Virus record (IMG/VR): IMGVR_UViG_3300041964_000076 | Location: 65,498 to 107,563 of that record | Source: a virus | Reading direction: 5' to 3' (one strand) | Length of the DNA stretch: 42,066 bases | Shown: positions 1 to 42,066 of the stretch, piece after piece | How positions within the stretch are numbered: the stretch's first letter is position 1 | Layout of the letters: each line of letters starts with the position of its first letter | The notes under the pieces: generated by a model | Databases searched by the model: none | What the model saw: only the letters and a program-made list of their open reading frames with translations | Told to the model about the DNA's origin: nothing | Program-made: the position numbers and the translations under genes

Positions 1-1268
1 GCCCTGACATTGGTGGTTATCAGCAAGGATTGCGGGCTTTTTATGGACTGGTTGACAACGAACCGATGAGCGCTCGACCGCTATTCAGTAAGCGCAATAT
101 TCAGGTGCAATTTAATACGCGCTTTGCGATCGGGTCAGTGCAGCCCTGCAAATTGAAAACTCTGGCGATGGTTGGGATCGTCGGGTAATTCCACTGCCCA
201 CCAAAGAGCGTCGAGGTGGCATGGATCGCTACCTCAAACTCAAGCTCAAAGAGGTTTTGCCGCAGATTATTTCCTGGGCGCTTTCAATGACCAGGCAGCG
301 CCGTGACTTCATTCTGAGCAACCTGCATTTCTACGATCGCATTGAGGCAGCTAGAGGTGATGCCGCTTTAGCTGGCGATCCAATCCGGTCATTCGTTGAT
401 ATGTGCCTGCGCCCTGCACCCGGAAGCAAAAAGAAGATTGATAGCTGTCAATTGCATACATGGTACAGCGCCTACGTGCAGGTGATGGGCAGTAGCCGCA
501 TGAGCCTACCAAGATTTGTTAACCACCTAAAAACGATCATTCCTCACCACTATCAACCTCGTCGCAGAGGTAGCAAAAAACTTGAAGGACATACAGACAA
601 AATTTTGGCTCATTGGGTTGAAATTGAGCCACTTGACGGAGTGTTTCAAGAAGAAAACGAAGCTGGTGATTTCTGCAAATGCATTAAGAAAGAGTGTGAA
701 GACGGGGGTTTGTGGGCTTTTGCAGATCACGCAGCAGGGGTATCAGGTGAACTTATCAAAGATTCGCATTTTGGCCCTCAATGGCCCATCATCTCTCGAA
801 AAAGAAAATACAGTCGAGTGCACAGTCAGAAGCTACTACAGCATGTAGTTTTCAGCGATCATGTGCCATCATGGCCATCGTGTGCCCATCGTGGTTTCTG
901 AGCAAATAAAAAAAATGGACGAAAACGCGTACAATACCCCTCAAAATGACTCAAAAAGTCGAGTTGAAAAAAATAATATGCTAGACCCCCCCTCCAGTCG
1001 AGGGCACATGAGGGCACAAAAAAACGAAAATCGCTCAAACCCCCCGTACAGCAAGGGTTAATTTTGATCCACATCTCTCGACAGAGAATAACAAGAAACG
1101 CCTCAGAAAGTAGTCACAGCGCGGGTTTCGAGAATGTCCCGCATAAACAAATTCTCTCTTCAGAGACATGGCCGTTGAGGGCCAGAAGATAAACCCAGCT
1201 TATACCGACGACGATGACGACGAGTGGGCAAAAGGTAAACCCGAAGGTTATGTGGAGGAATTTTGATG
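1..1268 (+). CDS. 3' part of phage/plasmid primase-helicase (P4/D5-like), frameshifted, 5'-truncated
   Basis: ORF 221..901 has a D5-type C-terminal region (DPIRSFVDMC...LHTWYSAY...RFVNHLK); upstream frames read like the end of an SF3 helicase (GWDRRVIPLP); low-complexity continuation in 861..1061 and to about 1268. Confidence 0.6.
771..1185. repeat. putative replication origin: inverted iteron clusters around an A-rich tract
   Basis: TG(T)GCC(C)ATC/TGGCCCTC-like copies at 772, 782, 862, 872, 881; inverted GAGGGCACA at 1000 and 1010, GAGGGCCA at 1177; A-rich 903-980. Confidence 0.45.
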
Positions 1269-1841
1269 AAAGCCAAAAAAGAATTGGTGCCAAAGGTCGG
1301 TGACTGGGTGCAGGTGTATATGTGGCAGGCTGCAAACCCCTTTGAATATTTAGCGTGGAGCGGTGAAAAAGTGCAGGTAGTTAAACGGTTGAAAAAAGTA
1401 GCAGATGGCGTGACAACCTTAAGCGCGATCGTTTCTCATCCTGAATGGTTGCCAGCAGAAGGTGTAGAGGTGCCAATGCGATTTCTTTGCCTACAAACGC
1501 CTGCTTTAGTTGTAAGTGAACCAGAGCTTACAGCAGTACCTCAACCAGGCGATCGGGTGGTTGTAGCAGCAGGACCGTATCAGCGTTGGTACAGCAACAC
1601 ATTGACCAACCTGTCCTATGTCCAAACTGGGACATTCAAAAATTACAGCCGATCGAACCGCGATTGGATCGAACGTTACGCACCCGATCGCTTTCCCTGG
1701 GTAGAAGTCTTCACGTTCAAGCAACTGCAAGGCGATTTGGCCTTAATCATGGCCTCCGGCGAACGCTACAAAGTGCCAGTTGATTGCCTGCAAGTGTTGG
1801 TTTCCAAAGAATCTGTAGTGCTGGAGGACTTAGCCGCATGA
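1263..1841 (+). CDS. hypothetical phage protein
   Basis: 192-aa ORF with GGAGG upstream, tightly coupled to neighbours. Confidence 0.7.
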   Translation: MMKAKKELVPKVGDWVQVYMWQAANPFEYLAWSGEKVQVVKRLKKVADGVTTLSAIVSHPEWLPAEGVEVPMRFLCLQTPALVVSEPELTAVPQPGDRVVVAAGPYQRWYSNTLTNLSYVQTGTFKNYSRSNRDWIERYAPDRFPWVEVFTFKQLQGDLALIMASGERYKVPVDCLQVLVSKESVVLEDLAA

Positions 1842-2035
1842 GCTTAAAAGAACCCGATCGCTATACCGAGTTGGTGCATCTCTTCAAACGACTGCGATCG
1901 GCGTTGGGTGCCATCTACCGCGACAACTTGAAAGACATTGCGCTGGGCGAAGTACGAAAAGGTGTGGAAGCAGCAGAAGCCTTCGCCAAACAACAGACTG
2001 GGAAACGTGAACAGAGAGCCAAGAAACGAGCATGA
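1838..2035 (+). CDS. hypothetical protein (MSLKEPDRY...)
   Basis: ATGA overlaps with both flanking genes; GGAGG upstream. Confidence 0.6.
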   Translation: MSLKEPDRYTELVHLFKRLRSALGAIYRDNLKDIALGEVRKGVEAAEAFAKQQTGKREQRAKKRA

Positions 2036-2235
2036 ACATCACCATTCCTGAACCGTTAGAAAAGTCACTCCAAACCTTTCTAAACGCACGACCCCATTAC
2101 ACAACCGATCGCGCTTTCACTGAGGCAATTGCTTTATTCCTGCTGCAACACCGCACTGATGGCGTGAGCAGTCGCCAATGTAGCCGCATCTACCTTGATT
2201 CGCTGTTCAAAAAAACGGCTGAGGTAAAACTATGA
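2032..2235 (+). CDS. DUF2811-family small protein (cyanobacterial)
   Basis: IPEPL..SLQTFL...P....DRAFTEAIALFLLQ...RIYLDSLF matches the remembered family pattern. Confidence 0.7.
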   Translation: MNITIPEPLEKSLQTFLNARPHYTTDRAFTEAIALFLLQHRTDGVSSRQCSRIYLDSLFKKTAEVKL

Positions 2236-3080
2236 AACGCATTGTTTGTTATTCCGGTGGGCACGATTCTGCACTAACCGCGATCGAGGTGTCTCGACTG
2301 CACGGCACTGAAAATTTGATCCTGCTCAATCACGACATCAACCCCAGCAAAGAACACGCCGACATCAAGCGTTTTAAGCAAGAGGTTGCTAGTTATTTGG
2401 GTATGTCAATCACCTATGCCAATTGCTTGGGTATTACTGAACCTGAGAACCTGCCTGATCAGTTCCAGGCAGCAATGCTGGCCTCAAAGTTCGGCTATGG
2501 CAGCAATGGGTTTAAGTTTGGCAACGGGCAAGAAGTTTGTACAAACATTTTAAAGACAACGCCTTTTTACAATTGGCTCAAAGCGAATTGCGCCCCAGGT
2601 GAAGGCGTTATTTATTACGGCTTCGATCGCCAAGAGCAGCATCGTCTCATTCGCCGCCGCAAGCATTTAGCAGTGGTGGGCTACGAGTCAGGCTACCTAG
2701 CGGAATTACCCCGCACCATCAAAAGCACCAAAGAGTTAGGCATCGAACCACCGCTTACCTATCAGCTTTTTAAGCACGGCAATTGTATCGGCTGCCTTAA
2801 AGCAGGGTTGCAGCATTGGTACATCGTTTTTTGCTACTACCCCGATATTTGGCAGCAGGGCAAACAAGCGGAAGCCGCGATCGGTTATTCCATTCACTCA
2901 GAAGGGTTTCTAGAAACATTAGAGCCACTGTTTGAAGCCATGCAAATGTCAGGTGTTACCCCCACCGAACACATCACTCATCAAAAGTTTTGGGCACAAG
3001 CTAAAGCCGTTGTAAAGCCAACCTATTTCACACCGTCACTTTTTAGCCAGCCTGCTATCCCTTGCGAATGCGTGATGTAA
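2232..3080 (+). CDS. phage PAPS-reductase-like (PP-loop) protein
   Basis: N-terminal CYSGGHDS PP-loop, CTNILK, HGNCIGCLKAG, C-terminal PCEC. Confidence 0.8.
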   Translation: MKRIVCYSGGHDSALTAIEVSRLHGTENLILLNHDINPSKEHADIKRFKQEVASYLGMSITYANCLGITEPENLPDQFQAAMLASKFGYGSNGFKFGNGQEVCTNILKTTPFYNWLKANCAPGEGVIYYGFDRQEQHRLIRRRKHLAVVGYESGYLAELPRTIKSTKELGIEPPLTYQLFKHGNCIGCLKAGLQHWYIVFCYYPDIWQQGKQAEAAIGYSIHSEGFLETLEPLFEAMQMSGVTPTEHITHQKFWAQAKAVVKPTYFTPSLFSQPAIPCECVM

Positions 3081-3136
3081 CCACAAAAAGGGCGATCGCA
3101 CTTGCCAGCACGATCGCCCCATCCATTAACTAACTC

Positions 3137-3427
3137 ATGAAAACCATGCTTAATCCTACTCCCCCTGCACAATTACCGCCCGAATTGTTAGCACGACTGC
3201 GCGAACCACAGCCAGAGTGCAAGTATCGCCGCAGTCTACCTGCTATGAAAAAGGCGGCTAGACTTTTCGGCATCAAAACCAGGAACAAGACAAAAGATCC
3301 ACGCTTTGACTGGTACAACCTGACGCTGCAAGCCCTCGACAATCACACCCCTGATTGGCGCGGCTATGTATTGCCTGTAGAAGTCAGAACGATCGCACCT
3401 CAAAGCTCAGAGAGGAAAGCAGCATGA
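3137..3427 (+). CDS. hypothetical protein
   Basis: 96-aa ORF ending ...RKAA with ATGA coupling to the next gene. Confidence 0.6.
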   Translation: MKTMLNPTPPAQLPPELLARLREPQPECKYRRSLPAMKKAARLFGIKTRNKTKDPRFDWYNLTLQALDNHTPDWRGYVLPVEVRTIAPQSSERKAA

Positions 3428-3995
3428 ACAACCAAAAAGTCAAAGCGCCGTGCGCTGTCGCAAGCCTGCTTTTGAGAGTGTGATGCAGACGATCGAAGCG
3501 GCAAAGCAAGAAGCGATCGCTACTCAAAAGCGGATGCTAAGAAGCTCGAAATCTGCAATCGTGCTGGCGTTTCTCAGAACTATTTCACATCCAAAAATCC
3601 TAGCGCCCGAACCGCTTTTAAGGCGTATATTGCTGCCAGAGAAGAGGCAGAATTGACCGCAACGAATGTACCCAAGAAAAGAAAGTATGTCTCCGTGAAA
3701 AAACATAAAGAGCCACGCTTGACGTTCAACACTAAAACGCAACCGGAAAAAGTTGAGGTGACAGCAAAGAAGAATTGCAGCGCAAGGAACGGCAGTTACT
3801 AGCCCACCTTGAACGCTTTGGGAGTGTCTATCTTCGCAGCCTGACCTACAACTAAATCTTAGCCCTTCCGATGTGGGTGCAATGGTGCAACGACTGAAGC
3901 GGCAAGGGCTGATTTCAATTAATCAAAGTCCATTTGATAAGACTGGTAATGAAGCGGCGATCGTCTTGGCTAATCAACAGAGGAGGGCAGGTTGA
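3424..3995 (+). CDS. hypothetical protein, broken by frameshifts
   Basis: ATG at 3424 coupled to the upstream stop; fragments include ORF 3450..3656. Confidence 0.4.
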
Positions 3996-4205
3996 ATCAA
4001 CCACTACCAACACCAAACGATCGCCCACATATTACGGATTTGGTCATGCAAGATCTGAGCGATCGTAAAGCCTTGGCATTGCAAGATACAACACGCCACT
4101 ACAACCATTTAACGGCAGAGATAGCTTGCAAGATGCGTATGAGGAAGCAATGGACGAAATTTTCTACATTAAGCAAGCAATTCTTGAAAAGGAGGAGTTA
4201 ATAAA
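3992..4205 (+). CDS. small all-alpha NTP pyrophosphohydrolase-like phage protein (frameshift near 4085)
   Basis: joined frames give MNQPLPTPNDRPHITDLVMQDLSDRKAL..RYNTPLQPFNGRDSLQDAYEEAMDEIFYIKQAILEKEE, a conserved phage family with an EExxD motif; exact 3' end uncertain. Confidence 0.6.
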
Positions 4206-4206
4206 A

Positions 4207-5051
4207 ATGTCTGGAAAAATTGCATATTGTAATTGCGGGCTAAAGTCTCCAGAAAAGGGAGAATTGCAGAAAATGTTTTTTGCTAATACAGTCTTTAAAG
4301 AAAAACACTGCAATCTCTGCCAGGAACTTTTTCAACCAAAATCTGGAGTAGCTATTTGTTTGCAATAAGTGCAAATTTAGCTGTACGAATTGTGGGGAAT
4401 CCAAAAGCGGACAAACCAAATCCAAGTATTGCAAAAATTGTTTGCCACTAGTTTAAGACAGTTCCCCAGGGTTTGCCTTAAGTGTGAATCTTCTTTTTGA
4501 TTCTAATAATAAGTCACGGTTTTGGCAAAACTTGTGATTTAAGCGAAAACCTAAAATTGTGTTGACTGTGGCAAGTCGATCTCTAAAGGGCATTCAAGGT
4601 GCAATAGCTGCTCTTCCAAAAAGAGGTGCAAAGAAAATACCTATCATGGCAAAGGATGGAAAAAGTACGAATACAAAGGGATCAGATACCGCAGCAAATG
4701 GGAAGTGTCAACTGCAACTCTTTTAAAAGAGTTGACTGTTCAATTTGAATACGAAAAGAAAGATCCTGTTACAGGTAAACGCCAGATTTTTATTTCCTGA
4801 CTTGATAGATATTTAGAAATTCATCCTGATATTTATGGAGCAAAATTTTACCGGAGAATTGTGTTTTGGTTAAAACACAAAAACATGCAGAAATTTCGGC
4901 GTTAGCAATTGGGTTTAAATTACAACCAATGCTTGTCGATATTTTTATTGCAAGATGTAGCGATAAAAAGTTAAAAGCTTTAGAAAAAGCCACTTTTGAT
5001 CTATGCGTATATCTTAGGGGATTAATTGAAGAACCGGAGTTGTCAACCTGA
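4207..5051 (+). CDS. PD-(D/E)XK endonuclease with N-terminal CxxC repeats (heavily frameshifted)
   Basis: several CxxC motifs in 4207-4630, then YKGIRYRSKWE...FEYEKK...PDF...YLEIHPD; AT-rich, no HIP1. Confidence 0.6.
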
Positions 5052-5192
5052 ATTTTGCTAATCCACCAAGACAGAGTTACTTAATGCATTGGCTAGAGCA
5101 ACTTTTTCAGGGAAACGATCGACGCGATGCCGCAATGGTCATTGAGGCTACGGAACAGCTGCGATCACTTTACAAAAGTATGAGGGAAAACA

Positions 5193-5989
5193 ATGCAAAC
5201 TGAACAGGCGATCGATCCATTCTTCAAGGTTGAAGTTATTAGCAAAACTCTCAGCCCTCAGCAAGTAATTTATGCTGCACTTAGGCAAGATTATTCAGAG
5301 TCTTTTGTCTGCGATGAGCTTGGTTTTGAAGATCAATATGATGGCTTTGAGCCTGCGCTGAATGACCCTTTCAACTCAGAAGCACTGATCACGAAGAAGA
5401 GCAGGCAAGCGGCATTGTCTAGAATCTATTGAAAGGCGATCGCGGTCATTTTGGCCACTCGACACGTGCAATAGTTTTAATTGTGGTTGGTCCCTCACAG
5501 CACGATCGTGCAATTAAGAACACATAGGGTCGGGGTCTCTTTCGATGTTCAATCCCAAAGGTACACATCTCAAAGGGTTATTGATGTTGCCAAACTCGAT
5601 CGCCCAGTTGATGAAGTCTTCTATCTAAGACCGATTGGAACTTACACAGATCGACAGGGTTCGCGTTACGTTTACACCGAAGAAATGCAAGCCGAAGATA
5701 GAGAAGATTGCCGCAATGCCGCCATCAAGTATGCCTATCGGGTAGAAAAGATGGTGTCACAGAGGAACACGCCAGAGACTTGTTACCGCAAGGAATTAGA
5801 CAACATTTTGTCATGTCGGCAAACCTGCGATCGCTGCTTCACATCTTGCTTATCCGAGGCAAGAAAGATGCCCAGCTAGAAGTACAGCAGTTGTGTGAAT
5901 TGACATTGCCACACCTGAAAGAGTGGTGCCCACAAGTCAGTGCATGGTTTGAAGCAAACCTATGGTTAAAAGGACGATTAGCCCCATGA
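5193..5989 (+). CDS. thyX: FAD-dependent thymidylate synthase (frameshifted in this sequence)
   Basis: PQQVIYAALRQDYSE, GDRGHFG, QLRTHRVGVSFDVQSQRY, EEHARDLLP, LRSLLH, RGKKDAQLE, KGRLAP across three ORFs. Confidence 0.92.
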
Positions 5990-6255
5990 TTCGCACCGAA
6001 ACACCAACTGAAATCCAAAGCGCGATCGCCGCCGCCCTCCGCCAGAAGTTGTGCCTTCACAGTTTCATAAATCTGCAACCAGAGGAGAAGCGATCGCACC
6101 TCGAAGCCGCCTCATCTTTCCTCACTCATCCTGACGCTAGACCGACCGATAAACGAGCGATCGTCGCGCTCTTGGAATTGTTAGCAACGGTCGAGGATTT
6201 GGGAGTAGGGGCGATCGCCCAGTCGATTGTTGATCAATGGCATAACCCACTGTGA
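5986..6255 (+). CDS. hypothetical protein
   Basis: ATGA-coupled to thyX. Confidence 0.55.
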   Translation: MIRTETPTEIQSAIAAALRQKLCLHSFINLQPEEKRSHLEAASSFLTHPDARPTDKRAIVALLELLATVEDLGVGAIAQSIVDQWHNPL

Positions 6256-6620
6256 CGACTATGAAAAACCGCAACAAACGCAGTACCGATCGCCAAATGA
6301 GAGTACAACAAAGCAGGCTCGATCGACTCTTTCAAAAGACGGTCAAACTCACTAAACCATTGCCAAGCTATCAACAATTACACACTGAGGCTTGTCGGTA
6401 TCACGGTGAATTTAGTATGCAGTCGTGGCGTGTGATTGCCTACGCTCGGCACACTTACACCAACTACGATATGCTCTGCGGCAAGGTAAAAGTAGCCAGC
6501 GCGATAAACAGTGAGATTTGTGCTGGCTATAAGCAGCAGGCTAACGATTTGATTCACACAGAGTTAAGGGCAAATCTGCAAACGATGACGGTAAAAGTAG
6601 GAGGCGATCGTAATGGCTAA
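6252..6620 (+). CDS. hypothetical protein
   Basis: 122-aa ORF in an overlapping operon. Confidence 0.6.
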   Translation: MTTMKNRNKRSTDRQMRVQQSRLDRLFQKTVKLTKPLPSYQQLHTEACRYHGEFSMQSWRVIAYARHTYTNYDMLCGKVKVASAINSEICAGYKQQANDLIHTELRANLQTMTVKVGGDRNG

Positions 6621-6918
6621 GTGTCAACTTGAACCCAACAATTTCACTCCTTGTCAGGGGATGAAGTTGGCAATGAATGGCAATATGTGGAACTCCAAAG
6701 CTAAAGGGTTCTATGTGAGTCAGGTAACTAATTTCAAAACGTTTGAAACTCGCGTTGCGGGTGTGGTTCTACGCTATGGCAAGACAAACGAAGCAATCTA
6801 TATCAATTGTTGCCCTTTCTGTACGACTTTGCTTGACTCTCAACACTTGCCGCCAGAAGTGCCATCTAAACCACTAGAAGATGTTGCGGTGATCCATCAA
6901 GAGTTGGGCGTTTTATGA
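6613..6918 (+). CDS. hypothetical protein with CPFC motif
   Basis: GGAGG RBS; INCCPFC. Confidence 0.65.
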   Translation: MAKCQLEPNNFTPCQGMKLAMNGNMWNSKAKGFYVSQVTNFKTFETRVAGVVLRYGKTNEAIYINCCPFCTTLLDSQHLPPEVPSKPLEDVAVIHQELGVL

Positions 6919-7145
6919 CACAGATCAGGAGAGCGATCGCAATGCTTGAACCACAACCACAACCCGTAGACAATGCCAACCCTGGTAGCCCTTACGCGCT
7001 TGCTCACGGTTGCCTCTGCCCGCGCATGGACAACGCTAATGGACTAGGCGCTTATGGAGGCGCTAAAGGTAAGGACGGCAAACCATCGTTTTGGATTAGT
7101 GAAAATTGCCCGATGCACGGCAAAGTGAACGATCGCCCATGCTAA
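6915..7145 (+). CDS. small conserved phage Cys/His protein
   Basis: NPGSPYALAHGCLCPRMDN...FWISENCPMHG. Confidence 0.65.
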   Translation: MTQIRRAIAMLEPQPQPVDNANPGSPYALAHGCLCPRMDNANGLGAYGGAKGKDGKPSFWISENCPMHGKVNDRPC

Positions 7146-7498
7146 TCCTCCTCACCCTCGTCATCTGTGCAGGCATCATTCTGCTGCTAGCCCACGCCGA
7201 TCGACGTGATGCACTTTACGACAGCCCGATCGCCCCTGCTACTGCGGAGGAGCGTCAATGGATTGCACTGGGTTACGAGTTTGCCCTTAGAGATGGTGAA
7301 GCGAGGGATAAGGCACTGGCACTAGACATTCTGAAGATGAAGTGCCGTATCAGAGAGGAGACGCTGTTTGAGGTTGTGCAATGGCTGGAAGCGCAAATAC
7401 CACGGCACAGCATCGGGACTGCGATCGCCCTTCATGAATTGGCGGAGGAATTGAGAGCACACGGTTTAGAAACAACGGAGGGAACCACCAATGGCTAG
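7139..7498 (+). CDS. hypothetical protein with N-terminal membrane anchor
   Basis: MLILLTLVICAGIILLLA hydrophobic start. Confidence 0.6.
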   Translation: MLILLTLVICAGIILLLAHADRRDALYDSPIAPATAEERQWIALGYEFALRDGEARDKALALDILKMKCRIREETLFEVVQWLEAQIPRHSIGTAIALHELAEELRAHGLETTEGTTNG

Positions 7499-7663
7499 AA
7501 ATCAACCCGGTCGGCAGCAAGCCGCTAAGAATTTGATTGATGCTGCTATTCAGTATCAGGTCTATAAAACAGCTTTGAAGATTGCCGCTTTGCCACCTGA
7601 AAAAATTAAACCCGATGCGCCTGAAATTATTGAACTTCAAGAGATGTTGAAAGATGTTGCTTA
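7491..7663 (+). CDS. 57-aa hypothetical protein, last gene of the early operon
   Basis: GGAGG RBS, MARNQPGRQQAAKNL...KDVA*; stop overlaps the recombinase stop. Confidence 0.55.
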
Positions 7664-9232
7664 ACGCAATTCAACTTTCATCACTTTGCCACCTAAAACT
7701 TCAACACGCTCTACTAAATAAAAAGCAGCCTCTTGTTTCTGATCTGGTGCCATTGTGCGCCAAAACTCTTCATCTTGAAACGATCGCAAAATCAAGCTGT
7801 CCTTGTTTCGACGCTCCTGCTTTTGCACTGTGACATTAGATAAGAGTTTAGACAATTTCAACTTCTTAGCCTCGATCGCTGCTCTTAAGTCTGGGTCATT
7901 CATCTTTTCATATTTATGAATCTGCGATCGCAGTTCGACTACTTCAGGCGCTTCTGGCTCGTTCGATGCCAATTGCATATCATGCTTGGCTTGCGCGGCG
8001 ATCGCTTTGACATGTTCTTTCAGTTTGGCGATCACAGCATCTTCAATCAACGTGTTTCTAGTGAGCGTTCGGTTGGTGCAGTTCAGTACTGCGTCTGGAT
8101 TGATTTTGCGTTGGTAGCGCTCTTTGATATACAGGCAGCACTGATACCCAAACTTTTGATTGTGCTTGCCGCCGTTTCCTTGCAGTCGGCACTGGCTTCC
8201 ACATTCTTGGCAGAACACTAAACCCTTAAACCAGTTTTGATGAGCATAGCTGTTGGAACCACGACCGATCGACCGATGGCTGGCAATGATGCCCATGATC
8301 TGATCGTGCGTTTCCCGACTGATAATGCCCGTGTGGTTGTTCCAGTCAATTTCCCAGTCCTCGCGTGGCAGCAGATATTTTACACGCTTACCATTGGTAT
8401 CAATAATTTCTTGCTTCTTAAGAACTTTGCCGCCTGCGAGTACCGGATCTGTCAGCCAGTCAATTAAGCCACCCTCGCTCCACCGAAAGATCGAGATTGC
8501 CCAAAAGTGCCGCTTTTGTAAACCAATAATCTCGTCTGGTAGCAAATGATTTTTTGTCATTGGGCGCACGACGATCGACGGCAGGCTAATCCCGTAATAA
8601 TCGTGAATTGCTCCAACCGTTCGCGTTGATCCCTTAAGCTTCAGGAATAGTTCAACCTGGTGCCGAGCGATCGCTGCTGTGTGTAATTCTTCCTTTGTGG
8701 CTAGCAGGACATAAGAACGGTTTGGTGCTAGGAACTATCTTGCCGTCTTGCCTGGTAAAGCCAAACCGCACTGCTCCACGCCACAGGTTCCGCTCTTGCT
8801 CGTAGTCGGTGCCTCTGGTTTGCCTATTCCTAATGCGCGATAACTCATAGGTCGCCCCTGCCGCTGCGATCGACCCTAGCAGCCCACCAATGTCGCTACA
8901 CAAATCAATCCCTAGGTTGCTGGGTAAAATCTGACACTGATGGCGACGCGCGATCGCTTTTACCTCCTCTAGCACCACCTGGTTAGCAGTCAAGCGCTCA
9001 ACATCTGGGATCAAGACTTTTTCGACTATCCCTGTTTCGATGAGGGCGATCGCCTGTTGAAGCCCTGGACGCTCCGCGATCGACGCTGTACGACTGGGCA
9101 ATGTCGTAGAACAAGTGATCGCACCCAGCATCGCCTAGAGCCTGTAGGTGGCGGATCAGTTGCTTGCGGTTTGCTTGGTTCTCGTCCACACTTAACCGTA
9201 CAACGCCGATTGTCAAACGTTCTGGAGCCCAT
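7661..9232 (-). CDS. large serine recombinase/integrase, XisF-like (frameshifted)
   Basis: resolvase domain IGVVRLS...RPGLQQ...ERLT...ELSRIRNR, FGF...KPFLC, recombinase domain WLTDPVLAG, Zn ribbon KGLVFCQECG...YQC...C, coiled coil, C-terminal LVERVEV. Confidence 0.88.
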
Positions 9233-9254
9233 AGCGATCGACCCTAACTTGGTT

Positions 9255-9298
9255 ACTCACAAAGTATAAGGGACATCTGCGACTCTCTAATTGTGAGT
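9255..9298. other. putative attP site
   Basis: ACTCACAA (9255-9262) / TTGTGAGT (9291-9298) inverted repeat symmetric about CA-TC-TG, 22 bp upstream of the integrase ATG. Confidence 0.55.
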
Positions 9299-9378
9299 TA
9301 AAATGGGAAGATTACCGATCGCCTGAATGGGTTCCAGCCACTCAAGCGATCTAACCACCAACCTTATTGGAGAAGGCT
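9299..9378 (+). promoter_or_regulatory. -10 box plus hairpin leader of HNH gene
   Basis: TAAAAT 9299-9304; stem 9317-9330/9338-9351; CTAACC...GGAG..GGCTATG. Confidence 0.5.
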
Positions 9379-9845
9379 ATGGCTGTCCTGATTGTATTAT
9401 CAGATGTAGAGCGGTTACGCTTTGAGCAAAAATCGAGAAAACTGAATCCTGTTGGTTGTGGACTGGCGGCACTTCTAGATTTGGACACGGTAGATTCAGT
9501 GTTAGCGGAAAACTGCAAAGCACTCACCGCATTGCTTATACGTTGGCTTACGGAAAAATCCCAAAAGCCAAGCTTATTTTGCACAAATGTCACAACCCGC
9601 GCTGTGTTAACCCTGGGCATCTTTATGCCGGAACCCACTCTGACAATCAAAAGGACGCGCTAGAAGCTGGTAGATCTAAAGTGCCAGTCCATCTATGGCT
9701 GGACGAAGCTCGTGTTTTAGAGATTAAAGCCTTAGTCAGTTCAGGCTTAAGCTTCCGCGAAGTTGGCAGGCGAACAGGTGTTAATCATTCAACTGTTAGC
9801 AGTATTGTCAAAGGCAAAACAAAAGCCTGGGCGAATGTCGCATAA
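9379..9845 (+). CDS. HNH endonuclease (HNH_3-type) with C-terminal HTH; frameshift near 9430
   Basis: WTGG...HRIAY...ILHKCHNPRCVNPGHL..GT..DN; LSFREVGRRTGVNHSTVSSIVKG. Confidence 0.85.
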
Positions 9846-9881
9846 GGAGCGATCGCGACTTCCCTGACGTAGAATAAAAGG

Positions 9882-10088
9882 ACGATCGCTCAAACCAATG
9901 GTAGCCGCGCCAGCTTCTTGGGATGCTCAGGGAGAGACACATCAGGCAAAAGCCGCGACATACCAAGTGACAGGGGAAGAACCGGGCGAAAACTGATTGG
10001 GCACCGATTATCTGCGAGTTAACGAAACGTGCTTCATGCTCTGATCATCGCAGGCGGCAACGGTGTATTTAAGCGATCGCACTTTTTT
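9882..10088 (+). ncRNA. candidate structured non-coding RNA (~200 nt)
   Basis: TAGAAT at 9870-9875, closing 5'/3' helix, two multi-stem domains, T6 tract at the 3' end, no credible ORF. Confidence 0.45.
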
Positions 10089-10127
10089 AAGGCACCCAGT
10101 TTTAGACCAGCTTGGAGAACTAAAGTA

Positions 10128-10433
10128 ATGGCGATCGAGGTCAACATCACGCCTGAACAAATTAATGAAGCAGTAGGACAGGCGATCGTTGATAGCGCGA
10201 TCGGGCAGTCAATGAAAAAGCTGCTAGAAGAAAAAGTTAAAGAACTGGGCAATCCGTACAGTGGCTTACTGCCCAAAGTTTTAGAGCAAGAAGTTGCTTT
10301 AGTTTTGAGAGAGATGATTAGAGAGGAACCTTACGCCACAATGATTCGTGAAAAGGTAAAAGAGAAGCTGACGGACGAGATTGTTTATAAGGTCACTAAT
10401 GCTGCTTACGATTCGTTCTTTGAGAAGCTATAA
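10128..10433 (+). CDS. hypothetical all-alpha protein (MAIEVNITPEQ...)
   Basis: GGAG RBS before ATG 10128 within ORF 10029..10433. Confidence 0.7.
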   Translation: MAIEVNITPEQINEAVGQAIVDSAIGQSMKKLLEEKVKELGNPYSGLLPKVLEQEVALVLREMIREEPYATMIREKVKEKLTDEIVYKVTNAAYDSFFEKL

Positions 10434-10444
10434 ACAATAGTCGC

Positions 10445-10510
10445 TCCCTACTCCCCACTCCCACCAACCGATCGCACACGGCTCTAGCCCGTTCTCAGCC
10501 AGTGCGATCG
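10445..10510. terminator. STRR-like heptamers plus hairpin between convergent genes
   Basis: CTCCCTA CTCCCCA CTCCC; CGATCGCAC..GGCT / AGCC.GTGCGATCG stem. Confidence 0.35.
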
Positions 10511-10537
10511 CCCAACCCAGGTTAGTTCAGGTGTGAG

Positions 10538-10929
10538 TTAGGGTGCCGCGATCGACGCATCTAAGGTAATTGTAAAGCTACCGCGCTCCATCGTGTAAAC
10601 CCTGCTACCATCTGTAGAAGCAAATTGAAAGTCGTAATACAGTGTCAGTCCGTCTAGGGGGACTTTAAGATCTTTGGTATCGGCTGGATAAATTTCTAGG
10701 ATGGCAGTTGTCGCATGATAATTTCAATCCCACTCCCTAGGACTTTCTCGATTAGAGCCTCGTCAGAGTTGAGCGCTTTTTTGACCGTGAAGCGGGGCGC
10801 ATAACCAGCGGTCTGAAAGCCTGACACCTTGAGCGGATGATTTGCAACCAGATCGGACTGGTTCGTGAAGCTAACTGTTGCCGTGTAATAGTCGCCCCTG
10901 ATTAGCTCGTAGCCATCTAAACTACTCAT
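10538..10929 (-). CDS. BppU-N-like virion protein (frameshift near 10715)
   Basis: LIRGD...RFTVKK...EIYPADTKDL...YYDFQF...TMERGSFTITLD. Confidence 0.6.
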
Positions 10930-11076
10930 TGATCGTCACCATTGCTAAAGGCTGGATGTTGAATGCGATCGCTGCTGTTGGTGATGCCACTAATACCACT
11001 AGAGTTACAGGTTGAGCATCAACGCTAATCTGTGCGATCGGCTGTGGGGCTATTGTTGTAATAGTGGTCGGTAGGT

Positions 11077-11247
11077 TCATAGCTTGGCAACGGCGATCGG
11101 TCTAGGGTCAAGTGTAATCAGGCAAAGGGGGCGATATTTCGTACCACTAAGCGCTAAATCCAGGAACAGCCCGCGTGAGCTATAGGCAGTTAGAGAGCCA
11201 AAGACACCGCGAGAGGCATAGTCAAAGATTGAGCCTGGGTTAATCAC
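11077..11247 (-). CDS. 56-aa hypothetical protein
   Basis: GTG start overlapping the upstream stop; MINPGSIFDYASRG...; ATGA-coupled to a further small ORF at 11080. Confidence 0.45.
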   Translation of the reverse strand: MINPGSIFDYASRGVFGSLTAYSSRGLFLDLALSGTKYRPLCLITLDPRPIAVAKL

Positions 11248-11880
11248 GGCTATAGACCTTCGTTGTTGGTGTTGGCTGTGTTACTGTCACCTTTTTTCCG
11301 TTGGCTGTCACTGTACCAGCGGTAGCATCGGCTGTCATCGGTTCACCCTCGGTATAGCCAGAAAGATCGGCTATATCCTCCACGATCGCTCTCGTTGCTG
11401 TCAAAACCGCTCGGTCCGTGTTCGTGAATCCGTCACTACTACCTGATGCGAATTGCACCAACAAAATACCCTGTGCGGTTTGATACTGCAAATTCACCAG
11501 TGGGTTAGGAGCGATTGGATAACTACCATCCACTTTGTAGATGTCCCGCGCTACAAAAGCCCCAGATGTCTTAGCGGTACGGATAATCCACTGATCGAGC
11601 AAGATTACTTCCACTCCTGCCAAAAGATCTAAGCCTGTGGCGGGATCAATGCCCTTTTGTATTTTCCCTGCGGTGAGACGATGTTGGGTCGCGCATAGCC
11701 GATCGTTGTCATCTCAGCAAACCTGGCGGCATCAGCAAGCCACTGGGCATCAACGACGCTAGTGGAGGCGGGAATCGTGATGATCTGGCTACCCCAATCA
11801 AAGACGGTGCCTGCCGTTAATTTGGAATCAGCGGCAACGCTGGCAACGTCTCCTGTCGTGACGGTGTAGCTAGGGGGCAT
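11240..11880 (-). CDS. phage virion protein (two ORFs joined by a frameshift near 11655)
   Basis: ORFs 11629..11880 and 11240..11623 read continuously after one indel. Confidence 0.6.
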
Positions 11881-12469
11881 TTACTCGGCTTTATAGGCGT
11901 GGGACTGAAAATATTCTAGCTTTGCCGAGAGGATTGCTAATTCTTCTTGCTGCACGGCATCGATCGCCGCAATTGCGTCCTCTCCACCTTCAATCTGCTC
12001 CCAGCCAATATGCTGAAACCAGGGATCGAGCTTGACCGGATCACGACTGATTGATTCTTCGTCATCGGCATAGCGCCATTTGTAGCCATCATCCTCAACG
12101 CTGGTAACGATTCGCGCTGATGGGTGTGGCGAAGTCGGGGATTCAATCAATTCCCCAGCCCAACCGACAATCAGATCACCTGGCTCTAGCCAGTCTTGCT
12201 GACGCTCCAAAAGTTGATCACGTTTGGGCAGGACCTGGCTACTCAATGCCTCTGCCAGCCCGTTCAGTACCAATCGCCGCGATCGGCTTGTATCTGTCTG
12301 CCCCAGGATGACCTTGCACCACATCGGGATGTTGCTTGAAATGCTCGACTAATTCCACGCCAAGCAAAACGGCTTGCAAATTTGCAACGGCTTGCTGAAT
12401 TTGACGCGCTTGTGGTTTGATGTCCGAGATTGTAGCAGCGGGCTTAGGTGGAGCGGGTTTGGTTGCCAT
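11881..12469 (-). CDS. hypothetical protein (frameshifted)
   Basis: ORFs 12239..12469 and 11881..12324 are probably one gene. Confidence 0.5.
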
Positions 12470-12473
12470 TGGT

Positions 12474-14216
12474 TTAGTTGTTGTTGATAGTGTCAGCGAT
12501 CGCGGTCACAGGTACGGAACTGTCAGCAGCGGTCAGCGTGTAGTTGGAGCTATCACCCTGAATCTTGCTAGCACCACTACCCAGCCGCACAAAGGAGGCA
12601 ACAGAGCGATCGGCGACATAGCGCAGCGCGACCGATACGGTTGAACTACCTGCTGTGGTGTCGAGGTAGGGGATGTAAGCGGCATTGGCCGCAGCGTAGG
12701 TTTTACTGAGGGTGCCGGAAAGCGTTAGGGTTGCGCCTGAAAACGAGGTATAGGCGTAACGGTCTTCGTTGCCGCTATTGTCGAACACCCGCACAAAGCC
12801 ACTAGAGGGTTTGTCGAGCGGAATGGCAGCGCTTAGTACTAGAGTGCCGTTGCCTGAATTGTTGCCAGCGGCAAGTGCAAACTCACTGGTCAGTAAGAAG
12901 TTACTGCTAGAGCTACGAGCCAAGATGACTTTAGCTCCAACCGGAACACCTGTTCGTGCTCTCAGGTAGAACACAGGGGGGTTGATTGGTGTCGTGGAGC
13001 CAGTCCCGATCGTCTGATAGTTGGAGGCATCGGATGACACCACGTTGATTGGATACCAGCCACGCGCATAGAAGATTTTGCCACCCGCGATCGCTGCGAT
13101 CGGTGAATCTTTGACCACCGTGTAGGCGCTGTTGAGGAACTGGAACAACTGCGCCTGGACACTGTTGATCGTTGTCGTGTTGCCTTTGCGGAAAATGTAT
13201 TTCAGGACAGAGTAAAGGACGGCGTTGGTTTGGCTGGACTGATCAACCCTGCCTGTGTAGGATTCGGTGCTGCCGTCCTGATCCACGTCAGCGGTAAACG
13301 AGCCGATCGTGAGCGCGATCGTTGCCGTCGTCCCGTTGGTCAGATTGAGCGCTTGAGCATTCGTCAGTGTATCAGCCAAATCCGCTTTGGTGTTCAAAGG
13401 TATCGGAGTACGCCCAAAGCCGCTTAGATCGGCGTTATACCAATCGTAAGTATCGCCTACCGTTGCCCCATCGAGCGCATTAGCGGCATCGCGGTTCGTT
13501 CGGTTAAAGAATGTAACGCTACCACTACTGATAAGGTTTCCGGCTTCGCGCACCTTGATCAAAATGTCGATATGGTTTCCGGTGATGTTGCTGTTACCGT
13601 ACCAGCCAGTCCCGTCCGTTACGGTTGAGCCTTGCGCAAAATAAGTACCACCGTGATTCAGGGTGCCGAGTGTATAGGCGTTGGCTGAACCTTCTTCGCC
13701 AGTTTGCGAACCAGTAGAGGCGATCGTACTACCTGCCCCTGTGCCCGTCGTGATGGTAATAGCTTCAGAGTTTGCGTAGGTGCCCGTCACCCTACGCACC
13801 CACCATTTACGGGCTGTGTTGTCATAGTCGAGTAACCTGCCCGTGGCTGTTGAAGTGCCACCGACAACCGTTTTGTAAAGGTCGCCCGTTATAGCGCTGG
13901 TGTAGCCACCGCTCGCCAGAGTCAGCAAATAAATGGTATTGGCGAAGCCGCTGGTTTGAATCGAACCACCTTGCAGGAATCTGTACGAAGCCTGGGTCAG
14001 ATACCAGCCTTGTACCAACGTATAGTCCGTTTTCGTACTAGCGGTTAATGGTGTTGGATAGGCGATCGAGCCAGCGAGTGCGATCGCGCCAATTTCATCA
14101 AACAGATTTTGCAATAAACTGTAAAAATCTACGCACTGATAAACCGTGAATAGTGTCGCGTTAATATTGAGCCGCTGATTCGGCAAATTAATCTGTAGAT
14201 CGTCAATTAAAGCCAT
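12474..14216 (-). CDS. Thr/Gly-rich virion structural protein, 580 aa
   Basis: long ORF, beta-rich composition, position in the late module; C-terminal domain shared with 15854..18143. Confidence 0.75.
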   Translation of the reverse strand: MALIDDLQINLPNQRLNINATLFTVYQCVDFYSLLQNLFDEIGAIALAGSIAYPTPLTASTKTDYTLVQGWYLTQASYRFLQGGSIQTSGFANTIYLLTLASGGYTSAITGDLYKTVVGGTSTATGRLLDYDNTARKWWVRRVTGTYANSEAITITTGTGAGSTIASTGSQTGEEGSANAYTLGTLNHGGTYFAQGSTVTDGTGWYGNSNITGNHIDILIKVREAGNLISSGSVTFFNRTNRDAANALDGATVGDTYDWYNADLSGFGRTPIPLNTKADLADTLTNAQALNLTNGTTATIALTIGSFTADVDQDGSTESYTGRVDQSSQTNAVLYSVLKYIFRKGNTTTINSVQAQLFQFLNSAYTVVKDSPIAAIAGGKIFYARGWYPINVVSSDASNYQTIGTGSTTPINPPVFYLRARTGVPVGAKVILARSSSSNFLLTSEFALAAGNNSGNGTLVLSAAIPLDKPSSGFVRVFDNSGNEDRYAYTSFSGATLTLSGTLSKTYAAANAAYIPYLDTTAGSSTVSVALRYVADRSVASFVRLGSGASKIQGDSSNYTLTAADSSVPVTAIADTINNN

Positions 14217-14420
14217 CGGGCATCATCCTCTGTTTAGTTCAAAGGGATGCACCATAAGGGGAATCCAGGTCAATCAAGTGGGCAAAAATGGCGACTTGAT
14301 TGGTCGATAAAAATTTAGCTAGCTTCTTTCAATAGTCTTCGATCGCGGCGGCAATCATCAACAGGGCGCCGCCTGACCGTAATCAGCAACAACCTAATCT
14401 TAGCCTCTCCTCCTTTTTTT

Positions 14421-15470
14421 TCAGCTTTTTCCAATGCCTTCATAGTTTCGTGATCCGTAGCGTGATGACATAATCTGTTGTTGGCTGTGCCGGGGGTAGG
14501 GGCTGTGAAGCGGCTGGATTCCCCACGACAGGTGTTGCGGTGATGCCCGTGGGAGTGAAAGAGCGATTAAACTAAGGGCGGGACTGCCAACAACGGGAGT
14601 AGCGGTAATGCCCGTGGGGACGAAGAGGGCAATTAAGCTAAGTTTCGGATTCCCTACGACAGGCGTAGCAGTGATGCCCGTGGGGACGAGCCGCCATTGC
14701 AGTGCGATCGCAGGATTGCCAACCACAGGGGCACCCGTGGCGATACCTGTGGGTGTGAGCGCCACCGGAATATCTTCGCGAAACGCTGCAATCAGGACAA
14801 CATGACGGGCTGAAGCAGAGGCGGTCGCCGTGATATTGCCTGTCGCGCCAGCAGTTGAGCGGACGGCATCCGCGATCGCTAACGTGCAGTCGGCTCCTGT
14901 TGTCGTGCTGTTATCCGATCGTTCCTGCCATGTCCCTGCGATCGGGTCGGCTGTTTGGGCTGAGTTCGTACCGGATGAGGTGGCGGGGTCTGTGGCAGCG
15001 AACACCGAGAAAGTGTTGGCGCGGGCACCACAGGCAGCAACCACAATCAGATCGCGTGCGTTTACAGTCGTAACGCCAGCAACACTGATGGCTGTCCCGG
15101 TGGTACCCATCGTCGTGCTGCCAGTAGCCGTCAGCGATGTACCTGGAGCGCCACCCCGATAAGAAATGATTCGACCCAGCGCGACATCGCCCCCCGTTCT
15201 GGTAAACGTCAGGTTTGGGGCGCTAGTGCCACGCACGATGTACGCCATGAAGCCACTACCTATACTAGTGGTGTTATTGGCTGTCGTGTTGCCTGTATTC
15301 TGGCTAGTTGCGTCGTTCCAGCCTGATGGTCTTGTGAACGCTGCGTTAGAGCGATAGCTGATGCAGGCAATCAAGGAGATCGCCTACCTGCACACCAGCG
15401 GGTTCTGTGAGCGTCAGGTTGCCTGATGCTACTTCTGCCGTCGCTCCGAGTAGTCAGTATTCCAGGGCAC
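14421..15470 (-). CDS. virion protein with C-terminal PTGITATPVVGxP repeats (frameshifted at both ends)
   Basis: ORF 14421..15374 plus upstream GTG at 15470; four ~22-aa repeats. Confidence 0.65.
14515..14760 (-). repeat. four imperfect ~66-bp coding tandem repeats
   Basis: PTGIATGAPVVGNP / PTGITATPVVGNP / PTGITATPVVGSP / PTGITATPVVGNP. Confidence 0.8.
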
Positions 15471-15844
15471 TTAAACCGCTCCTGGTATCCCGATGTCAAA
15501 CGCAGCAGTCGTAAACGAGTACGATGTTGTGACGGCTAGGCTCGAACTTAGAGCGCCTGTCGCCAGTAGCCTTGAGTTAACGGTGTCGCTCAGTGCCCAA
15601 GTGGTTGCCGTCCCGTTCACCGTCACCGTGCCGCCTGATGTGATCGCCGCCACCGTTACTCTGCGACCACTGGGCGATCGTGCAGCGGGTGAGCCGATCG
15701 TCGGTGCCGTTCGATTGCCTAGTGTGTTGGTCGATGTCGCCGCGCGTAGGTTGTGGGTTCTGCGGAGCAAATATCGAACCGATTAACCTCTGTTGTGAGA
15801 ATGGTTAACCCGCTATCGAGGACGCGATCGGCAAGAAAAGGCAT
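15471..15844 (-). CDS. conserved small phage structural protein (frameshift near 15745)
   Basis: MPFLADRVLDSGLTILTTEVNRFDICSAEPTT...SRLLATGALSSS...FDIGIPGAV. Confidence 0.7.
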
Positions 15845-15853
15845 CAGAAACTC

Positions 15854-18143
15854 CTATACGGTAGCGTTGTTGATCGAATCGAGAATGCCAGATACCGGAA
15901 TCACCTGACTGCTGTTGACGATGACAAAAGCCTGGCGCAAATCCTTAATCCGTCCGGTGCCTGAACCTTTACGCACTGCCAGCACACAATCACGATCGGC
16001 TATGTATTGGATCGTATTGGACTCACTACCCGTAGCAGAACCCAGCACATCCAGGTAGCCCACATAAGCACCGTCGCCTGCTGTATAGGATGTAGGCAAC
16101 GTTCCCGACAGAGTGAACGTTGAGCCGCTGTAGCTGGTATAGGCTAAACGATCCTCCACTCCAGATGTTCTCACTACACGCACAAAGCCTGCTGCTGGTG
16201 TATCGAGCGGAATCGCTGCACTCAAGACAAGGGTAGAGTTGCCTGAGTTGTTGCCAGCGGCTAAGGCGAACTGAGCGCGATCGGCAATGATGCTCCCCGT
16301 GCCGAGACTTTTGAAGACACCGATCGCTGCCCCTATCGGGGCACCTTGCACTGCGACCTGAATGGAAGACGGAGCGACCATGACCGTAACACCTGTGCCC
16401 GCCGTAATGCCTGTTGTGTTATCTACGATCACCGTGGCACTACCAGAAACTCGGTTAATGGTAGTGCCACTGGCGAATGTCCAACCGCTAAGGTTGGTTG
16501 TGCCTGCCACTACAGTGACGATCGCCGTTGCTCCCACAACGCCTTTAATAGCACTATAGTTGCCTGCTGCCTGAAGCGCGATCGAGCCGCTATCAGTCTG
16601 GTAGAAGGCCGTAAGACTGGAGGGACTGAGTAGCGTCAGGGTACCATTCGATTTGATACCATCACTAAACTTGGCTATGCTAGCCGTGAGCGTACCACCA
16701 GAAGCGATCGTGAGATTGGTTGAGCCGAAGTCGGCTAGCTGACCGACTCGCAAAGGTGCCGTGATATTGTCGTTGTTGCGCCAGTAGAGCTTCCTAGAGT
16801 CATAAGCCTGAGCCAACGACAGACTACCCGAAAGTGTGATCAGGTTGGCTGCGTGAGCAACGCCTGAGTAGCCGCTAACGGTTGTTGTGTTGGTTTGAGT
16901 AACGCCTGTATCAACGATAAAAATTAAGTCTACGTAAAAGTTGATTGATTTATCGCTATTGATCTTGCCAATTTGCTCCGTTGGAGTCCCTTGCAGCGAG
17001 GGTTTTAGGTGTAAATAGCTCCTAAATTCAATCTCAGTCGAAACGTTTTGGACGGTATAGGGACGTTCTGTATAGATCCCCCCCACATTATCGAATGTAT
17101 AAATAACTTGAGGGTTTTGGGCAACCGTAGCCCCTGTCTGTAAGGTTTGCTTTGCCCTCACCCAAAGCGACGGTCGGGCAATGTTACTGCCAGTTGTATC
17201 AAGTTGACTGTCGTAGGTGCCTGTTAAAATGCCTGAGCTATTAGTCGTATAACGACCTATCTCCGTTTTAGAACCGCCAATGTTAGCGCGATCGTCACGG
17301 TAAATAACTAAAGCGTCATTTACTGCTGCACCATTACTATCCTTAAATTTCCAGGATACGGAGTATCCTAAATACGCGACCCCATTTGATTCGGTAATGA
17401 GTGTTTTTGTAAAATCGTAAGCAGCAGGATTCCACAGATAAATTCTGTTATTGGTCGCCCCCTGCCCGATCGTCCCTAGATAGCCTGATGTGGTTGATGG
17501 GATATTGATACCAATTAGATCTAGCCTTCCGGCTTCCCAATTCAGAAAGCCGAACCCACAATTCAGCAGCGATACATCACTAAAGACTGATGGTGGAGCA
17601 ACAAACTCAAGCGTTTTAATGCCTCTGAAAGAAGCCGATCGCAAGATCGCGTTTGCTTGCGAATAAACCAAAGCGCTGGGCATACTATTTTCTTCAGCGA
17701 TCGCGCTATCGGAAAGCTCGGAAATAAAAATCCTGGCTTCGTTCCAGGGGTTTAACAACAGGATGTGTGATTGGTTCCTAACGCTTAAAAGATCCGATGT
17801 GTTGAATCGTGAAGTTCCGTAAGAAAAAACTGACTCAGAGTCGTTTACAGTGCTTGGAGTATTTAGAAGGCTGATTTGTGAGTAGTTGATCGTAATTGTG
17901 CCCGTTAACTTACCGCCGCCAGCCACTTGCAAAACTTCACCCGAAATTGTTGCCACCAACCCCGTTTTATGGGAGGCAACAAAATCTACACCGTTCGTTG
18001 TGCTATCAACCGTTAGCCCTGTATATGACATTAGTAAGCCTCGATCGCGCTCAACCGACTCACCTGCAAGCCCATCCCGTTAACTCTCCTGCTGCATGGG
18101 CAGAGGCGATCGGTGTGGCTAGATTGGTAAGCGGGAAAGACAT
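15854..18143 (-). CDS. large virion/receptor-binding-like protein (at least 725 aa)
   Basis: ORF 15854..18031; probable true start ATG 18143 via a frameshift; shared C-terminal domain. Confidence 0.75.
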
Positions 18144-18182
18144 TTGCGGTTACGATCGCATCAACAAAAGAACTTCAAAACT

Positions 18183-18575
18183 ATGCTTGATACCGACGAA
18201 ATCACCCAAATTGTTTCAGTGTTAAGGCTCGATCCTGAAACCAGTTTCGACGCTGTTTTCACTAGAGTCGAAGTGCTAGCAGCGATCGACCTGACTAGAG
18301 GGTCAGACTTTATAAAGCGGATTCAAACCATGCTCGAAGACATTACCAAATATGAGAAGCTGATCAAAACAGGTCAGGCTGACGGCAGCGGCAATGTTGT
18401 TTCCACGAATGTCGATGGTGAGTACAGCGTGACCTATGGATCGGGTGGTAGCGTTGCGTCGGTGCAACAGGCACTTAGTCAGACGATCGCTGCTTTAAGA
18501 GCTTTGATTTTCCCCAACTCACGCCGATCGCCCTTGTTCGGCACTCAAAGCCTCACCCATCGCATCACCTCCTAG
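18183..18575 (+). CDS. putative head-tail adaptor/connector, opposite strand to the late module
   Basis: helical N-terminus then VVSTNVDGEYSVTYG, like the SxxxGxYSVxY hairpin of adaptor proteins. Confidence 0.5.
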   Translation: MLDTDEITQIVSVLRLDPETSFDAVFTRVEVLAAIDLTRGSDFIKRIQTMLEDITKYEKLIKTGQADGSGNVVSTNVDGEYSVTYGSGGSVASVQQALSQTIAALRALIFPNSRRSPLFGTQSLTHRITS

Positions 18576-18951
18576 TCAAAAGAGATCTGAGGAGCTAACG
18601 CATCCCAATCAACACGACTGATGGTTTTCAAATCATCAATACTAGTGAAGCGTTGATCGGGTCGGGTATTCCGTAGCATGACAAGTTGTCTTGCTACCTT
18701 TAGCCCAACACCGCTTAAACCATCAGCGATCGCTTCAGCCGTAGCCGTATTGATCGCGATGGTTTGCGGCGCTTCTATTTCTTCCTGAACTTCGATGGAT
18801 GGTGTTGCCTCCTCAGTTGTAGGGTTTCGACTGGGGCGATCGGTTGTACCGTTAGCCCGATCGCTTCTGCTAAATCGTCAGGGATGTCAGCTTCGCCCGA
18901 TGGATAAAACTGACCTTTCCACCCGTAGCTTTTGTCTAAGGTCGTTTTCAC
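18572..18951 (-). CDS. capsid-adjacent protein with ComEA-like helix-hairpin-helix (frameshift near 18825; absent from the ORF track)
   Basis: GGAGG + GTG; MKTTLDKSYGWKGQFYPSGEADIPDDLAEAIG...INTATAEAIADGLSGVGLKVARQLVMLR...RFTSIDDL. Confidence 0.7.
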
Positions 18952-19021
18952 TTAGCCTCCTGAATATATAAAGAATTGCCTAAAAGCATTACTGCTACTA
19001 GGTTTCCAGTTATTCATAAAG

Positions 19022-19114
19022 TAAAATAGTTGTGCAAACACAAATAGCTCAAGGGTCATGATTTGGCGGTCAAAACCTTGAGCTATTCGCTGAAACCAGT
19101 AGAGGTTCTTTTTC
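19022..19114 (+). promoter_or_regulatory. -10 box plus hairpin leader of HNH gene
   Basis: TAAAAT 19022-19027; 12-bp stem AATAGCTCAAGG/CCTTGAGCTATT at 19043-19087; GAGGT SD in a weak second stem. Confidence 0.55.
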
Positions 19115-20020
19115 ATGCTACCCGCTTTTAATCCTGAAGTACATTTTTTAGGCAATCTCTGTAGGCGTAATCACGCTTATGGAGATACGAACAAGACTTT
19201 ACGCTACAGAGCCAACAAGCATTGCTTGACGTGCAGCATTAAAATTAGGCAAGCGAAGCAAAAGCCTAAACCAGTGCGCTACGCTTATTGCCCTTTCCCT
19301 CAGATCGAAGTAAAGAAAGATCGCTACCAACTGGGACAGCTTTGTGTAAATCTGCATGATTGGGGCAATGGTCAAAGCGTTCGATTGTTGAGCAGCAACC
19401 AATGCTTTGAGTGCAGAAGAACGATCCATAAAACGACTTGCAAGACTTACGAAGAAAGAAAGCCTTACTTCCAAATGTGGCAAAGGAACAATCGAGACAA
19501 AGCTAGAGCGGCTCAACGTCGATACCTCGATCGCAATCCTGATTACAACAAAGATTACTATCGCAGAAACAAAGCGGTTGAATTGCCCAAGAAAAACCGC
19601 TATAAGCGAGAGCACCCAGAACTGATGAGGCAGCAGCGTCGATCCTACTATCAGAACAACAAAAGCAAGGTTGCAATAAAAGTCAGAATAAGACAGCAAA
19701 AAATTCTTGCCAACAATCATCATATTGCTTGGAGTCGCCAAGAAGAAATCTTGAGACGGCAAGAATTTGACAATTGCTGCGCTTACTGTTCTATTAGCAA
19801 CCCGATCGCTCTCGATCATTTCATTCCTTTGATAAAAGGCGGCTCTGATTGTATTAGCAACATTGTGCCTGCCTGTACTCGTTGTAATTCTTCCAAGCGC
19901 GATCGTGACCCCAAAGAATGGTATCAACGTCAAGACTTTTTCTCGATAAAAAAGTGGAAACATATCTTGAAAGTGCTTGGGAAAAATGAAGCAAACTACA
20001 GGCAGATAACTTTGTTTTAA
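19115..20020 (+). CDS. HNH endonuclease with duplicated N-terminal Cys/His modules
   Basis: LGNLCRRNH...CLTC and LGQLCVNLH...CFEC; CAYC...DHFIPLIKGGSDCISNIVPACTRCNSSK. Confidence 0.88.
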   Translation: MLPAFNPEVHFLGNLCRRNHAYGDTNKTLRYRANKHCLTCSIKIRQAKQKPKPVRYAYCPFPQIEVKKDRYQLGQLCVNLHDWGNGQSVRLLSSNQCFECRRTIHKTTCKTYEERKPYFQMWQRNNRDKARAAQRRYLDRNPDYNKDYYRRNKAVELPKKNRYKREHPELMRQQRRSYYQNNKSKVAIKVRIRQQKILANNHHIAWSRQEEILRRQEFDNCCAYCSISNPIALDHFIPLIKGGSDCISNIVPACTRCNSSKRDRDPKEWYQRQDFFSIKKWKHILKVLGKNEANYRQITLF

Positions 20021-21145
20021 GCCGTTGGCTTTGAGACATTAATCACGGCTAAACTTTCTGGTTCTTGAATGACGGCTAGCGCCGTCGCGAAGCCTTGAGC
20101 ATCCATCCCCACGGGTTTCATATTGCTAGAGCGTGCCCGAATCACACGACCGGGGCGATCTTCGCCAACGGCAGTACCGATCGCGTAGTAGCCCAGTGTG
20201 TTTTCCACAATCTCAAACTCACCGCCATCTGTCCCGGTCATGAACTCTTCAGTTCGACCTGTTGCAGCACACAAGACCAACGAGCCGCGTGGCTTAAAGA
20301 ACTGAGTACCGAGTTGAGTTCGATAGGTCGTGTCATAGATCTCCATTGCTGGTAAACCCATGTTTCCTGTCAAATAAGCATTGATGGAAGCGGCATCAGC
20401 TAGACCGACGCGAGACGTTAGCCCGCCATTGTTGATACTCAGCATCCCCACTCGCTGCTTCACAGCAGGGTTGTTAGCAAGCGCTGAGAGAATCTGGGTG
20501 TCGCCGATCATTCGATTGACTTGATAGCCTTTGTCAGCCAGCAATGTCACCTGCTTAAAGATGTCATCAAAGGGATCGTAGGTGCCATCGGTTTCGTACC
20601 AACCTGCGGGGTTGCCGACTGTACCACCTGGTACGGTGATGCGATGCCCATCAGGGTTAGAAATGGCAATATCGTAAGGCTCTTCGTCGAGCTGAGAGAT
20701 GGTGATTGTCGCTTTACACATTGCTTGCCAGCGTTGCGCTTCCGCTTTTTCCACTAGTGCCAAATTGCAAGCGATGTTGAGCCAATTAATCAGCGATCGC
20801 TTGGCAGCGTCAGGATTATCAGCGGCAACTCTGCGGATATTATCAAAATCTTTCCCTGTCAGTTGGCGGGCAATATCAATCTCACCCAGTCTCACAGAGA
20901 AACTACCGATCAATTCGCCCTTTTTTCAGTTGCGGTCTGAGTAACGTGTAGCGTCGTTCGCTACCACACTGAAAGTAAACTATTCGATCTTCAGTAAATT
21001 CGTTTCTCGGTACTAGGCGCTCTGGCAGCAGCGTGGCACCTAAGTAGCGTCTCTGTTCTGTACCGAATTGCACCATTGGATTACGAGCGATCGCCATCGG
21101 CTCATCCGACTCGATCAGTTCACGCATCAAACTCCAAATATCCAT
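20017..21145 (-). CDS. major capsid protein (capsid E-like; frameshifted near 20910-20970)
   Basis: GGAGG RBS; ARNPMVQFG..RRYLGATLLPER...; position after scaffold and decoration genes; about 375 aa. Confidence 0.8.
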
Positions 21146-21159
21146 TGTTTCAAGTCCTC

Positions 21160-21835
21160 CTATGCTTGCCCTTTGAGGCAGTTGTATTTTGCTCGAATCA
21201 AACGTCTTCTGGGCGTTGGGAAGACTTGCCCAATTCGGGTAGAAAGTTTTCGTACACAACGTTGCCAGCTTTCGCCATGTACATTTCGCACTCTGGGTCG
21301 TCAAAAGCGTTATGTACGTCAAAGAACAGCAGATGGATCTCGTCGTCTGGTGTCGTTACATCCGCAGGACCATAACCTATGCCCGCCTCACGTTCGGCAT
21401 AAGTGCGACCAATCAAAGTGCCTGCTTCCACATAGAGCGATCGGCTACCGGATGGGTTATAGCTAGCGCTGTCAGTAGCGACTAAAGCTTGTGGCAAGGC
21501 TTCAACAGCGATCGTGGTTGCGCCTTTCATGGCGTTGGCGGTGAGCTTGGCGTACTTGCCCGCACCTGTGAAGTCAAGGAGCGTACCAGCCGGAATCAGA
21601 ATGCTTGTATTGGTCGTTTCGGCGCGGTTATCGGTTAATGCCGTGACCGTGACCGAGGTTGCATTGGCAGCAGCATTGGCACCAACTGTAACGACGATCG
21701 CATTACTGGACGCAGTAAAAGCAGCAGCATTGAGAAATGCGCCACCGGGACGAGTACTTTAGGTTGATGTTGCGGTGTGCCTGACCATGCAGGCGACACC
21801 CGATCGAATGACTTGGCTAAAACGCGAGGACGCAT
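21160..21835 (-). CDS. head decoration protein (frameshifted)
   Basis: SPAWSG...IPAGTLLDF...VEAGTLIGRTYAER..G.GYGPA...LLFFDV...VYENFLP; lies between scaffold and capsid. Confidence 0.7.
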
Positions 21836-21841
21836 AAAAGA

Positions 21842-21961
21842 ACCCTTTGTGTGGGATAGGGGTTGAATCCTTCCCCTCACAAAGGGTCGGTGGCGCTCAC
21901 GGAGCAAAGTGCTTGGCTACACAGTAACCTTAAGTTTTTGAATACAGTCTCATCTGAGACT
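21842..21961. promoter_or_regulatory. RBS-occluding hairpin and palindromic operator-like site upstream of the head genes
   Basis: ACCCTTTGTG/CACAAAGGGT at 21842-21887; AGTCTCA-TC-TGAGACT at 21946-21961. Confidence 0.5.
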
Positions 21962-21989
21962 AATGTAACCCAAGTTTAGAAAAGCGCAA

Positions 21990-22694
21990 CTATGCTGTTT
22001 TCTTTTTAGGTGGGCCAGTAAAGGTGCTAGCCAAAATGGTGTTAGCGTTAACAGTAGGTTTCTCACTTGATGTCGGTGGCGCTGACGGTGTTCTACGTGG
22101 AGGCTGATCGTTGCCAGTCGGTGCTGCTACTACAGGGAACAAAGCTTTTTCCACCCAACTACCTAACCCTTGAGCGTGTTCTCTTAAAGGCTTTTTATTT
22201 GTTTTCGCCTCATCAAGAACAAAAACATCATTGTCTTCAATCAGGAACCGATCGCTCGGTAGATTAATTAAAGTTGCCAATGCATCGGCATTCGTTCCAA
22301 CTTTGGCAGCAACACGTTGATAAGTTAGACCTTTTTCAAAGTCGTTCATCTTGGCTTCAGTTTCAGCCAGTTTTGTTTCTGCGGTAGTACGCGCTGCTTC
22401 TGCCTCACTCAACTTAGTGGTGAGATCTTTTATCTTGCTCAGTTTCTCTTCAACTGTCTCGCCTTCTGCCACGTTTGACACTGTTTCTTCAAGCAGCTTT
22501 TGAAGTTGCTCAAACTTTTGTTGCAGCTTCTTTTTCTCGTTTAAGATTTCAGCCTTATGAGTTAGAACGGCTGTGCGCTCCTCTTCAAGCGGCTTCAGTT
22601 TGCCAATTTCACTACTTACAGCAGCATAAATATCGGCACGGTTAGGCAAAGCATCACAGTTTTGAATCGCGGCAAGAGCGGCTTGAAGATCCAT
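21990..22694 (-). CDS. capsid scaffolding protein
   Basis: coiled-coil, charged, Pro-rich C-terminus; upstream of decoration and capsid genes. Confidence 0.65.
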   Translation of the reverse strand: MDLQAALAAIQNCDALPNRADIYAAVSSEIGKLKPLEEERTAVLTHKAEILNEKKKLQQKFEQLQKLLEETVSNVAEGETVEEKLSKIKDLTTKLSEAEAARTTAETKLAETEAKMNDFEKGLTYQRVAAKVGTNADALATLINLPSDRFLIEDNDVFVLDEAKTNKKPLREHAQGLGSWVEKALFPVVAAPTGNDQPPRRTPSAPPTSSEKPTVNANTILASTFTGPPKKKTA

Positions 22695-22774
22695 GTGTCG
22701 GGTAAGTTGTCAAGAGCTATAGCAATATTATGCCCTAAGCGCTATGAGATGGCGATCTTAAGCGCGATCGCTTG

Positions 22775-23161
22775 TTAAGTCCAGCGATCGTATAACCTTT
22801 CGCCTTCCAAGTAAAATTCACGTTGACCAGTTCTGACTAAACTCACTATCCAAGCCGATGAATCTTCATGATTTATGGCTTCTAATTCACGGGTCACAGA
22901 ATCAGGAATGCCACCAGGAATACTTTTCCCGTACTCTAAAAGATGGGCTTTGGCTTCAGCGTTTCTTTCTTCTTGCCATGTTTTAATCTTCGCTTTGACA
23001 GTGTCGCCATCCAAACTGAAGCGATCGGCGAGATGTTGAATGAGCCATATCTTAGCATCTTCATTTGTTAAAGTTGGTGCTTTCTCTGGCTTGGATGGTA
23101 GCCCAAAACCCTCCTCTCTTAACACTTCACTAGCTAGGCTTGGCTCAGGGGTGTCGTTCAT
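22775..23161 (-). CDS. hypothetical protein
   Basis: 128-aa ORF. Confidence 0.65.
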   Translation of the reverse strand: MNDTPEPSLASEVLREEGFGLPSKPEKAPTLTNEDAKIWLIQHLADRFSLDGDTVKAKIKTWQEERNAEAKAHLLEYGKSIPGGIPDSVTRELEAINHEDSSAWIVSLVRTGQREFYLEGERLYDRWT

Positions 23162-23163
23162 TG

Positions 23164-23244
23164 CTAACCTGCTAAAAGATTGCTGCTATCAATATTAAGC
23201 GATCGCGGTTTCTTCCAGACCACAAGACAACGGCATCGGGGCAA
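23164..23244 (-). pseudogene. stranded 3' end of the gpF-like gene
   Basis: translates LPRCRCLVVWKKPRSLNIDSSNLLAG* versus the current gpF end CKCRISWRRSLINLSTNK*. Confidence 0.65.
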
Positions 23245-23245
23245 C

Positions 23246-24025
23246 TTAAGCCGCCCATGACTTACCACAAGCAGGACATATATAACGCTGGTTACCTTGC
23301 CTGTCTTTTGAATGCTTGTATGGAGCAAGGTTAGTGTTGCAGTGGTTGGTAGGCGTGTTTATCTCTCTAAACTTAACAGGCTCGGTAAAAGCTTTGTCAA
23401 GATCCCAACCATACCTATCAATTCGGCTCAAAAGCGTCCCCAAAGGAATACCAGTTTCATCTGCCCAGTCTGATGCGGCTTGTGTTCTACCATCCCAAGT
23501 CAACATTCTAGTTGTAGACCTGTTTCTGGCTTGCCTAGACCAAGTAGCCCACCGACAGTTAGACGGCTCGTAATCTCCATTACTATCAATCCTGTCCAAG
23601 GTCAACCCGTTAGGCGCTTCACCCATGTCAGTCAAAAAGTTTTCAAAACTGCGAAACCAGCGATCGCAAACCTTGATACCTTTACCGCCATACAAATGCC
23701 AGAAATCACGGTCAGGGTTGTAACATCTTGTCAGCATTCCTTGGTAGATTCTGTAAGTACGAGTAACAGAGCTCTGACTGGTGTGCCCATGTGTAATTCT
23801 CTTTTTGTTCAAGAGCGGAGTAACGCATCCGCAGCTTTTGACTGCACCACTAAGTAGATTGCTGCTAGCTACTTGCGTTGTCTTCCCGCAATCGCACAAG
23901 CATTCCCAATAGTGCGATCGTGCCTTTATGTCTGTCCTCACTCCAACGTGTCGAACAGCCGTCAAAATTCCAAACTTTTGCCCAAGGACATTTTTTACCC
24001 GTTTAGGCAATGTAAGATCATTCAT
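23246..24025 (-). CDS. HNH homing endonuclease with C-terminal Zn ribbon
   Basis: WECLCDCG, KSCGC, RCYNP...YGGKGIKVCDRW..FENFL.DMG...TLDRIDSNGDYEPSNCRWAT..QARN; QRYICPACGK. Confidence 0.9.
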   Translation of the reverse strand: MNDLTLPKRVKNVLGQKFGILTAVRHVGVRTDIKARSHYWECLCDCGKTTQVASSNLLSGAVKSCGCVTPLLNKKRITHGHTSQSSVTRTYRIYQGMLTRCYNPDRDFWHLYGGKGIKVCDRWFRSFENFLTDMGEAPNGLTLDRIDSNGDYEPSNCRWATWSRQARNRSTTRMLTWDGRTQAASDWADETGIPLGTLLSRIDRYGWDLDKAFTEPVKFREINTPTNHCNTNLAPYKHSKDRQGNQRYICPACGKSWAA

Positions 24026-24105
24026 AGCTCACCTACTGATACTAGGATGTAGTTAGGCGCTAAAGAAGATTCGCTGTCTTCTTTAGCGCTGCTATTAATA
24101 TTTTA
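24026..24105 (-). promoter_or_regulatory. -10 box plus hairpin leader of HNH gene
   Basis: TAAAAT 24105-24100; 13-bp perfect stem 24057-24089; CTAAC...AGGTGAGCTATG. Confidence 0.55.
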
Positions 24106-24107
24106 AG

Positions 24108-24767
24108 CTATTTATTCGTTGAAAGGTTGATCAAAGATCGCCTCCAGGATATTCGGCATTTGCAGTTCGACCTACACGAACAGTCCGCCCCAGTCGGCTT
24201 TACATCTTGCGCTGGAATCCATTGCCCTTTAGTGTCGTACTCTATGCATTCCTGGCAATGCTGCGCGGCTGCGTCTAACGATCTTAGGGCTTGAAAATTA
24301 TCTCTAATCCGTGTCACTTTCTCAGCTTGATGGAATGATAGGGCAGTCGATCGCCCATACTGTGATGCTCTCGCCAAAGCTTGCTTCTCGGTAACTTCTC
24401 CTCTGGCTAAAGCCTGTGCAAACTGGTCGATCGCCTGATACTCTTTCGCCAACCTACTACCGACAAAACCATACTGCTGCTGGGTCATCTGGAGCTTGCC
24501 ACCACTGCCCATAAGGGCTTGCCTTAAGTGGCTACTCTTGACGCTAGCTGCCATCCGTTCTTGCCATTCAGAGAGGCTGATTTTGCCCGATGCCATCAAC
24601 CGTGTGTGCCCTTGCAGTTGGAGCGCTGTGCGCTGTGCCTCTGTGTCAACGACTTGCAGGACGGTGGCGCGATCGACAAAGCGTTTACTCTGAGCGTTGC
24701 GGAATTGCCCTAGAGTCTTGACGTATTCCAGTGTCGTGCGAGTGCCACCAATGAGTTGTGCTGTCAT
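24108..24767 (-). CDS. minor head morphogenesis protein (Mu gpF/SPP1 gp7-like)
   Basis: downstream of portal; HCQEC...PTGADCSCRSNCKC C-terminal motif. Confidence 0.7.
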   Translation of the reverse strand: MTAQLIGGTRTTLEYVKTLGQFRNAQSKRFVDRATVLQVVDTEAQRTALQLQGHTRLMASGKISLSEWQERMAASVKSSHLRQALMGSGGKLQMTQQQYGFVGSRLAKEYQAIDQFAQALARGEVTEKQALARASQYGRSTALSFHQAEKVTRIRDNFQALRSLDAAAQHCQECIEYDTKGQWIPAQDVKPTGADCSCRSNCKCRISWRRSLINLSTNK

Positions 24768-24958
24768 CCCGTTGACTTGTCTATAGAGTCTCTAAAAGCT
24801 TTTGCCATAGCCCTCATTTGATCTAACGATACTGGGCTAGCGCTGCTACTTTCACGCCTGCCCAATTCAGCCTTGTAAGCCAAAAGATCTTGCATTGGAT
24901 TGCCCTTTTGCTTCCCCCAATCTTGATGACTGGCACCGCTCTTATTTTTCTTGCTCAT
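24764..24958 (-). CDS. small hypothetical protein
   Basis: MSKKNKSG...; ATGA-coupled to the gpF-like gene. Confidence 0.45.
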   Translation of the reverse strand: MSKKNKSGASHQDWGKQKGNPMQDLLAYKAELGRRESSSASPVSLDQMRAMAKAFRDSIDKSTG

Positions 24959-24962
24959 ATTT

Positions 24963-25142
24963 TCACCGATTCGCCGCATCAATATATTTCACAATCTCTT
25001 TGTCGCCTTCAGCGATCGCCCGGTTCACGTCGCCCTGAGTTAGGACAACTTCACCGCGATCGTTAGTCGCCTGCGTCTCTGCGATTGAGATAGGCTTGCC
25101 AACCGGTTTGATTGTTGGCTGTGGTTCCGGTTGTTCCGCCAT
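24963..25142 (-). CDS. 59-aa hypothetical protein (MAEQPEPQPTIKPVG...)
   Basis: open frame translated by hand; below the ORF-track cutoff. Confidence 0.5.
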   Translation of the reverse strand: MAEQPEPQPTIKPVGKPISIAETQATNDRGEVVLTQGDVNRAIAEGDKEIVKYIDAANR

Positions 25143-25509
25143 TGTTCGTCACAAAATGATTAAAAGAATATTGCACCGCAGATGCCCACGGTGTTTCTGG
25201 AAGGCAGCAGGCAACCTTAAACTCTTCGCTGGGGTCGATCAGAAGATCAATGCTTCCATACGATGACATTTTCATTGACGGGTCATGCACTGACCAACCA
25301 CGATCAGCGGCGCTATTAAGGCACAAAATCAGGTAAGTACCCCAACCCAAAAGTAGCGAGCTAGGGTATTTGCCATAACGATTGTTGAAAGCAAAGACAG
25401 CATCGTGAATTTCTTTCTCGATCGCTTTATCTACTTTGTAATTGCCTCTAGCAAAAATGTCAGAGGCTAAGTTTTCAGCCATAACTTCGTCAGGTGATCT
25501 GTGTTCCAT
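25063..25509 (-). CDS. hypothetical accessory protein
   Basis: 148-aa ORF starting inside a direct repeat. Confidence 0.6.
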   Translation of the reverse strand: MEHRSPDEVMAENLASDIFARGNYKVDKAIEKEIHDAVFAFNNRYGKYPSSLLLGWGTYLILCLNSAADRGWSVHDPSMKMSSYGSIDLLIDPSEEFKVACCLPETPWASAVQYSFNHFVTNNGGTTGTTANNQTGWQAYLNRRDAGD

Positions 25510-25811
25510 TGTTGTCAGGGTTCAGTTTGTTGGTTCAGTTTGTTGGCTGTGGTTCGTTTGGCATTAGGGATACTCTGGTAGTGGCATCCATGCGATCGCG
25601 TCGATTTCCCAGTCGCGATCGTCTGGTACAAAGCCATTGGGATATTTTGCAAAACCCAGTTCAAAATAGCCAGAGACGCATTTCACTTTTTCACCATCGC
25701 GATATGCAATCAAAACTCTTTGGAGCGTCTCAGGGCTTCGATCTTCTACAGGTATCCATTTGTGTTTAGTTGTTTCCGGCTGCTGTTGTTCCATTGTTAT
25801 CAGGGTTCAGT
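25502..25811. repeat. 25-bp direct repeats flanking the DUF551 gene
   Basis: TGTTCCATTGTT(A/G)TCAGGGTTCAGT at 25502-25526 and 25787-25811. Confidence 0.85.
25564..25794 (-). CDS. DUF551-family protein
   Basis: WIPVEDRSPE...VLIAY...AWMPLPEYP. Confidence 0.8.
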   Translation of the reverse strand: MEQQQPETTKHKWIPVEDRSPETLQRVLIAYRDGEKVKCVSGYFELGFAKYPNGFVPDDRDWEIDAIAWMPLPEYP

Positions 25812-27367
25812 GGTAGGTTTGGATCGACTGTCGCTCTTGTGCCTTGCGGAACGATGCCTAACCTTTCCAGCATGGCGATCGCGCTTTCATTGTCCTGCAT
25901 TCCCAATGTAGTTAGCGTCGAAGCGATCGCTAGTGCGTTATCTTCCATCGCCTCGGCTTTACGAAGTTGCTGTTCGGCATCTGGATCTTCGATTCCAGTT
26001 GCACTCATGGCTGTTGTTCTTGCTTTTAAACCACCCTCAAAATCCTTCCTGTTTTGCTCTAACTCTTCTGGCAATGGCTTCGACGTACTCAGGCGCAACT
26101 GTACCGCCACGTCTAAGCCTTCATAGGCTTCTGGATTATCCACCATCAGCATCAGGGCAGCGCCGAGAATCCCACCGATCGCGCTTTGTACCGTATTTCG
26201 ATGCTCCTCTAGCGTTGTATCAAAGTCCTGTCGGCTTTGTACTCTGGCAATACCACTCATGTTGAGATCAGTGGCTAACAAATGCCCCTGCCCCATCTGG
26301 TGATAAATGATGGAGGTGGCGAGAACGTGCGATCGCTCAAACGTTTCAACGTTCACAGGCTCTCGATAATTTACCGAGGGGTTAGAGTAGCCCGTTATAT
26401 TATCTTCAGCATCAAAGTTCGGTGTGCCCTGGATAAAGGCAGTCTGACCCACACCGATCTTAAAGTTATTGTCAGGCACGAAAGTCTTAACACCATTCAC
26501 ATCATCCCAGTGCCCCGGTGGTTGAGCGCCCAGGATGATTCGCTCTAAGAACCCTGCCTGTTCCAGATTCCGCATGAGCATCGTGAGGACAAAGTTAGCA
26601 GCGCTCTGCGCGTCTCTCGCTGATTGAGTGATTAATGATGGCGCTGACATTTTATAAACGGTGTAGCGTCCGCCTAGATTCAAGCGGATCTCTTCATCAT
26701 CTAAAAGCTGTTTCTCATTTGAGTCTAGAGTTTGGATTACAGTCTCACCTGTTGCTTCATCTATAGACTGAGACTCAATATAGTCAACGTTGTCTACCTG
26801 ATAACGGTAATAAATCTTCTCTAAAAATTTGTCTTTATCGTAGATGAACTCAATCGCTCCAATATCCGGTGAATGAATAGCAACACGCCTGATCGGGTCT
26901 TTAGCCTCCTTAAACTTCTCAGGTGTCCAGATTCTCAGGTATGCCGTATCTGTTACTGCTAAATCTTTGACCGCTTTCTTGAATGGATCACCCATATCTG
27001 CTTCTTGGGTTTGACTCAAAGACTGGATGCGATCGATCCACCTCTGTATCAATAACTCGGCTTCAGTTGCCGCTGAGTTTGGCGCTGCTTCATCGCCTTC
27101 TTCCGGCTCAGTCTCCACCCGATCGCCACTGGCATCCTTAAAAAACCAGTTAGGGAAGCGACCAATGAGCGCACGTACATGGCGATCGATGCAGTTGCGG
27201 ATCAGGTTGTTGGTTTGAAAAACCCGCTCGATTGCCGCATTAAACTCTTGAGCGTTAGGTTCGTTCTCGTCAACCTTGGGGCCAATCCAAAAATCCCAAT
27301 GATCGCCGTTATATAAATCTAGATTCTCTTGTCTCCAGTCCTTCCGCCAATACTTTTTTGCCTTCAT
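25766..27367 (-). CDS. portal protein
   Basis: 533 aa directly after terL; LDLYNGDHW...NLIRNCIDRHV..LIG N-terminus. Confidence 0.8.
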   Translation of the reverse strand: MKAKKYWRKDWRQENLDLYNGDHWDFWIGPKVDENEPNAQEFNAAIERVFQTNNLIRNCIDRHVRALIGRFPNWFFKDASGDRVETEPEEGDEAAPNSAATEAELLIQRWIDRIQSLSQTQEADMGDPFKKAVKDLAVTDTAYLRIWTPEKFKEAKDPIRRVAIHSPDIGAIEFIYDKDKFLEKIYYRYQVDNVDYIESQSIDEATGETVIQTLDSNEKQLLDDEEIRLNLGGRYTVYKMSAPSLITQSARDAQSAANFVLTMLMRNLEQAGFLERIILGAQPPGHWDDVNGVKTFVPDNNFKIGVGQTAFIQGTPNFDAEDNITGYSNPSVNYREPVNVETFERSHVLATSIIYHQMGQGHLLATDLNMSGIARVQSRQDFDTTLEEHRNTVQSAIGGILGAALMLMVDNPEAYEGLDVAVQLRLSTSKPLPEELEQNRKDFEGGLKARTTAMSATGIEDPDAEQQLRKAEAMEDNALAIASTLTTLGMQDNESAIAMLERLGIVPQGTRATVDPNLPLNPDNNGTTAAGNN

Positions 27368-27387
27368 GATGTAATTTTACTCTGGTG

Positions 27388-28844
27388 CTAATAAGTGGCG
27401 TAAGAAACAGCGGCGATCGGTCTGTTAATACGTTGCGTTTTGATTGGTAGTAGTTTGGCAATGAAATAGCCCGCGCTATCTGGTAGATGGTCAAAACCTT
27501 TCGACTTGTCAGGTTCGCCATTCTTCCAGCCTTGTTTTTCTAGCGCTTCTACATAGGGTTCGCAGGCAGCAATATTCACTAAATATGGTCGATCGCTGTT
27601 AGGGTTACAAAAAGCTGTATTCATGGCATTGATGCGATCTTTAACTGCTGGGTTGGAACCATCAACAACAACCTTAAACCCTGCCTGTCTGAGCATAGCA
27701 ACATCAGAAGATGCAGCATTGGTTGATTTGCGGCTTTGTCCTGAAGCGTCAGGGTAAATCGAGATTAAAGACAAATGCTGTGGGTAGCGTTTCTTGATTG
27801 CAGCAATCATGGCAGGCGTGTCTTCAATGCCTGTCAAAACATCAACAGCACGGGGTTGATTGTTGCGAAGGACGTGAACAACAGCATTCATGTTTGTCAC
27901 GTTAAAGTCCATACCAATATGCAAGCGATCGCCCATCTGCACAGAATCCGTGCAAGCATTTAAAGTGCGATCGAAGCGATGGTAAACCAAGTCGCCATTC
28001 TGCTTCTTCTTGGGAATGCAGCCAAGCTCTTCATCAGCAGCGTCACCATAATCTTGGTACATCTGCGATCGCCATGCAAGCTCACCTTCCAATGTCCAAG
28101 GTTGATTCTGCACTAAGCAGATGCGTTGATAGAATCCTTCTGAGAGCGCATCATCTAAAGAAACACGATGATGACTATAATGGCGCTCACCCGTCCTGAT
28201 CGCTTCAATCAACTTGTTAAAATCATTGTCTTCGCCATCATGAGTACTCCAAATACCGACCGAACCACCCCACATCACAACTGCTAAAGCTGCTTTAACC
28301 AGTTCAGCTAAATCTTCATGAAAAGCCGCTTCATCAATCCGTAAGCGTCCCTTCTTAGATCTCAGGTTGGCAGGTCTGGAAGACAATGCGGCAACCTTGT
28401 AACCGCTCAAAAATGAATGGTGTAGGTGAAGATATTTCTACCGTTCTCTTCAATTACGGACTCTTCAAAATCGCTCACACTTAACTGATAAGCTTTCGCC
28501 CAGTACGCTACATCCTTGATGTACTGCTGCGCCATCTCAATGTTATAGCCAATATAAAAAGTATCTACACCGTTTATTTTGGCTGCTTCCAGTGCAGAGT
28601 CGGCGGCATCTGCCCAGCTAAAACCAATCCGGCGTGACTTCTCTGCAATTTTAATTAGGCTCTGATCGGCTAGCCACCGACGCTGGTACGGCAGGAGCAT
28701 CGGCGGGCTGGATGCCCAAAAGGTGTGCTCTAATCGCTGCTGCTGTTTCCTCAGAGAGTCCAGGTCTAATCCGTCGATCGTCGCGATCGGGGATGACTCC
28801 TGCAAATACTTCTGTAATCCCTTCTCTAGCGTTGCCCACTTCAT
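27388..28844 (-). CDS. terL: terminase large subunit (single indel near 28410; intact in the right-hand copy)
   Basis: LLPYQ, EKSRRIGFSW, IDEAAFH, IGMDFNV, YPDASG, DHLPDSAGY. Confidence 0.92.
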
Positions 28845-29298
28845 CGCTTACAGCCTGTACTAACCATCTTGGTAGAACACCCGCTTCTGAAAGTGTATGA
28901 ACAGCCTCAAGGATGTCTAGGGGCTTGCCTAACACCCGCTCGATCGCCCATTTGGGAATACCGACTGGCACTCTTTGAGTGATTTCTTTCTCGTAAGGTT
29001 CACCAGTCCGCGCATTGATACCCGTTTCTTTGGTATAAGTGACTCGCTCCATACGCCCAAAAAGGTAATCAGCAAAAGCCTTTTTAGCTTGCCTTACTAA
29101 TGTTTCAGGGCACGTATCACGATATTCATCCTTAGCTCTAGAAACGGACTCGGAAAACTCGGAGTAGCGTTTCATCCACTCGTAAAAAGTGTCTTCACTA
29201 ATCTTGCCTGCTTGCCACCCTGCACGGTCTGATCCAGACTGAGCGATCGCGTCAATAATTGTCTGAACTCTTTCAGGCGTGTACTTAGATTTAGCCAT
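28651..29298 (-). CDS. terS: terminase small subunit
   Basis: N-terminal HTH (KYTPE...ISEDTFYEWMK...EFSE), C-terminal GLSEETAAAIRAHLLGI; overlaps terL. Confidence 0.75.
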   Translation of the reverse strand: MAKSKYTPERVQTIIDAIAQSGSDRAGWQAGKISEDTFYEWMKRYSEFSESVSRAKDEYRDTCPETLVRQAKKAFADYLFGRMERVTYTKETGINARTGEPYEKEITQRVPVGIPKWAIERVLGKPLDILEAVHTLSEAGVLPRWLVQAVSDEVGNAREGITEVFAGVIPDRDDRRIRPGLSEETAAAIRAHLLGIQPADAPAVPASVASRSEPN

Positions 29299-29349
29299 TT
29301 AACCTTAGAAGCCGCATTATCCAATCATGCCCTAGATACAAGCTTTGCG

Positions 29350-30600
29350 CTAACCATTGCTACCAATCAACTCAAGCCGATGGAGGAATAGATCGACCAA
29401 GAGAGGTCGATCGCACAAAAGTCCTGATTCTTTCAGACTCTCGATCGCCTCTACAAGGTTCTCAACGTGGCAGAGGCATCTATCAACGAAGCGCCTGCTG
29501 TACTATCACCTAACACCGCTGCCGATTGATACCTGAGGCAAAAGCACATCTGATGCACTAGCAGGTTGGTTAAGTGGTCATCAAAGCTTTGGGTCATTTG
29601 CTGCTGGGGTGTAAGTAGACTCTAATTGCCATACCCAAGATTCGTCGTAATCATCCGAACCATCGCACTCGCCATAGTCGCACTCTAATTCCCAAAGTTG
29701 AACGGTATTACTAGAGGGAGAATAGGCGATCGCCTTAAAGTTGTTGTATTCAATGACTACGGTATCGTCGCTGATAAGCTTTGAAAGCTCAACACAGCAA
29801 TACCTAACTAATGCAGACCACGCAGACTGCTTCTATGCTTAAGTCGATCAGGCGTGTCGTGTTTTGCATGATCAGCTATGTTATTTACCTGTAGCTCTCT
29901 GCAGCTAGCGTCACCAGCCTCAAGCGAGCGCCTTCTGCTTGCTTTCATCAATCGCTTCTTCTGCTCAGCCCCATTGGCAATCTTCATTTGAGCGCGCGCA
30001 ACTCGGCACCCAGATCGAAACCTTTAACCACATCAGTATCGCACTTGTACACCAAACCTCGTTCCTTATACACTGGAACTCTGACACTCGTATCGCGTAT
30101 GTCTTGTGAAGTCGTACACGCTCCGTCTTTCTGTGCTGGGTCTAAGCGCAGCATCTCCGCTCTCGGGCTGGACTGTCAGGCGCTATCTTAGGACGCTGAA
30201 GACAAAGTAATCTGTAGTAGCGCAAACCCATTCCATCCCTGTGACACCCTCCTTTGTTAAGGTGCATCGGCTGGGTTTTTGACCGGGGGAAAATAAATTG
30301 GCAGCGTTTTGTATTCAGGTGATAGTCATCAATCCTCGTTAACTTAAATTGTCGATCGGTCACTTCTTCAGGCAGGCAGCGCAGCCAACGTAGCGCTCGG
30401 TGGTAGATGTACGGTTTCATTGGTCTTCCCTGTTCCACCATGGCCATATATTGCGTTTACCTTGATCCTTGCCAATTCGCTAGCGTGTCATGTCCCAAAA
30501 GCACGGGTACGGGCAATGTTCTACCAATGATTCTTGGTTGTTTAATGCGTCTTTCGTTCGTCTAGAGCGGTCACTATCTTTTTCGATAGTACTATCATTT
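29350..30600 (-). other. progressively degraded copies of the four genes at 37810-39028
   Basis: reverse complement aligns by eye to 37810-39028, with error density rising beyond about 29800. Confidence 0.85.
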
Positions 30601-30699
30601 ATTTTTTTTTCAAAAACACTTTATTTATAGAGTTAACGGCCGCTTTGAAACCTCCGCCGGTAGATTTGAAGCGTAGGTTCATGGCTGCTTGATTTCCAG

Positions 30700-37730
<7,031 letters not shown>

Positions 37731-37809
37731 AGACCACATCATAGCAAGCCATGAACATGCTAGTACGCTTCAAATCTAGCCACTGTGGTTTCAAAATTCG
37801 GCGTTACTA

Positions 37810-38094
37810 TTGATAAATGACATTAGCTATCGAAAAATGATAGTGACTAACTCTAGACGACGAAAGACAGGCATTAAACAACCGAATATCATTGGTAGAA
37901 ACATTGCCCGTACCCGTGCTTTTTGGGACATGACACAGCAAGAATTGGCAGATGGTATCAAGGTAAACGTGCAATATATTGCCAGGGTGGAACAGGGAAG
38001 AACCCAACTGAAAGCCGAACATCTACCACCGATCGCCCGTTTGCTGCGCTGCCTGCCTGAAGAATTGACCGATCGGCATTTAACGGAGGATTGA
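37810..38094 (+). CDS. XRE-family HTH transcriptional regulator
   Basis: IGRNIARTR...MTQQELADGIKVNVQYIARVEQG...IARLL. Confidence 0.85.
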   Translation: MINDISYRKMIVTNSRRRKTGIKQPNIIGRNIARTRAFWDMTQQELADGIKVNVQYIARVEQGRTQLKAEHLPPIARLLRCLPEELTDRHLTED

Positions 38095-38495
38095 TGACTA
38101 TCACCTGGGAATACAAAACGCTGCCAGATTTATTTTCCCCCTGCAACCCAGCCGATCGCCTGAACAAGGAGGGTTCACAGGGATGGGAATTGGTTTGCGC
38201 TACTACAGATTACTTCGTCTTTAAGCGCCCTAAGATAGTGCCTGACAGCCAACCAGAACCGGAAGAAGCTGCGTTAGACCCTGCACAAGAAAACTTAGTG
38301 TGTGTAGCCACTTACGAAGGACAACCGATTCAAGTTTTTGAGCTAATGCGTGATGGTGTTTGCATAGCCTATAAGTGGTTTGCCGGTGCCGATGTTGCTA
38401 GCGCTCAAATGAAAATTGTCTTTGTGGCTAGCCCTTTGGAAGCATTAAAGCAAGCAAAAAAGGCGATCGACGAGGCTTTGGCAGCGCGTGGTTAA
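38091..38495 (+). CDS. protein with N-terminal DUF4177-like domain
   Basis: WEYKTL...LNKEGSQGWELV...FVFKRP. Confidence 0.7.
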   Translation: MMTITWEYKTLPDLFSPCNPADRLNKEGSQGWELVCATTDYFVFKRPKIVPDSQPEPEEAALDPAQENLVCVATYEGQPIQVFELMRDGVCIAYKWFAGADVASAQMKIVFVASPLEALKQAKKAIDEALAARG

Positions 38496-38796
38496 ACTAA
38501 CAAAAGCTGATATTGCAAAACTCACGCCTATCGACTTAAGCATAGAAGAAAAGTCTTCGTGGTCTTCATTCTTAGGTATTGCTGTTGAGCTTTCAAAGCT
38601 TATCAGCGACGATGCCGTAGTCATTGAATACAACAACTTTAAGGCGATCGCCTATTCTCCCTCTAGTAATACCGTTCAACTTTGGGAATTAGAGTGCGAC
38701 TATGGCGAGTGCGATGGTTCGGATGATTACGACGAATCTTGGGTATGGCAATTAGAGTCTACTTACACCCCAGCAGCAAATGACCCAAAGCTTTGA
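38488..38796 (+). CDS. hypothetical protein
   Basis: 102-aa ORF overlapping both neighbours. Confidence 0.55.
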   Translation: MVKLTKADIAKLTPIDLSIEEKSSWSSFLGIAVELSKLISDDAVVIEYNNFKAIAYSPSSNTVQLWELECDYGECDGSDDYDESWVWQLESTYTPAANDPKL

Positions 38797-39028
38797 TGAC
38801 CACTTAACCAACCTGCTAGTGCATCAGATGTGCTTTTGCCTCAGGTATCAATCGGCAGCGGTGTTAGGTGATAGTACAGCAGGCGCTTCGTTGATAGATG
38901 CCTCTGCCACGTTGAAGAACCTTGTAGAGGCGATCGAGAGCCTGAAAGAATCAGGACTTTGTGCGATCGACCTTCTCTTGGTCGATCTATTCCTCCATCG
39001 GCTTGAGTTGATTGGTAGCAATGGTTAG
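38780..39028 (+). CDS. hypothetical protein
   Basis: 82-aa ORF upstream of terS. Confidence 0.5.
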   Translation: MTQSFDDHLTNLLVHQMCFCLRYQSAAVLGDSTAGASLIDASATLKNLVEAIESLKESGLCAIDLLLVDLFLHRLELIGSNG

Positions 39029-39080
39029 CGCAAAGCTTTGTATCTAGGGCATGATTGGATAATGCGGCTTCTAAGGTTAA

Positions 39081-39729
39081 ATGGCTAAATCTAAGTACAC
39101 GCCTGAAAGAGTTCAGACAATTATTGACGCGATCGCTCAGTCTGGATCAGACCGTGCAGGGTGGCAAGCAGGCAAGATTAGTGAAGACACTTTTTACGAG
39201 TGGATGAAACGCTACTCCGAGTTTTCCGAGTCCGTTTCTAGAGCTAAGGATGAATATCGTGATACGTGCCCTGAAACATTAGTAAGGCAAGCTAAAAAGG
39301 CTTTTGCTGATTACCTTTTTGGGCGTATGGAGCGAGTCACTTATACCAAAGAAACGGGTATCAATGCACGGACTGGAGAACCCTACGAGAAAGAGATTAC
39401 TCAAAGAGTGCCAGTCGGTATTCCCAAAGTGGGCGATCGAGCGGGTGTTAGGCAAGCCCCTAGACATCCTTGAGGCTGTTCATACACTTTCAGAAGCGGG
39501 TGTTCTACCAAGATGGTTAGTACAGGCTGTAAGCGATGAAGTGGGCAACGCTAGAGAAGGGATTACAGAAGTATTTGCAGGAGTCATCCCCGATCGCGAC
39601 GATCGACGGATTAGACCTGGACTCTCTGAGGAAACAGCAGCAGCGATTAGAGCACACCTTTTGGGCATCCAGCCCGCCGATGCTCCTGCCGTACCAGCGT
39701 CGGTGGCTAGCCGATCAGAGCCTAATTAA
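39081..39729 (+). CDS. terS: terminase small subunit, second copy (indel near 39430)
   Basis: same protein as 28651..29298, split over two ORFs. Confidence 0.75.
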
Positions 39730-40993
39730 GATCGCAGAGAAGTCACGCCGGATTGGATTTAGCTGGGCAGATGCCGCTGACTCTGCACTAGAAGCAGCCA
39801 AAATAAACGGTGTGGATACTTTTTATATTGGCTACAACATTGAGATGGCGCAGCAGTACATCAAAGATGTAGCGTACTGGGCGAAAGCTTATCAGTTAAG
39901 TGTGAGCGATTTTGAAGAGTCCGTAATTGAAGAGAACGGTAGAAATATCTTCACCTACACCATTCATTTTTTGAGCGGTTACAAGGTTGCCGCATTGTCT
40001 TCCAGACCTGCCAACCTGAGATCTAAGAAGGGACGCTTACGGATTGATGAAGCGGCTTTTCATGAAGACTTAGCAGAACTGGTTAAGGCAGCTTTAGCAG
40101 TGGTGATGTGGGGAGGCTCGGTCGGCATTTGGAGCACCCACGATGGCGAAGACAATGATTTTAACAAGCTCATTGAAGCGATCAGGACTGGCGATCGTCA
40201 CTACAGTCATCATCGCGTTTCTTTGGATGATGCGCTCTCAGAAGGTTTTTATCAGCGTATCTGCTTAGTGCAGAATCAGGTTTGGACATTAGAAGGTGAA
40301 CTTGCATGGCGATCGCAGATGTACCAAGACTATGGCGATGCTGCTGACGAGGAGCTTGGCTGTATCCCTAAGAAGAAGCAGAATGGCGACTTGGTTTACC
40401 ATCGCTTCGATCGTGCCTTGAATACTTGTACAGATATTGTGCAGATGGGCGATCGCTTGCATATTGGTATGGACTTTAACGTGACAAACATGAACGCTGT
40501 TGTTCATGTCCTTCGCAACAATCAACCCCGTGCTGTTGATGTTTTGACAGGCATCGAAGACACGCCTGCCATGATTGCAGCAATCAAAAAACGTTACCCA
40601 CAGCATTTGTCCTTAATCTCAATTTACCCTGACGCTTCAGGGCAAAGTCGCAAATCAACTAATGCTGCTTCTTCTGATGTCGCTATGCTCAGGCAGGCAG
40701 GGTTTAAGGTTGTGGTTGATGGTTCCAACCCAGCAGTTAAAGATCGCATCAATGCCATGAACACAGCCTTTTGCAATCCTAACGGCGATCGTCCATATTT
40801 GGTCAACATTGCTACTTGCGAACCGTATGTAGAAGCGTTAGAAAAACAAGGCTGGAAGAATGGCGAACCTGACAAGTCGAAAGGTTTTGACCATCTACCA
40901 GATAGCGCGGGCTATTTCATTGCCAAACTACTACCAATCAAAACGCAACGTATTAACAGACCGATCGCCGCTGTTTCTTACGCCACTTATTAG
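39536..40993 (+). CDS. terL: terminase large subunit, second copy (intact, 485 aa)
   Basis: Walker A/B-like motifs and RNase H-like nuclease motifs. Confidence 0.93.
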   Translation: MKWATLEKGLQKYLQESSPIATIDGLDLDSLRKQQQRLEHTFWASSPPMLLPYQRRWLADQSLIKIAEKSRRIGFSWADAADSALEAAKINGVDTFYIGYNIEMAQQYIKDVAYWAKAYQLSVSDFEESVIEENGRNIFTYTIHFLSGYKVAALSSRPANLRSKKGRLRIDEAAFHEDLAELVKAALAVVMWGGSVGIWSTHDGEDNDFNKLIEAIRTGDRHYSHHRVSLDDALSEGFYQRICLVQNQVWTLEGELAWRSQMYQDYGDAADEELGCIPKKKQNGDLVYHRFDRALNTCTDIVQMGDRLHIGMDFNVTNMNAVVHVLRNNQPRAVDVLTGIEDTPAMIAAIKKRYPQHLSLISIYPDASGQSRKSTNAASSDVAMLRQAGFKVVVDGSNPAVKDRINAMNTAFCNPNGDRPYLVNIATCEPYVEALEKQGWKNGEPDKSKGFDHLPDSAGYFIAKLLPIKTQRINRPIAAVSYATY

Positions 40994-41013
40994 CACCAGA
41001 GTAAAATTACATC

Positions 41014-42066
41014 ATGAAGGCAAAAAAGTATTGGCGGAAGGACTGGAGACAAGAGAATCTAGATTTATATAACGGCGATCATTGGGATTTTTGGATTGGC
41101 CCCAAGGTTGACGAGAACGAACCTAACGCTCAAGAGTTTAATGCGGCAATCGAGCGGGTATTCCAAACAAACAACCTGATTCGCAACTGCATCGATCGCC
41201 ATGTCCGTGCGCTGATTGGTCGCTTCCCTAACTGGTTTTTTAAGGACGAAAGCGGCGATCGGGTGGAGGCTGACCCTAAAGAAGGTGATGAAGCAACGCC
41301 AAACTCAGCGGCAACTGAAGCCGAGTTATTGATACAGAGGTGGATCGATCGCATTCAGTCCTTGAGTCAAACTCAAGAAGCAGACATGGGCGATCCCTTT
41401 AAGAAAGCTGTCAAAGATTTAGCAGTGGCAGGTGAAGCATACCTGCGAATCTGGACTCCGAAGCGGTTTGAGAATGCCGATGATCCGATCCGGCGTGTTG
41501 CCATTCACTCGCCTGATATGGGGGCGATCGAGCTTATTTATGATGCTGATAAGTTTCTAGAGAAAATTTACTACCGCTACCAGATAGACAACGTTGACTA
41601 TATTGAATCTCAATTTATTGATGAGATAACAGGAGAGACTGTAATCCAGACTCTAGACTCAAATGAGAAACAGCTTTTAGATGATGAAGAGATCCGCTTG
41701 AATCTGGGGCGGGCGCTATACCGTTTATAAGATGTCAGCGCCATCGTTAATTACTCAATCAGCGAGAGACGCACAGAGCGCCGTTAACTTTGTCCTCACG
41801 ATGCTCATGCGGAATCTGGAACAGGCAGGGTTCTTAGAGCGAATCATCCTGGGCGCTCAACCACCGGGGCACTGGGATGATGTGAATGGTGTTAAGACTT
41901 TCGTGCCTGACAATAACTTTAAGATCGGTGTGGGTCAGACTGCCTTTATCCAGGGCACACCGAACTTTGATGCTGAAGATAATATAACGGGCTACTCTAA
42001 CCCCTCGGTAAATTATCGAGAGCCTGTGAACGTTGAAACGTTTGAGCGATCGCACGTTCTCGCCAC
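41014..42066 (+). CDS. portal protein, second copy (indel near 41710, 3'-truncated)
   Basis: homologous to 25766..27367. Confidence 0.85.

Follow-up and report, generated by a model that had tools for sequence, protein, structure and literature searches.

A probable homing-endonuclease cassette replacing the 3' end of a minor-head gene in a cyanophage

The window analysed here (the whole stretch of 42,066 nucleotides, positions 65,498 to 107,563 of IMG/VR virus record IMGVR_UViG_3300041964_000076) contains a head-gene module on the minus strand, in which a 533-aa gene in the portal position is followed by several small genes and then by a gene of 219 aa (24108-24767), here called gpF-like. 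An 82-nt spacer separates this gene from the next, which encodes a 259-aa protein of the HNH superfamily and is an open reading frame distinct from that of its host gene, with its own start, stop and leader; beyond it lie a 128-aa gene, a scaffold-like gene and the capsid gene. Comparison with a second IMG/VR contig (L001), in which the gpF-like gene is uninterrupted, divides the locus into the following parts, given in minus-strand order.

24300..24767, minus strand: native core of the gpF-like gene, codons 1-156 (98.1% nucleotide identity, gap-free, to L001 6001-6468)
24108..24299, minus strand: foreign in-frame replacement 3' end, codons 157-219 and stop (first 132 nt 47% identical to L001 6469-6600)
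24026..24107, minus strand: leader of the HNH gene, with TAAAAT at 24100-24105, a 13-bp hairpin at 24057-24089, an AGGTGA Shine-Dalgarno sequence and the ATG
23246..24025, minus strand: 259-aa HNH-superfamily (His-Me finger) endonuclease-like gene with a PacI-like active-site variant (PHROG match)
23239..23245, minus strand: 7-nt filler GTTGCCC, the right edge of the cassette (missing from L001; homology restarts at 23238)
23164..23238, minus strand: stranded native 3' end of the gpF-like gene, 24 codons and TAG, untranslated (75 of 75 nt identical to L001 6601-6675)
22775..23161, minus strand: downstream 128-aa gene, a neighbour left unchanged (127 of 128 aa identical to L001 6678-7064)

The C-terminal end of the 219-aa protein reads CKCRISWRRSLINLSTNK, followed by the stop, whereas the 75 nt at 23164-23238 read RCRCLVVWKKPRSLNIDSSNLLAG and a stop, then CA and the ATG of the 128-aa gene, so that the stop lies 2 nt before the next start, just as an earlier note on this DNA had described. 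That note took the 75 nt for the old 3' end of the gpF-like gene, stranded downstream of the HNH gene, and predicted that relatives without the HNH gene would end on this tail directly before the 128-aa gene. The prediction is borne out in L001, where the uninterrupted gene runs into a tail of 24 codons (RCRCLVVWKK...LLAG), a stop, CA and the ATG of the 128-aa gene, and in a second copy of the module described below; both end CRCLVVWKKPRSLN, directly preceding that gene. The outcome named in advance as a refutation, empty alleles that end with CKCRISWRR and lack the 23164-23244 segment, was seen in neither. Because the stranded 75 nt are identical at 75 of 75 positions to the L001 3' end, they are not a chance match to the motif.

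Both DNA alignment and blastn place the breakpoints relative to L001 at window positions 24300/24299 and 23239/23238, with 98.1% identity over 468 nt in the left flank and 96.7% over 3.2 kb in the right flank. Between them, a cassette block of 1061 bp (23239-24299) stands in place of 132 bp of the native gene, so the HNH unit is present as claimed, but it was exchanged for native sequence (132 nt lost, 1061 nt gained) instead of being purely inserted. The 132 nt of L001 can be aligned in frame with the first 132 nt of the block, at 47% nucleotide identity and with 22 of 44 residues matching. The cassette had been placed inside the CxC motif of the gpF-like gene; it adjoins this motif without separating the two cysteines, since the right junction precedes the first Cys by one codon, and the codons for LP that had been counted in the old end are cassette or junction sequence, not native.

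The 107,563-bp record that includes the window has a second head module (G000, C1:2002-9348), 84-88% identical to that of the window and also devoid of the HNH gene, with breakpoints against the window at the identical positions 23238 and 24300. Its alignment to the window breaks off and resumes at exactly these positions, so this copy qualifies as a second, independent empty allele. It differs from L001 at one base next to the junction and, within the 13 remnant bases that follow, at the final one; its tail carries a stop and indels. The presence of filled and empty alleles in one record may mean that population variants were joined, or that the empty copy is not being converted. The assembly of the record is imperfect, with many one-nucleotide indels and duplicated haplotype-like arms.

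The endonuclease gene is polymorphic at this locus, being present in the window and in an independent contig of 9,696 bp and absent from L001 and the second copy; no HNH gene of the same family was found in the L001 record, itself a fragment only. If the HNH protein were a domesticated helper of virion assembly or packaging, it should be a stable feature of the operon. Its gene does sit in the head-gene block between portal and scaffold/capsid, and HNH proteins near terminase and portal are known in some cos phages; such a role is nevertheless very unlikely, since a relative at 97-98% identity and the second copy both keep the rest of the module yet lack the gene, and a foreign gene end and a stranded native end would be superfluous for a helper gene.

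The target gene belongs to a large group of proteins. The 219-aa product matches phrog_24776, a PHROG without an assigned function, and a profile search found 3,815 clusters of relatives, mostly of about 200-220 aa and ending shortly past the CxC. Among 79 diverse members, C171, C174, C198 and C204 are invariant and C202 is conserved in at least 90%, so the right junction adjoins codons in the most constrained part of the gene. Conserved, constrained sites are typical targets of homing endonucleases. The label gpF given to the gene in the earlier note rests on gene order and on a tentative likeness in fold, and falls short for family membership: the gene lies between portal and scaffold, AF2 models it confidently (pLDDT 94.9), the imported part as well, and fold matches in BFVD are to proteins named minor capsid or head morphogenesis domain (E 1e-4 to 1e-2, TM 0.3-0.5), some of them fused to portals or toxins, with an Atlas lead to PF04233 (0.93). 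On the other side, at a cut-off of E 1, PF04233 (Phage_Mu_F / SPP1 gp7) matched none of eight gpF-like members, it missed the gene when the whole record was searched with it, NCBIfam models gave no match, and Foldseek of the model against PDB returned nothing. The likeness to phage Mu gpF and SPP1 gp7 lies in post-portal gene position and in a tentatively matching predicted fold, and the difference is that the gpF-like gene has no sequence-model match to PF04233 or NCBIfam; the name is reasonable for function and fold and unproven as family membership. Long members of the family carry C-terminal DRAT-, ATLF- or kinase-like domains, and such C-terminal cargo recalls the MuF polymorphic toxins.

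The hybrid nature of the gpF-like protein is evident from its relatives, of which seven were found. One of them (P0002, 224 aa, 83% identical) terminates in exactly the stranded peptide, and the L001 gene is of this type; residues 1-155 of the window protein are 97% identical to it, whereas the 64-aa stretch from D156 (156-219) is 47% identical, with the nearest other relatives of that stretch at 52-55%. Three further relatives (P0003-P0005) have tails of the stranded-peptide type, and the odd tail ...SLINLSTNK occurs only in the window and in one relative that is 97% identical (P0001). The imported end keeps every Cys that is invariant in the family and is modelled by AF2 at pLDDT 97-98 up to residue 210. 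The contiguous arrangement with the same type of 132-nt segment is common to two lineages (L001 and the second copy), and this tail type is found in more distant relatives too and retained in the window as the remnant. Because the empty lineages and distant relatives share this tail, the remnant is kept, and the gene is a mosaic of 97% and 47% identity, sequence comparison identifies the window 3' end as imported and the uninterrupted form as ancestral. The foreign 3' end is presumed to be an endonuclease-resistant version of the target.

The possibility that the junctions are chimeras produced by error-prone metagenome assembly has to be weighed, given about nine one-base indels relative to L001 in 3.2 kb, which break the capsid gene, and extra diverged and inverted copies of the head module in the record. 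It is hardly credible in view of the independent 9,696-bp contig, on which a cluster look-up places both the hybrid gpF-like protein with the same odd tail (P0001) and a 259-aa HNH protein (P0129), at 95-97% and not 100% identity; reading frames and gene signals are also intact at both junctions of the window. This second filled allele, known from its proteins, is 97% identical to the window in gpF and 95% in HNH, with identical lengths and ends; its HNH protein has 12 differences from that of the window and the same C-terminal end, and 10 of the 12 lie in residues 191-254, the putative DNA-binding part. Because the two proteins co-occur on that contig, the cassette is apparently not private to the window assembly and old enough to have diverged by 3-5%.

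The leader of the HNH gene contains a perfect 13-bp hairpin (24057-24089; fold -28.5 kcal/mol, z -3.9), and the minimum-energy fold pairs the stop region of the gpF-like gene with the Shine-Dalgarno and start region of the HNH gene. A T-run terminator was not found in the leader, a sigma-70 promoter scan was at chance level, and a search of Rfam gave no intron and one sub-threshold chance match on the hairpin. The mobile unit had been described as a replacement 3' end plus promoter/hairpin plus HNH gene, free of any intron, and this description agrees with the data except for the promoter. All three HNH genes of the window (9379+, 19115+ and 24025-) are preceded by TAAAAT and then a hairpin; TAAAAT is not enriched across the whole window (22 matches versus 28.5 expected), and the chance of its occurring in all three leaders is roughly estimated at 2e-5. 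The shared TAAAAT is a lead to a promoter, a candidate only.

The remnant starts one codon before the near-invariant CxC of the family, is in frame +1 relative to the HNH gene, and has no plausible start codon; a search for homologues of the 54-aa open reading frame that spans it found none. The remnant retains the native junction and upstream context of the 128-aa gene. A regular-expression search over 28 gpF loci for a second CxC tail downstream of gpF was positive only for the window, and none of 28 related gpF loci shows the layout of the cassette. A script that looked for duplicated ends of upstream genes 3' of other HNH genes was too noisy to be informative, the true case itself scoring poorly.

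The 259-aa protein is assigned to the HNH superfamily by PHROG matches ranging from 1e-31 to 6e-66, among them phrog_374 (5.9e-66) and phrog_3377 (1.2e-52), both annotated as HNH endonuclease, whereas no Pfam HNH model matched it at E 0.01 or better. Its family comprises 7,674 matches at 90% clustering. The core aligns to the HNH pattern with Arg in place of the canonical His across the family: in 79 sequences R145 is invariant at the position of the catalytic (general-base) His, at the end of strand 1, while Y152 and N156 are invariant and N168 is conserved at 90% or more. In the AF2 model (pLDDT 87.6), strands 142-145 and 157-160 and helix 162-167 form a beta-beta-alpha unit at 142-167, with Y152 in the loop between the two strands and N168 directly after the helix. 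Foldseek of this model against PDB returned nothing; the best fold match among 48,161 PDB representatives (VIA) is PacI (3m7k; Z 6.2, rmsd 3.1, 80 residues), with a Z too low for a secure fold match. PacI belongs to a His-less class, group 20 of the His-Me finger enzymes, in which a Tyr of the omega loop takes over (Jablonska et al. 2017, PMC5714182). The fold match covers residues 78-172, and the window family shares with PacI the lack of a catalytic His and the Tyr in the omega loop, R145 being invariant at the His position and Y152 in the loop, with an Asn (N168) as predicted metal ligand; it differs from PacI in sequence (20% identity, at a Z of only 6.2) and in its other flanking domains. 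By analogy with that class (PMC5714182), catalytic roles may be inferred for Y152 and N168, and on the strength of the model, nuclease activity of the 259-aa protein is plausible. The flanking domains are an N-terminal SH3/Tudor-like barrel with CxC...CGC motifs and a C-terminal part with a helical DNA-binding-like repeat followed by a Zn-ribbon-like tail, whose last 22 residues resemble an IS1/IS1595-type Zn-binding motif, just under the model cut-off. This tail reads better than a C2H2 zinc finger at the C-terminus, which was considered and dropped, as was the idea that the junction had truncated the HNH gene. The branch of the HNH superfamily that includes this protein is huge and uncharacterised and lacks the canonical histidine.

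Searches for a donor of the cassette returned nothing close. Among 5.8 billion proteins, the nearest other HNH protein is 59-60% identical; viral, metagenome and genome contigs contained no HNH locus closer than 45%; an exact 20-mer of the foreign tail had no match in viral contigs; blastn against INPHARED phages gave short matches to the HNH core only; and gpF relatives were absent from genome contigs, a second viral scan yielding the contig of L001 again and nothing else. A second, unrelated HNH gene (19115-20020) is present in the window and absent from L001, and the adjoining capsid codons bear clustered synonymous changes in a conversion-like tract. Because of this presence and absence with clustered synonymous changes, endonuclease-linked conversion appears to be recurrent in this phage group.

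The combined evidence makes it probable that the locus holds a free-standing homing-endonuclease cassette that replaced the end of its target, in the 3' part of a minor-head (MuF/gp7-like) gene of a cyanophage. The main competing explanation, which is unlikely, is passive mosaicism, in which homeologous recombination on the left and illegitimate recombination on the right brought in an HNH-like gene as a passenger, inactive or a DNA-binding relic. The canonical His is indeed absent and no donor was found; neighbouring small genes were swapped between the window and L001 without the help of any nuclease, and the concentration of 10 of the 12 HNH allele differences in residues 191-254 could reflect relaxed constraint. 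On the other hand, the breakpoint falls where the codons of the target are most conserved, the cassette brings a full, functional-looking replacement end, the HNH open reading frame is intact and of equal length in two alleles, a family of more than 7,600 members keeps invariant Y152 and N156 and near-invariant N168, and the second, unrelated HNH gene has the same pattern of presence and absence together with a conversion-like tract.

If homing by the cassette is the correct explanation, the putative enzyme would cut uninterrupted alleles where the remnant begins or close by, immediately 5' of the CxC codons, and a co-infecting phage that carries the cassette would supply the template for repair; the position at which the remnant begins is a precise, testable prediction of the cut site. 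The left end would recombine within the conserved core, with a crossover at about 24300-24370. The features expected of co-converted flanks are present, namely 132 nt at 47% identity between flanks at 97-98% and a cluster of mismatches at 24342-24369: five of the nine mismatches of the left flank fall in this interval, at most 70 nt from the junction, and none in the following 310 nt. Because the mismatches are so distributed, the sequence suggests that the last donor was a fairly close relative already in possession of the cassette and that the crossover was near 24370. At the right end, the break may pair with the stranded fragment of the donor, which would serve as a homology arm as in the model for WHO elements; alternatively, first entry from a distant phage may have involved illegitimate joining by one-sided repair, as for T4 introns. 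First entry fits one-sided illegitimate repair because a gene end of about 50% identity is hardly usable as homology on the right. The remnant may be no more than a scar or may still serve as a homology arm. Since about half of the bases around the target are changed in the imported end, the new allele would be immune while the protein is kept whole, and because a diverged end gives both, neither an intron nor an intein would be needed. The remnant would also preserve the native upstream context of the next gene.

Arrangements of this kind have been described elsewhere. In Torulaspora and Lachancea, a WHO unit consists of an endonuclease gene with a resistant 3' end of the target upstream of it (Coughlan et al. 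2020, PMC7282813); the sensitive allele is cut and repaired from a filled allele, the old 3' end becomes a downstream fragment that starts at the cut, and later rounds of homing use this fragment as their right homology arm (PMC7282813). The window resembles WHO elements in the order of the mobile unit, the displaced old end, the high identity 5' and low identity 3' of the site, and the lack of splicing. WHO proteins, however, are of an intein-derived LAGLIDADG/zinc-finger type, act in meiosis, target a nuclear aldolase gene and occur in tandem clusters, whereas the window has a single cassette with a putative HNH-superfamily enzyme, in a phage genome and with a head gene as the target. Fungal mitochondria contain mORF gene hybrids in atp6, atp9, cox2 and nad3 of Glomus (Beaudet et al. 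2013, PMC3630166), where a further hybrid, in atp6 of Allomyces macrogynus, is cited from Paquin et al. 1994. These likewise comprise a native core, a foreign in-frame C-terminal part, an endonuclease open reading frame and the native C-terminal part, and, as in the window, close relatives match the native part almost exactly, whereas the inserted part has diverged strongly. They differ in being located in organelle genomes and in having LAGLIDADG or GIY-YIG enzymes, with the endonuclease sometimes fused in frame, whereas in the window the gene end has its own stop and the endonuclease its own leader. No enzyme of LAGLIDADG, intein-derived or GIY-YIG type was found in the cassette. Because its endonuclease matches PHROG HNH families only, the cassette would be an analogue in its manner of working and not a homologue of the WHO and mORF elements.

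Among phages, the free-standing endonucleases of the T4 type (seg, mob) are likewise intron-less, lie beside or between conserved phage genes and co-convert flanking markers; the T4 cases are intergenic or split a gene into two working pieces, and a stranded duplicate end is not usual there. For T4, Edgell et al. 2010 (PMC2988022) describe, after Parker et al. 1999, one-sided illegitimate double-strand-break repair with junctions at microhomology. Barth et al. (2023 preprint, PMC10055350) report, from ICP1-like and other phages, small genes that sit next to homing-endonuclease genes and represent pieces of essential cargo genes, and propose that these pieces, found in islands of endonuclease genes, act as substrates for recombination. 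That work is on the scale of islands, whereas in the window single-base resolution is reached for both alleles, filled and empty, for the two breakpoints and for the segment that was replaced. The kind of arrangement is thus already known from yeast nuclei and fungal mitochondria, and the window adds a cleanly and completely resolved case from a phage, with a putative enzyme of the HNH superfamily, without being a new system.

What the locus provides is a base-resolved, natural before-and-after pair for the entry of an endonuclease gene into essential phage coding sequence without an intron or intein, by means of a cassette that pushes the old gene end aside and supplies a diverged, apparently functional one in its place. 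It is also a warning for annotation: the 3' ends of head genes can differ in history from their cores, and short orphan gene ends beside nuclease genes are footprints, not genes. A wider generalization, possible rather than probable, is that homing of the WHO type operates in tailed phages, with a very large family of PacI-like proteins that match no Pfam model, have no catalytic His and use a Tyr instead spreading by means of resistant replacement ends of essential virion genes, and with the stranded end as an obligatory right homology arm and not a scar. If this is true, it would be a third, splicing-free route for endonuclease genes into phage coding sequences, and homing of this type would drive the chimeric evolution of the 3' ends of head genes.

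Each of the three HNH endonuclease genes in the window is preceded by a TAAAAT element, a 10-14-bp hairpin and a ribosome-binding site, in that order.

HNH leaders of the window (TAAAAT, hairpin and ribosome-binding site in each)
9299-9378, plus strand: leader of the HNH gene that starts at 9379
19022-19114, plus strand: leader of the HNH gene that starts at 19115
24026-24105, minus strand: leader of the HNH gene at the gpF-like locus, which starts at 24025

The TAAAAT element with its hairpin may be a promoter and regulatory leader common to the endonuclease genes of the window.

The second of these genes (19115-20020, plus strand) is unrelated to the HNH gene of the gpF-like locus; it possesses the canonical motif and has a weak match to the IscB/Cas9-type HNH. 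It makes up a 1062-bp block (18962-20023) that adjoins the stop codon of the capsid gene and has no counterpart in L001, a close relative with an uninterrupted gpF-like gene, which has 5 nt at the same place. The final 30 nt of the capsid gene differ from L001 at seven positions, mostly synonymously, a pattern that resembles a co-conversion tract. Compared with L001, the segment 20017-21907 contains approximately nine one-base indels, several within short homopolymers, which cut the capsid gene (376 codons in L001) into open reading frames of 139 and 298 codons and also break the upstream gene of 224 codons; these indels reflect sequencing errors or else the decay of this copy. Elsewhere in the window, 3992-5051 carries only short open reading frames, possibly frameshifted.

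The viral record of the window (G000) contains, outside the window, a second head module (C1:2002-9348, 84-88% identity) with the empty allele, the gpF tail of which has indels and a CGA-to-TGA change, and, at the common end of record and window, an inverted copy of the portal region (C1:106478-107563, 92% identity). The 107-kb record may consist of joined haplotypes or of tandem relatives.

Four relatives of the gpF-like protein (P0160, P0171, P0173 and P0204; 430-530 aa) continue beyond the CxC tail into extra C-terminal domains (DRAT-like ADP-ribosyltransferase, ATLF-like or PI3/PI4-kinase-like), in which they resemble MuF polymorphic toxins. The C-terminal tail of the HNH protein at the gpF-like locus (residues 223-259, window 23246-23356) is found only in this lineage, its nearest relatives having a second helical repeat instead; the match of this tail to an IS1/IS1595-type zinc-binding motif (26.2 bits) is below the cut-off of 28.

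The small gene directly upstream of gpF is wholly different in the window (24764-24982, 72 aa) and L001 (5744-6004, 86 aa), and L001 has an additional gene of 109 codons following the portal gene. Comparison of the two phages indicates that the portal-to-gpF interval is a putative hotspot for cassettes. At another locus, L003 (4561-5097, minus strand), which encodes a gpF relative (42% identical), an HNH gene of the same family as that of the gpF-like locus (39% identical) lies on the strand opposite to gpF and approximately 900 bp upstream of it, a different site from that in the window.
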